In this document: positions 1 through 64,000 of the stretch, one piece after another
Numbering within the stretch: the stretch's first letter is position 1
How the letters are laid out: each line of letters starts with the position of its first letter
Source: a virus
Taxonomy: Duplodnaviria > Caudoviricetes
Reading direction: 5' to 3' (one strand)
DNA length: 64,000 bases
IMG/VR virus record: IMGVR_UViG_3300014208_000024
Location: 308,284 to 372,283 of that record
The notes under the pieces: generated by a model
What the model saw: only the letters and a program-made list of their open reading frames with translations
Database searches by the model: none
Told to the model about the DNA's origin: nothing
Position numbers and translations under genes: made by a program

Positions 1-48
1 GAATATTGGGGAATTCATGAAATAAACATAAAGCCCTAAATGAGCCAG

Positions 49-69
49 AAACCCCGAAAGGGGTTTTTT
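49..69 (+). terminator. Intrinsic terminator
   Basis: AAACCCC-GAAA-GGGGTTT hairpin followed by T tract. Confidence 0.75.
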
Positions 70-100
70 AATATATTTATATGAAAGTTTTTAACCCAAA

Positions 101-802
101 ATGAATAGTAGAATAATATACGTACTAATAGGCCCACCAGCTATAGGAAAATCTACCTGGATTAATGCACACACAGATCCAGATAATACCATGGTGATTA
201 ACAGAGATGATATAGTGGAAAATGTTGCAAACTCTTATGGGTGGACATATGACGATTTATATGTATATCCACCAAATGACGCAGAAATTGGAAATGTGGA
301 TGAAAAATATGGAGAAGTTATTCCTGCCCCAGAAAATATGTACTGGAGAAAAACAGTGTTCAATAAAGTTACTGATGGTAACAATAGAGTTTCTGAAATC
401 TTAAATCAAAATTTGGAAAATGCAAAAACAACAAATAAAAACATTATTGTTGATTTAACAAATATGAGAGTTAAAGATAGATTGGCTTCCCTTGAAAAAA
501 TTTCTAACCCCAAAGATATTAAAATAGCAGTGGTATTTAATTTTAAAGGAAAAGAAAATATAATAAAAACAGTTTCTAGAAAAAGAGCTGAAACTGCAGC
601 TCGAATGGGGAAATCTAAAACAATCCCCGATTCAGCAATAGATAGAATGATCGATAAATATGAACCCCCAACTCCACAAGAAGGATTTGATAAAATTATT
701 TACTCTAATACCATTCCTCAACTTAAAAAATTCGCTGGACTGAAAGAAGTAAGAAGAATTATTAGAAAAACTATAAACGAATTGTTTGACCGTAATTATT
801 GA
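101..802 (+). CDS. P-loop kinase/AAA_33-like protein (polynucleotide-kinase-like)
   Basis: N-terminal Walker A GPPAIGKST, VINRDDI and IIVDLTN motifs, lid-like region. Confidence 0.75.
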   Translation: MNSRIIYVLIGPPAIGKSTWINAHTDPDNTMVINRDDIVENVANSYGWTYDDLYVYPPNDAEIGNVDEKYGEVIPAPENMYWRKTVFNKVTDGNNRVSEILNQNLENAKTTNKNIIVDLTNMRVKDRLASLEKISNPKDIKIAVVFNFKGKENIIKTVSRKRAETAARMGKSKTIPDSAIDRMIDKYEPPTPQEGFDKIIYSNTIPQLKKFAGLKEVRRIIRKTINELFDRNY

Positions 803-1452
803 GCCCTACCAACAGCCCTGTCTATTACTCTATGTCCAGAATAATCTGAATGTTTGGACCCAACTCCAGCAGGAACATGACTCAATCCCATACTTTTCTT
901 TAATAACGGAGACATTATATGTGCCTTCCACTTATCTGCCAAATCGCTTTTTTCCTCATCGCTTATTTCTCCACCACTAAAATCTTTTAATGAAATTAGT
1001 TTATTGTCTTTTCCAACCCTAATTACCCAAGATCCATCTATGTGAAATTCACCCCTGGATTCCTCGTTTAATTCATCCACAATGTCTTTTAAAGTAAATC
1101 TGTCCTCTGGCATCTTCCAAAAGGAAATTATTTTATCGTCAACCCATAAACGACCATTATATTTTGTGTCTTCCATTAATTCTTGTTCATAAGCACTCCA
1201 ATCACCATCTTCAAAGTTTTCTAAATTTTTCTCTGTAACTTCTTTATCAATAATGTCATTTATAATATCCCAATGACTTTCTTCTTTATAAAGATAACCT
1301 TCATTATCTCTTAAGTGTAACTTATCTTCATAATAAAGAAAAGGTATAGCTCCACTACTCGTCATATCATACTCTCTACCGTCTGGAGCCATAAAATAAT
1401 CAATCTCAAATAATTTGCTAATCTCTTCTCTTATAAGCTTTCTTAAATTCAT
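796..1452 (-). CDS. Hypothetical protein with N-terminal LRKLIREEI tag
   Basis: Likely start MNLRKLIREEISKLFE at 1452, preceded by TATTTATA. Confidence 0.7.
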   Translation of the reverse strand: MNLRKLIREEISKLFEIDYFMAPDGREYDMTSSGAIPFLYYEDKLHLRDNEGYLYKEESHWDIINDIIDKEVTEKNLENFEDGDWSAYEQELMEDTKYNGRLWVDDKIISFWKMPEDRFTLKDIVDELNEESRGEFHIDGSWVIRVGKDNKLISLKDFSGGEISDEEKSDLADKWKAHIMSPLLKKSMGLSHVPAGVGSKHSDYSGHRVIDRAVGRAQ

Positions 1453-1485
1453 ATTGGGTAATTTTAATATAAATATTTGAAAAAA

Positions 1486-1517
1486 TTTGTTTAATAAATT
1501 ACTTTTACATATCTTTG
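1486..1517 (+). promoter_or_regulatory. Bacteroidota housekeeping-type promoter (-33/-7)
   Basis: TTTG-N20-TATCTTTG upstream of ORF 1538. Confidence 0.7.
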
Positions 1518-1537
1518 CATTATAAAAACATTTATAT

Positions 1538-1723
1538 ATGCAAAAAATAATATCCGTAAAACCATCCAATCAAAAAGATATTGATGCAATGCAAAATTTG
1601 CTCGATGATGGTTACAAAGTTGTATTCGCAACGCCAAACAAAGTAGCAATCACAGGAAGAGGTTCATCAATTAGTTCTGATGAAATTGAAGGTCATATTG
1701 TCTATATCCTTGAAAAAAATTAA
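1538..1723 (+). CDS. Hypothetical protein
   Basis: ORF behind host-type promoter, first gene of operon. Confidence 0.65.
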   Translation: MQKIISVKPSNQKDIDAMQNLLDDGYKVVFATPNKVAITGRGSSISSDEIEGHIVYILEKN

Positions 1724-1728
1724 TAGCT

Positions 1729-2697
1729 ATGGAATTCATTAAAAACATTAATGGAACTTTTATTCTGAAACCAGAATTTAACCTATTAAAAAATCTTTTA
1801 GAAGGTAAAGTAGCTTACGAAGTTAAACAAAACATACCAAAAGAAACTTTCTCAGAAATAAACGTGAGAATCACCAACATTGATCTTGGTGGTGTAACTT
1901 TTTCAATCGTAAACCCACAAGTCCTAGAAAAACTCCCAGAAAAAATTACTTCCACCCTAATCGATAACCTTAAAAAAAATATAGAAAAAACAAAGAAAGT
2001 AGCCAATAAAGTTATTGATGCCTGGGAGAATAACCCAAAGAAGTTTATTAAAAAAGAACAAAGCTGGGGAAAAATAGTATATGAGTATAAAAAACTCCTA
2101 ACTGATGATGAATATCATACAGGTGCCTTTTTCTTTTTTGACAAAATATCTTACCACTTCGAATTATCTTTTGTAACTGGATGCGGTTCTCATACTTATT
2201 ACAACAAAGATTATTTCGTTAAAGCTCTCGAAAAAATAGACCAATGGTTCGAAGATACTTGTAAAATAGTTAAAACTGAAAAAATACAAAAAAGAATATT
2301 TAAATATTTATCAAAAATTGAAATAAGTTTGTCTTTTCCAGAGGTAATTAAATATATCTCAATCCCCAAAGAAGAAATAAAATTAAAAGAAGAAAAAAAA
2401 CCCCCATTCCCCATTGTTTTAAATGGAGATGAATTAAATTCTATTCTTTCAGCATTTGATGGTGGAATTATTGATCAAGAATTTATTGATATCATAAAGG
2501 AAGAATATGATATAGACATTTCTTCATTGTTAGATTGGGAACTATCATCAACCACCGAAGGATATCACCATAATGATGGAGATTTTTGTGACTATACCGT
2601 CACATTCACCTCCCCAAATGGTCATTCTTATGAATTATACAATAGCCACTGCTTAGTTACTGGATACACATTTTCTGGAAAATTAATACCTGAATAA
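1729..2697 (+). CDS. Hypothetical protein
   Basis: 322-aa ORF in tight operon. Confidence 0.75.
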   Translation: MEFIKNINGTFILKPEFNLLKNLLEGKVAYEVKQNIPKETFSEINVRITNIDLGGVTFSIVNPQVLEKLPEKITSTLIDNLKKNIEKTKKVANKVIDAWENNPKKFIKKEQSWGKIVYEYKKLLTDDEYHTGAFFFFDKISYHFELSFVTGCGSHTYYNKDYFVKALEKIDQWFEDTCKIVKTEKIQKRIFKYLSKIEISLSFPEVIKYISIPKEEIKLKEEKKPPFPIVLNGDELNSILSAFDGGIIDQEFIDIIKEEYDIDISSLLDWELSSTTEGYHHNDGDFCDYTVTFTSPNGHSYELYNSHCLVTGYTFSGKLIPE

Positions 2698-2730
2698 AAT
2701 ATACAAATCTTATAAAAAACAAAATACTAT

Positions 2731-3147
2731 ATGAACAGAGAAGAAATTAAAAAAGTAGACCTGGATAGATCTGGATTACTATATGGCTTAAGTGGAATAA
2801 ATTACGATACCATTAAAAGCTATATGCAACAAATTGATTATGATAGACCAAAATATGCAGAAACAATTCAAGCTATCGCCCCAGCCATTAGAAGAACTTT
2901 ATGTGAAATATTAGACACAAAAGATCAAATGATACCAATAATAAATGACCAAAAATTAAAAATTGATGTGATGGGGTTATTTAGAGTAAATGATTTAATA
3001 GACGGATTAGATGGGCTATATTCAGTAATCCCATCTATTGCAAATCATTTCAAAGCCACTGATATTGAAGCTGAACTAGTCAGTTTGTTTTGTAGCGACT
3101 ATGTTAGAACACTTATAGGAAACAGTAGAAAAATAAATAACAAATAA
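2731..3147 (+). CDS. Hypothetical protein
   Basis: ORF in tight operon. Confidence 0.7.
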   Translation: MNREEIKKVDLDRSGLLYGLSGINYDTIKSYMQQIDYDRPKYAETIQAIAPAIRRTLCEILDTKDQMIPIINDQKLKIDVMGLFRVNDLIDGLDGLYSVIPSIANHFKATDIEAELVSLFCSDYVRTLIGNSRKINNK

Positions 3148-3148
3148 T

Positions 3149-3667
3149 ATGGAAGAAATCGATTTTAAACAGTGCTGTGCAATAGAAATTAGAAAAATTT
3201 GGATGTTGGCTGGTCCAATGGATGTTGTTAGATATGAAAATAAATGTCCAATATGTGATCACTATATCGGATTAACCCAAACTTCTTTCGAAGAAGCTAA
3301 CGAATTCTTGGAAAAATTTAATCTGGAAAAATTGCCAGCAAAATTTGACCCCAGCAAAATTGCAAAAATAAAACCCAACAAAGAACATGTCACCAAACTT
3401 ATTGACTTTATATTTCACGAAGTAATATCTTCTGGAGGTGACGGTGATGCAATCTTGTATACAAGACTTTTTGACCTAAATGAAATTATTGACATCGTAA
3501 AAGAATATAATGAAGTTAATAATATCGGTTGGGAAATTAATGAAGATAAATCAAGAGGTTCCCGCATATTTAGTTGGGGAAAATATCAAGAATGGGTTTC
3601 AATAACCGATAGCAAAACTGCGTTTGATCAATCCCCAGAATGGATTCAAATTAAAATTATATATTAA
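3149..3667 (+). CDS. Hypothetical protein with N-terminal Cys cluster
   Basis: CC...CPIC motif; tight operon spacing. Confidence 0.7.
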   Translation: MEEIDFKQCCAIEIRKIWMLAGPMDVVRYENKCPICDHYIGLTQTSFEEANEFLEKFNLEKLPAKFDPSKIAKIKPNKEHVTKLIDFIFHEVISSGGDGDAILYTRLFDLNEIIDIVKEYNEVNNIGWEINEDKSRGSRIFSWGKYQEWVSITDSKTAFDQSPEWIQIKIIY

Positions 3668-3668
3668 A

Positions 3669-3914
3669 ATGAAACCCCCACTATTTGACCCATTATTACA
3701 TAGAGTAAAATGGGAACCAGAAATGTCAGACAAAGAAGTTGTCGAATATTACTATAAACACATCCGCCCAAATGATAAGTGGGAAGAAGAAAATGGAAAA
3801 TTCTATTATTTTGTTGAAGATTACAATATGTTCTTCGAACATTCTGGATCAGATATTTTTATGTGTATGAGACCAGCAGTTTTTGCTCACATTAAGAAGG
3901 TGCAAAATTTATAG
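3669..3914 (+). CDS. Hypothetical protein
   Basis: Likely start MKPPLF just after previous stop. Confidence 0.6.
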   Translation: MKPPLFDPLLHRVKWEPEMSDKEVVEYYYKHIRPNDKWEEENGKFYYFVEDYNMFFEHSGSDIFMCMRPAVFAHIKKVQNL

Positions 3915-3989
3915 AAAAATCATTTTTTATTTTGATAATTATAATTTTTTTATTTCTTTTGCAGAACCTAGTTTCATTAAATATAAGTC

Positions 3990-5726
3990 ATGGGAAAAAA
4001 ACCAAAAAAAATTTTCACAAAGGAAGAATGTGCAGAAATTGTAAGTAAATGTAAAACAATTTCAGATTTTAGTATTAATTTTTTTCCAGCCTATTATTGT
4101 GCAAAAAAAAACAATTGGCTTGATGAAATTTGTTCTCATATGAAAATCACATTTACAAAAAAATATTGGACAAAAGAATTATGTCAAAAAGAAGCAGATA
4201 AATATTCTACAAGAGGAGAATTTGTTAATAATAGTAGTGGTGCATATTGTGCCGCTATTAGAAACGGTTGGCTTGATGAAATTTGTTCTCACATGATTAG
4301 ATTGGTGCCAATAAGAGGATATTGGCAAATTAAAGAAAATTGTATTAAAGCTGCATTAAGTTGTGAAAATATAAAAGAATTCAGACAAAAATATAAAACT
4401 GCAAATAACTCTTTTATAAAAAATGGATGGGTAAAAGAATTAAATAATATCTTTCAAAAAGACTATAAAAAAGATTTTAGATTTAAAGAAAATTGTATTG
4501 AAGCTGCTTTAAATTGTAAAACAAGAACTGAATTTAGAGATAAATACAGGGGGGCTTATAAATCTGCAAAAAAAAATGGCTGGTTATATGAAATTTATCA
4601 ATTATTTCCAATTGTGGGAAATAAATATAAAAGATTAATATATGCTGTTGAATTCCCAGATAATAATGTATATATAGGATTAACATATAATCTTAAAATA
4701 AGAATGATTCAACACACATGTTCAAAAAGGTCTCAAGTATATAAACATATACAAAAAACTCAATTAAAACCTTTTTTTAAAGAGTGTACAGAATTTATGG
4801 ATATAACAGATGCTACAATTTATGAAGGAAAAATATTAAATTCATATATAAAAAATGGTTGGAATATTTTAAATAAAGCAAAGACAGGAGGTTTGGGAGG
4901 AAATAATAAAAGAGAGTATGAAAAAGAAGATTGTCTTAATATTGCATTAATGTTCCTTTCTAAAGAAGAATTTAATGCAAATTATCCGAAAATATATAGA
5001 GCAGCTTATAAGTTTGGGTGGTTAGATGAAATATGTTCTCATATGGAAATAAAAAGTAAAAAAGAAATATTTTTTATTGAATCATTAAAATATAGTTCCA
5101 GAAGAGAACTTCGCTTAAATAACATAAACCTTTATAATAAAATATTAATAAATAAGTGGATGGATGAGTTTTTTTCTAAAAAACAAATTACAAAAGAAGA
5201 ATGTCAAAAAATCGCAAATCAATATGTTTTATTTGATAAATTTAAAGAAGAGAATTTAAAAATTTTTTATTTTTTAAAGAAAAATGGATGGACAAAAGAA
5301 GTTACAAAAAAATTAAAAAAAATAAGAGTAAATTGGAATATAAAAGAAAAATGTCACCAAGAAGCTCTTAAATATAAAACCAGATTTGAATTTGGTAGAA
5401 AATCTTCACAAGCATATAAAGCTTCATATAAAAATGGTTGGCTTGATGAAATATGTTCTCACATGATAGAAATTAGAAAACCAAAAAAATATTGGAATAA
5501 AGAAACTTGTTTAAAAGCAGCTTTAGAATGTCATAATTCAAAAGATTTTTGCAAAAAATATCCCCGTGCATACAGAATAGCTTGTGAGAATAAATGGATG
5601 AAAGAAATAAAAGAAAATTGGAAACTATTAAAAAACAATTCTAATATTGTTAATGAATTTATACCAGTGTTTTCACAAACAGAAAACTCAAAACAACTGG
5701 TTCTAAATTTTGACCAAAAAAATTAG
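3990..5726 (+). CDS. GIY-YIG homing-endonuclease-like protein with tandem NGWLDEICSHM repeats
   Basis: Central IYAVEF...VYIGLT and R..QH motifs flanked by multiple C...A.KY.SR.EF...AY..A.KNGWLDEICSHM repeats. Confidence 0.75.
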   Translation: MGKKPKKIFTKEECAEIVSKCKTISDFSINFFPAYYCAKKNNWLDEICSHMKITFTKKYWTKELCQKEADKYSTRGEFVNNSSGAYCAAIRNGWLDEICSHMIRLVPIRGYWQIKENCIKAALSCENIKEFRQKYKTANNSFIKNGWVKELNNIFQKDYKKDFRFKENCIEAALNCKTRTEFRDKYRGAYKSAKKNGWLYEIYQLFPIVGNKYKRLIYAVEFPDNNVYIGLTYNLKIRMIQHTCSKRSQVYKHIQKTQLKPFFKECTEFMDITDATIYEGKILNSYIKNGWNILNKAKTGGLGGNNKREYEKEDCLNIALMFLSKEEFNANYPKIYRAAYKFGWLDEICSHMEIKSKKEIFFIESLKYSSRRELRLNNINLYNKILINKWMDEFFSKKQITKEECQKIANQYVLFDKFKEENLKIFYFLKKNGWTKEVTKKLKKIRVNWNIKEKCHQEALKYKTRFEFGRKSSQAYKASYKNGWLDEICSHMIEIRKPKKYWNKETCLKAALECHNSKDFCKKYPRAYRIACENKWMKEIKENWKLLKNNSNIVNEFIPVFSQTENSKQLVLNFDQKN

Positions 5727-5785
5727 AAAAAAATTTTTTGACAGAACTAATTATAAAAACCAATATGTTTTTTTCCGCTGTCCAA

Positions 5786-5830
5786 AAAGGTGCAAATTTT
5801 AACCAAAAATTTTGGGAAAAAATTTTTTTA
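5786..5830. repeat. About 45-bp direct repeat (copies at 5705-5739 partial, 5786-5830, 8228-8274)
   Basis: AAAGGTGC(C)AAATTTTRACCAAAAA..TTGGG(G)AAAAAA(A)TTTTTTTA on both sides of the DUF4379 gene. Confidence 0.75.
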
Positions 5831-5893
5831 AGGTCTTAACTTTAAAAAAACAAAAAGATTTTCAAGCTATGCCTTTAATTAAACAGAATTTAA

Positions 5894-8245
5894 ATGTGCC
5901 AAAGTTGTGATAAAAATTCAACTGTAAAAAAAAGAACAGTTATAGTTACAGATGAAAATGTGTTTTCAAAAAACTTTCCAGAACTACTAATAGAATGGGA
6001 TTGGGATAAAAACAACGCATTAGAAATTTTTCCAGATAAAATAACAAAATCAAATTCAAAAAAAGTTTGGTGGATCTGTAAAGATTGTGGATACGAATGG
6101 AATACAATCATATCAACTAGAACAAAATATAAATCTGGATGTCCAAAATGTAATATAGGACTTTTTAATAAATATGGAGATAACTATATATCCATTAATT
6201 ATCCACATCTGCTTAAAGAATGGGATTATGAAAAAAACAACCCATTAACCCCAGATAAATATAAAGCATTTACAAATCATGTTGTTTGGTGGATTTGTCC
6301 AGACTGTGGCCATAGCTATCAAGAATATATTTATAAAAGAACAAAATTTAATCTTGGGTGTAAAATATGTAGAAAAAAAGAAAAAATTCTAAGGTCAAGA
6401 ATTGTAAAATGTGTTAATTGTGGAAATGATTTTGATTATAAATTAGATTTTGGATGGAATGATTCAAAAAAAAATCATGACAAATGCAAAAAATGCCATG
6501 AAAAATTAATAAAACAAAGAATTGAAAATGTAAAAACTAAAAAAGAATTATTAAAGAAAACAAGAAATAAAACAAAAGAAATAAAAAAATTAAAAAACTC
6601 TAATCCAGAATTATTTAAAAGTCTTCATCCAACAAAAAATGTTGGAGTAGATTTTGAAAACATTCTTCATAACTCTGAAAAAAAATATTATTGGATTTGT
6701 ACAAATTGTAAAAGAGAAATGTTTGAAAGTGTTTCTACAATGGTAAAAAAAGTTGTTTGTAGAAAATGTGTTTCCAAAAGAGCATCTGGAATAGAAAGAA
6801 AATTTTATTTCTTTATAGAAAGCGTTTTGGGGGAAAATAATGTTGAAAACACTTATAATTTTACAACCATAGATAATAAAAAAATAGAGATAGACATATA
6901 TATTCATCCTCTAAAATTGGGAATTGAATATGATGGAGCTTACTTTCATAATAACAAACATGAAGCTGATATAAAAAAAACAAAAATATTGAACTCTCAT
7001 GGAATTGACGTTATCAGAATTAGAGAAATCGGATTAAGTAAAATAAGAGAAGAAGATATAATATACAATTATAAGAAAAATAAATTTTCTAAAGCTCTTG
7101 TAGAATTGTTTTGGTATATTCAAAGAAAATATAAACTTACAATAGAACAAGGAGATATCTTGAAAAATTTTTTAAAACAAGATTTAAACAACTATGTTCT
7201 TCCAAAAGAATATCTTGTTTACCCACTTAAAAAAAACTCTCTCATGCAAAAAAATCCACATTTATCAAAATTGTGGCACTATGAAAAAAATCATCCATTA
7301 AAACCAGAAATGGTTTCTTTTAATTACTCAAAAAAATTGTGGTTTCATTGTAAAAACTGCGCAGAGCCAGTCAATGCTTTAATATACGATTTGTTAAATG
7401 GACTCCATTGGGGATTATGTAAAGAATGTTCAAATATAAAAAGAAAAACAAAATCTATTGTTAAAAATATTATTGACTTTAGACCTGAATTAATTAATTG
7501 GTTTATTAAAGAAAAAAATAGAGATTATAAAACATATGGAAAGTCTTCTGATGAAAAATTATGGTGGAGATGTCCAGAGTGTGGAGAAGAATTTTTAGAA
7601 GAAGCAAGAGTAATGGTAAACAAAAAAATAAAAAATTTATGTCCTAATCGCAAGAATCACAAAGATTGGATAGACACTGAAGAATTCTATAAAAGAACTA
7701 AAAAAAAATATAGTGAAAAAAATAAGACAATAACCAGTAGAAACAAAAAGTTGGATATCAAATATCCACAAGTATTATGTCAATGGGACTGGGATAAAAA
7801 TATAACTACCCCAGATAAAGTTCAAAAATATGATGACATTTTAATTTGGTGGAAATGCTCAAAATGTGGACACTCCTGGCAAGAAACACCATTCAACAGA
7901 ATTTCATATCATGAAAATTGCCCTAAATGTAATCCTAAATATAATGAAAAAAGTGTCTATGGATATAAATTTTGTACACTTAAAAAAACATCCCTACTTG
8001 CAAAATCCCCTAAAATTGCAAAAGATTGGGATATTGAAAAAAATCATAATGTAGACGCAAGCCATGTTTCTAATATTTATTCAGATAAAGTATTTTGGAA
8101 ATGTCACAAGTGTGGTCATTCATGGGAAGAATCTGTTTACAACAGAACTAGAAAAGATAGAGTCACAAGTTGTAATTGTCCTGGGTGTGAACATAGAGCA
8201 AAACCTGTAGATAATTTAAAAAAAAATAAAGGTGCCAAATTTTGA
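5894..8245 (+). CDS. Zinc-ribbon (DUF4379-like) repeat protein with PD-(D/E)XK endonuclease domain
   Basis: Repeated EWDxxKN...VWWxCxxCGHxW...CPxC units; central IDIYIHPLKLGIEYDGAYFH nuclease motif. Confidence 0.8.
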   Translation: MCQSCDKNSTVKKRTVIVTDENVFSKNFPELLIEWDWDKNNALEIFPDKITKSNSKKVWWICKDCGYEWNTIISTRTKYKSGCPKCNIGLFNKYGDNYISINYPHLLKEWDYEKNNPLTPDKYKAFTNHVVWWICPDCGHSYQEYIYKRTKFNLGCKICRKKEKILRSRIVKCVNCGNDFDYKLDFGWNDSKKNHDKCKKCHEKLIKQRIENVKTKKELLKKTRNKTKEIKKLKNSNPELFKSLHPTKNVGVDFENILHNSEKKYYWICTNCKREMFESVSTMVKKVVCRKCVSKRASGIERKFYFFIESVLGENNVENTYNFTTIDNKKIEIDIYIHPLKLGIEYDGAYFHNNKHEADIKKTKILNSHGIDVIRIREIGLSKIREEDIIYNYKKNKFSKALVELFWYIQRKYKLTIEQGDILKNFLKQDLNNYVLPKEYLVYPLKKNSLMQKNPHLSKLWHYEKNHPLKPEMVSFNYSKKLWFHCKNCAEPVNALIYDLLNGLHWGLCKECSNIKRKTKSIVKNIIDFRPELINWFIKEKNRDYKTYGKSSDEKLWWRCPECGEEFLEEARVMVNKKIKNLCPNRKNHKDWIDTEEFYKRTKKKYSEKNKTITSRNKKLDIKYPQVLCQWDWDKNITTPDKVQKYDDILIWWKCSKCGHSWQETPFNRISYHENCPKCNPKYNEKSVYGYKFCTLKKTSLLAKSPKIAKDWDIEKNHNVDASHVSNIYSDKVFWKCHKCGHSWEESVYNRTRKDRVTSCNCPGCEHRAKPVDNLKKNKGAKF

Positions 8246-8381
8246 CCAAAAAATTGGGGAAAAAAATTTTTTTAGACTCACTTTTAAATAAAATGTCCCT
8301 AAAAAAGGTGTTTTTCAGTGGTTTTAAATCGCTGGTTGGGGTGGCAAAAAAAATGTATGCGGTCTGGGACGGGGTATATTT

Positions 8382-8468
8382 AAGGGGTCTAAACTACCCT
8401 TATTATCGTGCCGAAGGGGTCTAATTAGTGGGTCTATTTAAGGGGTCTAATCTATATAGGGGGTTTAA
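8382..8468. repeat. AAGGGGTCTAA iteron-like repeats
   Basis: Exact copies at 8382, 8414 and 8440; degenerate copies near 8427 and 8458. Confidence 0.75.
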
Positions 8469-8494
8469 ATTAACCCCCTTATTCTTTAGCCACC

Positions 8495-8668
8495 TTACAG
8501 GCTTTTGTACTCATTCATTAACCTGTCATACTCAGGTTCGTCAATACCTTTTAATTCGTTGAGGAATTTTGCGGTGAACTTTGCTTTTTCAGCTTTTGAT
8601 TCCTGTCCGCTTTTGATCTTTTTAATTCTCTCTTTGATGTAGCGTGAGATTTCGATTGAGCCTGCCAT
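8495..8668 (-). CDS. Small hypothetical protein driven by the only minus-strand class-A promoter
   Basis: Start MAGSIEISRY behind minus-strand CCCACTTT-N9-TTTGCTTTATAGA at 8695-8724. Confidence 0.7.
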   Translation of the reverse strand: MAGSIEISRYIKERIKKIKSGQESKAEKAKFTAKFLNELKGIDEPEYDRLMNEYKSL

Positions 8669-8782
8669 AACTTTTGGTTTTAATTGGTTTATGGATCTAT
8701 AAAGCAAATAAAAATAAAAAGTGGGAACGTACCACTTTATTAAATAATTTGCTTTATATACTCAACCAATAACTTTAACACT

Positions 8783-9223
8783 ATGGATAATTACGAAAAA
8801 TCAAACAGTATTGAGGCTTTGCCCAATGTAAAATTTTCAAGTACAAAAACTCTTTTTTCTTATATGAGGGAAAAAGGCGTGGTAACTCAAGACGACTTGC
8901 AAAGAGTAGCAGACGCTATATGCAATGATTTAAAAGTATCAAAGGTAAATATTATCTTTGGGGGCGTACAAAACAATACAAGGGTAAATGGCAAACTCAA
9001 ATCAAAAACTCTCGGTACTTATAACACAGGGTCAACAAACATAAGAATTTTTCAATTTACTGCTGTAAAAAAACAGGCGGTTGCCACGAAAACAACCTTT
9101 GACACCTTGCTTCACGAATTAATGCACCATTTCGACTATAAGATATTAAATTTACAACAGTCAATTCATTCGGGGGGCTTTTACAAAAGAATAGGAAATT
9201 TAAAAACTGCTTTGTTAAGTTAA
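8783..9223 (+). CDS. SprT-like zincin metallopeptidase-domain protein
   Basis: TLLHELMHH (HExxH) with downstream H; class-A promoter. Confidence 0.7.
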   Translation: MDNYEKSNSIEALPNVKFSSTKTLFSYMREKGVVTQDDLQRVADAICNDLKVSKVNIIFGGVQNNTRVNGKLKSKTLGTYNTGSTNIRIFQFTAVKKQAVATKTTFDTLLHELMHHFDYKILNLQQSIHSGGFYKRIGNLKTALLS

Positions 9224-9367
9224 GGGAAAGGGGGCAACCCCTTTTTTTATTTTCTTTTTTTTAATTTCTGTTTTGTAGTAAACCAATAGACAAAAATACA
9301 AAAAGGTCAATTCCCACTTTTTCAGAAAATTTGCTTTATATACTCACCAACCAACCAAACCAAAAAT

Positions 9368-9673
9368 ATGAAAACAATCGTAACGCCTTTCGAGCAGGCA
9401 CAGGAAGCTGTCCGCAATGGAAAACTGACAACCCCAACAGTTGTTGCAGAGGGAAAACAAATCGATTATTTCGGTTATCAGATCAGTGTTCACAGGTTTA
9501 ATCTGAGAATAATGGCAGGGGATATGAAATTCAGGGGCGTCAAATTAAGAGATTTAAAGAATTATTACGGTCTGACAGGTCGCAGTGCAAGTGAATGCCT
9601 TGCACAGTTTGAAAATGTAGTAGCGGACTATCGCAGGCGGTTCAATCTACTGCAATCAGTAAACAAAAATTAA
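9368..9673 (+). CDS. Hypothetical protein
   Basis: ORF behind class-A promoter; ends at terminator. Confidence 0.75.
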   Translation: MKTIVTPFEQAQEAVRNGKLTTPTVVAEGKQIDYFGYQISVHRFNLRIMAGDMKFRGVKLRDLKNYYGLTGRSASECLAQFENVVADYRRRFNLLQSVNKN

Positions 9674-9965
9674 AAGGTGTGAAAGCCGAAAAAAGGGGGT
9701 GTGAAAGCCCTCTTTTATTTTTTTTTTAATTTTTTAAATTTCGGTATTGTCGTAAACCAACAAGCCAAACATCCAAAAATGGCAATTCCCACTTTTCCAG
9801 AAAATTTGCTTTATATAGTCACGTTCTTTCGGTAGTTAAAAAAAGCGATCACAGGGAAACAAAAAATTCCCACTTTTTCAGAAAATTCGCTTTATATACT
9901 CACAAGCTCTTTGACATACTGAAATCAGAAAAAATAAAGTTACCAAACCATAAAAAACAAAAATT

Positions 9966-10523
9966 ATGAAAGCTACTACATTATTACAGTTAATCGAAAG
10001 TTTCGATTTTTCAGGTGTGTCCTTTATTTCGATAAAAGGATATTGTTCAGACGAAAGTGAAAACAGCGAAATCGCTGATGTTGTTGTGAATGTTGGTGCG
10101 TCTTATGGAAATATGAAAGATGCCGATTTGATTACCCTTCAGGGTGCAGATGTTTCAAAACTTGCTTCAGACAATTTTGGTTTTGCAATTCTTGAACAGG
10201 CTGTAAAAGAAAAAATTCAGTCAATTATTGCACCAAACGAAAACCGTTCAAACGGTCAAAAAGATGCCTACATCAACCTTAACCCCAAAGGTACTCTGAA
10301 ATATTGCAAATCTACGGGCAGTGTTTTGATACAGGGTACGGTTGTTCGTAAAACTGTGATTAAAGAGGGTATTTTCAAAACAACAAATTCACGCCCTTTA
10401 ACCCTTGCAAAAAAACATATTGACAAGGTTCTTGATCTGAAAGTCGCAAAAATGCGATATTACAAAATTGCAAATATCACACGAAATGTAAAAGTTTCAG
10501 GTGATTGTATCGAAATCGAATAA
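9966..10523 (+). CDS. Hypothetical protein
   Basis: ORF behind class-A promoter; ends at terminator. Confidence 0.8.
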   Translation: MKATTLLQLIESFDFSGVSFISIKGYCSDESENSEIADVVVNVGASYGNMKDADLITLQGADVSKLASDNFGFAILEQAVKEKIQSIIAPNENRSNGQKDAYINLNPKGTLKYCKSTGSVLIQGTVVRKTVIKEGIFKTTNSRPLTLAKKHIDKVLDLKVAKMRYYKIANITRNVKVSGDCIEIE

Positions 10524-10863
10524 CGAAAGAAAACGATCAGGGAGAGGGGGGCAGGTTGCCCCTCTTTTTTTTTCTTTTTTTTTAAAAACCTTTCCCTGAT
10601 ATGGTGGTTTACGAGCAAACCGAAATTTAAAAAAAAGTTTTTAAAAACTTTCCCTGACATAAACTTTCCCTTGCGTTTCCCTGTATATAGAAAACGTTCC
10701 CTTTAAAACGGTTTTTAGGCTATTTTACAGGCTTTTTTTTATTACTGAATGATATTTGATATGTTTCCCCGATCAAAACGCTTTAAAATGCTTTAAAATG
10801 TTTCCCCAAAAACGTTCCCTCTTTTTCAATTTATTTGCTTTATATATTTTAAATAATTTAATT

Positions 10864-11517
10864 ATGAAATTAGATTTTTCAGGTCGCATAAATACTGATT
10901 ATACAAAGGTTTCCCTTACTCGCTCTTTTAAATATAAGGGCGGTTTTATTTCACCTAAGAGATTAAAAAACGGCAATGAAAAATTACATCATTGTTTTGT
11001 TTTCGATTTACCTGCTGTATTAAGTTGTCCTAATTGTAAAGGTTGCAAAGATAGTTGCTACGCTTTACAGGCACAAATGCAATATCCCGATGTAAGAGTT
11101 TTCAGGCATACAAATTTACATCTTGCTGTTTTTAATATAAGCAAGTTAAAAGAGTTAATTTGTTCACAATTGCAGACATCACGAACAAACATTGTTCGCA
11201 TACATGGTAGCGGTGATTTTTTCAGTCAACAGTATGTGGATATGTGGCTCGAAATAATTAAAATGTTTCCTGATAAAAAGTTTTACGCTTATACAAAAGC
11301 TGAGAAATTATTTACCTTTAAAAAATTATCAAACTTTAACCTTATTACATCGTTTATAGGGGGCAAATTGAATTACGGTGACATTGATTATTGCAACAGT
11401 TTAAAAGATCGTTATAACGCTTTTATTTGCCCTTGCGGAATTGATAAAACTGTTAAATGTGGAATTGATTGTAATTATTGTATAACGAATAAAAAGGTTT
11501 GTTTTTTGAAACATTAA
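10864..11517 (+). CDS. GP88-like (radical-SAM-related) phage protein
   Basis: FDLPAVLSCPxCxxCxxSCYA, RIHGSGDF and FYAYTK motifs typical of the phage GP88 family; likely start MKLDF. Confidence 0.7.
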   Translation: MKLDFSGRINTDYTKVSLTRSFKYKGGFISPKRLKNGNEKLHHCFVFDLPAVLSCPNCKGCKDSCYALQAQMQYPDVRVFRHTNLHLAVFNISKLKELICSQLQTSRTNIVRIHGSGDFFSQQYVDMWLEIIKMFPDKKFYAYTKAEKLFTFKKLSNFNLITSFIGGKLNYGDIDYCNSLKDRYNAFICPCGIDKTVKCGIDCNYCITNKKVCFLKH

Positions 11518-11797
11518 ACCTTTCTCACTTTCCCAGAAAATTTGCTTTATATATCCATGAGAAAATAAATAAACAAACCAAAAAGGAATTTAAAATGCGA
11601 AAGTAAGTTTGTCTTTTCCTCTTAGTAATATTAAAATAGTAACTCGCACTCACAAGGTGCGGGAAAAACGTTTTTTATTTTGTTTTTTTAAATTTCTGTT
11701 TTGTCGTAAACCAATTACAAAAAACTCCATAACTCTTTTTCCCTCTTTTTCATTTTATTTGCTTTATATATTCACAAACCAATTAAAACCAAAAGCT

Positions 11798-12034
11798 ATG
11801 AGTTTAACAATTCACATACAGGCAAAGTCCAAAAAAGAGATCAATGAAAAATTGGCTCAGGGTAAAAAAGTTTACGGAGAAAGTTATTCATTATTTGGCG
11901 GTGGTGGTACGTATGAATTGAACAAAGATTTGCCCACAGGTACGGTAATTAAAATCTTTGAGAAATATGTATCGGGCAACCCGTTTGTAAAATCTTATGG
12001 TACGTGGGCTGCGAGTAAAAACAAGGTGATATAA
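11798..12034 (+). CDS. Hypothetical protein
   Basis: Start MSLTI behind class-A promoter. Confidence 0.75.
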   Translation: MSLTIHIQAKSKKEINEKLAQGKKVYGESYSLFGGGGTYELNKDLPTGTVIKIFEKYVSGNPFVKSYGTWAASKNKVI

Positions 12035-12096
12035 AAATTCCCACTTTCCCAGAAAATTTGCTTTATATCTTTATAAACCAATTAAAACTGACAATC

Positions 12097-12381
12097 ATGA
12101 AAAGATCAATAGGTTTCAAAAGGAGTGAGGAAAGAGAAATTGAAGTTTCAAACAATTCTTTACCTGCCACAAATGAAGATCGTCCCAGTGAAATTTCCGT
12201 ACCAATGAGTTCTGCTCAGGTTGATCTACTTGAAACGATTCAAAACCTGTCTGAAATAATTGTGGACAAAAGTTTTGCAAAGTTTGCAGAAAACCAAAGA
12301 GTTTTATTTATTAAACAGCTTATCAATGCAGTTTCATTAAATTCTGAACTGACAACAAAAACAGCTATGCTGATGGTTTAA
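12097..12381 (+). CDS. Hypothetical protein
   Basis: Start MKRSI behind class-A promoter. Confidence 0.7.
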   Translation: MKRSIGFKRSEEREIEVSNNSLPATNEDRPSEISVPMSSAQVDLLETIQNLSEIIVDKSFAKFAENQRVLFIKQLINAVSLNSELTTKTAMLMV

Positions 12382-12875
12382 TCCCACTTTTTGAAATAAT
12401 TTGCTTTATACAGACATAAGAAATTGCCCGAAACAAATAATACTACAAATCATGAATAGAATAAGAGAACCCGATGTAAGTAAAAAAATTTATTTAGAAT
12501 TTATAAAACAATCCGTTGATCAAAAACTTTCGTAAAAAAGCAAAAAGGTATGCCGAGAATAAGATGCCCGAATAGGATAAAAACCCACTGAAAATTAACA
12601 AGAGTATTAACCCTAAATGAAAAATAGTATGATAAGAGCCTCTCCGAAATAAGCACATCTAATAATCTATAATATATAATAATCCGATTAAAACCCCTAC
12701 CCGTTTATATTTGGGCGGGGGTTTCTTTTTTTTATTTCTTTTTTTTAAATTTCTGTTTTGTCGTAAACCCTCCCTTTGAAACTTTCCCCAACCTTTCCCT
12801 GTTTTCCCCAGAGTTTTCCCACTTTTTCTTTTTATTTGCTTTATATACTTGTCAAACCAATTAAAACCAAAGATC

Positions 12876-13067
12876 ATGTCAAAAACAAAAAAATTCCACA
12901 AGCCGTCAAAAAGTGAAGTTGACGAAATGTATCTGAAAGCAAACCGCAAAGGTAGCAGACAGGCAGAACTTGAAAACGCCACAGGTTTTACCTCAAATCA
13001 CAAAGCACACAAAAGTAAAAAAGATTACAACAGAAAACCAAAGCACAAAGGAAGTTGGGATTGTTAA
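12876..13067 (+). CDS. Small basic protein
   Basis: Start MSKTKK behind class-A promoter; HKSKKDYNRKPKHK motif. Confidence 0.7.
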   Translation: MSKTKKFHKPSKSEVDEMYLKANRKGSRQAELENATGFTSNHKAHKSKKDYNRKPKHKGSWDC

Positions 13068-13122
13068 TCCCACTTTTATTTTTTATTTGCTTTATATAAT
13101 CACAAACCAAAAACAAAAACCA

Positions 13123-13455
13123 ATGAAAAGCATATTTGTAAAATTCGGGAACATGAGAGGTGAAGCGCAAGATTTTACCCTGTATCCGTACAATGGTGGT
13201 GATACGATTGTAATTCAATCAGACAAAAGAATTGCACAGATCAATCTGAAAACAGGTGAAACGATACTGAGCAAACAGGTTCAGGGCGGGGCTTATTTCA
13301 TGCACTTAAACGCATTTTTAGGGGCAACAGTTTGCCAATTTCCAAAAGATGAACTGATAAAAATTCAGGAATATTTGTGGAACAATGCAGGTGAAAAAAT
13401 TCATGGAGGTATTTTGATCACAGAAGACAAACCACTATTTTCAGTAAAATTATAA
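13123..13455 (+). CDS. Hypothetical protein
   Basis: Start MKSIF behind class-A promoter. Confidence 0.75.
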   Translation: MKSIFVKFGNMRGEAQDFTLYPYNGGDTIVIQSDKRIAQINLKTGETILSKQVQGGAYFMHLNAFLGATVCQFPKDELIKIQEYLWNNAGEKIHGGILITEDKPLFSVKL

Positions 13456-13524
13456 AAGAGGGGGCTTTCCCTCTTTTCCAGATAATTTGCTTTATATATT
13501 TACAAACCAATTAAAACCAAAAAG

Positions 13525-13881
13525 ATGAAAAAATCATTAGCATTATTAGCAAAAGGGTTTGAAAGCTCATGTTCAACCACACCCGAATTTGCCCAGTTTT
13601 TTCGCACCTTTAAAAGCGAATTTACAAAAGAACTTCAAAGCATTGGGGCAACCAAAATCGAAATGAACAGGGGTCATTTTTACCTGTCAGGTTTTTTTAC
13701 AAAAGGTGAAAAGATTTTCTATTTTTCTCTTTCCGATGTAAGAGGTTCAGACTTTGTTTTGGGCAGTGGTGGTGATCTTGATCTACTTTACAGAACTGCA
13801 AAACACTACAAAGATTGGTCAGGGGGTACAAATTGTTATGTAATAATCGAGGCGGGAATGGCTCAAAAAATGAGGTTATAA
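13525..13881 (+). CDS. Hypothetical protein
   Basis: ORF behind class-A promoter. Confidence 0.75.
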   Translation: MKKSLALLAKGFESSCSTTPEFAQFFRTFKSEFTKELQSIGATKIEMNRGHFYLSGFFTKGEKIFYFSLSDVRGSDFVLGSGGDLDLLYRTAKHYKDWSGGTNCYVIIEAGMAQKMRL

Positions 13882-13949
13882 AAAAGAGGGAACTTTCCCT
13901 CTTTTCTTTTTTATTTGCTTTATATATTTATAAACCAAAACTAATTTTT

Positions 13950-14174
13950 ATGAAAACAAATATTTTAAAATACAGTTTATACCTCATTTTTGTTTTAGCT
14001 TTAATTTCTAAAGTTGACGGTTGGGGTGCAATTCTTTCAGCAGTAAAAGAGTTTTCGTCTTTTGTTTTATTTATGGCAGTTATCATCGCCTTTGTTGTTT
14101 TGCTTTATATAATGTTCAACAAATCAAAATCTCTCAAACGTTTTGTTGACGACAAAGATAATGAACTGAAATGA
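13950..14174 (+). CDS. Small membrane protein
   Basis: Two hydrophobic segments; class-A promoter. Confidence 0.7.
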   Translation: MKTNILKYSLYLIFVLALISKVDGWGAILSAVKEFSSFVLFMAVIIAFVVLLYIMFNKSKSLKRFVDDKDNELK

Positions 14175-14238
14175 TCGTTTCCCACTTTTCAAAGAAATTT
14201 GCTTTATATAATCACAAACCAATTAAAAACCAAAAATC

Positions 14239-14583
14239 ATGAAAAAAGCAAACATAGTATTTAATGACCAGAGAATACCATCGGAATATCTGAACACAAT
14301 TCTCGTTGAAAATGTTAAAGATCTCATAAGCGCCCACAATTTTGTATTTGGATCTACATTCAGCGATTTTGCAAAAAAAGCATTAACAGGACTTAAAAAA
14401 ACAAGCGATATAACATTCAGGATTGAAAGTTTAATAAGGAATGAAAATCTTGCCCCTCAAACAAAAATCTGCTTTATAAATCAATTAAAAGCTGTCCTTT
14501 CGGGTAATTTTATCAGAATGAATAATGCAGGGGGTTACTTTGATTTTGACCCTAACAAAGCAACAATAACGAAATTAAAATAG
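14239..14583 (+). CDS. Hypothetical protein
   Basis: ORF behind class-A promoter; followed by terminator. Confidence 0.75.
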   Translation: MKKANIVFNDQRIPSEYLNTILVENVKDLISAHNFVFGSTFSDFAKKALTGLKKTSDITFRIESLIRNENLAPQTKICFINQLKAVLSGNFIRMNNAGGYFDFDPNKATITKLK

Positions 14584-14772
14584 GTTTTTTCATAGTTTAA
14601 TTGTTTAAATTGGTTTGAAGGGGGGCTGGTTACCTCCCTTTTTTTTATTTTCTTTTTTTAAATTTCGGTTTGGTCGTAAACCATACCTTTTTGATTTTTC
14701 ACCTGTGACTTCCCATGTTCCACTTTCTCAAATAATTTGCTTTATATACTCATAGCAAAAAACCATAAACAA

Positions 14773-15009
14773 ATGAAAACAATAGATAAAATTATAACCA
14801 AAGTAGATTGCAAATTCGGAGCGCCAATGGGAAGATATAATATAGGCAACAAGCCAACAAACAAAAGAGTTTTTGATTGTGCAGTCCCAATGAGTTGTGA
14901 CGGTGCTTATGATAAAGGTGGGGCATATTTTGGGATTGGAAAACAATTAAGAGTTGAGTACACAAAAGATTTATCTTATGTGAAATTTTACAGGAGGGGA
15001 GAAAAATAA
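14773..15009 (+). CDS. Hypothetical protein (GAPMGR family)
   Basis: CKFGAPMGR...YDKGGAYFG motif; class-A promoter. Confidence 0.75.
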   Translation: MKTIDKIITKVDCKFGAPMGRYNIGNKPTNKRVFDCAVPMSCDGAYDKGGAYFGIGKQLRVEYTKDLSYVKFYRRGEK

Positions 15010-15064
15010 TTCCCACTTTTCAAAGAAATTTGCTTTATATACTCATAACCAAAAACCAAAACCA

Positions 15065-15256
15065 ATGACAAAAGAAAAAACTTATACAGGTGCTTATAAA
15101 GTAGTTCAAATTTTCAGAGTTTCTAAAAGGCGTAAAACTTTAAAGCGTGGTTTAACAAAAGAAGAAGCAATGAGGGTTGTTAACAGATACCCCAACAGTT
15201 CTCGGAGTATGGTTGTATTTATGAAGCAATTTAGTGCTGATAAATATTTTGTTTAA
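15065..15256 (+). CDS. Hypothetical protein
   Basis: ORF behind class-A promoter. Confidence 0.7.
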   Translation: MTKEKTYTGAYKVVQIFRVSKRRKTLKRGLTKEEAMRVVNRYPNSSRSMVVFMKQFSADKYFV

Positions 15257-15281
15257 CGGTTGTATAATAAAAAACAATTAA

Positions 15282-15668
15282 ATGAGATTCATTCTAAGAC
15301 CATTTTGCATATTGATAGTAAAGTTTTTACAAAGAAGGTATAAACAAATAACTATTAAAAACAGGCACAATCAGACAAATCAGGTTTTATCAAAATTAAA
15401 ACTGATACAATCAATTTTATATTATTTTAAAAGTCAATTTCATGCTTGGGGTTATTTTCACCCCGATTGTGGATGGAGCGAAAAAGATGAATTTAAGTTT
15501 AGGAAACTGTTTCCTACAAAAGATTTTGAAGAGCTTGATTTAGTTGTTTTGCACAATCCTAATGCGATAACTTATTATCAGAATAGGATATATGACCTAA
15601 CAAACGGAAAGAGCGTTAAATCCAGCGATATTGAGAAACAGTTAAGAAAGTGGAATGATTGGAATTAA
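15282..15668 (+). CDS. Hypothetical protein
   Basis: ORF co-transcribed with previous gene. Confidence 0.65.
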   Translation: MRFILRPFCILIVKFLQRRYKQITIKNRHNQTNQVLSKLKLIQSILYYFKSQFHAWGYFHPDCGWSEKDEFKFRKLFPTKDFEELDLVVLHNPNAITYYQNRIYDLTNGKSVKSSDIEKQLRKWNDWN

Positions 15669-15720
15669 TCCCACTTTCTACAATAATTTGCTTTATATCC
15701 ACAACCAAAACCTTAAAATT

Positions 15721-15942
15721 ATGACTGAATTACAATTTATTCTTTTAGAAATTATTATTTTAATAATTATTTATCTTGGGTGTTTCTGTTTAATTTTTAA
15801 GTCAATGGTTTTTAATACAGCAGAAGAAGAAATTAAAAACATGAAAATAAGCAATATAGTTGCTTTGATAGTAGTTTCAATCTGTGTTATTTGTATTTAC
15901 ATAAATTATCCGACATTCCCAATTTCCCACTTTCCCCAATAA
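15721..15942 (+). CDS. Small membrane protein
   Basis: Two TM-like segments; class-A promoter. Confidence 0.7.
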   Translation: MTELQFILLEIIILIIIYLGCFCLIFKSMVFNTAEEEIKNMKISNIVALIVVSICVICIYINYPTFPISHFPQ

Positions 15943-15978
15943 TTTGCTTTATATATTCATAACCAAAAATCAAAAGTC

Positions 15979-16197
15979 ATGATAGAATATCGCAAAAGAT
16001 ACAGTGAATCAACCACACGTTCAACTTCACCCATAACAAAAAAGGGTCAGGCAATAACTGTTCGCAAAGGAAAAAAGAAATTTAAAGTTATAATCACGCA
16101 CCCGAATTATGCTGGAAGCAATATAACTGAGGGGGATGCAAACGGAAAACATTATGTATGTTGGTTCAATTATGGTTCATGGTCTGTATCTAATTAA
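15979..16197 (+). CDS. Hypothetical protein
   Basis: ORF behind class-A promoter. Confidence 0.7.
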   Translation: MIEYRKRYSESTTRSTSPITKKGQAITVRKGKKKFKVIITHPNYAGSNITEGDANGKHYVCWFNYGSWSVSN

Positions 16198-16251
16198 TTC
16201 CCACTTTTTATTTTAATTTGCTTTATATATCCATAACCAAAAATAAAAGCC

Positions 16252-16488
16252 ATGCAATTAACTAAAGAAGAAAAAACAAATATATTCTGGTCGTTGCTTA
16301 AAGAATATCCCGAATTTGAAAGGAGCCGTAAACAAATGCCTTTAATTTTTAAAGGAGAAGAAAAAATATCAAAAATGATTAAAATCATTAATGATGGAGA
16401 AAAAAAAGCTTATGATTTGATCAAAAAGTTTGCTGATGAAATTGGAGAAAATATACCCGAATACAAGAATCCAAATTTGAGGGGGTAA
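16252..16488 (+). CDS. Hypothetical protein
   Basis: ORF behind class-A promoter. Confidence 0.7.
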   Translation: MQLTKEEKTNIFWSLLKEYPEFERSRKQMPLIFKGEEKISKMIKIINDGEKKAYDLIKKFADEIGENIPEYKNPNLRG

Positions 16489-16548
16489 TAATATTCCCAC
16501 TTTCCCAGGAAATTTGCTTTATATATCCATAACCAAAAAATAAAAGCC

Positions 16549-16974
16549 ATGCCAAAATTTGAATTAAGATCAAACCAGTACATTCCTTATCGTGGAAAAA
16601 GATTACAAAGTGGGATGCCTGCCAGTGCTACATACTTTTATTTCGTAAATGAAAACGGAAAAGTTGTGGACTTACAAACATTAAAACCATATAAGGGAAA
16701 ACAAATGAATCGTTATGCAATGCACGATAAAAAAGAGGCAAATTCTTTTCTTAAATTGATTAATAAAACTACAACTCACAAAGTTGAAAAGCCAAAGGGT
16801 ACTTTTTATTCTGATTATACCATAAAAGGTGATTGCTGTTATGCAATATTTGAAAACTGTGATGGAAGGGTTAATACAAAATTAGTTTGCAAAACAAAAA
16901 AAACGAATGACGATTGGAAAACTTTTAATATAAAGGAAACAAAAAGGAATTTATTTATAAATCTGGGAGAATAA
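16549..16974 (+). CDS. Hypothetical protein
   Basis: ORF behind class-A promoter. Confidence 0.7.
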   Translation: MPKFELRSNQYIPYRGKRLQSGMPASATYFYFVNENGKVVDLQTLKPYKGKQMNRYAMHDKKEANSFLKLINKTTTHKVEKPKGTFYSDYTIKGDCCYAIFENCDGRVNTKLVCKTKKTNDDWKTFNIKETKRNLFINLGE

Positions 16975-17027
16975 ACTCTCCCACTTTTCTTTTTTATTTG
17001 CTTTATATATTCACAAACCGCAAAGCT

Positions 17028-17405
17028 ATGTATAAAGTTTACAGATATGAAAGCCCTTATGATCAAACGGGGGTTTTTAATTGTAGCCTTTCAAAATTTC
17101 CTGATAAATACAAAGTTTCAAAATTGTGTGATAAAATTCATGGAGATCATATCGGAAATAAAGATCACCCCACTTTACAAACTGACGGGTTAGATTTTGC
17201 ACTTGAAATGACTGGGTTTTTATGTGCTTGTAATAGCATAAAAGAATTATTGAATTGGTTTGATAAATACAATAAAAAACTTATTAAAAGCGGTTTTGTA
17301 ATTGCTGAATATATTGTAATTGCAAAGTTTGACGGCAAATCTGGATTGCAATGTGTTTTCAATGAAAAGGCAATAATTGAAAGAAATGTTATTTCCACTT
17401 TTTAA
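17028..17405 (+). CDS. Hypothetical protein
   Basis: Start MYKVYRYE behind class-A promoter. Confidence 0.7.
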   Translation: MYKVYRYESPYDQTGVFNCSLSKFPDKYKVSKLCDKIHGDHIGNKDHPTLQTDGLDFALEMTGFLCACNSIKELLNWFDKYNKKLIKSGFVIAEYIVIAKFDGKSGLQCVFNEKAIIERNVISTF

Positions 17406-17448
17406 TAAAATTTGCTTTATATACTTATAACTTTAAAACCTTTCCCCA

Positions 17449-17718
17449 ATGAAAAAAACAATGTATTTAACGGTCAATGTTTCTGAAGGAAACGCTGAAC
17501 ATATTGGAACGATGAAAATTACATCGGCAGGTCAAATTGAAGGTAAATTAAAAGAAATGTTAGATTCACATTTTGATGCCAATGTTGAAGTTAAAAACGA
17601 TACACCGTTTCAATTAGAAGATTTTCTCTACGGCAGAACCGTTGAGCTTAAAGTGAAAGTTGATTCTGAAATAGACAGCATTGAAGAAATTATTATTCAG
17701 GAAACATGGTTATATTAA
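17449..17718 (+). CDS. Hypothetical acidic protein
   Basis: ORF behind class-A promoter. Confidence 0.7.
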   Translation: MKKTMYLTVNVSEGNAEHIGTMKITSAGQIEGKLKEMLDSHFDANVEVKNDTPFQLEDFLYGRTVELKVKVDSEIDSIEEIIIQETWLY

Positions 17719-17774
17719 ACTCCCACTTTCCCCAATAATTTGCTTTATATACTTATAAAACCAAAACTTTCCCA

Positions 17775-17930
17775 ATGGAAGAATTGAAAAAGAAAGTAAT
17801 TGCAAAGTTAATTACATACGGCAACAATGCAGAAGAAGTGAAAATTATGGTTGCAAAACACTTTGAATATGCTGCAAGTAATTATAAGACAGTGAAGACA
17901 ATTTGTGAATGTATCAGAACAATATATTAA
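17775..17930 (+). CDS. Small hypothetical protein (51 aa, not in ORF track)
   Basis: MEELKKKVIAKLITYG... directly behind class-A promoter. Confidence 0.65.
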   Translation: MEELKKKVIAKLITYGNNAEEVKIMVAKHFEYAASNYKTVKTICECIRTIY

Positions 17931-17949
17931 AACCTTAGAGCTTAACAAA

Positions 17950-18108
17950 ATGAATATAGAGAAAAGAAAAAAAAGCAATGCAGCTCACAAAGTTTTATCG
18001 CTAATGGATAAAGATTTTTCTTATGAAAAAGCTTTGAGAAAAGTTTTAAAATCAGATAAAAGATTAAACAAAGTAAAGCTTGAAAAAGAACTGGACTTTT
18101 ATATTTAA
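17950..18108 (+). CDS. Small hypothetical protein
   Basis: Likely start MNIEKRKK. Confidence 0.55.
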   Translation: MNIEKRKKSNAAHKVLSLMDKDFSYEKALRKVLKSDKRLNKVKLEKELDFYI

Positions 18109-18166
18109 AACTCCCACTTTTATTTTTTATTTGCTTTATATATCCATAACCAAAAACCACAACAAA

Positions 18167-18376
18167 ATGAAAAAATTAAGAGTATTTGAATTTTCCCTTG
18201 ATGTTGACTATGGAGGTGGTATAATGTTAATCGCTGCCAAAGATACAGATCGTGCAATAGAATTGTGTCCAGTGCTTAGTCGTTTTCATGGTACTTGGGT
18301 ATATTCAGGTGAACATACAGAATTGTCCTATAAAGGAAAAGAGGGTGAAATTTTGAGTTTTACAAGAGTGGATTGA
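18167..18376 (+). CDS. Hypothetical protein
   Basis: Start MKKLRVF behind class-A promoter. Confidence 0.7.
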   Translation: MKKLRVFEFSLDVDYGGGIMLIAAKDTDRAIELCPVLSRFHGTWVYSGEHTELSYKGKEGEILSFTRVD

Positions 18377-18433
18377 ATTTCCACTTTTCCCAATAATTTG
18401 CTTTATATATCCATAACCAAAAACCACAACAAA

Positions 18434-18745
18434 ATGAAAAAAGATACTTACAAAACAGATGTGATTTTCAGAGTTCTCACTATTGGTGATATAACAGAAG
18501 TCACAGCATTGTTTCCTCATGATGTTGAAACGCCTGAAGGTCATATAAGCTGTTATGCTCACGTTGGTCAGCATGGGTCAGCAGATTACAGATATTGCGT
18601 ATCAAAAAGCCGTCTTGCCACAAAAGAAGAATACAGGGATCTCAAAAACGAACTTGAAAACGCTGTGGGATATAACCTGAATATTGTTCAAAAACAGAAC
18701 AGAACAAAATATCTGAAAAGTTATTACGAAACAAGAAAAAGATAA
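18434..18745 (+). CDS. Hypothetical protein
   Basis: VTALFP...SCYAHVGQHG motif; class-A promoter. Confidence 0.75.
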   Translation: MKKDTYKTDVIFRVLTIGDITEVTALFPHDVETPEGHISCYAHVGQHGSADYRYCVSKSRLATKEEYRDLKNELENAVGYNLNIVQKQNRTKYLKSYYETRKR

Positions 18746-18844
18746 TCTGGGTTCATATTGGTTTGGTTTGATCGGGGAGGAGTGGTTTCCTCCCCTCTTT
18801 TTTAAATAATTTGCTTTATATATTCATAACCAAAAATTAAACAA

Positions 18845-19300
18845 ATGGGACACGATATATCCGCTTTTAAAATAGAATCAAAAAACGATGACAATATTGG
18901 TTTTCGTGAAGGAGAAGAAATTTCTTATGCTTGTTTTTCCGCTGGGAACATTGTGGGTCAATATCTTTTTTATGAAAGCCTAAATGCCCAAAAATTTAAC
19001 GCTGGGTGCAGTGGTGGTGGTGGTCGGGATGTTTATACTATTGACCAAATAAAAACCGCCAAATCAAAGCTAAACTACATTTCCTCAGATGATAATGTGA
19101 GTGCAGAAATTAAAAGGTATTCATTTGATGAAAAACACAATATTTTTAAAAATCTTATTGATAGGCTTAATGGCAACCCCGAAAGTGCTTTATTAAAAGG
19201 AGATGCTGAAAGAATTAAACATGAAATTAAAAAGATCAATCAGTTTTATGATAATATTTTAAACAGCGGAGAGGAAACAATTATGATAGGGTTTTATTGA
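18845..19300 (+). CDS. Hypothetical protein
   Basis: ORF behind class-A promoter. Confidence 0.75.
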   Translation: MGHDISAFKIESKNDDNIGFREGEEISYACFSAGNIVGQYLFYESLNAQKFNAGCSGGGGRDVYTIDQIKTAKSKLNYISSDDNVSAEIKRYSFDEKHNIFKNLIDRLNGNPESALLKGDAERIKHEIKKINQFYDNILNSGEETIMIGFY

Positions 19301-19408
19301 AAACCCTTTTTTATTTTCTTTTTTTAAATTTCTGTTTTGTCGTAAACCCATATACAAAATTCCCCCACAAGACAACTTCCCACTTTTTCAAATAATTTGC
19401 TTTATATA

Positions 19409-19600
19409 CTCACGAAGCGAAAGGAAAAACAGGGTTTCAGGTTTTTGTTACTTAGAGTTTTTGTGCAGTCAGCTTCAAAGGGTTAAATTCCCTTGCAAAA
19501 CTCACTTGAAAGTTAAAACCTCCTGATCTGGTTAAACCCCAGATAACTTCGATGGTGTGAAAACCGAAAAAAAGAGGGGTGAAATCCTCTTTTTTTATTT
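19409..19600 (+). ncRNA. Candidate structured small RNA (about 190 nt)
   Basis: Class-A promoter, no ORF, nested helices AGGTTTT/AAAACCT, GAGTTTT/AAAACTC, AAGGG/CCCTT and ATCTGG/CCAGAT, then a terminator. Confidence 0.55.
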
Positions 19601-19653
19601 CCCACTTTTTCAAATAATTTGCTTTATATACTCACAAACCAACAATTAAAACA

Positions 19654-19911
19654 ATGGCAACAAAAAAATTAAGAATTTCAACGATAATGGGTGATTACAA
19701 TTTAGGATTGTTTCAAAACAAAATTGAATTTAAAGAACCTTTAAGCTCTTTTGAAAAAGATGAATTAAAAGCAAGTGTTTTGCACAGGGAATTTAAAACA
19801 ATTGAAGAACATGATGCCTATTTGACTGCTTTAAAAGATGCAAGTGAATATCTTAACATAAGAGTTTTGACAGCAGAAGAAGTGAAAAAAATTAACAGAA
19901 TGAGAATATGA
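19654..19911 (+). CDS. Hypothetical protein
   Basis: ORF behind class-A promoter. Confidence 0.7.
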   Translation: MATKKLRISTIMGDYNLGLFQNKIEFKEPLSSFEKDELKASVLHREFKTIEEHDAYLTALKDASEYLNIRVLTAEEVKKINRMRI

Positions 19912-20090
19912 AAGAAATTAATTTAACCATTGAAGGAACTTTCACAACTCAGGAGGAACTTGAAAAGTATCTAAATGCAGTTTTGGAAAGCGTGAAATTG
20001 GCAAACAGCCTTAAACTCCCTTTTCACAATTTCTGTGGACACGATAATGACAGAAAAAATGAAATTTTCGCAACCGCAAAACACAAATAA
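19908..20090 (+). CDS. Hypothetical protein
   Basis: ATGA overlap with previous gene. Confidence 0.65.
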   Translation: MKEINLTIEGTFTTQEELEKYLNAVLESVKLANSLKLPFHNFCGHDNDRKNEIFATAKHK

Positions 20091-20091
20091 T

Positions 20092-20361
20092 ATGGCAAAT
20101 TTTAAACCACAAGTCACAATTATAACAAGTGAAACCCGTAGGGAATATGCAAACAGTTTTGGCACAAAAAACCCCTATAAAACAATTTCTTACCCCACCT
20201 ATAAAGATCTTTTAAAAAACATTAAAAGGCACTTAGAGGAAAACCTTGAAGATACTGTATCCGTATCCCGATCAAAGCGGGGCGAATGGGGTGAATGGTT
20301 TGAAATATGGAAATTAAATTGGCTCAATAAACCTGAAATTATAAAACAGGGCTGGATGTAA
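20092..20361 (+). CDS. Hypothetical protein
   Basis: Start MANFK 1 nt after previous stop. Confidence 0.7.
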   Translation: MANFKPQVTIITSETRREYANSFGTKNPYKTISYPTYKDLLKNIKRHLEENLEDTVSVSRSKRGEWGEWFEIWKLNWLNKPEIIKQGWM

Positions 20362-20421
20362 TTCTCCCTCTTTTCCAAATAATTTGCTTTATATACTCAT
20401 AACCAATTAATTTTACACAAT

Positions 20422-20649
20422 ATGAAAATAACATTTGAACCATCAGAAGAACAAAGTGGATCGTGGATATTCCATTACGGAAATGTTGAGCAAAACGGCA
20501 AAGAGTTTGAATTTAGCCTACTTGAAATGAAAGATGGAAATTCTGATTCAAAGGCATTTGAATTAACATGGTGCGAAGAAACACCAGACAATGCAATAGA
20601 AATTGAAAAAAAGGTTATTAGGGAATTTGAAGTATTACAAATTGCTTAA
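20422..20649 (+). CDS. Hypothetical acidic protein
   Basis: ORF behind class-A promoter. Confidence 0.7.
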   Translation: MKITFEPSEEQSGSWIFHYGNVEQNGKEFEFSLLEMKDGNSDSKAFELTWCEETPDNAIEIEKKVIREFEVLQIA

Positions 20650-20707
20650 CTCTCCCCTCTTTTCCAAATAATTTGCTTTATATACTCATAACCAAAACCA
20701 CAACAAA

Positions 20708-21031
20708 ATGGAAAGAAGAAAACTACCAGAAATTCCAAGCGAATTTATCGAACCATATTTGACAAAATTCATGGGAAATATAATAGAATTTGCGTCAACT
20801 GCTTGCACAGAAGAAGAACTAAAAGAAAGAAATGGTGTGGGTTGGACTATTGCTGAATTAAAACAATGGATTAAAGGTGTTGAAATGTTTGTTTCTTGGA
20901 CTTGTGGTATTCATGCCAGACTTGCAATGTCAAATGAATTTTACAACAGATGGAAATATATGCCTGATGATGAAATTAAAAGAATTTGCAAAAAGGTTAT
21001 GGATAAAATTTATAGTGATCCCACTTTTTAA
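20708..21031 (+). CDS. Hypothetical protein
   Basis: ORF behind class-A promoter. Confidence 0.7.
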   Translation: MERRKLPEIPSEFIEPYLTKFMGNIIEFASTACTEEELKERNGVGWTIAELKQWIKGVEMFVSWTCGIHARLAMSNEFYNRWKYMPDDEIKRICKKVMDKIYSDPTF

Positions 21032-21076
21032 AATAATTTGCTTTATATACTCATAACCAATTAAACAAAAAAAATT

Positions 21077-21394
21077 ATGCCAAAGAAAAAACTTTCTCCA
21101 GCTGATGAAAAATTCATCGCAAAATTTCTCAATGCTGATGGCAAACTGAATTTTGATGCTGCTAAAATCTTTCGTGAGAATCGTTTTACTGGTGAGAAAT
21201 TTGAAGTTGATCCTATTTGTGCCAAAGCAATTGATTTCGTCTTTGCAGTTGAAAGAGCAATGCAATTTGGGGATGCAGCACTCAAAAGAGTTCACCCCGA
21301 TCTTAAAATGAGCAATGCAGTCATGAATTTTGACAGAGCCAGGATGCTCGTTTGCAAACTCGATACAAAAGTTTATATGGGAATTTTGGACTAA
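21077..21394 (+). CDS. Hypothetical protein
   Basis: ORF behind class-A promoter; terminator follows. Confidence 0.75.
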   Translation: MPKKKLSPADEKFIAKFLNADGKLNFDAAKIFRENRFTGEKFEVDPICAKAIDFVFAVERAMQFGDAALKRVHPDLKMSNAVMNFDRARMLVCKLDTKVYMGILD

Positions 21395-21467
21395 ATGAAA
21401 AGGGGGAACTTTCCCTCTTTTTTGTTTTATTTGCTTTATATACTCACTAACCAAAAAAAATAAAAAA

Positions 21468-21969
21468 ATGCACAATCTTCACTTTGTAATTACAACAGCA
21501 GACAGCCCCGAAGATGCCTGTAATAATGTGGAAACATTGATTTCCGATTTCGGGAATGAAAACAACTGGCGTACTGTTTGTGGGTGCGTTTCAGAAAAAA
21601 AATGAGGTTTACAATGCAAGTGATGGCCGCTATGAACCAAAAAACACCGAATACACAACCATTGCAAAGATTAATAAATGTGTAAGAGGTTGGATGAAAG
21701 AATGTTTTTATGGTGATACTGCAAAGAAAAAACTTGCAGAAGCAAAGGGAAAAATTAACTTAAACAAATGGACAAGTTCTGAATTGTTCTCCCTTAAAAG
21801 CCTTGCAACTCATCTTGACCAAACTATTGCTTTCAGGAAAAAGAAATTTAATGTTCTTGAAAATGAATTTTTCGCTTGGAGTTTTGATGAATATGGAGTT
21901 ACACAAGACAATAACTCAAATGATGATGAAGGTCAAAAATATGTCGTGTTTATTGATATGCATAGTTAA
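21468..21969 (+). pseudogene. Frameshifted hypothetical gene (extra A in A8 run at 21595-21602)
   Basis: MHNLHF...CVSEK from the promoter-proximal ATG joins NEVYNASDGRY...IDMHS if one A is removed. Confidence 0.7.
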
Positions 21970-22062
21970 AACATTGAAAATCAGAGTATTAATAGTTAAA
22001 AAGGGATTTTCCCTCTTTTTCTTTTTATTTGCTTTATATACTTGTAACAAAAAACAATCATT

Positions 22063-22359
22063 ATGAAAGCTACTTGCAAAACCAGTTTTTTAGCCCTTAA
22101 AGGAATTATTGACATTGGGGATGTTGTTGAAATTGAATCTATACTTTCAACAGAAGATAAAGTTTTGAATACGAAAATAATAGTTACAAGGGATGAAAAC
22201 GAACGTATAATATCTTCAGTTGTTGTCAGTGATGTTGTAAGTCCCAAAGGTAGCTTTGAAGGTTACAGAATAAAATCAAAAAACGGGAATACATATTCAG
22301 ATAAAGAAATTTTAGGAATGATCGAATATAAACCACTGTCTGAAATTTTTGAAAAATAA
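22063..22359 (+). CDS. Hypothetical protein
   Basis: ORF behind class-A promoter. Confidence 0.7.
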   Translation: MKATCKTSFLALKGIIDIGDVVEIESILSTEDKVLNTKIIVTRDENERIISSVVVSDVVSPKGSFEGYRIKSKNGNTYSDKEILGMIEYKPLSEIFEK

Positions 22360-22415
22360 TTCTCCCACTTTTCAAAATAATTTGCTTTATATAATCACTA
22401 ACCAAAACAATAATC

Positions 22416-22709
22416 ATGGAAACAAAAACGAAATCGGGATTTAGTGTAATCCAAATGGTAGAAATACCTGAAACCTTTTTGAGAAAAGGAGTTTTAAAAG
22501 AATTATCTGGGCGTGAAATTTACACTGATACAGATGATGAACTGAATGAACAAATTTTCGCTGGTAATGTGTTTGAAACAATAGCCTGTGACCAAGCTGA
22601 AATACCCGAAAATTCACCCCTCAAATTAAGCGCTGAAGACTTAAAACAAGTCGATGAACTTGCAGAAGAATTGGGAGAATATGAACTTATCAGAATAAAC
22701 AAAATATAA
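22416..22709 (+). CDS. Hypothetical acidic protein
   Basis: ORF behind class-A promoter; terminator follows. Confidence 0.7.
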   Translation: METKTKSGFSVIQMVEIPETFLRKGVLKELSGREIYTDTDDELNEQIFAGNVFETIACDQAEIPENSPLKLSAEDLKQVDELAEELGEYELIRINKI

Positions 22710-22878
22710 TTTTTGGTTTGGTGAAGCAAGTGAAGGGAGGAAAGTGGTTCCTCCTTTTTTATTTTCTTTTTTTTAAATTTCTGTTTTGTCGTAAACCTCC
22801 CTATGTAAACTTTCCCTGGCAGGATTCCCACTTTCCAAAATAATTTGCTTTATATAGTTATAACCAAAAAATAAAGAA

Positions 22879-23415
22879 ATGAAAAAAACATCATTAACTG
22901 AAAAACAGAAAAAGATAGTTTCTGATCTGATCGCTGAATTTGAGGGCATAAACGCTCAGAAAAAATGCGACCACAATGACCTGTTTGCTTATATTGATAA
23001 CACACTCAATGAGCGCAAAAGAATACAGGAAGAAATTATCCAGCATAACAAATTAATGTGTGCAAAACACCTTGAATACCTTGCTTCTATTGTTGGTGAT
23101 GTTCGTAAAATGTGCGAAAGATATAATGTTTCGGTTGATTTTTCAAAAAGTATTTCGGGGACTATGAGAATAAGCTTTTATTTTTACAAAAGCAAAGATA
23201 TGTTTGAAAAGTACGGAGAAAAAAGAGTGGGGTTTGATTGTTCACAACATGTTGATGTACTTATTGAAAACAGTAGAATTGAAGATGTAATGAAATACGG
23301 AGAAATTGTCGAATTAAGATGGAAAAAATCAAATTATGGATATGACATTGTAAAAAGAGAAGATTTCCCCAAATTTCTTGCCGACAAAATCATCGAAGTA
23401 AACAAAACTTTTTAA
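22879..23415 (+). CDS. Hypothetical protein
   Basis: ORF behind class-A promoter. Confidence 0.75.
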   Translation: MKKTSLTEKQKKIVSDLIAEFEGINAQKKCDHNDLFAYIDNTLNERKRIQEEIIQHNKLMCAKHLEYLASIVGDVRKMCERYNVSVDFSKSISGTMRISFYFYKSKDMFEKYGEKRVGFDCSQHVDVLIENSRIEDVMKYGEIVELRWKKSNYGYDIVKREDFPKFLADKIIEVNKTF

Positions 23416-23485
23416 AAGAAAAGTGGGAACTCTCCCACTTTTTTATTATATTTGCTTTATATAGTCATAACCAATAATTAAGACA

Positions 23486-24436
23486 ATGGCAAAAAGAAAT
23501 AATTTTTTCAATAAAAGAAAAAATAACTATTACGATTTTGGAGATAACATTTGGGGTCAAATATTATCCACAAGTGGAATAAATGGTTTTATGCACGATA
23601 TGTTTGTAGACATGAGCAGACGTGAACACCAAGAAAAACTGAAAAAAGCTGGAATCGTATTAAACGAAGAACATAATCTCTTTGGAGTGCCAAGCAAAAA
23701 TATTCCATTTAAGTATATTAAAATTGATTTCATTCATGACAAATTTTATGTTTGTTATGTTAAAATGGATTATGTTAAAATGGATATTGACGATGATTTT
23801 CAAATGGTTACTGTTTGTAAAGAAGATGGAACAGAAATGTTTACAGTTGAAGAAAAGAGTTTTGATTACCTGCACTTTGAAGATTTTTTTCTTGTAAAAG
23901 AAAGAAAAGAAAAAAACTATATGCTTCATGGTCTTTGTGGCACAATTAAAACAAAACACGTTTTCAGACCAATGTTTCATTCTAAATTTGATAAAGATTC
24001 TGATTTCTGTATTCTGGGGAATAATGATTTCTCTGGTGAATGTGTTATAAACAAAAAAGGTGAAGTTGTTTTTGAAAAGAAAGATTACAATAGCCTTTAT
24101 CTTCATGGAAACATTTTAAGCACAGGAAGTAAAAATTATAACCTGTTTACGGGGGAATTAATTTGTGATAAAAGTTATCACAGTTCCCTCGATATAAAAG
24201 AATTTATGTTTATTCAGGTTGATGTTAATCAGGTTTATAAGATCAACAAAAAAACCTGTGAATTTGAAGTCTTTGGAGAACCAAAACAAGCCCCTAAGTT
24301 AAACGATATTAAAATTTGTGAACACTCAGACACCACAGTTGCAGAAGTTCTCCCCAAACTCATTAAACAGGGCAGAAATGATATTTGTCAATGTGGTTCA
24401 GGTAAGAAGTTTAAAAACTGTTGCATGAAAAAGTAA
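23486..24436 (+). CDS. Beta-rich protein with C-terminal SEC-C zinc motif
   Basis: C-terminal KQGRNDICQCGSGKKFKNCC; WG-repeat-like central segments. Confidence 0.75.
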   Translation: MAKRNNFFNKRKNNYYDFGDNIWGQILSTSGINGFMHDMFVDMSRREHQEKLKKAGIVLNEEHNLFGVPSKNIPFKYIKIDFIHDKFYVCYVKMDYVKMDIDDDFQMVTVCKEDGTEMFTVEEKSFDYLHFEDFFLVKERKEKNYMLHGLCGTIKTKHVFRPMFHSKFDKDSDFCILGNNDFSGECVINKKGEVVFEKKDYNSLYLHGNILSTGSKNYNLFTGELICDKSYHSSLDIKEFMFIQVDVNQVYKINKKTCEFEVFGEPKQAPKLNDIKICEHSDTTVAEVLPKLIKQGRNDICQCGSGKKFKNCCMKK

Positions 24437-24473
24437 CTCTCCCTCTTTTTAAAATAATTTGCTTTATATCTAC

Positions 24474-24920
24474 ATGGAAGAAAAAAAAGAAATAGGCATT
24501 AGGGCTCCTCTCCCCGAAATTGATCCCTTAAAAGATGTTACTATTATTGGCGCTGGTCATGTTGGCGTTGGAAAATCTTCTCTCATACAAGTTGAGGCAG
24601 CAATAAGAATGATGGCAGAAGGAAAAAAGGTAATTGTTATCACAGGTGATACAACTCCAAACATTGATCTTTCAAAAATTGATTTGGATAGCATTTCAAT
24701 TCCTGTTTTAAAAAAGATAAGTGAATTTCCAAGTCCAGTAATTTACGACCATGATACTCCAAACAAATTGGAAATGTTAAGGAATTTAAAACTTTCTCCT
24801 GAGCAAATTGATTACTTCCAAAATTCACCACCACAAAGATTGGAAGGGGAAAAACAAGAAGATTATAAAACTCGTAGAATGTTAAATAAATTAATTATAA
24901 AATATAGGGGGCAATTCTAA
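24474..24920 (+). CDS. Hypothetical protein with glycine-rich loop
   Basis: IIGAGHVGVGKSS near the N-terminus; class-A promoter. Confidence 0.6.
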   Translation: MEEKKEIGIRAPLPEIDPLKDVTIIGAGHVGVGKSSLIQVEAAIRMMAEGKKVIVITGDTTPNIDLSKIDLDSISIPVLKKISEFPSPVIYDHDTPNKLEMLRNLKLSPEQIDYFQNSPPQRLEGEKQEDYKTRRMLNKLIIKYRGQF

Positions 24921-25097
24921 TGATTCTATTAAATAACAGTCAAAGTTTATTGCAACTTCCTGTGGAATATGCTTATTTTGTAGGTATTTTAATCGTTTTA
25001 TTTTTAATTGGATTGCCTATAAGAATTTGGCTTTACAGAAGAAAGACAGGAAAAAATCAATAGTTCTTCCACTTTTTTAAAAAATTTGCTTTATATA

Positions 25098-25492
25098 GTT
25101 GTAACAAAAAAAACGGGTTATCCGTATAAAATATTGGGAAAGGGTCGCTAAGGTTCCACCCCAAAACTGCGAAAGCGGTTCCGCAATGCCCAAAGCTTGC
25201 TTTATGGGAACCACCGACAGCCCGTCCCAAAGGTTCATTGAGAATATAAAAAAATCTCCTATAACAGCCGAGTACGGTTGGTTGGAAAATGGAGATTCTG
25301 TCCGTACAACAGTTTTGGGATAAATGCTCATAATTAATAATCCCGCCGACATTTGAATGATCGGTTATGCCCCGTATGAAGCCGAGACCCTTAAGTGGCT
25401 CTGGCAATGACTGGGGCGCTAATAATCCTGAATAAAGAGCAATCCCGATGAACCGAAGGGGGGTAGGCAGTTCGCCTGTTCCCTCTTTTTTT
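25098..25492 (+). ncRNA. Candidate large structured ncRNA (about 390 nt)
   Basis: Class-A promoter, no plus-strand ORF, GC-enriched, long-range helices CCCAAAACTG/CAGTTTTGGG and AAGGGTC/GACCCTT, GAAA and CUUG tetraloops, terminal hairpin + U tract. Confidence 0.65.
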
Positions 25493-25547
25493 ATTCCCAC
25501 TTTTATAAATAATTTGCTTTATATACTCATAACCAAAAATTAAGGTC

Positions 25548-25748
25548 ATGGAAACAAAAAGTTTAGACAAAAAAAAGAAATCAATAAAAGTAAAAGAAAT
25601 GTATAAATTTCTTGGGAAGTTAATTAAAGAAGGAAAAGGCGACTATAAAATGAAAATTGACTTAAATGAATATTATGTAAGTTTAAAACGAATTTCAGTA
25701 ATTGATGAATCAACTGTTTGTGAAAACAAAACTATAAATGTTTCATAA
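25548..25748 (+). CDS. Hypothetical protein
   Basis: ORF behind class-A promoter. Confidence 0.7.
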   Translation: METKSLDKKKKSIKVKEMYKFLGKLIKEGKGDYKMKIDLNEYYVSLKRISVIDESTVCENKTINVS

Positions 25749-25822
25749 TTCCCACTTTTGTAAATAATTTGCTTTATATACTTGAAAGAAATTTTTATTA
25801 ACTAACACTAAATCAATTAATT

Positions 25823-26295
25823 ATGGGCTTCACGCACTACTTCTACAGAAAAGAAAAGTTAGATCAGAAAACATTTGATCTCTTTGTTAAAGATGTAAAA
25901 GCAATCTTCGCTGATACCAAAAGGCAAAAAAGAATTGCAATAGTTAACGGCTGGGGTGAAATGGGAACTCAACCAATAGCAAACTCAGAAGAAATTTGTT
26001 TCAATGGAGTTCAAAACACAAAAACAAATGTTGACAACAGCCATGAAACAATGTACATTTCACGTGTTGCAAACAAGAGCATTTTTACACCTGATTCCCC
26101 CTCGCTTTCGGGTTTTGCAAAACAGCAAGGAAGCCTTATGACAGGGTTGTAACAGCGGTTCTTATAGCATTTAAACATCATTTTCCTCATGCACAAATTC
26201 ATTCTGACGGTGATATTGAAGATTTTGAGCTTGGCCGCAAAACTTGTACAAAACTCTTTGGTTACGGTTTTGGCTTTGAACTTGACAAAGATTAA
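25823..26295 (+). pseudogene. Frameshifted conserved-type phage gene (missing C in C5 run at 26097-26101)
   Basis: MGFTHYF...FNG...HET continues as PLAFGFCKTARKPYDRVVTAVL...SDG in the -1 frame. Confidence 0.75.
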
Positions 26296-26345
26296 AAAGA
26301 TTGGGTTCACCGTTATCCCCCCCTGGAAAACGGTTTGGTTATGAT

Positions 26346-26374
26346 GGCTCGGAGTGGTTAACCGAGCCTTTTTT
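26346..26374 (+). terminator. Intrinsic terminator
   Basis: GGCTCGG-AGTGGTTAA-CCGAGCC-TTTTTT. Confidence 0.8.
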
Positions 26375-26492
26375 ATTTTCTTTTTTTAAATTTCGGTTTG
26401 GTCGTAAACCCCATATCCACAATTCTGGTCCAGACAATTCCCACTTTTTCATTTAATTTGCTTTATATAGTCACAAACAAAAAATAATTTAT

Positions 26493-26642
26493 ATGAAAAA
26501 CTTTGATGTAAAAATTACAGGTTCAGGCACAAAAAGCGAGATCGTTGAATCTTTAAAAGCTATTATTGAAACAATAGAGAGTTCAGAATCAGAAAGAGAA
26601 ATTGAAGCTGAAGATGAAACTCTTGTGGCAGAAATAAATTAA
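26493..26642 (+). CDS. Small acidic protein (49 aa, not in ORF track)
   Basis: MKNFDVKITGSGT... between two class-A promoters. Confidence 0.6.
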   Translation: MKNFDVKITGSGTKSEIVESLKAIIETIESSESEREIEAEDETLVAEIN

Positions 26643-26697
26643 TTCCACTTTTTCATTTAATTTGCTTTATATAGTCATAACCAAAATACTTATCTAA

Positions 26698-27018
26698 ATG
26701 AACGAAACAGAAAAAAATATAAAGAAATTTGCCCAAATGATCGAAAATGAAATTGGAATTAAAGTTTTTCAATCATTTGAAAGTCGATACGGAGGATGGT
26801 GCAATTTTTACTTTAACGAATTATACTCAGACGATATGATAAAGTTGGGTAATTTTATTAATAAACATTTCTCAACCCCTGGGGCATTTACAGAACGTTG
26901 TTTGAGATTGGTTGTAAGTCCTGAAAATCGTTTAAGTCTTGTTGTTATTGCACAAAGATTAAATGATTTTATGAAAAATGGCAAAATAACAGATATTCGA
27001 TGTTATCCCACTTCTTAA
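26698..27018 (+). CDS. Hypothetical protein
   Basis: ORF behind class-A promoter. Confidence 0.7.
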   Translation: MNETEKNIKKFAQMIENEIGIKVFQSFESRYGGWCNFYFNELYSDDMIKLGNFINKHFSTPGAFTERCLRLVVSPENRLSLVVIAQRLNDFMKNGKITDIRCYPTS

Positions 27019-27062
27019 AATAATTTGCTTTATATAGTCATAACCAATAAAAAAATAAAGTC

Positions 27063-27515
27063 ATGGGCGGATTTACTTCTATAAAATTAAAAGATTGTTC
27101 GAGAGGAAACATTGTCAGACAGAATACAATTCTGGACATTTACAAAGTACCCAAAAAATATCGTTTCTCCTGCTTGGAAAATGAACAGGCAATTGAATAC
27201 GAATACTTCAAAAGGGGCATGGGTTCTTTTCCTGAAAGACAATTCCCCAAAAACAAAATCAATTCTCTGGAAGATTTCAAAAAATTCTGGACACCTGAAG
27301 CTCTTGGAGAAGTGTTTGTGCCTCCCTCTGGCACTCTGCAATTTGATTGTTATTTCGGCAGAACTTCAAAAAAAGCAATGCGTAAAATGGGAAGATACAT
27401 AGCTGAAAACATAAGGGAATTTAAAGAGTTTGAAGGTTCATTCTCAACCTTTATGGAAAGAGGAATGACAGCTATTGAACGTAAAATTGTTGATGAAAGC
27501 GGAATTTCATATTAA
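27063..27515 (+). CDS. Hypothetical protein
   Basis: ORF behind class-A promoter. Confidence 0.75.
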   Translation: MGGFTSIKLKDCSRGNIVRQNTILDIYKVPKKYRFSCLENEQAIEYEYFKRGMGSFPERQFPKNKINSLEDFKKFWTPEALGEVFVPPSGTLQFDCYFGRTSKKAMRKMGRYIAENIREFKEFEGSFSTFMERGMTAIERKIVDESGISY

Positions 27516-27629
27516 ATAAAAGGGGGGTTCTCTCCCTCTTTTTCTTTTTATTTGCTTTATATAGTTATAAATAGTAAAAAATTTCATGTATTACGAAATA
27601 ATTTATAAACCACTAAAAAACAAATAGTT

Positions 27630-28532
27630 ATGTCGTATGAAATCGTATATTTAAAGCAGTTCATCAAAGCTGAAAAAGATAACAAAACTGTTTTCTTTCC
27701 AATGATTTACGGAGGTTCAAATAACTGTATTCAGTTTGACCGCTCAAGTAGGGGCAGACGTGAAAGAAGCTGGTTTTTAATGACACACATACTGGAAGGA
27801 AAACGTTTCGGTACGATGGAAGAAATGTTAAAAAGGGCAGATCAGGAAAGAGAAGGTGTAATTAAAAGAAACAAAGAAAGCAATGAACATTACAGGGCTG
27901 AAGGAAATGAAAGCTGGTGTTCAGAATACTCTGATAAAAGTTTTGGCTGGTTTACATCATTGGCAATTGGCGGAAGTACCTCAAACACTTCCTTTGGAAA
28001 ATACAAAGGTTTGTTTTCTATTGGTTGCAAAAAAGCCCTGACGGTTGAAGAATTAAAAGAATTTCGTGTTAATGTAAGAATTCATTCTTATGTATATGAC
28101 GACAAAAAAAGAGAAGCATTTGAAGCACTGGGGAAAAAAGATATAAATTTCATACCCCAAACTTCCGCTGAACTACTCGAAAAATTAGATGAGTTTGATG
28201 AATACCTGAAAGATACTCCTTATGTTTTTATGTATGTTACAATTGATGCAAATGAATCTACAATGAAACGTATTCTCAGGGAAAAATTTCCCACAAAAAA
28301 ACACGTACCTGAATACAAAGAGGTTGATAAATATTTTGTGATGCACATTGTTAATTACGGATATTTTTATGATTCTAAAAGATATGGGTTTCGTTACACT
28401 CCCTATCAAAATTCAGGAAAAAGATTTGCTTCCCAAAAAGCTGCTGAAAGATTTCAAAAAAGATTTGCACAAAAACATTCTTATACAACTGTAATTGAAA
28501 CAGTAAACGAAAAAGCAAAGGTGAAAGTATAA
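27630..28532 (+). CDS. Hypothetical protein
   Basis: 300-aa ORF behind class-A promoter. Confidence 0.8.
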   Translation: MSYEIVYLKQFIKAEKDNKTVFFPMIYGGSNNCIQFDRSSRGRRERSWFLMTHILEGKRFGTMEEMLKRADQEREGVIKRNKESNEHYRAEGNESWCSEYSDKSFGWFTSLAIGGSTSNTSFGKYKGLFSIGCKKALTVEELKEFRVNVRIHSYVYDDKKREAFEALGKKDINFIPQTSAELLEKLDEFDEYLKDTPYVFMYVTIDANESTMKRILREKFPTKKHVPEYKEVDKYFVMHIVNYGYFYDSKRYGFRYTPYQNSGKRFASQKAAERFQKRFAQKHSYTTVIETVNEKAKVKV

Positions 28533-28591
28533 CGATCTCTCCCTCTTTTTTAAATAATTTGCTTTATATAATCAAATCAAAAACAAACATT

Positions 28592-28993
28592 ATGAAACTC
28601 ACTTTAATAAAAGATTTAAAAGCACCCCGTTGGGCGCACGTTGTAACTACAATTAAAAAAGGAACAGAGGTAGAATGTTCAATACAGAAAAATGGTGATG
28701 TTTTTGTGGAACATCAAACACTCAAAGGTATCAGCATCATTGTTGAAAAAGAAAAAAGATCAAAATACTTTCTTGAAAACCCAAAATCTCCCCAAAAGAA
28801 AGTTGTGAAGAAAACTTACAAACTTTGGATTACAATTGAAGAACACACAGAGTTTTCCGATGGTTCTGATAAGTACAGGGATATGAAAGAAGAAGATACA
28901 AGATCGCTGGGAACATTTTCAACAGTGGAACTGGCAAATGAACACATGAATTTTATGGGGGATAATCACCAAAGTGATGGAGATGTTGAATAA
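28592..28993 (+). CDS. Hypothetical protein
   Basis: Start MKLTLI behind class-A promoter. Confidence 0.7.
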   Translation: MKLTLIKDLKAPRWAHVVTTIKKGTEVECSIQKNGDVFVEHQTLKGISIIVEKEKRSKYFLENPKSPQKKVVKKTYKLWITIEEHTEFSDGSDKYRDMKEEDTRSLGTFSTVELANEHMNFMGDNHQSDGDVE

Positions 28994-29092
28994 AAATTTC
29001 TCCCACTTTTCAAAATAATTTGCTTTATATAGCCAACATATTAGCCAATATCAAAAGAAATTAAACAAAATAGATAATATATTATCCAAAAT

Positions 29093-29521
29093 ATGAAAAC
29101 AATTTTAATTCTCTCAATTTTACTTCTCTCCCTGAATATCTTTTCACAAACTGTTTCTTATAAAGATATAACAGTAATTTCCCATTGTGACACTCTTAAT
29201 GAGAAATGGCTCGACTGCAGTTCAACAGTTTTTTATAAAGGAACAAAAACAAACAATTCAAATCTATTCAATAAAGATTCAATTGTTTTACTCGAAAGAT
29301 TGAATGAACAAATTAAAAAAGAATTCATTTCTAATTTGGAAGATTTCCCCGACTGCCTTAATGGAGTTTCTCTCCCTAATAGTTTCCCCCTAAATGAAAT
29401 GAATGTTTTTATAGAAAAACCTGATATGATATTTGATATAAAGTTTGCGCAAATGGATTGTTCAAAAGCAAATATTCGTATTCGTATTCCTTTAAATGAA
29501 ATTGATTTGTATCTGAGATAA
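29093..29521 (+). CDS. Secreted/periplasmic protein
   Basis: Sec signal MKTILILSILLLSLNIFS-Q of Bacteroidota style. Confidence 0.65.
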   Translation: MKTILILSILLLSLNIFSQTVSYKDITVISHCDTLNEKWLDCSSTVFYKGTKTNNSNLFNKDSIVLLERLNEQIKKEFISNLEDFPDCLNGVSLPNSFPLNEMNVFIEKPDMIFDIKFAQMDCSKANIRIRIPLNEIDLYLR

Positions 29522-29567
29522 TCCCACTTTTTCAAATAATTTGCTTTATATATAAAACAAAAAGATA

Positions 29568-29822
29568 ATGAAAAAACAGATTATTGATGAATGGCACTTT
29601 TTACCTGAACTCCCAGAAGAGTGTGAAGAAGTTCTTATTGCAATTAAATATGAGAAAATTCCTATACAAGCTTATTTGATGGGAGGCAAATGGAAAATGT
29701 CTTTTGAATTAAAAAGCTGGTTACAGGATAAAGAATCTGTTAATCCATTATTAGAATGTGAAGAGTTTGTATATGCTTGGAAAAAACTTCCTTCTGTTCC
29801 TGATGTTCCAGATCCATTTTGA
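29568..29822 (+). CDS. DUF551-like hypothetical protein
   Basis: WH...ELPE...EVLI...YAW..LP pattern. Confidence 0.55.
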   Translation: MKKQIIDEWHFLPELPEECEEVLIAIKYEKIPIQAYLMGGKWKMSFELKSWLQDKESVNPLLECEEFVYAWKKLPSVPDVPDPF

Positions 29823-29897
29823 AAATAAATTTAAAACTTAATTATTTGTTAACCTTATGTTAACGTAGTTATCTTTTATTTAAGTATTTATAGGCAA

Positions 29898-30104
29898 ATG
29901 AAAACAAAAATTATATTATTATCTTTTATTTTATTTTACTCATGCAGTTCAACTGTTCATGTTTATAATTCTAAAAAACCATATTCTTTAGCAAAAGATA
30001 TTAATTCAGAAATCATTTCAGAATTTTACAAAAAAGACACAAACGGAATTTCAAAAAAGATTTATCTATTAGACCAAAAAAATAACCATACGCCCCACAA
30101 TTAA
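29898..30104 (+). CDS. Small putative lipoprotein
   Basis: Signal peptide with FYSC lipobox-like Cys. Confidence 0.55.
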   Translation: MKTKIILLSFILFYSCSSTVHVYNSKKPYSLAKDINSEIISEFYKKDTNGISKKIYLLDQKNNHTPHN

Positions 30105-30178
30105 TTGGTCATTGTGGCAAACGGTGAGTTATTCTTTTTTGGAAATTCTAAATTAATTTAAAAATATTTAAAAATTTA

Positions 30179-30214
30179 TTTGCTTTTTTGTAACCTTTTT
30201 TATATCTTTGCGTA
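30179..30214 (+). promoter_or_regulatory. Overlapping host-type and ECF-type promoters for the tRNA cluster
   Basis: TTTG-N20-TATCTTTG (30179-30210) overlapping TGTAAC-N16-CGTA (30189-30214). Confidence 0.65.
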
Positions 30215-30341
30215 TAGATGATTGGAAACAGTGGCAATCAAAAAGGGTTACTTCGTAAAATTCATAATTTTTATCTAAAGCACCCTCTGAATCTTACCCT
30301 GTTTTTTGATTTTAAAAATTTTTGACTATTTAATAATATAT

Positions 30342-30414
30342 TGCAAGGTAGAGCAGTAGTTAGCTTGCGGCGCTCATAACGCCGAGGTCGTCGGTGCAAA
30401 TCCGACCTTTGCAA
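30342..30414 (+). tRNA. trnM: tRNA-Met(CAT), initiator-like features
   Basis: Full cloverleaf; anticodon arm CGGCG-CTCATAA-CGCCG; A11-U24; T-loop TGCAAAT; lacks the three consecutive G-C anticodon pairs. Confidence 0.9.
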
Positions 30415-30562
30415 CAAAGAAAAAATAAAAATGAAAGTTAATTTTAACATAGAGGAAAGCGAGGAACGTTTACTGAAAAGTATCCCTGCTAAAACTATGT
30501 AAAAGTACTGAAAAAGTAATTTGAAAAGAGGGATGCGAAAGTTTCCCTCTTTTTTTATTTAT

Positions 30563-30634
30563 GCCCTGTTCGTATAGAAGTCAGTACAACGGTTTTTCAA
30601 GCCGTAAAGGAGATAGCATAATTCTCACAGGGTA
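30563..30634 (+). tRNA. trnE: tRNA-Glu(TTC), atypical T arm
   Basis: Acceptor GCCCTGT/ACAGGGT; anticodon arm ACGGT-TTTTCAA-GCCGT; T arm GAGAT-AGCATAA-TTCTC. Confidence 0.8.
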
Positions 30635-30641
30635 CAAAAAC

Positions 30642-30713
30642 GCTCGGTTCTTCTAACAGTAAGGATACCGCTCTTTCACAGCGGAGATACGATAGCATAA
30701 TTCGTACCGAGTT
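30642..30713 (+). tRNA. trnE: tRNA-Glu(TTC), atypical T arm
   Basis: Acceptor GCTCGGT/ACCGAGT; anticodon arm CCGCT-CTTTCAC-AGCGG; T arm ACGAT-AGCATAA-TTCGT. Confidence 0.82.
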
Positions 30714-30723
30714 CAAGTGTTTG

Positions 30724-31848
30724 TTATTTTACAACTAATAACTTATAACGTAAACCATTATAAGTCGAAGAACAACTTAAAGAACAAAATTTACTTTTTG
30801 TTTCTTTTCCACATTGCAAACAATTATTCATCTTTTTTTGCTTACCTGAAAAATTTCTTAAATTAGCTGCTCTCCCCGAACATTCCCTACTACAATAATC
30901 GTTTTTTGCAGGCTTACCACAAACTTTACATATATTTTTCTTTTCATTATATGGATTTCCTTCGTATAGTTTTACAAAATCACTTCCGTAAGTTTCTTTT
31001 ACATATTTAAAAATCTCCCCCAGGTCTTTTTTAAACAACACTCTAAGTTTATGCGGAAAACTCTTAAATTTAGCATCATCATTTTTTCTTTTAAATCCTT
31101 TTATTTCGTAGTAAATTTCTTCTTTAATAAAATCAGGGTAATACTTATGAGTTTCCCCTTCGTAAAAATAATCAAACCCCTCAGTATTTCTTTTAAATTC
31201 AATTTTATGATCAATATTGTAAATTATCCAAGCAAGCTCATAGCTGCTTCCACAATAAAATCCTTTATACCATCCGCTCTTACTGCGTCCAGATCCTTCT
31301 CTAATTCCTCCTCCACCACATTTTCTAAACTCTGCATTTTTATCATTATTATAGCATTCTTTAGAACAATATATTTTTTTAGTTTTACAAGGTAAAACTT
31401 TAAATTCCTTTTTACATATAGGACATTCTTTTTTTATTAATTCCCTCTCTGAAATTTTTCGTCTTACCTTAAAGTTTTTTATTCTTGACTCTTTTGCTTT
31501 TTCAGAATTTTTAATAGATTTACTAATATTTTCTTTTGTTTCTTTTGTTTGTTTTCTGCTATGTGCACAAAAAGAAGAACAAAACTTTTTTTCATCTTTC
31601 CCAGAAACTGTTTCAAATTCTTTATTACATTTGGGGCATGTTTTTTTAATTACTTTATTTTTTAATTTTTCACTGGCACATATAACAGAGCAATAATTTC
31701 CATTAGCAAGGTATTTCGGACTTAAAATAGTAGACTTAATATAATGTTTAGTTTTATAAAAAGTTTTACCACACTCTAAACATTCAATTGGTAACAAGTC
31801 ATTAGACTTAGCTAAATTTAGTTCTTCATCTGTAAATAGTTGTTTCAT
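30724..31848 (-). CDS. Homing-endonuclease-like protein (PD-(D/E)XK core with CxxC..CSxxC zinc fingers)
   Basis: KYYPDFIKEEIYYEIKG motif; multiple C.xC...YCS..C units; antisense and immediately 3' of the tRNA cluster. Confidence 0.75.
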   Translation of the reverse strand: MKQLFTDEELNLAKSNDLLPIECLECGKTFYKTKHYIKSTILSPKYLANGNYCSVICASEKLKNKVIKKTCPKCNKEFETVSGKDEKKFCSSFCAHSRKQTKETKENISKSIKNSEKAKESRIKNFKVRRKISERELIKKECPICKKEFKVLPCKTKKIYCSKECYNNDKNAEFRKCGGGGIREGSGRSKSGWYKGFYCGSSYELAWIIYNIDHKIEFKRNTEGFDYFYEGETHKYYPDFIKEEIYYEIKGFKRKNDDAKFKSFPHKLRVLFKKDLGEIFKYVKETYGSDFVKLYEGNPYNEKKNICKVCGKPAKNDYCSRECSGRAANLRNFSGKQKKMNNCLQCGKETKSKFCSLSCSSTYNGLRYKLLVVK

Positions 31849-31985
31849 AATTTTGTTTTTCTATAAATAGTTAGAAAAAATAAAATCAATCAAAAAATAT
31901 AAGTTCGATTTTCTAACCAATTACACTCCCTCCACTTTTTCAAAAAATTCGCTTTATATACTCACAAACAAAAAAAATAAATTTT

Positions 31986-32330
31986 ATGGCAAAAGTATTT
32001 AACGCACCTGCGGAACTTAAAGTTCCTGATCTCAATTGGAAAGACATCCCACAGTATCATAAAGACTGTGATAAGTATTTTGAAGATTTGAAAAAACTTC
32101 TGATCGAAAAGTACAAACGCACTGGCGCAAACGTTGGGGAAATAATTAAATTCCCTGTTGCTGATGGTTATGCTTTATATATGGTTGCAGGAATGAAACC
32201 TGTTGAATTGATACATATTGAGATCGGTGATGCTTGGCACTTTCAGTATGCCAATCGTCTTACGGCAAAAGATGTTCAGCAAAAAATTGATCAGGAAAAG
32301 GCTCTTGCGAAATTGTTCTCCAAAAAGTAA
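31986..32330 (+). CDS. Hypothetical protein
   Basis: GEIIKFPVADGYALYMV motif; class-A promoter. Confidence 0.75.
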   Translation: MAKVFNAPAELKVPDLNWKDIPQYHKDCDKYFEDLKKLLIEKYKRTGANVGEIIKFPVADGYALYMVAGMKPVELIHIEIGDAWHFQYANRLTAKDVQQKIDQEKALAKLFSKK

Positions 32331-32338
32331 TTTAAAAA

Positions 32339-32418
32339 GGGTGATTAACATTAATGCAAGAACAGTATTCTTGAAATAGAAGTAACGCTGCGTGTGGGTT
32401 CGATTCCCACATCACCCA
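32339..32418 (+). ncRNA. tRNA-like element (intact acceptor stem and T arm, degenerate D and anticodon arms)
   Basis: GGGTGAT/ATCACCC-A acceptor; GTGGG-TTCGATT-CCCAC T arm; CTTGAAA loop and ACG-CTG-CGT variable arm resemble tRNA-Ser(TGA). Confidence 0.6.
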
Positions 32419-32466
32419 CTTTTCCAAATAATTCGCTTTATATAGTCATAATCAAAAATAAACATC

Positions 32467-32988
32467 ATGAAAATAGAACTTAAGAATGTGAAAATTAGCG
32501 AAAGCTTAAGTGAAGAAACTACAGCTTTTACAGCCGACATATTTGTGAATGGGAAAAAAGCGGGATATGCAAGAAACGACGGCAGAGGAGGGTGCACTGA
32601 ATATCACTCATTTCCTGAAACAAGAGAATTGTTTGATAAAGCTGAAAAATTTGCTTTGACACTTCCAAAAAAGGTTGAGGAATTTAACGGGAAAATATAC
32701 GAGTTCAATTCAAATTTAGAACTTATTATTGATAACATAATTGAGAACGTTCTCAAAGAAAAAGACAAAAAGAAACTTGAAAAAGCTTGTCTTAAAGGAA
32801 TATTTAAAGGAAATACATTTGATTATTCAGGCGTTTCTTACAAACTTCCCCTGAAAGATATTGTTAGAATTCATAAAGAAAAAGGTGTTGCACATCTTCA
32901 GGGGGCTTACAACAAAATGAAGTCTGAACTTAAACAAGGAGAAAAAATACTAAATACGAACTTAGAAGAATTGGGGATTATACTTTAA
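32467..32988 (+). CDS. Hypothetical protein
   Basis: ORF behind class-A promoter. Confidence 0.75.
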   Translation: MKIELKNVKISESLSEETTAFTADIFVNGKKAGYARNDGRGGCTEYHSFPETRELFDKAEKFALTLPKKVEEFNGKIYEFNSNLELIIDNIIENVLKEKDKKKLEKACLKGIFKGNTFDYSGVSYKLPLKDIVRIHKEKGVAHLQGAYNKMKSELKQGEKILNTNLEELGIIL

Positions 32989-33017
32989 TCCCCCGTTCTT
33001 CTTTAAAGTTATTTTAT

Positions 33018-33326
33018 ATGGCACAGCATTATGAATTAAAACGGCACATCGAGCCTAAGATCTTTAAAAGCGTAGATCGGGTTGCTGAATATTATGTAAG
33101 AGCATCAAAGTATATCACACGCTATTTAAATGATTATACAGAGGAGGTTGTATATAAGAAGAAGACAACCAAACTCCCCGACGAATATAAGATCTTTGCA
33201 GAGGATCACCTCGTTTTAAAAGTTGGGAAATATGATCTTCAAGAAACCAAGGATCTCTTTGGATTATATCTCGAATGTCATATCGATGAAAAAGGGAAAG
33301 TACTTTCTATCTATATTGTAATGTAA
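33018..33326 (+). CDS. Hypothetical protein
   Basis: ORF following previous gene. Confidence 0.65.
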   Translation: MAQHYELKRHIEPKIFKSVDRVAEYYVRASKYITRYLNDYTEEVVYKKKTTKLPDEYKIFAEDHLVLKVGKYDLQETKDLFGLYLECHIDEKGKVLSIYIVM

Positions 33327-33386
33327 AAACTCTCCCCCACTTTTTCAAAAAATTTGCTTTATATAGCCATAACGAAAAACTTCATC

Positions 33387-33587
33387 ATGGAATATGTAAT
33401 AAAACTTTTAAGATATGATTTGGAATGCCTATGCGAAGATTTATCTTCATCTGAGATAAAATTAAATATTTCAGTAAAAAACAAAATTGAAGATAATATA
33501 AAATTTTATTCTGAAGAAATAAAAATACTTTCAACAAACATTGAGCAGGTGAAAAAAGCTATTAAAATTTTAACTGACAAAAAATAA
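33387..33587 (+). CDS. Hypothetical protein
   Basis: Start MEYVI behind class-A promoter. Confidence 0.65.
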   Translation: MEYVIKLLRYDLECLCEDLSSSEIKLNISVKNKIEDNIKFYSEEIKILSTNIEQVKKAIKILTDKK

Positions 33588-33644
33588 CAAATCCCACTTT
33601 TTCAAATAATTTGCTTTATATAGTCATAACAAACAAAAAATCAA

Positions 33645-33830
33645 ATGGAAAAAGAACTTGGAATTGGCGTTGTAACAGATAAAGGGACTGTCATGGATAT
33701 TGATGTAAGTTATAAGCCTAAAATTAAAGGCCAAACAATTTATTATGTTACAAAAACTCCTGAAAAATATGCAAAAGGAGTAAATTGTGGAATATGGAAG
33801 TTGAAAGAAGAACTTGTTTTACTTCAATAA
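33645..33830 (+). CDS. Hypothetical protein
   Basis: ORF behind class-A promoter. Confidence 0.65.
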   Translation: MEKELGIGVVTDKGTVMDIDVSYKPKIKGQTIYYVTKTPEKYAKGVNCGIWKLKEELVLLQ

Positions 33831-33924
33831 TAAATCCCACTTTTTCAGAAAATTCGCTTTATATACTTGTTAATGTAAAAAAAAATAAATAACTTTGCTA
33901 ATTATTAACTAAATTTTTTTAAAA

Positions 33925-34737
33925 ATGGGATACAATAGTGAGTTCAAAGGGGGCTTCCTCCTTAACAAAGCATTGGACGATGTAACGTTCAATTTCTTAA
34001 ATAAATTGGCCAACACTCGCAGAATGGCCAGAAAAGTAGATGCCAAATATGGTGTCCAAGGTGAATTTTATGTTGACGGCACAGGAGATTCTGGCCAAGG
34101 ACGTGAACCAAATGTTATTGATTTTAACGTAGCTCCAAGAACACAGCCAGGTTTATGGTGCCAGTGGGTTCCTACAGAAGATCGCAGAGGCATTGAGTGG
34201 GACGGTGGAGAAAAATTTTATGCCTATATTCAGTGGATTGAATATATTATTTCCAAAGTTCTTGCCCCCAGAGGATATGTTCTCAACGGTAATGTAAAAT
34301 GGAGAGGTGAAGATTTTGATGACACTGGTGTTATTGAAATCCATGACAACATGGTTCAGGGAAAACGTTTGATTGTGGATTATTCAATCAACAAACTTTT
34401 GGGGGCTGTTGGCGCTTCTACTGGTGTAAAAAATTCCACTCCATCTGTTTCTACCAATAACAAACGCAAAGCTGGTGTAAGACCTGATGGAACAAAAACA
34501 AAACATCAGATTTACAAAGAGAAGCAAGAAGCTGCAAAAAAACTTCTTGAAGATCAGATTGCAAAATTAGAAGCTGATCTGAAAGCTGCAGATGAGGAGC
34601 TGAAAAAGAAAAAAGTAGCAATTACAAAGAAGCTGACCGTAAATGATGTTGTTCTGGATCAGATCAGGAAAAAAGCTGAATTTGGAAGTACACTGGAAGA
34701 TTTCAAAAAAACACTGAGGAATTTACTGGAAGATTAA
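33925..34737 (+). CDS. Hypothetical protein with C-terminal coiled coil
   Basis: PGLWCQWVP...WDGGEKFY motif; class-A promoter. Confidence 0.8.
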   Translation: MGYNSEFKGGFLLNKALDDVTFNFLNKLANTRRMARKVDAKYGVQGEFYVDGTGDSGQGREPNVIDFNVAPRTQPGLWCQWVPTEDRRGIEWDGGEKFYAYIQWIEYIISKVLAPRGYVLNGNVKWRGEDFDDTGVIEIHDNMVQGKRLIVDYSINKLLGAVGASTGVKNSTPSVSTNNKRKAGVRPDGTKTKHQIYKEKQEAAKKLLEDQIAKLEADLKAADEELKKKKVAITKKLTVNDVVLDQIRKKAEFGSTLEDFKKTLRNLLED

Positions 34738-34798
34738 ATTCCCACTTTTTTAAATAATTTGCTTTATATAGTTGTTAGATAAATTAAAACTTAAGAAA

Positions 34799-35425
34799 AT
34801 GAAAGACGTAAAAGAGATGAGTAAGAGTGCAATAGCCGATTTGGAATTGGTTAACGCCATCAAAAGTGAAGACAAAAGAAAATCAGAAAAGGCTTTTTCT
34901 CTGCTGTTTAAAAAATACCATGATACTATGCTGTTTCACTTCAGGGGATTGGTAAAAGATGAAGAAGATGCAAAAGAAATTGTTCTCGAAGCTTTTGTAA
35001 AAGTAAGTTCAAACATTGAAAAATTCAATCAGGATTCCGCTGTGTTCAGCACATGGTTATTCAGACTTACACAGAATCTTTTCATCGATAAACTGAGAAA
35101 GAAAAAAGATGATGTTGTTTCTCTTAGCGACATGGCTACATATGACGAAGATAGCCATACTTTCGAGTTCGACTTTGAAGATTGTGATGGAACTCCTGAA
35201 TCTAAAATACTGGATTCAGAAAAAGAAAGAAGAGTAAATGAAGTTCTTTCAAAAATGGAAAATCAGGAACTTGCCGAAATGATAAAAATGAGATATTTCC
35301 AAGGTCTGTCATACGAAGAAATCTCTAATGTTACGGGTAAACCTTTGGGAACTATAAAAGCTTTTATCTTCAGAGCAAAACAATTTCTGAAAAAAGACCT
35401 TAAAAGAGCTAAATTAAATTTTTAA
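34799..35425 (+). CDS. ECF (sigma-70 group 4) RNA polymerase sigma factor
   Basis: Region 2 AFSLLFKKY...DAKEIVLEAF...FSTWLFRL..N..ID..RK; region 4 MRYFQGLSYEEIS..TGKPLGTIKAFIFRAK. Confidence 0.9.
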   Translation: MKDVKEMSKSAIADLELVNAIKSEDKRKSEKAFSLLFKKYHDTMLFHFRGLVKDEEDAKEIVLEAFVKVSSNIEKFNQDSAVFSTWLFRLTQNLFIDKLRKKKDDVVSLSDMATYDEDSHTFEFDFEDCDGTPESKILDSEKERRVNEVLSKMENQELAEMIKMRYFQGLSYEEISNVTGKPLGTIKAFIFRAKQFLKKDLKRAKLNF

Positions 35426-35493
35426 AATTCTACTTGATAATTTTTAAAGAAATCCTTATATTTACTTATAAGGATTTTTTTTTATTTATTATT

Positions 35494-36000
35494 ATGGTAC
35501 CACAACAAGCAGGCCGTCCCCTCACTCCAGCAGAAAAGAAACAATATCTTTTGGCCAAATACACAAAGAGAGACTACAATGTAGGTGATTTAGAAAGTTG
35601 TAAAAAATATGCAGTATATTTTTGTCCAAATTTGGAACTTGTAAAAGAATGGAAATTATTACATGTATGTGGGAATCTGAATGAAGCAAAACAACAGATT
35701 TTTTGGAGAAAACAATACATGAGTACAAAGGATGGGGATTTAATTATAGATAATTGTGAAGATTTTAAGACATGGAGAGATGAAACAAAAAATGTTGACT
35801 CTAACGGGAATGCTTATGAGCCAGGAGAAGAATTAATGAAAATTGATTATAATGCTCCAGGAAATATGATTCAGGTAATAGCAAGTTCGACTCCAGCTCA
35901 ACAAAATTCTAATGGATTCAAAGGATTTGGGTTTTATACAGGAATTGAGATTGGAAATTATCAAGGTTTTTATAAAATTGAGGAAATTTACGAAGTATAG
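35494..36000 (+). CDS. Hypothetical protein (TATTTAT promoter)
   Basis: Likely start MVPQQ behind TATTTATT. Confidence 0.7.
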   Translation: MVPQQAGRPLTPAEKKQYLLAKYTKRDYNVGDLESCKKYAVYFCPNLELVKEWKLLHVCGNLNEAKQQIFWRKQYMSTKDGDLIIDNCEDFKTWRDETKNVDSNGNAYEPGEELMKIDYNAPGNMIQVIASSTPAQQNSNGFKGFGFYTGIEIGNYQGFYKIEEIYEV

Positions 36001-36057
36001 TAAAATAAACTCCCACTTTTTCAAATAATTTGCTTTATATAGTCAAAAGTTATTAAT

Positions 36058-36519
36058 ATGAAAAAAATTATTGAAGCTACGTATCATTTATTGTTCTTTA
36101 AAACTTATACCCACTTTTCAAGGTGGTTTGAAATTAGTAGCGGCATACTTGTTTGGTTAAATATTGCATTATTAGTTTGTATAATGAGTGGATGTGTAAA
36201 AGAAGGCCCCAGTGGATATGCAGAAATTTCAAGTGTTGAAGAACAGGAAAAATATGAAGTCAGTCATGATTCAACTTGGTCCAATGCTGATTCTATTGAA
36301 TATGGTTTACTTCCAGTTTGGTATAAAGTAAAAAATACTGGCTTCGGAGAAATACATAAATATTCCATAACATTCGCTGTACTTCTTACAAATGGAAACT
36401 ATATATACACTGAATCTTTTGGTACTGGAGTTAGAGATTATTCAACATCTTTAATATACATAGAAACCAACGGGCAAGAAGCGCAAGATGTTTTAATAAC
36501 CAATCTTCAAGTTGAATAA
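36058..36519 (+). CDS. Putative lipoprotein/membrane protein
   Basis: Hydrophobic segment ending MSGC; class-A promoter. Confidence 0.6.
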   Translation: MKKIIEATYHLLFFKTYTHFSRWFEISSGILVWLNIALLVCIMSGCVKEGPSGYAEISSVEEQEKYEVSHDSTWSNADSIEYGLLPVWYKVKNTGFGEIHKYSITFAVLLTNGNYIYTESFGTGVRDYSTSLIYIETNGQEAQDVLITNLQVE

Positions 36520-36579
36520 TTTGTTTTATCAACAAAATAATTACTTGGTTTTAACTTTTTTGTACTATTTATAAATAAA

Positions 36580-37518
36580 ATGGATACAAAAGAATTTATA
36601 GAAAAATCGAAAAAAATTCATGGGGATAAATATGATTATTCAAAAAGCATATATGTAAAGTCAAAGATAAAATTGACAATCATTTGTCCAATTCATGGAG
36701 AATTTTTTATGGCACCACAATCGCATTTGTATGGAAAAAACGGATGTCAAAAATGTGCAAAAATAAAAGGTCTACAAAATTTAATTAATAATTCAAATAA
36801 AAAAAGAATAACATTTGAATCATTTTTAGAAAGAGCAAAAAATATTCATAACAACAAATATGAATATGAAAAAATTGAAATTAAAAATTTTTATCAAAAA
36901 GTTCGAATTAAATGCCCTGTTCATGGATGGTTTATTCAATCTGTAGCTGATCATTTAAGAAAGCATGGATGTATTGAATGTCACAGACCAAATAGAGGAA
37001 GCTCTCAACGATTGCTGTTAGGAGAATTTATAGAAAAAGCAAATAATATTCATAATAATATATATGATTATTCAAAGGTAGTTTACACTAATAATCATAC
37101 AAAAATAATAATAGGGTGTAAAACCCATGGAGATTTTCAACAAACACCTGCATCTCATTTAAAATCTAATGGATGTCCAATTTGCAAAAGTTCTAAAGGA
37201 GAAATAAAAATAAAAGAATTTTTAGAAAAAAGAAACATTTTGTTTAAACAACAAAAAACATTTTCTGGATGTAAAAATAAACAACTTTTGCAATTTGATT
37301 TTTATCTTCCTGATTTAAATTCTTGTATTGAATATGATGGAATGCAACATTTTAAAGCAATAGAATATTTTGGAGGGGAAAAAGGTTTAATTGAAACTAA
37401 AAAGCGTGATATTATAAAAAATGAATATTGTAAACAAAACAATATTTCTTTATTAAGAATAAAGTACAATGAAAAAATAGAAAATAAAATTACTTCTTTT
37501 TTAAAAACTTTTTTTTAA
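36580..37518 (+). CDS. DUF723-repeat homing-endonuclease-like protein with C-terminal PD-(D/E)XK domain
   Basis: Three KxIHGxKYDYSK...I.CP.HG.F...HL...GC..C repeats; FDFYLPDLNSCIEYDGMQH. Confidence 0.85.
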   Translation: MDTKEFIEKSKKIHGDKYDYSKSIYVKSKIKLTIICPIHGEFFMAPQSHLYGKNGCQKCAKIKGLQNLINNSNKKRITFESFLERAKNIHNNKYEYEKIEIKNFYQKVRIKCPVHGWFIQSVADHLRKHGCIECHRPNRGSSQRLLLGEFIEKANNIHNNIYDYSKVVYTNNHTKIIIGCKTHGDFQQTPASHLKSNGCPICKSSKGEIKIKEFLEKRNILFKQQKTFSGCKNKQLLQFDFYLPDLNSCIEYDGMQHFKAIEYFGGEKGLIETKKRDIIKNEYCKQNNISLLRIKYNEKIENKITSFLKTFF

Positions 37519-37635
37519 ATTTCGGTTTGCTCGTAAACCCCACAGTAAATCCACAAATCCAAAACTCCCACTTTTTCAAATAATTTGCTTTATATACTCA
37601 CATAAACTAAATATTAACAATTTAAATTTAAAAAA

Positions 37636-38475
37636 ATGGTACGTGAATTAAGTGAAAAAATAGGCTGGGAAATTGAAAGTAAAAATATTTTCTCAGGAGA
37701 TCAAATAGGTCTCGAAAAAATTTTAGGGTACAAAGCTGTTACTCGTAATGATAACGGAGGAGTTCTCTCAGTTATGAAAAAATCTTATTCCCCCATGACC
37801 AACACAGAGTTTTTAGAAGTGGTTTCAAAAATTCAAGAAATATCTGGATTTAAACTTGCAGGGTTTAATGAATTCAGACAAGGGAGGAAAGTTTTGGGGT
37901 TCCTTGAAAATGATAAAGAGGATTTATATATTGGAGGACATAAAATAAAAGATTATTTTTTAGTTGGAAACAGCTTTGATGGATCTACATCTTTCTTCCA
38001 AGGTACATCGACAATTCTAATCCGCTGTCAAAATCAGTTCAGCCAAATTAATGTAATGAACAAAATCCGCCATACGAAAAGTATAGGAAGAAAACTTGAA
38101 GAATTTTATTCCTACTTAGATTTTTATTTCAACAAAAGAAATGAATTATATAAAACTTTCGAGCAACTTGGAAATATTACCCTCACAGAAAATTTACGTG
38201 AAAATCTTATTAAAGCTGCCCTTGGAGTTAAAGAAGTTACTGACAAAGAAATATCAGCTCGTAAACAAAATCAAATCGACCTGCTGAGATCAACAATACT
38301 CGCAGAAACTTTGGAACTGGGCGAAAATATGTGGGGGGCATTTAATGGAGTTACAAAATATACAACCCACGAAATCGAAACAAAAAACCCCATCTTCGGA
38401 AATGTCTTCGGAAATCAGGCCGATATCAATAACAGAGCAATGGAATTTGCAACCAAAGAACTGGTAATGTCATAA
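37636..38475 (+). CDS. DUF932/DUF945-family protein
   Basis: KAVTRNDNG..LSV..KSY.P..N, NSFDGS, IRCQNQF, IRHT and NMWGAFNGVTKYTTH motifs. Confidence 0.8.
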   Translation: MVRELSEKIGWEIESKNIFSGDQIGLEKILGYKAVTRNDNGGVLSVMKKSYSPMTNTEFLEVVSKIQEISGFKLAGFNEFRQGRKVLGFLENDKEDLYIGGHKIKDYFLVGNSFDGSTSFFQGTSTILIRCQNQFSQINVMNKIRHTKSIGRKLEEFYSYLDFYFNKRNELYKTFEQLGNITLTENLRENLIKAALGVKEVTDKEISARKQNQIDLLRSTILAETLELGENMWGAFNGVTKYTTHEIETKNPIFGNVFGNQADINNRAMEFATKELVMS

Positions 38476-38538
38476 AGAAACTGGGGGAGGAAACTCTCCC
38501 CCACATTTTTTAAATGTTTAACTTAATAATTTATAATC

Positions 38539-38967
38539 ATGCATAAATCATTTGTAATTTTACTTTCGATTTTATTTAGCTTTATTATATTTGTAGACAT
38601 AGGAACTATTGCATCTATCGCATATAGAGATAATCAAAGAATCAATCAAGAAATAACTGTAAACAAAGACAGTTTCGAAGATCAATATCCCAGACTTGGA
38701 CCATTTATTACCATTGAAGATTTTATACATGTAGATAGTATTTATAAAGCAGAAATGGACAGGATAAATAAATTAAAAAACAAACCTTTTAAAATGATTA
38801 CAAAATGTAAATTTATTCCCGAAGTTGAATTTGTTGATTATGGAACATTCAAAGAAATAGATAGTCTTAAATGTATTCGACAAAAAGAAATGGAAAATCT
38901 TATCAAGCAAGAGAAAGAACAAGAAAAAGAACTTGATCTATTAAATAATAAACCCTGTAATAATTAA
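38539..38967 (+). CDS. Membrane-anchored hypothetical protein
   Basis: N-terminal TM helix. Confidence 0.65.
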   Translation: MHKSFVILLSILFSFIIFVDIGTIASIAYRDNQRINQEITVNKDSFEDQYPRLGPFITIEDFIHVDSIYKAEMDRINKLKNKPFKMITKCKFIPEVEFVDYGTFKEIDSLKCIRQKEMENLIKQEKEQEKELDLLNNKPCNN

Positions 38968-39049
38968 AAAGCCAAAGGGGGAGGAAACTCTCCCCATTTT
39001 TTTCTCTTTTTTTTTGCATATTTAATGGAAATTCAAAACACCATTATCT

Positions 39050-39286
39050 ATGAAACCAAAAGAAACATTTAAGGAAATGCTCACTCTTTGCTATGAAGAA
39101 GATTTCCCAGAATTACACAAAGAATTAATTTCACTTGAAAGTGAAACAAAAAAGATCAGAGACTCGTATAAGTATGAAAAAGCAATGGAGGAAATATTTA
39201 ATCTTATACCCCTATTTTCTGAAGACTTTCCCCAGGAAATAATGTTGCAACTGGAAAAACTATATGAAGATTGTATAGAAGAATAA
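39050..39286 (+). CDS. Hypothetical acidic protein
   Basis: ORF after terminator. Confidence 0.65.
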   Translation: MKPKETFKEMLTLCYEEDFPELHKELISLESETKKIRDSYKYEKAMEEIFNLIPLFSEDFPQEIMLQLEKLYEDCIEE

Positions 39287-39301
39287 CTTAATTTAAATAA
39301 A

Positions 39302-39904
39302 ATGAAAAAAATCTCTGGAGACGTTATCGCTCACCTCCTGTTTGGAGTGGCTGCAATTGGTTTATTAATCGGTGGAGCTATTATGCTAATAGCATCTTTC
39401 TTTACAGCTCTCCCTATATTTAATGCTTTTATCGTATTAACACTGGGAGCTATCCTATATGTGGGAGTTAGACTTTATTTTGTATTCGGCGATGTACTGG
39501 AATCTATAACTAAATTAATAGAAATTTCTTCCTCTCCCCAGATAAATAAGAACGGTAGAATATATAAAAATGGATTGTTAACAAAACAAATGGGATTTGG
39601 AGACCTGCCAACTCATGATCTATCAAAAATTCCACATCCTGCACCAGGATTAATTGATGAAATTCTTATTGATGAAAATACAACCCCAGAGGAAATTGAA
39701 AATATTAAAAAGAAATATCCTGGGTTCTCTCATGCAATTGATGAAATACTGGAAAAGGTTGGGGGGATTTCACGTACATCTACTTTACCCCTATCTTCTC
39801 TCTCTTCTTTTAAATTAGAAAAACTTCTTCAGGAAGCTATTGATAAAAATGATTTTGAAAGAGCTGCTGAAATAAGAGACGAAATTAATAGAAGGAATAA
39901 GTAA
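39302..39904 (+). CDS. Membrane protein with C-terminal UVR (UvrB/UvrC) motif
   Basis: Two N-terminal TM helices; LEKLLQEAIDKNDFERAAEIRDEI. Confidence 0.7.
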   Translation: MKKISGDVIAHLLFGVAAIGLLIGGAIMLIASFFTALPIFNAFIVLTLGAILYVGVRLYFVFGDVLESITKLIEISSSPQINKNGRIYKNGLLTKQMGFGDLPTHDLSKIPHPAPGLIDEILIDENTTPEEIENIKKKYPGFSHAIDEILEKVGGISRTSTLPLSSLSSFKLEKLLQEAIDKNDFERAAEIRDEINRRNK

Positions 39905-40071
39905 CCTTTTAAAAATTAATCCGTATAAGATAGTAAGAGTAATTTATATAACAAGTTGTATCTACTAATCGCATGATTAAAACCCCACACCCAAAATTTG
40001 CTGGGGTTTTTTTATTCCCACTTTTTAAAATAATTTGCTTTATATAGTTATTGTTAAAAAAAACTAAAGCT

Positions 40072-40242
40072 ATGTTTGAAAAACTAATCTGGAAACTGTT
40101 TAAAATGAACAGGAATGATTTCAATAAGGCAGATAAGAAAATTGAAAAGATACTGCTTGAAGTTTATGAAAAAGGTAAAAAGGATGGCAAAAAAGAAATG
40201 TCAAAATTAATGTCGATATTAGTTAAAAAAACAATATTATGA
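40072..40242 (+). CDS. Small hypothetical protein
   Basis: Start MFEKL behind class-A promoter. Confidence 0.65.
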   Translation: MFEKLIWKLFKMNRNDFNKADKKIEKILLEVYEKGKKDGKKEMSKLMSILVKKTIL

Positions 40243-40628
40243 AATTAGAAATTAAGCAATACAAATATGAAAAAATAGAGGTGTCATCAAAAGAAATTGA
40301 ATTGCCAACTGAAACCTCTTACTTTTTTCAAACTGGAATAAGACGTTCAATAAAAATAACTCCACGTTTTACAACTTGGAATAAAAAACACTATAATAAA
40401 GAAGAAGAGTTATATGAACTTATAGTTGTTTGTTTATACCAAAATTTTGAATGTAAAGCAGAAAAGTTCAGCTTAAGAGTTAATGAATTAGAAAATATTT
40501 ATTATTCTGAAAAAGACGAAAATAAAGAATTTGTAACTGCATTGATTGATGGTTGTTTTAATAAAAGAACTAAAGAACAATTTGATGCTGATTTTAAACA
40601 CATATTTTCAGAAATGCAGTGTCTTTAA
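40239..40628 (+). CDS. Hypothetical protein
   Basis: ATGA overlap with previous gene. Confidence 0.7.
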   Translation: MKLEIKQYKYEKIEVSSKEIELPTETSYFFQTGIRRSIKITPRFTTWNKKHYNKEEELYELIVVCLYQNFECKAEKFSLRVNELENIYYSEKDENKEFVTALIDGCFNKRTKEQFDADFKHIFSEMQCL

Positions 40629-40629
40629 A

Positions 40630-41160
40630 ATGAAAAAATTTCTCCTGTTCATATTCAATTTATTCAATAAGAAATCTCTGGAGCCCCCAAAACCAGAACT
40701 CATCGTCATTAGCAAAAAATCAAATAGCGGAAGTACAATACAAAACCATTTTGTCTATACAGCTGCAAACCCCAGTATTAAATCTCTGGCCGCTTCTGTG
40801 CTTCTTAAAAATGATCTTATGTTTCAAGATGTAGACTACCTGGAAGATGAACTTCATAAATGGCTCGAATTTCGTGAAAGATATCTATATAAACAACTGA
40901 TATTAAAAAAAGGTCTGATATGTACCTATTGTGGAAAACCCCACCTGGAAATCGGAGGTAGAACCCCCAAAGATATTATCGCTAATAACAAAAACCCAAA
41001 CCTGGCAACTATAGACCATATTACAGCGCTCGCTAATGGGGGATCAAAGTATGATGAAGATAATCTATGCGTTAGCTGTAAAAAATGCAACAGAAACAAA
41101 GGAACAACCCCAGTGGAAGAATTTAAAAGAAAATTAAATTTTAAAAATTTTAATCAATAG
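40630..41160 (+). CDS. HNH endonuclease
   Basis: CTYCG...TIDHITALANGG....DNLCVSCKKCNRNKG. Confidence 0.85.
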   Translation: MKKFLLFIFNLFNKKSLEPPKPELIVISKKSNSGSTIQNHFVYTAANPSIKSLAASVLLKNDLMFQDVDYLEDELHKWLEFRERYLYKQLILKKGLICTYCGKPHLEIGGRTPKDIIANNKNPNLATIDHITALANGGSKYDEDNLCVSCKKCNRNKGTTPVEEFKRKLNFKNFNQ

Positions 41161-41498
41161 TTGTAACCTTTTTTAATTTTTCTCGTATTAATAGGTAACT
41201 TGGATAACTTGGACGCCCGTCCTTAAACTATTCAAGTCTTTGTATTCTTTGTCTGTTTTATTTTTTAGAAACCCCTGAGCTTGTCCCTCTGGGGTTTCAG
41301 TTTTTTAAAAACTTTTTTTTAAATTTCGGTTCCGTCGTAAACCCCCACAAACAATCTCTTTTTCTATTTTTTATTTTTCTTTTTTTAAATTTCGGTTTGC
41401 TCGTAAACCCCCATAGTAAAACCCCCAATCTAAAATTCCCACTTTTTTAAAAAATTTGCTTTATATAACTTTTGCCTTTTTTCTGCGTATAAACCATT

Positions 41499-41774
41499 AT
41501 GGAAATATCAGTAACAATTGAATCTATAAAACCAATTACCCTGGACCAGCTGTCCAGAGAAAAAACATACGTGGTTTTTAACTCAACATCATTCTATATT
41601 CACTCTGGGGATGATCTAAAGTGTCTGACAAACCAGGATGACATTAACATGACAACATCTCAGCTCTTTGATAATATAGGCCCCGCAGGATCGCATTACG
41701 TAGCTGAATGTGAATCTATGGACGCTGCACTGGATTACTTTAATTCAGGTCACTGGAGATCATATAGTGAATAA
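41499..41774 (+). CDS. Hypothetical protein, last gene of the array
   Basis: Behind overlapping class-A and TATAAC-N16-CGTA motifs. Confidence 0.65.
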   Translation: MEISVTIESIKPITLDQLSREKTYVVFNSTSFYIHSGDDLKCLTNQDDINMTTSQLFDNIGPAGSHYVAECESMDAALDYFNSGHWRSYSE

Positions 41775-42429
41775 TTATAACTAAGTTTTGTTACAGAGCC
41801 CTTGGGGATTATCCCAGCTTATTTTCATATCTGTTTTAAAAACTTTTTTTTTAATTTCTTTTTTGTCGTATACGCAGTTTTCCAAAAACTAAATAAAAAA
41901 TAGAATTAGAATAGAACTACATCTTCTCTACCAATGTGCGTCACTTCAGATTTTTTATTCCTGGGCCCAATTTTTTCTCAGGGACCTGTAACATTCTCAA
42001 TAAAATCACGTACCAATTAGTACAAGGGGGAAACCCCACAATTTTTAGATGACAACATTTAAAAACTAACGAATAAGAAAGGAGTATACTATGAAAAGGT
42101 AATTTGAAAATAATCTGATAGACTTTTGGGAATGAAACAATATAGTTGTCTCTCCCCAGAAGAAAACAATAAAGTTATTATTGTTATCAGGATTACTATT
42201 TTTTGATCGCTAATTTTTGGGGATTATTTCCCCCTAGGATAACTACACCTCTTCCTTAAAAAAATGAAGTGAGTTCTCCCCACAAAATAACTATGCCCAA
42301 AAATATTTAAAATTTGTAAATTTATTTAAGGTTTACATAGGGGGATTTCTATAACCAAAAACTCTGGGGGCTTACTCTCATCCAAAACCCCCCACTATTT
42401 ATTGTAAATTTATAATTTCACTTATTCTT

Positions 42430-42447
42430 TTGTTCCACGTGGAACAA
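42430..42447. promoter_or_regulatory. parS: parS-type ParB binding site
   Basis: Perfect palindrome TTGTTCCACGTGGAACAA matching the chromosomal parS consensus TGTTYCACGTGRAACA, inside a 1.2-kb gene-free region. Confidence 0.8.
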
Positions 42448-43057
42448 CTATATCCCCCTCAGTCATTTTAAAAATATTTAAAAGGTCCCTTATTTTTTTA
42501 AAAATCAAAGGTGAGTATTTGGGGGCACTGAGTGTGAGTCAGTTGCGTCCCACCCCAGACCCCAAAAAGTATTTTTCACAACAACAATTTTTTCTTCTAA
42601 CTTTACATTTAACCATTTATCTAAAAACCAGTTAGTTACTTATTTAAAAGTGCAAATAAGTGGGATAAAGTGGTAAATCTCCCCAGATTTCCCCCATAGT
42701 TTTTCCCTCAATCTTTCCCCAGAAATTCCCCATTAATAATTTGGGTAATTCTCCCTTAATATTCTGTAACAATATTATGTTATAAATGTTACATTTCTCC
42801 CCAGGAAATTCTGCAGGTAATTTAAGTAATTTCTGTCGCATATTTAGCATATATATGTGACAAGCAACATGCAACATCTCCCTGATAATTAATTAGAAGT
42901 GGGGGTTAAAATAGCGGAGGGGGGTCGGCGGATTAAAGAGGTAATTCTCCCCATAATATTAAGAAGTTAAAATTGGTACTTCTCCCCATGGTTTTTATCT
43001 ATCTTTGTTTTTTGAAATAATTTTGTTTATATTTATTTTATATAAAACAAAAATAGA

Positions 43058-43783
43058 ATGAGATCGATCACAGAAGAAAGGTTAGCACGACAATTAATAA
43101 GGGAAGAAATAAAGAGGTGTATTATATATGAGGGATTAATTTTTTCTTATTCTCCAGCTTTTATATTTACTAGTTTAAAGGGCATGGGTTATAGTGATAT
43201 TTTTTACAATAAGCACAGGAAGGTATTTAGTATAAATTTCGCTTTGGGTTCTGATAATGAATCAAGGTATAGGGATCTGGATCATTTTTTAGACAATGTT
43301 TGTGGATGGTTTCATGGTTCGAGTATTTCTAACAAAAATGTTTTACCAAACAAAACAAGTTTCATTGATATAATATCTGGGAATGTTTTTCTTCAGTATG
43401 AAGCGAAGTTTAATATAAGAGTTGAAAAATTACCAGGGAAGATATATCATTTAACCACGGAGGAAAAGTTAAAAAAGATATTAAAAGTTGGGTTGACTCC
43501 AAAGAGTTCTATTTTGTTATTAAATTACAGAGACAGGATATATTTTTCTTTGAATTATGATTCATTAATAAATTTTTCCAAACAAAAATCTTCCATTACG
43601 AATAAAAATGATTTTATTATTTTAGAGGTAGAAACTTCTAAAATAAATCATGGGACAAGGTTTTTTGAAGATCCAAATTTTTTGAATGGGGTTTACACTT
43701 TAGAGAATATTCCCCCATATGCAATTAAGCCTTTTATTAAAATAAAGGTTGATGGAGAATTGGTGGATAAAGTTTTCATATAG
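43058..43783 (+). CDS. ADP-ribosyltransferase-fold (Tpt1/ART-like) protein with N-terminal tag
   Basis: KIYHLT....KILKVGLTPK...RIYFS...ILEV...GVYTLENIPP pattern; TATTTAT promoter. Confidence 0.55.
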   Translation: MRSITEERLARQLIREEIKRCIIYEGLIFSYSPAFIFTSLKGMGYSDIFYNKHRKVFSINFALGSDNESRYRDLDHFLDNVCGWFHGSSISNKNVLPNKTSFIDIISGNVFLQYEAKFNIRVEKLPGKIYHLTTEEKLKKILKVGLTPKSSILLLNYRDRIYFSLNYDSLINFSKQKSSITNKNDFIILEVETSKINHGTRFFEDPNFLNGVYTLENIPPYAIKPFIKIKVDGELVDKVFI

Positions 43784-44335
43784 ACCTATCGGTCTTTGCT
43801 TTTTTGAAATATTTTTCTTATATTTGAATTAAAAACATTTATGGAATCACAAAAGAACAAACCTATAAAAAGGATTAGGATAACTAATAAGTTAATGGAT
43901 TTACTGGTATTAAAACTTTTCAGGTCTGAGCAAATAAACAGAGATCGTTATTTAAAGAACAAAATGAATGGAGAGTGGGAGATGGAAGTTCCTCCATTGG
44001 TAATAGATTTAAACAACAGATTAAACATTTCTATAAAGGATATACATAGGTATATAAGGAAGCAAGAAGAAAGCATGAATTCTTTTTCTACAGTGATTGG
44101 TTATCCTTATATTTCTTTGGTATCAAACAATTCGGAGAATGATTTACAGATTTTCATTAATTCTTTTAGTTATGATAGTGATGGGGGAATTTCCTGTAAT
44201 GATATAAGGGCATATTCAAGATATTTTATTATGCATTATGACAAAAAGAAGAAGTATACGTTTTATAATAGATAAATAAAAAACCCCCACCCAAAGGTTT
44301 CAGATTTTCATATAGACCTATCGGTCTTTGCTTTT
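43773..44335. repeat. 31-bp direct repeat flanking gene 43841-44275
   Basis: TTTTCATATAGACCTATCGGTCTTTGCTTTT at 43773-43803 and 44305-44335; shorter cores near 47070 and 52851. Confidence 0.85.
43841..44275 (+). CDS. Hypothetical protein
   Basis: ORF behind TTTG-N19-TATATTTG promoter. Confidence 0.7.
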   Translation: MESQKNKPIKRIRITNKLMDLLVLKLFRSEQINRDRYLKNKMNGEWEMEVPPLVIDLNNRLNISIKDIHRYIRKQEESMNSFSTVIGYPYISLVSNNSENDLQIFINSFSYDSDGGISCNDIRAYSRYFIMHYDKKKKYTFYNR

Positions 44336-44373
44336 GGAATAATTTTGCTTATATTTATAGAAAAATTAATTTC

Positions 44374-45351
44374 ATGAAAAGAATAAAAGAATTTATAAAA
44401 GAAGAAATAAACATTTTTTTAGAATCTTGGGGAAAGCAAGATGACATAAGCAATCATTCAAAAGAACTTGCTGAATTAATAGTTTCTTTTTTGGGGAATT
44501 ATATAAAAATCAACAAAGAAGATTTATACGATGGGTATGAATGGGAATTTAGTAGAAAAGAAATTATAAAAACTGATTATTTCAAAAAAAGCACTTTAAT
44601 TGGTGGCATTAAATTAAGTGTAAATTATTTAAACTCTAAAGAAAATAAAATATCTGGTTTTTTTAAAAGAGTTCAATTGTTAGATAATGGTTATTATTTA
44701 GTATTTTTAGAAATAAATGTAAAAATAAAAGATAATATAGAAAATTATATAAATCAAATAGAATATTGGATTTCACACGAATTGCATCATGCTTTTAGAT
44801 ACATAAAAACTATTAATAAAAAATCAAAGTCAAATAGTTTGAATTGGGTTAAAAATAAAACTAGGAATCTAGCTGCTGATTTTTTACACAAGCACCCCTC
44901 TCTCAACGAATTTGTTGACATGATTTATTTATCTTTGCCACAAGAGGTGGAAGCAAGAAAACAAGAAACAGCATCTCAGTTAAAATACGATAAAAGTATA
45001 AATCCAGATCAAACGTATGAATATTTAATGCAATTTCAACCAATAACAGATTCAAGGAAAATGAGAAATTATTCCACAGAAGAAGTTTTAAAGATTGATA
45101 TAAATACATTAAAACAATTTATGGATATATTTAACAAAAATTTAAAAGAGAAGGGTTTAGATACCTGGATTCGAAAAGATATAAATATATTTTTTGAATT
45201 CTGGAAAGAAAGGATTGTTGATGCTGGGGTAGAACTTAAAAAAAACATTAACAGGATGGTTTCAGATAAATATCTTTATAAGAACGAATCTGAATTATAT
45301 GATAATGTAGACTGGGATATTATAAGTGAAGCTTATGGTATTAAGGATTAA
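44374..45351 (+). CDS. Zincin metallopeptidase-like protein (paralog A)
   Basis: SHELHHAF (HExxH) and downstream EVEAR; TATTTATA promoter. Confidence 0.7.
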   Translation: MKRIKEFIKEEINIFLESWGKQDDISNHSKELAELIVSFLGNYIKINKEDLYDGYEWEFSRKEIIKTDYFKKSTLIGGIKLSVNYLNSKENKISGFFKRVQLLDNGYYLVFLEINVKIKDNIENYINQIEYWISHELHHAFRYIKTINKKSKSNSLNWVKNKTRNLAADFLHKHPSLNEFVDMIYLSLPQEVEARKQETASQLKYDKSINPDQTYEYLMQFQPITDSRKMRNYSTEEVLKIDINTLKQFMDIFNKNLKEKGLDTWIRKDINIFFEFWKERIVDAGVELKKNINRMVSDKYLYKNESELYDNVDWDIISEAYGIKD

Positions 45352-45379
45352 TATCTTTTACCCACTCGCCTTGATCATT

Positions 45380-45637
45380 TTAGATATCATCTGAAGATTG
45401 GGAATAGTTATATTTTGCTTCATCTTGGGTTTTACACCATCTAATTATTGATGAGCTATTAATTTCTCTGTCGTATGGATCGACATAGCAAAAGACATCA
45501 TTTCCTTTTTTCACTTGTTTATTTAGCCCCAGAGAATCTTCGCAAGTACCTTTCATAACATCTTCTACTTGCACTGCTGTTTGAAGTTTTGTTTTACGAA
45601 AGTTTTCTTTATTTGGTTGTCTAATGTATATAGCCAT
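45380..45637 (-). CDS. Hypothetical protein
   Basis: End of minus-strand operon. Confidence 0.65.
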   Translation of the reverse strand: MAIYIRQPNKENFRKTKLQTAVQVEDVMKGTCEDSLGLNKQVKKGNDVFCYVDPYDREINSSSIIRWCKTQDEAKYNYSQSSDDI

Positions 45638-45639
45638 AA

Positions 45640-46254
45640 TTATTTAAAATCATCACATTCATTACACTTTTTCTTACTACAAGATTTAAAAGAAGATGAT
45701 CCTTCTAAATCAGCACAACACGTTTTCTTATTTTCTTCATTAGTAGTTTCGATATTGTATTCTTGTTTAAGTTCTTCAATTAATTTTTTGTTATTTAGGA
45801 TTTGGTTTACATGAGATTTTATTTGAGAATTGTATTCTTTTATTTTCTCATTAACTTTTTGGTTTATAAAATCTTTTTCATTGAAGTCGATAAGTTCATT
45901 GATGGTGATAGAGAAATCAACATCACAATGTCCCCCATATGCCCAGTGATCTGTATAATTAAGATAAATTTCTTTTTCTTCTAAGTCAATGTCTGTAACA
46001 GAAAGGTTACCTCTTGTATGACTTATTTCAGAATCAAACTTGGTATGGGTAAAATTAAATTTATTACAGATTTCAATATATTTGTTAACATAATTACAAG
46101 CAGCTTCACAAATTTGTGTTTTTAATAAAGATCTTTCTTCTTTAATAGACTTCTCTTTTGCAAGATCAATAATTTTCTTTCCGTCTATTATTTCGGAGTA
46201 AGAGTGTTTTAAAGACTTTTTATAATTATTGATTACTTCCTGTATGTTTTTCAT
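45640..46254 (-). CDS. Hypothetical protein
   Basis: Operon member. Confidence 0.7.
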   Translation of the reverse strand: MKNIQEVINNYKKSLKHSYSEIIDGKKIIDLAKEKSIKEERSLLKTQICEAACNYVNKYIEICNKFNFTHTKFDSEISHTRGNLSVTDIDLEEKEIYLNYTDHWAYGGHCDVDFSITINELIDFNEKDFINQKVNEKIKEYNSQIKSHVNQILNNKKLIEELKQEYNIETTNEENKKTCCADLEGSSSFKSCSKKKCNECDDFK

Positions 46255-46265
46255 GTTTAAAGTTT

Positions 46266-46628
46266 TTACATTGATTTAATAATAGATTGAAGGATTTCTA
46301 TTCTTTTTTTGGTTCCTATTTTTGTTCCTACTGGAAACCAATAGCACCCCAAAGATAAGTTTTTTTCTTTTGGTTTATATTTCAGCAATTCTTTATAGAT
46401 TGATTTATTGTTTAGATAATATCGGTTTTTTTGAATATATGAAACAAATTGGTCGAAGAAAAGTAAATTTGAAACTGCTAACTCTATAGTAAGACAAAAC
46501 CCATAAGTGTATACTCCATTTATTTTTGAATTTTCAATAATTCTCAGGGCTTCACAATAGATTTTTTTTCTAATAATTTTTGTGTTTCTAGTTTCGTTTG
46601 AAATTGGTATTAATAAACTATTTTTCAT
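46266..46628 (-). CDS. Paralog family member 1 (RKKIY..GFC..YWFP)
   Basis: Shared motifs with 46641, 54520 and 54847. Confidence 0.75.
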   Translation of the reverse strand: MKNSLLIPISNETRNTKIIRKKIYCEALRIIENSKINGVYTYGFCLTIELAVSNLLFFDQFVSYIQKNRYYLNNKSIYKELLKYKPKEKNLSLGCYWFPVGTKIGTKKRIEILQSIIKSM

Positions 46629-46640
46629 GATTGGTTTAAA

Positions 46641-46991
46641 TTACATTGATTTAATAATATCTTTCAGTATTTGGATTCTTTTACCGAAACCTTCTTTATT
46701 AGTTGGAAACCAATATCCGAACGCTCCTTTTTTTTTATATTTAAACAATTCGGTATATACATATCCATCCCAAAAGAGGTTAAATTTATCGTGTATTTTG
46801 TAGTTGGTTAACTTATTGAAATCAATAGCATTGAAAATAGCATAGCAGAATCCGAATGTAGGGTGATTATCTTTATTGATTTCAAAGATTTTCAAAGCTT
46901 TTTGATAGATTTTTTTTCTGAGGGCTTTGGTATTTCTTGTTTTATCTGTAATAATAATTTTTTCCATTGGAGGAAATATATATGCGGCCAT
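46641..46991 (-). CDS. Paralog family member 2 (RKKIY..GFC..YWFP)
   Basis: Shared motifs; behind TGAAAC-N16-CGTA. Confidence 0.75.
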   Translation of the reverse strand: MAAYIFPPMEKIIITDKTRNTKALRKKIYQKALKIFEINKDNHPTFGFCYAIFNAIDFNKLTNYKIHDKFNLFWDGYVYTELFKYKKKGAFGYWFPTNKEGFGKRIQILKDIIKSM

Positions 46992-47012
46992 AATTTTATT
47001 TTTATTAAGTTA

Positions 47013-47038
47013 TACGAAAAAATCCCCCAAAGGTTTCA
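47013..47038 (-). promoter_or_regulatory. ECF-type promoter TGAAAC-N16-CGTA (further copies 50639-50664 -, 55523-55548 -, 56318-56343 -, 41162-41187 +, 52875-52900 +, 30189-30214 +, 39900-39925 +, 41464-41489 +)
   Basis: Invariant 16-nt spacer between (T/A)(G/A)WAAC and CGTA; matches the sigmaW-type ECF consensus. Confidence 0.75.
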
Positions 47039-47075
47039 GATATTCTTTTCTGGGTATTTGTTTTTATGTATAGAC

Positions 47076-47615
47076 CTATCGGTCTTTGGCTTTATATAAT
47101 AAATCATTAATAAGGGAATCGGCTTCTTTGTTTTTAATTAGATCATTTACTTCTTTTTTTATTCTATTCATGTCTTTATTAAAAACTTCTGTTCTTGATT
47201 TAATCAATGTATCCATTTCAATTTTCAAATCATGTTTCCAGGTTTGTGGTTTTAGAGTAAAAAATCTCATAGAAGAAGAAAAATCTACTAAGAAAAAATG
47301 GTAATTCATACATTCGTCTTTCAAAGCAGCGCTGCATCCCATAGGTTTTACATCATGTTTTACTGAAAAGTTTGTCCATTTTGTGTTTTTTTCTTCTCCT
47401 TTATGAAAATTTATTTTTACATAATCAATGTCATAAATTATCGATCCTTTAAAAATGATGCATAATATTTGATCATCTTTTTCCAAGTCTGATAGTAAAT
47501 TTTTTTCTTTTGATTGTTTAACAAAAGCTTTTTTAATATCAACAATTTTCAATTGATCTTCTACTTCTTGTTTTACTTTTAGAAGTTCTGTTTTTGATAG
47601 GTCTTTTAAATTCAT
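47076..47615 (-). CDS. Hypothetical protein
   Basis: Operon member; C-terminus encoded by the AGACCTATCGGTCT repeat. Confidence 0.7.
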   Translation of the reverse strand: MNLKDLSKTELLKVKQEVEDQLKIVDIKKAFVKQSKEKNLLSDLEKDDQILCIIFKGSIIYDIDYVKINFHKGEEKNTKWTNFSVKHDVKPMGCSAALKDECMNYHFFLVDFSSSMRFFTLKPQTWKHDLKIEMDTLIKSRTEVFNKDMNRIKKEVNDLIKNKEADSLINDLLYKAKDR

Positions 47616-47626
47616 ATTTTTATAAT

Positions 47627-48637
47627 TTATGGTATTAATTTATCTACTTGATTCATTATGATGTTTTCAATTTTTTGTGTATCTTCCAGTGATGGTTTGT
47701 TGTAGGTATTTTTTCCGCTGGAAACTTCAATGGGAGAGCATATATAGAATCCGTCCCCTCTTTTAAATCTAAAGTTTATGGTCATTTTTCTGAACATTAG
47801 AATAGAATTGCATCCAAAAGTTATTTCCAGGTCTAAGGAATTATCAATTTCTTTTTTTGCCCACTCATTAAATTTTTTAACGACATTATGGATTACTGTT
47901 TTTTCATGATAATTTTCTCTTAATCTTTTTTCTACTTTTTCCTCTAATGATTTGCTTCTATTTAGCAGAGAGTATGTAAAAAACTTTCCTTGTTCATAAT
48001 ATATTCTCATGAAAGATGAATAATCAAAATAGAATGATTCAATATATATCATTTTGCTATTAAAATAGTGTTTCATATATATTTTTACATCTATATTTTG
48101 TTCATTGAACAGTTCCAATAATTTCTTTGCCGTTTTAACATTTTTTATGGCAACTTTATCTGTTTTTTTAATTAAGAGAGCTTTCTCAAGAGTAATTGTT
48201 TCTGTTTTGGCTCCTGGTTTATAATTGTCTGGGACTTGTTTTAGCTTTGTATGCCAATCGTATTCTTTTTTAAGTCCAGGGGTTATGGATCTTTTAAGAT
48301 CAATGCTTGAGCCGAGTTTTCCATCTGATTTTACATGAACAAAATCTTTATAAATGACGGCCTTTCCAGTTCTTTTATTTTTGCTGGTATCATAGGTGTG
48401 AAAATCGATATATGTTTTTCGTGGGGATACGCATCCAGACACATTTCCTTTGTGATCGAAAGTTGTATATCTTTCGTTTGGTTTTGTGCTTAATTGTTCG
48501 TTAAGAATTTTGGATACTTTTTCAGATTTTAGGTAATCAACCAGTTTATTAAACTCTTTTATTTTTTTCAGGACTTCTTCGGCTTCTTTTGAAGCTGGTA
48601 CAAACAAATCCTTTTCTTTTTTAAATTCTTTTTGCAT
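47627..48637 (-). CDS. Hypothetical protein
   Basis: Likely start MQKEFKK. Confidence 0.7.
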   Translation of the reverse strand: MQKEFKKEKDLFVPASKEAEEVLKKIKEFNKLVDYLKSEKVSKILNEQLSTKPNERYTTFDHKGNVSGCVSPRKTYIDFHTYDTSKNKRTGKAVIYKDFVHVKSDGKLGSSIDLKRSITPGLKKEYDWHTKLKQVPDNYKPGAKTETITLEKALLIKKTDKVAIKNVKTAKKLLELFNEQNIDVKIYMKHYFNSKMIYIESFYFDYSSFMRIYYEQGKFFTYSLLNRSKSLEEKVEKRLRENYHEKTVIHNVVKKFNEWAKKEIDNSLDLEITFGCNSILMFRKMTINFRFKRGDGFYICSPIEVSSGKNTYNKPSLEDTQKIENIIMNQVDKLIP

Positions 48638-48638
48638 T

Positions 48639-48863
48639 TTAATTAATTTTATACAATTCATACAGTACTCCATTTTTCTCAACAAACATTTTCAATGATA
48701 AAGACACATTGTTTGGGTTATAGACAGATGATGGCGTTCCATTTAAATTTGCATAATTTATTGTAAATCCGCTAAAAATTTTATCATTAACTTGTAACTC
48801 TTTTCCACCTCCGTAGAATTTACAGATCATTTTTTTTAATTTTTCTTCTGTAATTGTCTCCAT
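48639..48863 (-). CDS. Hypothetical protein
   Basis: Operon member. Confidence 0.65.
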   Translation of the reverse strand: METITEEKLKKMICKFYGGGKELQVNDKIFSGFTINYANLNGTPSSVYNPNNVSLSLKMFVEKNGVLYELYKIN

Positions 48864-49360
48864 TAACTTTTTTCTTTTAAAATTTTCAGTGCATATTTTA
48901 GCCCCATTTCCAAAGCTTCCTCATAACTGTCGAAATACATTTCAATACCAATATCATCAGATTGTGTATAGTTGTTTTCGTCAATAAAGTTAACTGACCA
49001 GATCCATTTTTTTAAACTATTACAATCTATCCAAATATTTATATTATGTTTTTGTATCAGCCATTTTTGAAGTTTTGCTTGAGTTGGGGCTGGATATAAC
49101 AAATTATGAATTTTTAGCATTCCCATGTATATTGGGAAGTCGCTGTTTCGTATATCAAAATAGTAATTACATGACCAATCAAAATCATTTTCTTTTGCAA
49201 GTTTTGCAGTTTCAAATGTTATTAGCGATTCTTCTTCTGAGTTTGTGATAGATAAATTTTCATTACCAGTAAGCAAATCCATAACTTTCCAGAATGCATC
49301 ATTTGATTCTATTTCTCCACTAACGAGTTTTTCTCGTATTTCGATTATTTCTTTTTGCAT
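48863..49360 (-). CDS. Hypothetical protein
   Basis: ITFETAKLAKE...APTQAKLQKWL motif; operon member. Confidence 0.7.
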   Translation of the reverse strand: MQKEIIEIREKLVSGEIESNDAFWKVMDLLTGNENLSITNSEEESLITFETAKLAKENDFDWSCNYYFDIRNSDFPIYMGMLKIHNLLYPAPTQAKLQKWLIQKHNINIWIDCNSLKKWIWSVNFIDENNYTQSDDIGIEMYFDSYEEALEMGLKYALKILKEKS

Positions 49361-49384
49361 TTTTTTTATAATTCATTTTTCTTA

Positions 49385-49720
49385 TTACCTGCTTCTGCGT
49401 GTATTTTGTATTTTTTGATACCACGATTCCAATATCAAAGAATTTTCTTTGTTTGCATTAACAAATCCCCCAAATGTGTACCATTCGAATTTTCCACCTT
49501 CACATTCTTCTCTTTGGAATGTCATCCATGGAGCGTTTGGATATTTACCATCTATTAGTCTTTTGTCATAATCTTTTCCCCACATACCTTGTGTTCTCAC
49601 ATAGAAGATTTTTTTTATTTTTTTCCCTATTGGTTCTATGACAATTTCTTCGTCTTGGTTTTCGATTTTTGGCACAAGATAATAATCTTTGCCTTCATAA
49701 TTAATTGTTTTATAATCCAT
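49385..49720 (-). CDS. Hypothetical protein
   Basis: Operon member. Confidence 0.65.
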   Translation of the reverse strand: MDYKTINYEGKDYYLVPKIENQDEEIVIEPIGKKIKKIFYVRTQGMWGKDYDKRLIDGKYPNAPWMTFQREECEGGKFEWYTFGGFVNANKENSLILESWYQKIQNTRRSR

Positions 49721-49745
49721 ATATAAAATTTATTATTTATTCATA

Positions 49746-50180
49746 CTATTCTAAGGTTTCTATTTCATTTTTCCAAATTAAAGATGAAAAATCTGGTTTC
49801 CAATTTTTAATTTGTCCGTTTTGATCAATATTCATAATAATATAGTCTCCATATCCACCTTCTTCTGGACAAAGCACTGGGGGAACATAATCTTGTTCTA
49901 TTGATAGGATTAAATTTCCCCTGTCGTCTTTCACAAAATACGAACCAGCGTCACATATTTTGAAGTGAATTTTTGCAGTTGTTTCTTTGGGCCAATCTCT
50001 TATAATACCTGTATCAATGTCAATAATTGGGCACCACAAATTACCTCTTTTAAATGGGGTTAATTTTCCTTCTTCATCTTTCACTCCGTTTATTATTGCA
50101 TCTTCCCAGTATCTTACGCTAGCTATAACTTCGAGGGTTTTAATCTCAACTTGTATTTCAGTTTTTATTATTATCTTCAT
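49746..50180 (-). CDS. Hypothetical protein
   Basis: VRYWEDA..NG...WCPIID..TG...HFKICDAG motif; likely start MKIII. Confidence 0.7.
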   Translation of the reverse strand: MKIIIKTEIQVEIKTLEVIASVRYWEDAIINGVKDEEGKLTPFKRGNLWCPIIDIDTGIIRDWPKETTAKIHFKICDAGSYFVKDDRGNLILSIEQDYVPPVLCPEEGGYGDYIIMNIDQNGQIKNWKPDFSSLIWKNEIETLE

Positions 50181-50362
50181 TTTCTTGATATTTTTGAAAT
50201 TTATTATATAATTCTTCGTAGACTCCAATTTTTTCAACATCGAATAAATAATCAACGAAGTCCTTTAAATCTTCGGCATCTTCGAAATATCCTTGTGTAA
50301 TTTGTATTGGTTGTTCTCTTAATCCCATTATTAAACCTATTTGTTAATTGTTTTAGTAGAGA

Positions 50363-50614
50363 TTATTTTCCATATTTAATTTGCAGTCCATGTGTTTCTT
50401 TTATTCTGTCTAAGGATGCTAGTTTCAATCCTTTAAATATTTCTTCTGGACTTTCTGCAATTTCTGATGTCCACCATTTGTCTTTTCCAAATGATATTTC
50501 GTAAACAGGCTTATTTTCTGTATATCTTATTCCTGTTACAATACCAGAAATTATTCTTAATCCGAACAATCCAGAATCAATTATTCCATATTTTGGCTTG
50601 CTTAGATTTTCCAT
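50363..50614 (-). CDS. Hypothetical protein
   Basis: First gene behind ECF-type promoter 50639-50664. Confidence 0.7.
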   Translation of the reverse strand: MENLSKPKYGIIDSGLFGLRIISGIVTGIRYTENKPVYEISFGKDKWWTSEIAESPEEIFKGLKLASLDRIKETHGLQIKYGK

Positions 50615-50727
50615 GTGTAAATTTTGTTTTATGATCTATACGAAAAAAAGTTTAAAATGTTTCAAAAATACCAATATTGTTTTTGGATTTTGGCATAATT
50701 TTGCTTATATTTATAGAAAATTACAAT

Positions 50728-51690
50728 ATGCAAAATAAATTAAGAGAAATAATAAAAGAGGCTATAGGCGGGATTTTCGAAAGCGGTCATAAACAGGATG
50801 AAATTTACGTATATACTGAAGAATTAGTTTTGAAATTAATAAGTTTTATTGTAAAACAAATTGAAGTTAATCCCTCTTTGGTGGATGGTGGAGAGTGGGG
50901 CTTAAAAAAAACATTTGAATGTGGTGAAGAATTTGCAGAAGCAACGAAGATATCAGAAATTATATTAGATATAGATTTTAAAAAAGATTTAAAAGAAAAT
51001 ATAAGTGCAGTATTTCAATCCAATAAAACAAGACTATTAAATAATGATTTTTATAAAATTAACATTAATATAAACATAAAAATTAATAGAAATATAAAAA
51101 ACTATAAAGAAAAAGTGGAAGACATATTATCTCATGAGTTGCTCCATGCATTTAAATACATAAAGACTATTAATATAATTTCCAAAACTAACTCTTTAAA
51201 TAAAGCCAAAAATTACACAAATAAAGAAATTAATCATTTAACTGTAAAATATCCAGAGATTAAAAGATTTATGGATATGATATATTTAAGTAATTTTTCT
51301 GAGATAGAAGCAAGACAACAAGAAACAGCTTCTCAATTAAAAAGGGCAGATCTTAAAACACCAAAAGAAACACTGGAATATTTATTACAATTTCAACCTC
51401 TTTCTGATGCAAATAAAATGATAAATTATTCAACCGAAGAAATTAAAAAAATAAACGAAAATATCTTAGAAGAATTTATCAATATTTTTAATAATAACCT
51501 AAAAAACTTAAGTTTAAACAACGACATAAAAAGTAATAAAAGCATTTTTTTTTCTTATTGGAAAAACAAGATTAATGATGCTGGGATAAAGTTAAGAAAG
51601 AATATAATCAATATGGTTTCATATAAATATAATTTGAAAGAGGGATTGGCTTTTTTAAACGCTGATGATTTGTTAGATGAAATATTTTGA
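50728..51690 (+). CDS. Zincin metallopeptidase-like protein (paralog B)
   Basis: SHELLHAF and EIEARQQETASQLK; clear paralog of 44374; start MQNKLREIIKE. Confidence 0.72.
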   Translation: MQNKLREIIKEAIGGIFESGHKQDEIYVYTEELVLKLISFIVKQIEVNPSLVDGGEWGLKKTFECGEEFAEATKISEIILDIDFKKDLKENISAVFQSNKTRLLNNDFYKINININIKINRNIKNYKEKVEDILSHELLHAFKYIKTINIISKTNSLNKAKNYTNKEINHLTVKYPEIKRFMDMIYLSNFSEIEARQQETASQLKRADLKTPKETLEYLLQFQPLSDANKMINYSTEEIKKINENILEEFINIFNNNLKNLSLNNDIKSNKSIFFSYWKNKINDAGIKLRKNIINMVSYKYNLKEGLAFLNADDLLDEIF

Positions 51691-51764
51691 TTCGGTTTGT
51701 ATATAAATAAAGATATTTTGTTTTAAGAATAATTTTGATTATATTTATAGAAAAATTAAAATTT

Positions 51765-52316
51765 ATGAGTAAAAATCTTAGAAAAATAATAAAAGATATT
51801 GTCAAAGAAACTTTTGATAACATTAACGATTTGCCAATTAATTTGAGAAAAGAAGAAGGTGAAAACAAAATTTATTATAAATTTCCTTTTAATAATATAG
51901 AATATGCAGTAGAAATATCAAAACTTACAGACATAGGAAACACTCAAATGCCAGATGAAAAATTAAAGAATTTTGTTCTTGAAAAATCTAATGGTTTTAT
52001 TTTTAGTTTTGGAATTATAAAAAATGGGATTTATTATGACGTAATTGATACTAAAGAAAACAAAGCAATTAAAATAATTAGTTTTGTGGCTGCAATTATA
52101 AATAAATTTTTAAAAGAAAATGATGTTAATGTAATAACTTTTCACGCAGAAAGTTCAAGAGATAAAATTTATGATTACATTTATAGAAAATATTTAAAAG
52201 ATGAATTTAAATATTATACAGCAAAGGAAAAATCAAATTACAATAGGTTTTATATAAAAAACGATTTGTATAATGAATTTTTAAATCAAACTAATAATGA
52301 AAAAAAAGAAATTTAA
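51765..52316 (+). CDS. Hypothetical protein with N-terminal tag (related to 57913)
   Basis: Start MSKNLRKIIKDIVKE; shared F.FG...V..II..FL.E...I.F.A...R..IY motif. Confidence 0.7.
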   Translation: MSKNLRKIIKDIVKETFDNINDLPINLRKEEGENKIYYKFPFNNIEYAVEISKLTDIGNTQMPDEKLKNFVLEKSNGFIFSFGIIKNGIYYDVIDTKENKAIKIISFVAAIINKFLKENDVNVITFHAESSRDKIYDYIYRKYLKDEFKYYTAKEKSNYNRFYIKNDLYNEFLNQTNNEKKEI

Positions 52317-52830
52317 AATAGGAATATGTAATGGGCTAATTTTGTCTTATAATTCTATAGAAAAGACGTTCAAAGAAAAACTTTTATGTAACATATTTGA
52401 CTGTAACATTTATACACATATTTCCATCAATTCTTTTGAATTAACATTTGATTGTAAAATAAACAAATATTCTTCAATAGAATTATTAATGAATAATTTA
52501 AATTATTATTTTACAGATTATTCAATCAAGAAAGAAAAAGAAAAAGATGTTTTGATTTTAAATGCCATTTTAAAAACACAAAATCCTTTTTTAGATAGTA
52601 TTTTTGAGTGCAACAATTTACATTCAAAAAAAGATTATTTTATATATATTAAAGACAGATTGTTTTATAAAAAAGATTTTGAGGAAATAATTTCAAATAT
52701 TATAAAAGATAAGTTGAACATTTTATCAATTGATATATCGAACAATGATTTTTTTGTTTTTACTTATAATAAACATGGAAATAAAATAGAAACAATAGAA
52801 TTGAGATACGAAAATTTTGTTACTTCTTAA
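52297..52830 (+). CDS. Hypothetical protein
   Basis: ORF overlapping previous stop. Confidence 0.55.
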   Translation: MKKKKFKIGICNGLILSYNSIEKTFKEKLLCNIFDCNIYTHISINSFELTFDCKINKYSSIELLMNNLNYYFTDYSIKKEKEKDVLILNAILKTQNPFLDSIFECNNLHSKKDYFIYIKDRLFYKKDFEEIISNIIKDKLNILSIDISNNDFFVFTYNKHGNKIETIELRYENFVTS

Positions 52831-52931
52831 TAATAAAGTTTTATTGCCAACTATCGGTCTTTGGCCTTTAATTTTGTAACTTTTTATTTAATTTTTCGTA
52901 TACTATAGTAAGAAACGAAAACGAAACAAAA

Positions 52932-53834
52932 ATGAAAAGTATTAATTATTCCGCAGTTCAGGTCAAGAGTGATTTGACAATAAAGACTGGAGATGAAACT
53001 TTTGACAGTTTTTTAAGCAATGATGGTGGTTTCATAGAGGGAAGCGCCATTTTTCTTACAGGAACCCCAGGGGCAGGCAAGACCACTCTTGCAATAGTTT
53101 TGCAGAAGTTGCTGAGGCAATACAAGACATCTCTTTATTCAAGAGAAATGACGGCATCCAGTGTTAAAGCACAGATGAAAAGGTATGCTGTTGATCATTC
53201 AAATGCTTACATTGCTGACAAAGACATGTGTCCAACGATAGATTCTTTTATCGAAGAATTAAATGAATTGAAGCCAAAGGTTGTTATTGTAGATTCTCTG
53301 CAGGTTATAATGAAAGAGGATTATGCAAATTCAACTGCAGAATCTTCAGGATTCAATATTATTCAGAAGCTTAGGGGATGGACCGAAAAGAACGAAGCTG
53401 TTCTTATTGTTGTTGGCCATGTAAACAAGGATGGTGAGTTTGAGGGCAGGAATACTATTCAGCACATGTTTGATTCACATTTGGAAATGATTTTTGACAA
53501 GAAAAAGGGAACAAGAACAATTTCCTGGGCAAAAAACAGGAAGGGTGCTGTTGGGGAAGTTCTTTATTATGAATTTGGTGAAGATTCTATAATTTTCCAC
53601 ACAAAGGAACAGTTTGAATCCATTAAGAACAGTAAAAAATTAGAGGATTATATTTTCGAAATGATTTCTTCTTTTCTTGGTTCTTTGGACAGAAAACATC
53701 CAGGTTATGAATCATTCAAAAAAGATTTGTTTAATAAATTCGAAGTTTTAAAGAATTCTAACAAAGATATGTTGGATGTTAACATAGAGTGTGTTTTGGC
53801 AATCAAAAGTCTTTTGAGTAAATATAAGATATGA
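52932..53834 (+). CDS. RadA/Sms-like RecA-family ATPase (lacks zinc finger and Lon-like domain)
   Basis: Walker A GTPGAGKTT, Walker B VVIVDSLQ, VGHVNKDG, IQHMFD and KNRKG motifs; TGTAAC-N16-CGTA promoter. Confidence 0.8.
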   Translation: MKSINYSAVQVKSDLTIKTGDETFDSFLSNDGGFIEGSAIFLTGTPGAGKTTLAIVLQKLLRQYKTSLYSREMTASSVKAQMKRYAVDHSNAYIADKDMCPTIDSFIEELNELKPKVVIVDSLQVIMKEDYANSTAESSGFNIIQKLRGWTEKNEAVLIVVGHVNKDGEFEGRNTIQHMFDSHLEMIFDKKKGTRTISWAKNRKGAVGEVLYYEFGEDSIIFHTKEQFESIKNSKKLEDYIFEMISSFLGSLDRKHPGYESFKKDLFNKFEVLKNSNKDMLDVNIECVLAIKSLLSKYKI

Positions 53835-53861
53835 TATTTTTGAACTCAAATAACGTGGAAA

Positions 53862-54421
53862 GTAAATACTCTTGTGCAGAATAATATAAAAAAACAGAGT
53901 TAAAATAAAATGTCTAGACATGCCGTTTAGACTCCTTTTGTAGAAAAATATAAAAAATTTTTAATTCAGAATTAAAGTCAATTTTGCGATTTTGACTCCA
54001 TTTGGATTGATATAAAAAACAGAATTTAATAGGCTAACAACTCACCTTGCCCGATTTTGACTCCATTGCGGAACAATATAATAAAAAAATTGTAAATCAC
54101 AATAAATTTTATTGTAATATTTGGACTCCATTGTAGATTGATATAATAAACAGTAAAAGTACAGAAGCAATAAGTTGTGTACACAGCTTTGCCTTTTGAC
54201 TCTATTATAGATAAATATAAGAAACAGAAATTGTGAAAAATCCAATCACTGGCCGCACATTTGAACTCTATTGTAGATAGATATAAAAAAACAGGACGCA
54301 TCGGTTGTTTTTTTCAACTACTGGTTTTTGACTCCATTCGGATCTATATAAGAAACGGGCTCAAATAGTTTTTTTATCTATTCGCATGTTGTGACTCCCC
54401 CAGTGGATCGATATAAGAAAC
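53862..54421 (-). CRISPR. Degenerate CRISPR-like array: 9 repeats (32-34 bp) and 8 unique spacers (about 29-41 bp), no cas genes in window
   Basis: Period 63-74 bp; minus-strand consensus GTTTYTTATATCNATCYRCAATRGAGTCAAAAT; conserved TCY/RGA stem with an 8-nt 3' tail. Confidence 0.65.
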
Positions 54422-54449
54422 ATGTTGAGAATAGGAAGGCAACGTTTAA

Positions 54450-54507
54450 ATCTCTTTCTAAGAGCTTTGGTGTTCTTTGTATTTTTGGTAATATCAATTT
54501 CATTCAT
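54450..54507 (-). pseudogene. Truncated fifth paralog of the RKKIY..YWFP family, running into the array
   Basis: MNEIDITKNTKNTKALRKR matches the N-termini MEKIIITDKTRNTKALRKK and MNQIIITEKTKNPKTLRKR. Confidence 0.7.
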
Positions 54508-54519
54508 AACGTTTTTGTT

Positions 54520-54834
54520 TTACATATTTGAAATTATTTCTTCCAGGATTTTAATACGTTTATTTTTACCTTTTTCGTCGATAGGAAACCAATAACAATT
54601 ATAAGGTCTTTTAGGTTTATATTTTAACAATTCTTCATAAACATTATTAATAGACATCAAAACAAATTTATCTCGTTCTGGATAGAATGAATTTTGGTTA
54701 TCGATTGAAAAGACAATTGCGCTGCAAAAACCACAACTTCTTTTATTTTTAATATTATCCAGCGCCCTCTTATATATTCTCTTTCTGAGAGTTTTGGGGT
54801 TCTTGGTTTTTTCCGTAATAATAATTTGATTCAT
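54520..54834 (-). CDS. Paralog family member 3 (RKRIY..GFC..YWFP)
   Basis: Shared motifs. Confidence 0.75.
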   Translation of the reverse strand: MNQIIITEKTKNPKTLRKRIYKRALDNIKNKRSCGFCSAIVFSIDNQNSFYPERDKFVLMSINNVYEELLKYKPKRPYNCYWFPIDEKGKNKRIKILEEIISNM

Positions 54835-54846
54835 AATGTTTTTGTT

Positions 54847-55176
54847 TTACATTGAATTAATAATTTCTTTCAGAATTTTTACACGTTTTTTTGAACCGTA
54901 TTCGTTTCTCGGAAACCAGTATATACTATATTGATAGTTTCTTTTTGGTTTGTATTCCATTAGTTCTGTATATATGTTGTTTGGGTTTGCCATTGAGAAA
55001 ACACTAAACTCAAATCCAGAAATATTTTTATTAAACGCCATAGAAATAGCATAACAAAATCCAGAGAAAAAACTACTTTTAGATTCTTCATCAATAAATT
55101 TCATCGCAGACTCATAAACTTTTTTTCTTAGTTTTTTAGAGTTTTTTGTATTATATGTGAGATTTATTTGTTTCAT
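54847..55176 (-). CDS. Paralog family member 4 (RKKVY..GFC..YWFP)
   Basis: Shared motifs. Confidence 0.75.
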   Translation of the reverse strand: MKQINLTYNTKNSKKLRKKVYESAMKFIDEESKSSFFSGFCYAISMAFNKNISGFEFSVFSMANPNNIYTELMEYKPKRNYQYSIYWFPRNEYGSKKRVKILKEIINSM

Positions 55177-55297
55177 ATTTTATATCTTTCTTGGCGTTTA
55201 AAATACTTTGGTATAATATGATGGAAATACTCTTTGCCATTATATATTATTTTCACCAAATTTGAATCTGTGTTATGAATATTTTTAGGAATTTTTC

Positions 55298-55504
55298 TCA
55301 TTTGACAAATTTTATAGTTTTATCTTCGAGGAGATCGTGAAGGTTTGCTAAAAGGATCTTTTCTTGATCATCAATTACATTATCCTCTGCAGCGATATTT
55401 GTAATTTTGTCATAGTTTTTTCTGGTAATTGTTCCAAACTTGATGGCCTCGTTGATTATTTCTCTAATCTCCAAAGCCGACTTAGAAATTTTCTTTTCTT
55501 TCAT
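55298..55504 (-). CDS. Hypothetical protein
   Basis: First gene behind ECF-type promoter 55523-55548. Confidence 0.7.
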   Translation of the reverse strand: MKEKKISKSALEIREIINEAIKFGTITRKNYDKITNIAAEDNVIDDQEKILLANLHDLLEDKTIKFVK

Positions 55505-55595
55505 ATGTTTTTTATTGTTTTATACGAAAAAATAACACAAATGTTTCACTAAGAATATTTTATTTTTAATACCAATCATCTTTTTTTTGTAAGTT

Positions 55596-56066
55596 TTAAT
55601 TAAATTCATTAATTCTTTTTTCTACAATTGGATATAGTATTTGCAAATATTCTTTTCCATGTTGTAAATTGTGTAAGTTATCGGTCATAAACCAACCTTT
55701 TATTTCTAAATTTTTTTGTAAATTCGAAATTTTATTTTTAGACCACATAAAATACTCTCCTCCACCATTTGATTTAACATAAGTGATATATCCGTCATAT
55801 ATTTCACTTGGATAGTCAATTCTATAATCATAATTTTCACTAAATTTTATAGAAGAATCAGTTATATATCCTTGTAAATATATGAAACCTCCAGTATTTT
55901 GTAATTTTTCAGTAATTACTTTTGTTACTGTTATTGTATCAATTTTCTGATTATTTCTTTCTGATATTTTTCCTGGCAATTCATAAATTTGGTATATTAA
56001 CATCAAATTAGAAATTAAAAGTGTTGGAAAAATAAAATTGCTTATGAGTGATAAAAAATTTTTCAT
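55596..56066 (-). CDS. Membrane-anchored hypothetical protein
   Basis: N-terminal hydrophobic helix. Confidence 0.65.
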   Translation of the reverse strand: MKNFLSLISNFIFPTLLISNLMLIYQIYELPGKISERNNQKIDTITVTKVITEKLQNTGGFIYLQGYITDSSIKFSENYDYRIDYPSEIYDGYITYVKSNGGGEYFMWSKNKISNLQKNLEIKGWFMTDNLHNLQHGKEYLQILYPIVEKRINEFN

Positions 56067-56299
56067 TAATAGTCCGCTGTTTGTTCTGTATAAAAATCTG
56101 CAATATTGTCCATAAATTTTTTAATTGCATCTTCCAGGGATAAAACTGAAAAACAATCTATTAATTGAGTTTTTTCATTTAACTCTTTGCACTTTTGATC
56201 TAATTCATTTTTGTCAAACGAAACATAATTTTCAAAAAAACCACTGGTTCCATTGGAAAAGTTTTTCACTATAACAAAAGTTTCTTTAAGATTTTTCAT
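56066..56299 (-). CDS. Hypothetical protein
   Basis: First gene behind ECF-type promoter 56318-56343. Confidence 0.7.
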   Translation of the reverse strand: MKNLKETFVIVKNFSNGTSGFFENYVSFDKNELDQKCKELNEKTQLIDCFSVLSLEDAIKKFMDNIADFYTEQTADY

Positions 56300-56454
56300 A
56301 GAGATTTTATTATCCTATACGAAAAATCCCCCAAAAGGTTTCAAATGTTCCTTTTTTGTTAATATGTTAAATATTTGTTAAAATTTATCATTCTATTGCT
56401 TTAATTGATATATTTTAATAACTTTGTGTTATAACAACGTTTAAACAAAACAAA

Positions 56455-57447
56455 ATGAAAACAAATGAAAGAATTGTAGAAGTCGAAGTAAAAAGATTTT
56501 ATGTTGACTTAAAAAACCCATTGAACATTTCTACTGACGAAAGGAAAAAAAATGAAATCCCAGTATGTTTAGAATATTGGTTATATCTTCCAGAACCAAA
56601 AGATGGTGAAATTTTATACAAATTAAGGGGAAACGAAAATTGGGGAAGTTTGATAAACATTAAAGATCCAAAATATTACTGTATAAAGCAGAATGAAACT
56701 AAGACCCAGTGGGTTTGTGAAATGGAAGGAAACTCTTATGTGCGAACTTTAATTGAATGGAATGATGTTAACAGAAAAGATACGATAACATGGCATTTAA
56801 ATAAAGATCAAGTTGAAGGAGAAACATATCTTTCAGAAGTTAGATTAGAAGAATTGTTTCGCTTAACCTCTAATACATTAAACAAAAAACCCAAAGAAGA
56901 AACTTTAACAATAAGAATAGACAATTCTAAAAAAAATGATTTTCAAAAAATTTGTGAATCTGAAAACAAAGATATGTCAAGAAGATTAAATGAATTTATT
57001 GAAAAAGAAATAAAAGAAAAAAGGAAAGCATCAATGTTTTTTTCAAACGGAATGAAGTTTGAAAAGTTTATTTACAAAGGGGTCAATGATGATGGTACAT
57101 TTAAAAACGAAGAAGGACAGATAGATGTTAATGGTGGAATTTTAAAAGGATATAGTGATGAAAACAATAATCCATTTATAACAATTTCTCTTCCAAGATC
57201 AGAAGATGGAGTGGTTGAGGGAATTAAAGTTACTTTTAAAAATATTGCCACTTATGATAGTATAATTTTAAGCAAAAACAAATCTGATTTAAATTATATA
57301 GCTGACTTGGAAAAAAGATGCAAATTGGCGCACTTTGCACCATTTGATGATAGAATTGAAAGTGGTGGCAATTTTAATTTTATATGGGATAGCTACACTA
57401 TTAACCTGGCAGAATCATGGATAAAAAAACATCATCCAGAATTATAA
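56455..57447 (+). CDS. Multi-domain protein with internal ribbon-helix-helix-like segment
   Basis: LTIRIDNSKKNDFQKICESENKDMSRRLNEFIEKEI. Confidence 0.55.
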   Translation: MKTNERIVEVEVKRFYVDLKNPLNISTDERKKNEIPVCLEYWLYLPEPKDGEILYKLRGNENWGSLINIKDPKYYCIKQNETKTQWVCEMEGNSYVRTLIEWNDVNRKDTITWHLNKDQVEGETYLSEVRLEELFRLTSNTLNKKPKEETLTIRIDNSKKNDFQKICESENKDMSRRLNEFIEKEIKEKRKASMFFSNGMKFEKFIYKGVNDDGTFKNEEGQIDVNGGILKGYSDENNNPFITISLPRSEDGVVEGIKVTFKNIATYDSIILSKNKSDLNYIADLEKRCKLAHFAPFDDRIESGGNFNFIWDSYTINLAESWIKKHHPEL

Positions 57448-57451
57448 AAAT

Positions 57452-57493
57452 AAATCCCCCAAAAGGTTTCAAATGTTCCTTTGTGGGGGATTT
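57452..57493. terminator. Bidirectional terminator; identical copy at about 58473-58514
   Basis: AAATCCCCCAAAAGGTTTCAAATGTTCCTTTGTGGGGGATTT hairpin. Confidence 0.75.
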
Positions 57494-57505
57494 ATTTATC
57501 ATATG

Positions 57506-57916
57506 TCACATTTGAACAATTATAAATTTGCCTTCTATATAGGAGTTATATCCAAATCTTTTTATCATATATCTTACCACAATATTTAATTGTTCAAGTT
57601 CACAGAGTTCAAATCCAATTTTTCCTTTATATTCGTTTTCTTCCACCCATTCTTTTATTTTATCAAAAGCCAATTTATATAATTTAAAAATCATTTCTTT
57701 ACAATCCATTGCTCCAAATTTTATTTTTCCCACACCCCAGTAAAAACAAAGAACATCATCTTTAATATATCCTATTATTTTTTGATACGGCAATGTATCA
57801 CAACAAAAGTATTCATCAACAATGCCAGTGTTTGGGTATTTGTTTTTATTTACAATACGCCACTTCCTATTTGCTATTGCTAAATATTTTTTTGGATGTT
57901 CTCCTCTGTCACTCAT
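57506..57916 (-). CDS. Hypothetical protein
   Basis: Overlaps upstream gene stop. Confidence 0.65.
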   Translation of the reverse strand: MSDRGEHPKKYLAIANRKWRIVNKNKYPNTGIVDEYFCCDTLPYQKIIGYIKDDVLCFYWGVGKIKFGAMDCKEMIFKLYKLAFDKIKEWVEENEYKGKIGFELCELEQLNIVVRYMIKRFGYNSYIEGKFIIVQM

Positions 57917-58431
57917 AGTAATTCTTTCTTTATTAAAAAAGTATTCATTATTCCTTCAATTTTTAAATAATTATTCATATTCATTTTATTAAACATCTTA
58001 TCGTAAATTAGTTTTCTTTTGTCTATTGCTTGGTAAAATATTATATCAGGATTATGTTCTTCTAAAAACTTTTTAATGATTGCGAAAACTGAATTAAATA
58101 CAAACAATTCCTCTTTATAATTTGTTTTTATGTTATCAATAGGAGTATTGTTTTCATCACATGTTCCCCAGCTTAAAAAAAATATATTATTATTTGAAAT
58201 TATAACATCGTTTATTTCATCTTTTTTTGTAAGAGCAAGAAGTTTATTTGCAGGAGTTTTTTCTAATTTGCTTTTTGGAACATCAAACAACACACAGTAA
58301 TTATTGTTTTTTGTTAAAAAACTATATGTAAATGAATTTTCTGTTTTTTTAAAAAGTAAATTTTTAGGAATTTCTAAATTGTCAAAAATTTCATTTAAAA
58401 TTTCTCTTATTATTTTTTTAATTTTTTTCAT
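57913..58431 (-). CDS. Hypothetical protein with N-terminal tag (related to 51765)
   Basis: Start MKKIKKIIREILNEIF; TATTTAT upstream. Confidence 0.7.
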   Translation of the reverse strand: MKKIKKIIREILNEIFDNLEIPKNLLFKKTENSFTYSFLTKNNNYCVLFDVPKSKLEKTPANKLLALTKKDEINDVIISNNNIFFLSWGTCDENNTPIDNIKTNYKEELFVFNSVFAIIKKFLEEHNPDIIFYQAIDKRKLIYDKMFNKMNMNNYLKIEGIMNTFLIKKELL

Positions 58432-58533
58432 AATAATAAATATAAAAAAAAACTTAACAAATGTCAAATTAAAATCCCCCAAAAGGTTTCAAATGTTCCT
58501 TTGTGGGGGATTTTATTTATATGAATTCTTTTT

Positions 58534-60123
58534 TTAAAGAGTTGTAATTGAAAACATAAGAGTTCTTAGTGTTATAGCACCCGTGGATGATTGATTTTGT
58601 ACTCTAATATCAAAATAATCATTAGGTGACATATCGTTAATAGCATTAAATGAAAATGGATATGGTTGTGCGTTAGTTGCGCATCTAACATCTAAGTCTT
58701 GAAGTCTAACATTTCCATTTTTATATAATGCAACAGAACAAACTTGGTTTGTACCAACTACACTTAAATCACCAGAAATCATAAATGTCCCCTTTCTTGT
58801 TATTGATGGAAGATAAGTGAAGAGTTGAGTTTCAGCCCCACCGCTAAATTTAATCATATCAACAACTACAATAGATGATTGTAATACAGATGCTTTAAAA
58901 TAATTAGTAGTATTAGCTATTGTTGTTGCCGTTGTGTTTCCACTCACCCACACCCAACATTCTGGTTTATAGTTTCTCAATCCAGCATTATTTTCATATC
59001 TAACATCTGATTGTGTTGATGAAGTAAATGTTAAACCGCTTATATAATTTCCTTCCCCATAAAATGCGTTTCCTGTTGCATAATGGAATTCTGGTTTAAC
59101 TGTATTGTCGATATAATTAACTCCAGTTTGTCCAGTCAAAACATTAAAAAGAGTATTTTGAATTGCATAATGATTTGTTGTACCTGTTGGATTTAAATAA
59201 ATAGAATTTGTGCAATTATTTATTGTCAATTCTGACATTAAAATAGAGCCACCGTGAACCCAAACTCCGTTTACACAATTTTCAATTATAGAATCAAAAA
59301 ACCAAAATTCAGAATTTGCGTCAAGTTCTATTGCTTTGAAAAATCCATTAAAATAACATTGATGAATTTCTCCGTATAAATTATCTGTTCCACAATCTAA
59401 ACAACATTGATCATCAATAGAAGAAAGTCCACTTAAACCATAAAAAGACATTCCTTTGAAGTCAGCTTTTGTTTTTATATCAAAAAATGGAGTGGCTGAC
59501 ATTGCGGTTGTGGCACTTAAAACTGTTCCTTCTGTTCCAAAACTTTCAAGCATTAATGGATATGCACAATCTATTGTAATTTTTTCTGAAATGTTGTATG
59601 TGCCAGGATTTATTCTTATTCTTTTTGGACCATCTGCATAGTTGTTGCAATAATCAATACAATCTTTAATTGAAGTGAATAGTTGTGTACCACCAATTGA
59701 TACATCAATTGTTTCGTGAACAACCCTTTCGTTCATTTTTAATCTGTATAAGTATGATGTAGCTCCGCTGCTTCCATATTTATGTGCTATTAAATCCGCT
59801 CTATCATTTGAATTTCTTAGGCAGAAGTTCGGATCTCTTGATATTATTTGATTAGATGTAGTTCTAATAACAATTTCATTTCCAGATTGCACCAATCTTG
59901 GCTTAACAAAAGTCATTATTTTACCAGAATTCAAAGAACTTGCATCTGGAATAGTTATATTCATGTTTCCACCAGTATCATCAATGTGATATATGGTATT
60001 ATATTGAGAAACCGTCCAAGTACCAGCGGACACATATGTACAACCATTTGTTCCAGTTGATGTACCAGATGTTCCGCTAAATGTAAGATAACACAGGTTG
60101 TATGGTTGTGATAAATAGCTCAT
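58534..60123 (-). CDS. Putative virion structural/tail-associated protein with beta-helix-like region
   Basis: S/T/G-rich, repeated short beta strands (F.G....I......F.D..I.NC..GV), phage-fibre-like C-terminal domain. Confidence 0.5.
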   Translation of the reverse strand: MSYLSQPYNLCYLTFSGTSGTSTGTNGCTYVSAGTWTVSQYNTIYHIDDTGGNMNITIPDASSLNSGKIMTFVKPRLVQSGNEIVIRTTSNQIISRDPNFCLRNSNDRADLIAHKYGSSGATSYLYRLKMNERVVHETIDVSIGGTQLFTSIKDCIDYCNNYADGPKRIRINPGTYNISEKITIDCAYPLMLESFGTEGTVLSATTAMSATPFFDIKTKADFKGMSFYGLSGLSSIDDQCCLDCGTDNLYGEIHQCYFNGFFKAIELDANSEFWFFDSIIENCVNGVWVHGGSILMSELTINNCTNSIYLNPTGTTNHYAIQNTLFNVLTGQTGVNYIDNTVKPEFHYATGNAFYGEGNYISGLTFTSSTQSDVRYENNAGLRNYKPECWVWVSGNTTATTIANTTNYFKASVLQSSIVVVDMIKFSGGAETQLFTYLPSITRKGTFMISGDLSVVGTNQVCSVALYKNGNVRLQDLDVRCATNAQPYPFSFNAINDMSPNDYFDIRVQNQSSTGAITLRTLMFSITTL

Positions 60124-60206
60124 ATTCTAAATATTTTTCATTGTTATTTACAATAACTAGCTTGAAAAAATAATTAGAAAGAGTGAAATACAGTGTAAAG
60201 AGGATG

Positions 60207-60623
60207 TTAAATTACAACAAAAGGAGAATTTTTATTGCATTTAATTTTTTCTATTCTATCGACAAAATCATCATACCACTTTTTGTCACCTTCGCATAAA
60301 GGACATTTTGTAAAACTTTGATCAAGATAATAAATTCCACAAATATCGCATATATTCATTTTGTTTTTAGGATCTTTAAGATCACGAACACATGGTGATA
60401 CTTGGGAATACAAATCAACAATTTCTTTTTCCGCCTGTTTAATAGTTAAAGTTTCTTCTTTAACTTTTTTTAATATTTTTGTTAAATATGTTTGTTCATT
60501 ATTTTCACCAACAATTTCAACTTCTTTTTTTCTTTTTTTTACACCAGAAAAACACTCAGGATGTTCAGAGTAAAAATAATAGAAACTATCAAAAGCTTTA
60601 AGATCTTTTTTCTTTTTCCTCAT
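60207..60623 (-). CDS. Hypothetical protein with CxxC zinc finger
   Basis: CDICG...CPLC. Confidence 0.65.
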   Translation of the reverse strand: MRKKKKDLKAFDSFYYFYSEHPECFSGVKKRKKEVEIVGENNEQTYLTKILKKVKEETLTIKQAEKEIVDLYSQVSPCVRDLKDPKNKMNICDICGIYYLDQSFTKCPLCEGDKKWYDDFVDRIEKIKCNKNSPFVVI

Positions 60624-60830
60624 TTTAATAAATTTAAGATTCGCCCAACAATTCCTTTAATTTTCTTTCTAACAACAAAGCACGTCTTCCTTGGCGCTAA
60701 GCTATATTTATTAAAATATCTTTTGGATAATATTTTTCTGCATGTTCTTTCCATCCATCACCAAATGTTGCCGTGACAAAAGGCTGTTCAACCACTTCGT
60801 CTATCTTCTTTAAAATTTCTTCTGATTTTT

Positions 60831-61205
60831 TCATAATTTATTTTGTTTTTCTTGTGAATCTTCTTCTTTTTCATCCAAGTTACTATTACCACAAACTGGG
60901 CAGTAGCAGTCTCCATAATCGCCTGTATCTGCAATCTGTCCTCCACCATCAAGAAGTTCAGAACTTCCCCACCAGCCGCATTTTTTACACTCTGCTGTAT
61001 AGAATTGTCCTCCTGGTGGACAGAATTTAAAGCTGAGGGGTGCTATTTTCAAGTTTTTAACCAATCTGTCGAGACAATCAATTTTATTAACAATTTCCCA
61101 ATTAAACTTGTATTCTATTTTTTGGTTAATAGCACTCAGAATCTCTTTAATTTCATTAACTTGTTTAATATCGTCTTCTGTAATCATAATTTTTTTATTA
61201 TTCAT
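60831..61205 (-). CDS. Hypothetical protein with zinc ribbon
   Basis: CKKCGW...CYCPVCG. Confidence 0.65.
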   Translation of the reverse strand: MNNKKIMITEDDIKQVNEIKEILSAINQKIEYKFNWEIVNKIDCLDRLVKNLKIAPLSFKFCPPGGQFYTAECKKCGWWGSSELLDGGGQIADTGDYGDCYCPVCGNSNLDEKEEDSQEKQNKL

Positions 61206-61776
61206 TCTGAAGTTTAAGATTAAGCATTTCGCCTATTTTTTTCATGTGTTCATTCAGTGATACGCCTTTTAATCCAGTTCTTTCTTCAAACCAATCTCTC
61301 ATTCGTTTGTTTTGTTCGCTGGAACGTTCTTCTTCAACTTCTTTTTTGCACTGATTTAATTCATCCCAGTGAACAAAAACTTTTCTTAAATCTTTTTTAA
61401 GATTTTCAATGATAAATTCAAGTAATTCTTCTTCTGATGGATGTTCTTCAGCTGGAATGTTTAAAAGTTGATTTTGAATATATCTTAGCTCATCAATAAA
61501 AGCCCCTTCTTTAATCTTACTAAGCGATTTTTTCCAGCGTTTCTCTTTTATTAATTGAATTGCCCAATTTAGATAATCATTCCATTTTTCGTCAGTAAAT
61601 GACCAAACAAGTTCAATATATAAACCAGACATAATATCTCTAACGCCAAATTGTGCATTTCCAAATTCTTCCATTCCAGCTTCTACAAGTTGGGTTAACC
61701 TTTTTTTGGTTCTTTCTCTTAATTCGGGCTTACCGTATTCGTAGTAATCTTTGTCATTAATGTCTATTGCTTTCAT
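61198..61776 (-). CDS. Hypothetical protein
   Basis: Operon member. Confidence 0.7.
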   Translation of the reverse strand: MKAIDINDKDYYEYGKPELRERTKKRLTQLVEAGMEEFGNAQFGVRDIMSGLYIELVWSFTDEKWNDYLNWAIQLIKEKRWKKSLSKIKEGAFIDELRYIQNQLLNIPAEEHPSEEELLEFIIENLKKDLRKVFVHWDELNQCKKEVEEERSSEQNKRMRDWFEERTGLKGVSLNEHMKKIGEMLNLKLQNE

Positions 61777-61935
61777 AAAATTTGTTTAAAATTAAAAAAT
61801 AAAACATCCAGTTAAAAATCCAAAAAGAAAAGCCAACAGCCATGCTATCTCCCATTCATACCAACTGTAGTGATACTTTTTTCCAGTTTCATTGTTTATT
61901 ACTGTAAATTTTTTCATAATTGTTTCATAATTATT

Positions 61936-62331
61936 TCACTTTCCATACCACATATAAGCTGGTTTTACTGCCAGGACATTCCAGTCACCATCTACGTGTC
62001 CCCAGTCTTCTGTATAAGCTCTCCAACCAAGCTCATTGCTTCCATCGTGATCAGCATCGATATCCCATCCTTGCAGTGTTGTAGTTTTTGCTTCATCACC
62101 TTTTAGCCATTCGAAAACTAATTCGGCTACTGTTTCTGCTTTAAGGGGTACTGGGAATTTTTGTATATCTTTTTTGGAAGTAGAATCATATTGATAAAGA
62201 CAAATTCCTTTTTCTTTTTTAAATTTCCAGCCTTCGACTGTGTTATTTTCCAATGCTAAGCTGAGAGTTTTTTTTAATCTTTCTAAGCCAACTCCGTTGA
62301 CATTAAAAATTGCGTTGTCTGAATTCCACAT
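61936..62331 (-). CDS. Hypothetical protein
   Basis: Operon member. Confidence 0.7.
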   Translation of the reverse strand: MWNSDNAIFNVNGVGLERLKKTLSLALENNTVEGWKFKKEKGICLYQYDSTSKKDIQKFPVPLKAETVAELVFEWLKGDEAKTTTLQGWDIDADHDGSNELGWRAYTEDWGHVDGDWNVLAVKPAYMWYGK

Positions 62332-62342
62332 TGTAATAAGTT

Positions 62343-62864
62343 TTAAATTTTTTTGAATATATGATAAATCTTTTCGCTTTTGTCTATCTTGTATGTAGTG
62401 TTTCTATGTTCAATATCAACAGTGTCCAAATAGCAAACACAATTATGAAAATTGTTGGCATCAGTTTGATTCCATCTGGTATATTTATCATGTGTTCTTT
62501 GAAAATATGTAATTAAGAAAGCTTCTATATAACCATAGTGTGAAAGTCTAGAATTACTTGTATAGAAAGCAATTTTGTGGCCATTAATAATAGCAAAGAA
62601 AAAACTTATATACACAGGCAACACTTCTTTTGTGGTTTTTGTAATTTTTTTTGTTCCCATACAACTTTGTACACTTATCTCTAAGTTTACTATGTTATAT
62701 AATTTTCCACAATTAATATCTTCCCATTTATATCTATCATGGTTATCTCTCCACAATTGATGTCTTTCTTCATCTGAAGCTTCTACGATCCATTCAACAT
62801 CTTCCATAAAAGGATAGTTAAGAGCCAAGTGAAGTTTGTTTGTGTTGTTTAAACCTGTGTCCAT
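62343..62864 (-). CDS. Hypothetical protein
   Basis: Operon member. Confidence 0.7.
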   Translation of the reverse strand: MDTGLNNTNKLHLALNYPFMEDVEWIVEASDEERHQLWRDNHDRYKWEDINCGKLYNIVNLEISVQSCMGTKKITKTTKEVLPVYISFFFAIINGHKIAFYTSNSRLSHYGYIEAFLITYFQRTHDKYTRWNQTDANNFHNCVCYLDTVDIEHRNTTYKIDKSEKIYHIFKKI

Positions 62865-62872
62865 ATTGATTT

Positions 62873-63127
62873 TTATTTAATAAAATTTTTAATTTTCAGT
62901 TCTGGGAATTTAGAAGTGACACCATGATAAAATTTGCATCCAGTACAATTTCCAATTCCATAATGTAATGGAGTTACACAACTTACGCAACTTCCATGGA
63001 AAATAAAATGAATTTTTTCTGATGGATGTTGTTTTGCATATTCAATCTCATTTAATTTTCCTTTTTCTTCAAATTCAGAATATTCTTTATATTCTTTACT
63101 TGTTTTAAAAACTTTAATAATCCCCAT
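62873..63127 (-). CDS. Hypothetical Cys-rich protein
   Basis: Operon member. Confidence 0.6.
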   Translation of the reverse strand: MGIIKVFKTSKEYKEYSEFEEKGKLNEIEYAKQHPSEKIHFIFHGSCVSCVTPLHYGIGNCTGCKFYHGVTSKFPELKIKNFIK

Positions 63128-63129
63128 GT

Positions 63130-63531
63130 TTATAAATTTTTAACAAGAGCAATTCTTCTTTGAACTTTTTCGTAATGTTCCAAAAATTCTTCTTTAGTTA
63201 TTTCGTCCCATTTTTCTGCATCTTCTGCCCATCTTTTTGGATTAAAATGAGAATGATATTCTAAACCAAACCACGAATCTTCTTTGTCTTGCCAGTAGTT
63301 AATAAGCAAAGACATTGTATCACAACTTTCGTTGTCTATTCCATAAACAAATAAACATCTTATACACTTATCGTGAAATTTGTTTATTTCCTTGAAGCAT
63401 TTTCCAAAATATTTTTTTGATTCTTCCAATCTTTCTTCATGATCAATTTCATCAAGTAGTTTGCGAACTTCTTTTTGCTTATCTCGCAAATCAATTAATT
63501 GATCTACTAATTCTTCTTTTTTTGTTTTCAT
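63130..63531 (-). CDS. Hypothetical protein
   Basis: Operon member. Confidence 0.7.
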   Translation of the reverse strand: MKTKKEELVDQLIDLRDKQKEVRKLLDEIDHEERLEESKKYFGKCFKEINKFHDKCIRCLFVYGIDNESCDTMSLLINYWQDKEDSWFGLEYHSHFNPKRWAEDAEKWDEITKEEFLEHYEKVQRRIALVKNL

Positions 63532-63543
63532 TTATATTCAATG

Positions 63544-63747
63544 TTAAATTTTATTTTCATGAAGGCATCCTATACAAATAAAGAATTTTATTTCAGTAGG
63601 AGGTTGCAAAGCTCTTATTCCTGTGGCGCTTAAATCATATTCAGATCTTATGTCTGTTTCTTCAACTAATAAAACTGCCCCGCAATGTTTACATATAATT
63701 TCTTTTGGAAATTCTTTTTTTTTATTTCCTTCTTTTATAATTTTCAT
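63544..63747 (-). CDS. Small zinc-ribbon protein
   Basis: CKHCG...CIGC. Confidence 0.65.
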   Translation of the reverse strand: MKIIKEGNKKKEFPKEIICKHCGAVLLVEETDIRSEYDLSATGIRALQPPTEIKFFICIGCLHENKI

Positions 63748-64000
63748 GTTAAATTATTTTTTTATTAAATGAAACTATTTTCCCAATCTATTTCGTCAGA
63801 AGATATGTTGTTATTTGTCATGATCGGCCTGGATACTTTATAGTGATATTGAACCGTTCAATAAAATCTATGAAAACTTATGTTTCTTAAATTTTATTTT
63901 CTATAGATTAACTCTATATGGGTGAACGGCAACACCCTCTATTCCCTCCGCAAACGCATTGGGAAATACTTTTCTCATTATGTTATAACTACCATTAACA

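What the first reader, a model, noticed from the sequence alone, without database searches (positions are those of the whole stretch)
53862..54421. Cryptic CRISPR-like array whose 9 repeats all differ yet keep a covarying stem and an 8-nt handle
Seen: an ACTC-anchored repeat recurs at 53867, 53930, 53994, 54059, 54124, 54198, 54264, 54330 and 54393 (steps 63, 64, 65, 65, 74, 66, 66, 63), separated by unique spacers of about 29-41 nt. On the minus strand the repeats read GTTT..TATAT..TCY-loop-RGA-GTCAAAAT. The stem is kept in all nine copies by different pairs: TCC/GGA x4, TCT/AGA x3 and TCT/GGA x2. The last is a U-G wobble only on the minus strand, which fixes orientation. Exactly 8 nt follow the stem (GTCAAAAT, GTCCAAAT, GTTCAAAT, GTCACAAC and so on), and the most decayed copies are at the distal end. 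Known: class 1 repeats (I-B/III/IV) have this GTTT...AAAT/AAAC outline, and Cas6 cuts at the stem base leaving an 8-nt 5' handle. Inference: a phage array under RNA-structure selection, probably processed by host or distantly encoded Cas6-like proteins, acting as guides, regulatory crRNAs or multimeric RNA anti-CRISPR decoys. It is probably too degenerate for standard CRISPR finders.
Basis: partly seen in the sequence, partly recalled or inferred. Interest (0 to 1): 0.92.

Follow-up and report, generated by a model that had tools for sequence, protein, structure and literature searches.

The report
Cas-less CRISPR array in jumbo phage
A giant groundwater phage carries a worn nine-repeat CRISPR array of the same family that sits beside cas3-cas7-cas5-cas6 genes in sibling giant phages, but no such genes were found in it, so the array either works with borrowed proteins or is a leftover.

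Summary
Nine degenerate 35-37-nt repeats (mean pairwise identity 65%) with unique 27-38-nt spacers lie at 53862-54424, and nowhere else in the 372-kb phage record.

It is a real CRISPR-family array. A metagenome scan with the repeat pattern found a regular array (36-nt repeat, 30-nt spacers) directly behind cas6. The same cas3-cas7fv-X-cas6-array cassette sits on several jumbo-phage-like contigs. A covariance model built only from those cas-linked arrays finds all nine units, on the minus strand. Across the family, the 3-bp stem covaries and exactly 8 nt follow it.

One cas-linked array (L172) also has about 18 repeats that all differ, so heterogeneity is a family trait.

This phage has no detectable cas6, cas7fv or cas3, either in the record or, by indirect evidence, on a 455-kb contig of the same phage. 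The array is fused to a truncated gene at the 3' end of a minus-strand operon. No spacer target, promoter or RNA data were found.

Function is open: crRNA-like RNAs acting in trans as decoy or guide (about 0.45), or an inert relic (about 0.4). Earlier follow-ups in this scan describe what appears to be the same cas cassette on other DNA.

The parts
53862..54424 (-). Whole cas-less array: 9 degenerate repeats and 8 spacers. The crRNA sense is the minus strand; the leader-proximal end is at 54424.
54388..54424 (-). Repeat 1 (leader-proximal, 'ph9'). It is the only copy with the family handle GTCACAAC and is 28/37 identical to the L080 repeat.
   Evidence: 27.1 bits
54360..54387 (-). Spacer (28 nt)
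   Evidence: no target found
54325..54359 (-). Repeat 2 ('ph8'), with a short loop
   Evidence: 15.5 bits
54295..54324 (-). Spacer (30 nt)
   Evidence: no target found
54259..54294 (-). Repeat 3 ('ph7')
   Evidence: 20.9 bits
54229..54258 (-). Spacer (30 nt)
   Evidence: no target found
54193..54228 (-). Repeat 4 ('ph6')
   Evidence: 31.3 bits
54155..54192 (-). Spacer (38 nt, the long one)
   Evidence: no target found
54119..54154 (-). Repeat 5 ('ph5'), stem with a U-G pair
   Evidence: 33 bits
54090..54118 (-). Spacer (29 nt, AT-rich, palindromic)
54054..54089 (-). Repeat 6 ('ph4')
   Evidence: 31.8 bits
54024..54053 (-). Spacer (30 nt)
   Evidence: no target found
53989..54023 (-). Repeat 7 ('ph3')
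   Evidence: 30.1 bits
53962..53988 (-). Spacer (27 nt)
53925..53961 (-). Repeat 8 ('ph2'), decayed
   Evidence: 15.1 bits
53898..53924 (-). Spacer (27 nt)
53862..53897 (-). Repeat 9 (distal, 'ph1'), the most decayed
   Evidence: 12.8 bits over 53871-53897
54425..54507 (-). Pseudo-leader. It holds the first ~26 codons of a truncated fifth copy of a local paralog family, fused to the first repeat. No recognisable promoter is present.
54520..55176 (-). Two intact paralog genes (104 and 109 aa) directly upstream on the crRNA strand. They are the likely source of read-through transcription (inferred).
   Evidence: no Pfam or PHROG hits
52932..53834 (+). Neighbour, not part of the array: a RadA/KaiC-like ATPase gene convergent with the array. 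In relatives it lies elsewhere.

Best explanation
Shown: this is a cas-less, degenerate CRISPR array. It belongs to the repeat family that in other jumbo-phage-like contigs follows a compact cas3-cas7fv-(cas5fv?)-cas6 cassette, a type I-Fv-like system without cas1/cas2. The repeats are 36 nt, with a 3-bp UCY/RGA hairpin followed by an 8-nt handle.

Inferred: the array is transcribed on the minus strand by read-through from the small-gene operon into whose truncated last gene it is fused. Its hairpins, intact in all nine units, remain substrates for a Cas6 of this family. No such protein was found in this phage. Processing would therefore need Cas proteins supplied in trans, most plausibly by a co-infecting cas-bearing sibling phage, because every context found for the cassette is phage-like.

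The resulting crRNA-like RNAs would then either occupy the rival's Cas6 and Cas7fv, acting as Racr-like decoys, or be loaded as guides. I lean to decoy or competitor. In this array the 8-nt handle that Cas5 should read is less conserved than the part upstream of the Cas6 cut, which is the reverse of the cas-linked arrays.

Confidence that it is a member of this CRISPR family is about 0.9. The 0.45 below is for 'still active in trans'.
For: A homologous regular array sits directly behind cas6. The same cassette appears in L171, L172, L173 and L176.

L171 carries a Thg1 gene 70% identical to this phage's, and an L169 flank gene also has a homologue here.

The independent covariance model hits all nine units on the minus strand. 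The stem covaries across the family, and 27 of 27 stem pairs are kept in this array.

The L172 array, next to cas genes, has about 18 repeats that all differ, so heterogeneity does not by itself mean decay.

The array is fused to a truncated paralog at the 3' end of a minus-strand operon.

Cell counts for the 5' segment against the handle: phage 5/90 vs 18/72 differences (p 5e-4); family 69/280 vs 20/218 (p 6e-6), the reverse pattern. In RacrIF1 the part upstream of the Cas6f cut carries the inhibition (PMC10651486).

No prokaryote genome among 185,579 species holds an array with this pattern.
Against: There is no RNA evidence at all and no recognisable promoter.

No spacer target was found in the phage itself, in INPHARED, in IMG/VR by exact 20-mers, or in the cas loci. 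No spacer of the cas-bearing relatives matches this phage, so the supposed conflict is not documented.

The excess of invariant columns vanishes under a minimum-events null (P 0.39). Most invariant sites are A/T in a 29% GC genome.

Hairpin conservation may reflect selection before the cas genes were lost. The cell-count tests ignore shared descent of the copies.
Confidence: 0.45

Rival explanations
1. Inert relic. An ancestor carried the full cas3-cas7fv-cas5fv-cas6-leader-array locus. One deletion running from inside the paralog gene to the end of the leader removed the cas genes. The array has no function and is drifting.
For: No cas genes were found and there is no canonical leader or promoter. 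The handle is more degenerate than in cas-linked arrays. Mean pairwise repeat identity is only 65%, and two or three units score near noise. No targets were found. The invariant-column excess is not significant under the conservative null. Heterogeneity with a conserved hairpin already exists in cas-linked L172, so the pattern could be inherited.
Against: All 27 stem pairs are intact, and the central C-G pair is kept in 9 of 9 copies, while other G/C sites of the repeat are kept in roughly half. The array is identical in runs from two studies, 2018 and 2022. Cas-less arrays and repeat mimics in phages are known to be functional kinds (PMC7162821, PMC10651486).
Confidence: 0.38
2. Not orphan. 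The cognate cas genes lie in the ~82.5 kb of this phage that the 372-kb record lacks, or they are too divergent to recognise. The array would then be an ordinary phage-encoded guide array.
For: An ENA contig of the same phage is 455,767 bp and extends 82.5 kb beyond the record's start. Only about 7.7 kb of that extra stretch was read. Three ORFs of 1,109-1,197 aa have no family hit.
Against: Proteins of that contig are in the searched collection. None of the 97 Cas7fv-like homologues (E <= 1e-10) lies on a 455,767-bp contig, nor does any of the best 120 of 227 Cas6 homologues. In all six cas-linked loci the cassette abuts the array. Here a truncated unrelated gene abuts it.
Confidence: 0.08
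3. A DNA-level element rather than an RNA: origin iterons or protein-binding sites beside the RadA-like ATPase gene, or nine tandem sigma-70-like promoters on the plus strand (TTGACT...TATAAT-like words).
For: The plus strand of the repeat contains TTGAC and TATAA(T/G) words, and one copy has a perfect TGnTATAAT. The period of 63-66 bp (74 once) is close to whole helical turns. A recombination or replication ATPase gene is adjacent.
Against: The unit is homologous to bona fide cas6-linked CRISPR repeats. The hexamer spacing is 14 nt, too short. The repeat matches neither of the phage's own promoter classes. Relatives that carry the ATPase gene have no such repeats, and the ATPase gene was moved here secondarily.
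Confidence: 0.02
4. Plus-strand array of a type II-C or VI-B kind. The repeat starts GTTGTG and ends ACAAT, has the 36 + 30 nt layout, and has a -10-like box near the repeat's 3' end, as in Neisseria II-C arrays (comparison from memory).
For: The layout and the repeat ends resemble those arrays. An earlier scan report (e1-3669125) noted the same format.
Against: No Cas9 was found, and no anti-repeat turned up anywhere in the genome. The homologous arrays lie behind cas6 in the opposite sense, with the degenerate end distal in that sense. The U-G pairs fit only the minus strand.
Confidence: 0.02

Closest known systems
Type I-Fv (I-F2) CRISPR-Cas of Shewanella putrefaciens CN-32: a minimal Cascade of Cas7fv, Cas5fv and Cas6f (PMC4937334; PDB 5O6U)
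   Same: The cas-linked relatives of this array encode a Cas7fv-like protein (PF28157; 5O6U chain C at E 5.6e-16; PADLOC Cas7fv 5.9e-22). They also encode a Cas3 and a Cas6, with no large or small subunit gene. A 290-aa protein sits in the Cas5fv position. A poor model of it (pLDDT 57) has its two best, weak PDB matches in I-F2/I-Fv Cascade chains.
   Different: The repeats are 36 nt with a 3-bp stem, not 28 nt with a strong I-F hairpin. The Cas6 is Cas6b-like, not Cas6f. Cas3 stands alone, and there is no cas1 or cas2. All contexts are phage-like. The window's phage has the array only.
Cas-less or effector-less CRISPR arrays of huge phages (Al-Shayeb et al. 2020, PMC7162821; landfill megaphages, PMC12607003)
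   Same: A compact array in a jumbo phage, with no acquisition genes and no interference genes in cis. Those authors proposed use of Cas proteins from elsewhere, or silencing roles. They also describe orphan arrays on jumbo phages.
   Different: Here the nearest cas-linked repeats are on other phages, not on a host. Every repeat differs, so standard finders miss the array. It is also fused to a truncated gene instead of a leader.
RNA anti-CRISPRs (Racr; solitary repeat units), Camara-Wilpert et al. 2023, PMC10651486
   Same: Repeat mimics in a virus without cas genes. The Cas6 hairpin is kept. In RacrIF1 the part upstream of the Cas6f cut is what inhibits, and that is the better-conserved part here.
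   Different: Racrs are solitary units, often just downstream of their own predicted promoter. Here there are nine units with spacer-length gaps and no promoter was seen. Inhibition is untested, and no acr gene is recognisable nearby.
Viral Cracr arrays (crRNA-like regulatory RNAs), Liu et al., bioRxiv 10.1101/2024.10.29.618823
   Same: Multi-unit arrays of degenerate repeat-like sequences on phages. They compete for Cas proteins and redirect them.
   Different: Cracr spacers match cas or toxin promoters, and the described arrays hold two or three spacers. No seed match to the cas loci at hand was found here, and this array has eight spacers.

Membership tests
CRISPR array (generic definition) | Direct repeats of about 23-50 nt, regularly interspaced by unique spacers of similar length | tested here: met
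   Nine repeats of 35-37 nt and spacers of 27-38 nt, all unique
CRISPR array (generic definition) | Repeats nearly identical to one another | tested here: not met
   Mean pairwise identity is 65% (range 43-86%). TRF reports nothing.
CRISPR array (generic definition) | AT-rich leader with a promoter upstream of the first repeat | tested here: not met
   The upstream 83 nt are the 5' end of a truncated paralog gene. No promoter motif was found.
Jumbo-phage cas3-cas7fv-X-cas6 (I-Fv-like) array family | Repeat sequence and structure: 36 nt, UCY/RGA 3-bp stem, 8-nt handle (G/A)UCACAAC | tested here: met
   The covariance model built without the phage copies hits five units at E 0.0014-0.024 in a 418-kb search, and all nine locally. 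The handle is GUCAAAAN in most copies and GUCACAAC only in the first.
Jumbo-phage cas3-cas7fv-X-cas6 (I-Fv-like) array family | Sense strand the same as cas6, with degenerate repeats at the leader-distal end | tested here: met
   L080 and L169 have ten perfect repeats after cas6, and the last two are decayed. Here the weakest units are at the far end of the minus-strand reading.
Jumbo-phage cas3-cas7fv-X-cas6 (I-Fv-like) array family | cas3, cas7fv, cas5fv-position gene and cas6 directly upstream of the array | tested here: not met
   tblastn and HMM searches of the 372-kb record found none. None of the listed Cas6 or Cas7fv homologues lies on the 455,767-bp contig. About 75 kb of that contig was not read directly.
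Racr / solitary repeat unit | Repeat mimic in a virus, away from cas genes, keeping the Cas6-binding hairpin | tested here: met
Racr / solitary repeat unit | Solitary unit with its own promoter | tested here: not met
   Nine units at spacer-length intervals; no promoter found
Racr / solitary repeat unit | Inhibits the cognate CRISPR-Cas system by forming aberrant Cas subcomplexes | not testable with these tools
   Needs expression with the L169/L171 Cas proteins
Cracr array (viral crlRNA) | Spacer-like part with PAM-proximal complementarity to a cas or toxin promoter | tested here: inconclusive
   The only seed matches to L169, L171, L172 and L173 come from two AT-rich spacers and are at chance level. 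The cognate locus may not be among the four.
Type II-C / VI-B array | Cas9 with a tracrRNA anti-repeat, or Cas13b | tested here: not met
   No Cas9. No second match to the repeat on either strand. PADLOC found nothing in the large unknown ORFs.

The most novel reading that the evidence does not exclude
A cas-less jumbo phage keeps a 'frozen' array, whose repeats have drifted apart except where Cas6 reads them. It uses the array to jam or to re-aim the Cascade-Cas3 machinery that cas-bearing sibling phages bring into the same cell. This would be CRISPR parasitism between phages, carried out by a nine-unit RNA array rather than a single Racr.
Probability: 0.3. Interest if true: 0.75.

Novelty: new member of a known kind. 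Interest (0 to 1): 0.45.

Why it matters
If the array is active, it would be a natural case of one phage exploiting or blocking the CRISPR system of another phage. It would also extend RNA anti-CRISPRs from single repeat units to long arrays.

Whatever its function, it shows two things. Arrays without acquisition genes can drift until repeat-based finders miss them, so cas-less phage arrays are probably undercounted. And the positions that survive the drift (hairpin core, handle) map what the family's Cas6 and Cascade need.

It also adds a data point on how the cas3-cas7fv-X-cas6 cassette is gained or lost among related jumbo phages.

Tried and rejected
Searches that found nothing:
- Rfam, at gathering threshold and at E <= 10, has no CRISPR-DR family on the repeats. 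A weak CRISPR-DR35 hit at 54444-54476 lies in the truncated gene and is taken as chance.
- blastn of the locus against INPHARED gave nothing, or only chance-level hits.
- The repeat pattern in IMG/VR gave two single chance hits. In 185,579 prokaryote genomes it gave 41 single hits and no array.
- Spacers against the phage itself and all fetched loci gave nothing beyond 14-15 nt.
- Four exact 20-mers from spacers had no match in IMG/VR.
- Spacers of L080, L172 and L173 against this phage gave chance-level hits only.
- No RNA run was listed. A second DNA run only shows identical pieces.
- Neighbouring small proteins have no informative Pfam or PHROG match.

Ideas tested and rejected:
- 'Spacers are hairpins' (note e1-5378652): only 2 of 8 spacers are below p 0.05 against shuffles, and my combined estimate is p about 0.1.
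- Spacer GC (0.33) is not unusual for intergenic DNA of this genome (P 0.16).
- Tandem-promoter reading: the repeat matches neither the early nor the late-like promoter class of this phage.
- A coding repeat is excluded because the periods are not multiples of three.
- My first reading, a plus-strand type II-C-like array, was dropped once the cas6-linked homologues were found.

Inconclusive:
- The fold of the 290-aa Cas5fv-position protein has pLDDT 57, with only weak top matches to I-F2/I-Fv Cascade chains.
- The invariant-column test gives P < 5e-5 under a naive null and P 0.39 under a minimum-events null, so it is not used as evidence.

Full report
**Setting.** The window is the last 64 kb of a 372,283-bp IMG/VR virus record with 28.7% GC. 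It comes from a groundwater metagenome. The genome encodes a T4-type Gp23 capsid protein, a Gp20 portal, Pol III alpha and many small unknown genes, so it is a jumbo phage. An ENA contig of the same phage is 455,767 bp and extends about 82.5 kb beyond the record's start. The record is therefore partial.

**The observation.** Nine units anchored on ACTC lie at 53868 to 54394, with steps of 63, 64, 65, 65, 74, 66, 66 and 63. The plus-strand consensus is TTTTGACTCCATTGTAGATTGATATAAGAAACAG. ACTC, RGA and ATATAA are invariant. A profile of the nine units finds them only here in the genome. TRF and Rfam report nothing, and mean pairwise identity is 65%. The region is non-coding, because the periods are not multiples of three. 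It lies between a RadA/KaiC-like ATPase gene (52932-53834, +) and small minus-strand genes.

**What it is.** Scanning JGI metagenomes with a pattern that fits five of the nine units returned one contig with 12 matches at a 66-nt period.
- That contig, L080, holds ten perfect copies of ATTGTTTCTTATATTAATCCGTAAGGGAGTCACAAC, then two decayed copies, with 30-nt spacers. The array begins 113 nt after a gene for a Cas6 (Pfam Cas_Cas6_C 3.5e-9; PADLOC Cas6b 7.4e-27).
- Longer copies of the same element (L167, L169, L170) show cas3 (776 aa, HD plus helicase), a Cas7fv-like gene, a 290-aa gene, cas6, then the array. No cas1 or cas2 is present.
- The Cas7fv-like protein matches the solved Shewanella Cas7fv (5O6U, E 5.6e-16).
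- Cas6 homologues sit in the same cassette on L171, L172, L173 and L176. L171 is a 25-kb contig and L172 a 135-kb one, whose Cas6 also occurs on contigs of up to 380 kb. L173 is a 310-kb contig and L176 a 48-kb one. All four have phage-like contexts, meaning many small unknown genes together with DUF723, sigma-70, SmpB, IF3 or Thg1 genes.
- L171 carries a Thg1 gene 70% identical to this phage's. An L169 flank gene is 34% identical to the conserved gene downstream of ClpB here.
- No array with the pattern exists in 185,579 prokaryote species genomes.

**Membership and strand.** A covariance model built only from 27 repeats of L080, L172 and L173 hits the phage units on the minus strand. In a 418-kb search, five units have E 0.0014-0.024 and nothing else in the genome stands out. 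In a local search, all nine are the top minus-strand hits, from 33 down to 12.8 bits, with the two distal units weakest.

Across 37 distinct repeats, the 3-bp stem is paired in nearly every sequence. Pair 20-27 reads CG 27, UA 5, UG 5 and is never unpaired. Double-sided changes total 9 cells against 3.1 +/- 1.3 in shuffles, with 0 of 500 shuffles reaching that.

Exactly 8 nt follow the stem in the perfect repeats.

Within the nine copies alone the evidence is thin. Only one pair covaries (p about 0.12). Pairing is 27/27 on the minus strand against 25/27 on the plus strand. The invariant-column excess depends on the null used.

**Heterogeneous repeats are a family trait.** The L172 array, next to its cas genes, has 26 repeats. 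The first eight are regular. The other 18 or so all differ in the 5' half but keep the UCCGYAAKGGAAUCACAAC part. A likely reason (inference) is that, without Cas1-Cas2, no new leader-end repeats are made, so old repeats drift apart except where Cas6 and Cascade read them. An earlier follow-up in this scan reached the same description on other DNA (e1-3488863).

**What is missing here.** No Cas6, RAMP, Cas9 or TnpB-type hit passes threshold in the record. PADLOC found nothing in seven large unknown ORFs. tblastn with the L169 Cas proteins found nothing. For the unseen 82.5 kb, the evidence is indirect: none of the 97 Cas7fv-like homologues, and none of the best 120 Cas6 homologues, lies on a 455,767-bp contig, although that contig's proteins are in the collection. 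About 7.7 kb of the unseen part was read. It holds a TnpB gene and no cas genes.

**Local anatomy.** The 83 nt upstream of the first repeat encode the first ~26 residues of a fifth copy of a paralog family (54520-54834, 54847-55176, 46266-46628, 46641-46991). Homology ends just before the repeat (testing note e1-5378653). So the array has no leader of its own and sits at the 3' end of a minus-strand operon. Read-through transcription is plausible but not shown, and no promoter motif was found.

On the other side, the ATPase gene has been moved. In relatives it lies between a 507-aa gene and a 94-aa gene. That block is intact at 84-91 kb in this genome but lacks the ATPase gene.

**Function.** No spacer target was found. 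No relative's spacer hits this phage. No RNA run was listed. A second DNA run, from another study, holds identical pieces.

One contrast may matter. In this array the 8-nt handle varies more than the 5' segment (18/72 against 5/90 cells), whereas in cas-linked arrays it is the reverse (20/218 against 69/280). Because RacrIF1 inhibits through the part upstream of the Cas6f cut (PMC10651486), this leans towards a decoy rather than precise guides. It fits relaxed selection after cas loss equally well, and A/T sites are expected to be stable in this genome.

My weights are: trans-acting crRNA-like RNAs about 0.45, inert relic about 0.38, hidden cas genes about 0.08, other readings about 0.04.

**Known or new.** These kinds are already described:
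- cas-less arrays in huge phages (PMC7162821; PMC12607003);
- Racrs (PMC10651486);
- multi-unit Cracr arrays (bioRxiv 10.1101/2024.10.29.618823);
- the I-Fv minimal Cascade (PMC4937334).

Two earlier follow-ups in this scan, on other DNA, describe a jumbo-phage cas3-cas7-cas5-cas6 module closest to type I-Fv, which appears to be the same cassette family. This case is a new member: a cas-less sibling whose nearest cas-linked repeats are on other phages.

Noticed in passing
G000 start; L177:12527-13687: The 372-kb IMG/VR record, rated 100% complete by CheckV, is partial. An ENA contig of the same phage is 455,767 bp. The record starts inside a 386-aa TnpB (IS605 OrfB) gene.
   Followed up: partly
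window 52932-53834 vs G000 84-91 kb: In relatives the RadA/KaiC-like ATPase gene lies between a 507-aa gene and a 94-aa gene, near ClpB and a TROVE/Ro60 gene. Here that block is intact but lacks the ATPase gene, which sits next to the array instead.
   Followed up: partly
window 46266-46991, 54361-55176: A family of ~105-120-aa proteins has four intact copies and one truncated copy. They share the motifs TKNTKxLRKK and YWFP...KKRIxIL. No Pfam or PHROG match.
   Followed up: partly
L172:8803-10592: A cas-linked jumbo-phage array with 26 repeats. About 18 of them all differ in the 5' half but keep the hairpin and handle. The two leader-end repeat types differ from the rest.
   Followed up: partly
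L080:3476-3916 and L169 array flank: A TnpB/Cas12f-like N-terminus (HTH_OrfB_IS605) lies about 800 nt beyond the distal end of the cas6-linked array. That element shows the same spacers wherever its array was read (three JGI metagenomes, two of them partial reads); an SRA run holds the cassette, but its array DNA could not be read.
   Followed up: no
window 8700-18000 (G000 317-326 kb) and genome-wide: Two phage promoter classes were seen. One is an early-region motif, TCCCACTTTT-N6-AATTTGCTTTATATAnTCA, before dozens of small genes. The other is CTATTTATA, about 15-25 nt before many genes of the structural region.
   Followed up: partly
run X1, record 3 (3,109-nt contig), against window 53996-54027: Another contig of the source sample matches one repeat unit at 30 of 32 bases. 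The contig could not be fetched, so whether it is an array is unknown.
   Followed up: no
L008:7513-10890 (G000 140.3-143.7 kb); L014:9117-12173: The T4-type portal gene carries an intein. An SNF2 helicase gene carries a LAGLIDADG insert.
   Followed up: no
window 30342-30414, 30563-30634: Two tRNA genes, the only Rfam gathering-level hits in the window.
   Followed up: no
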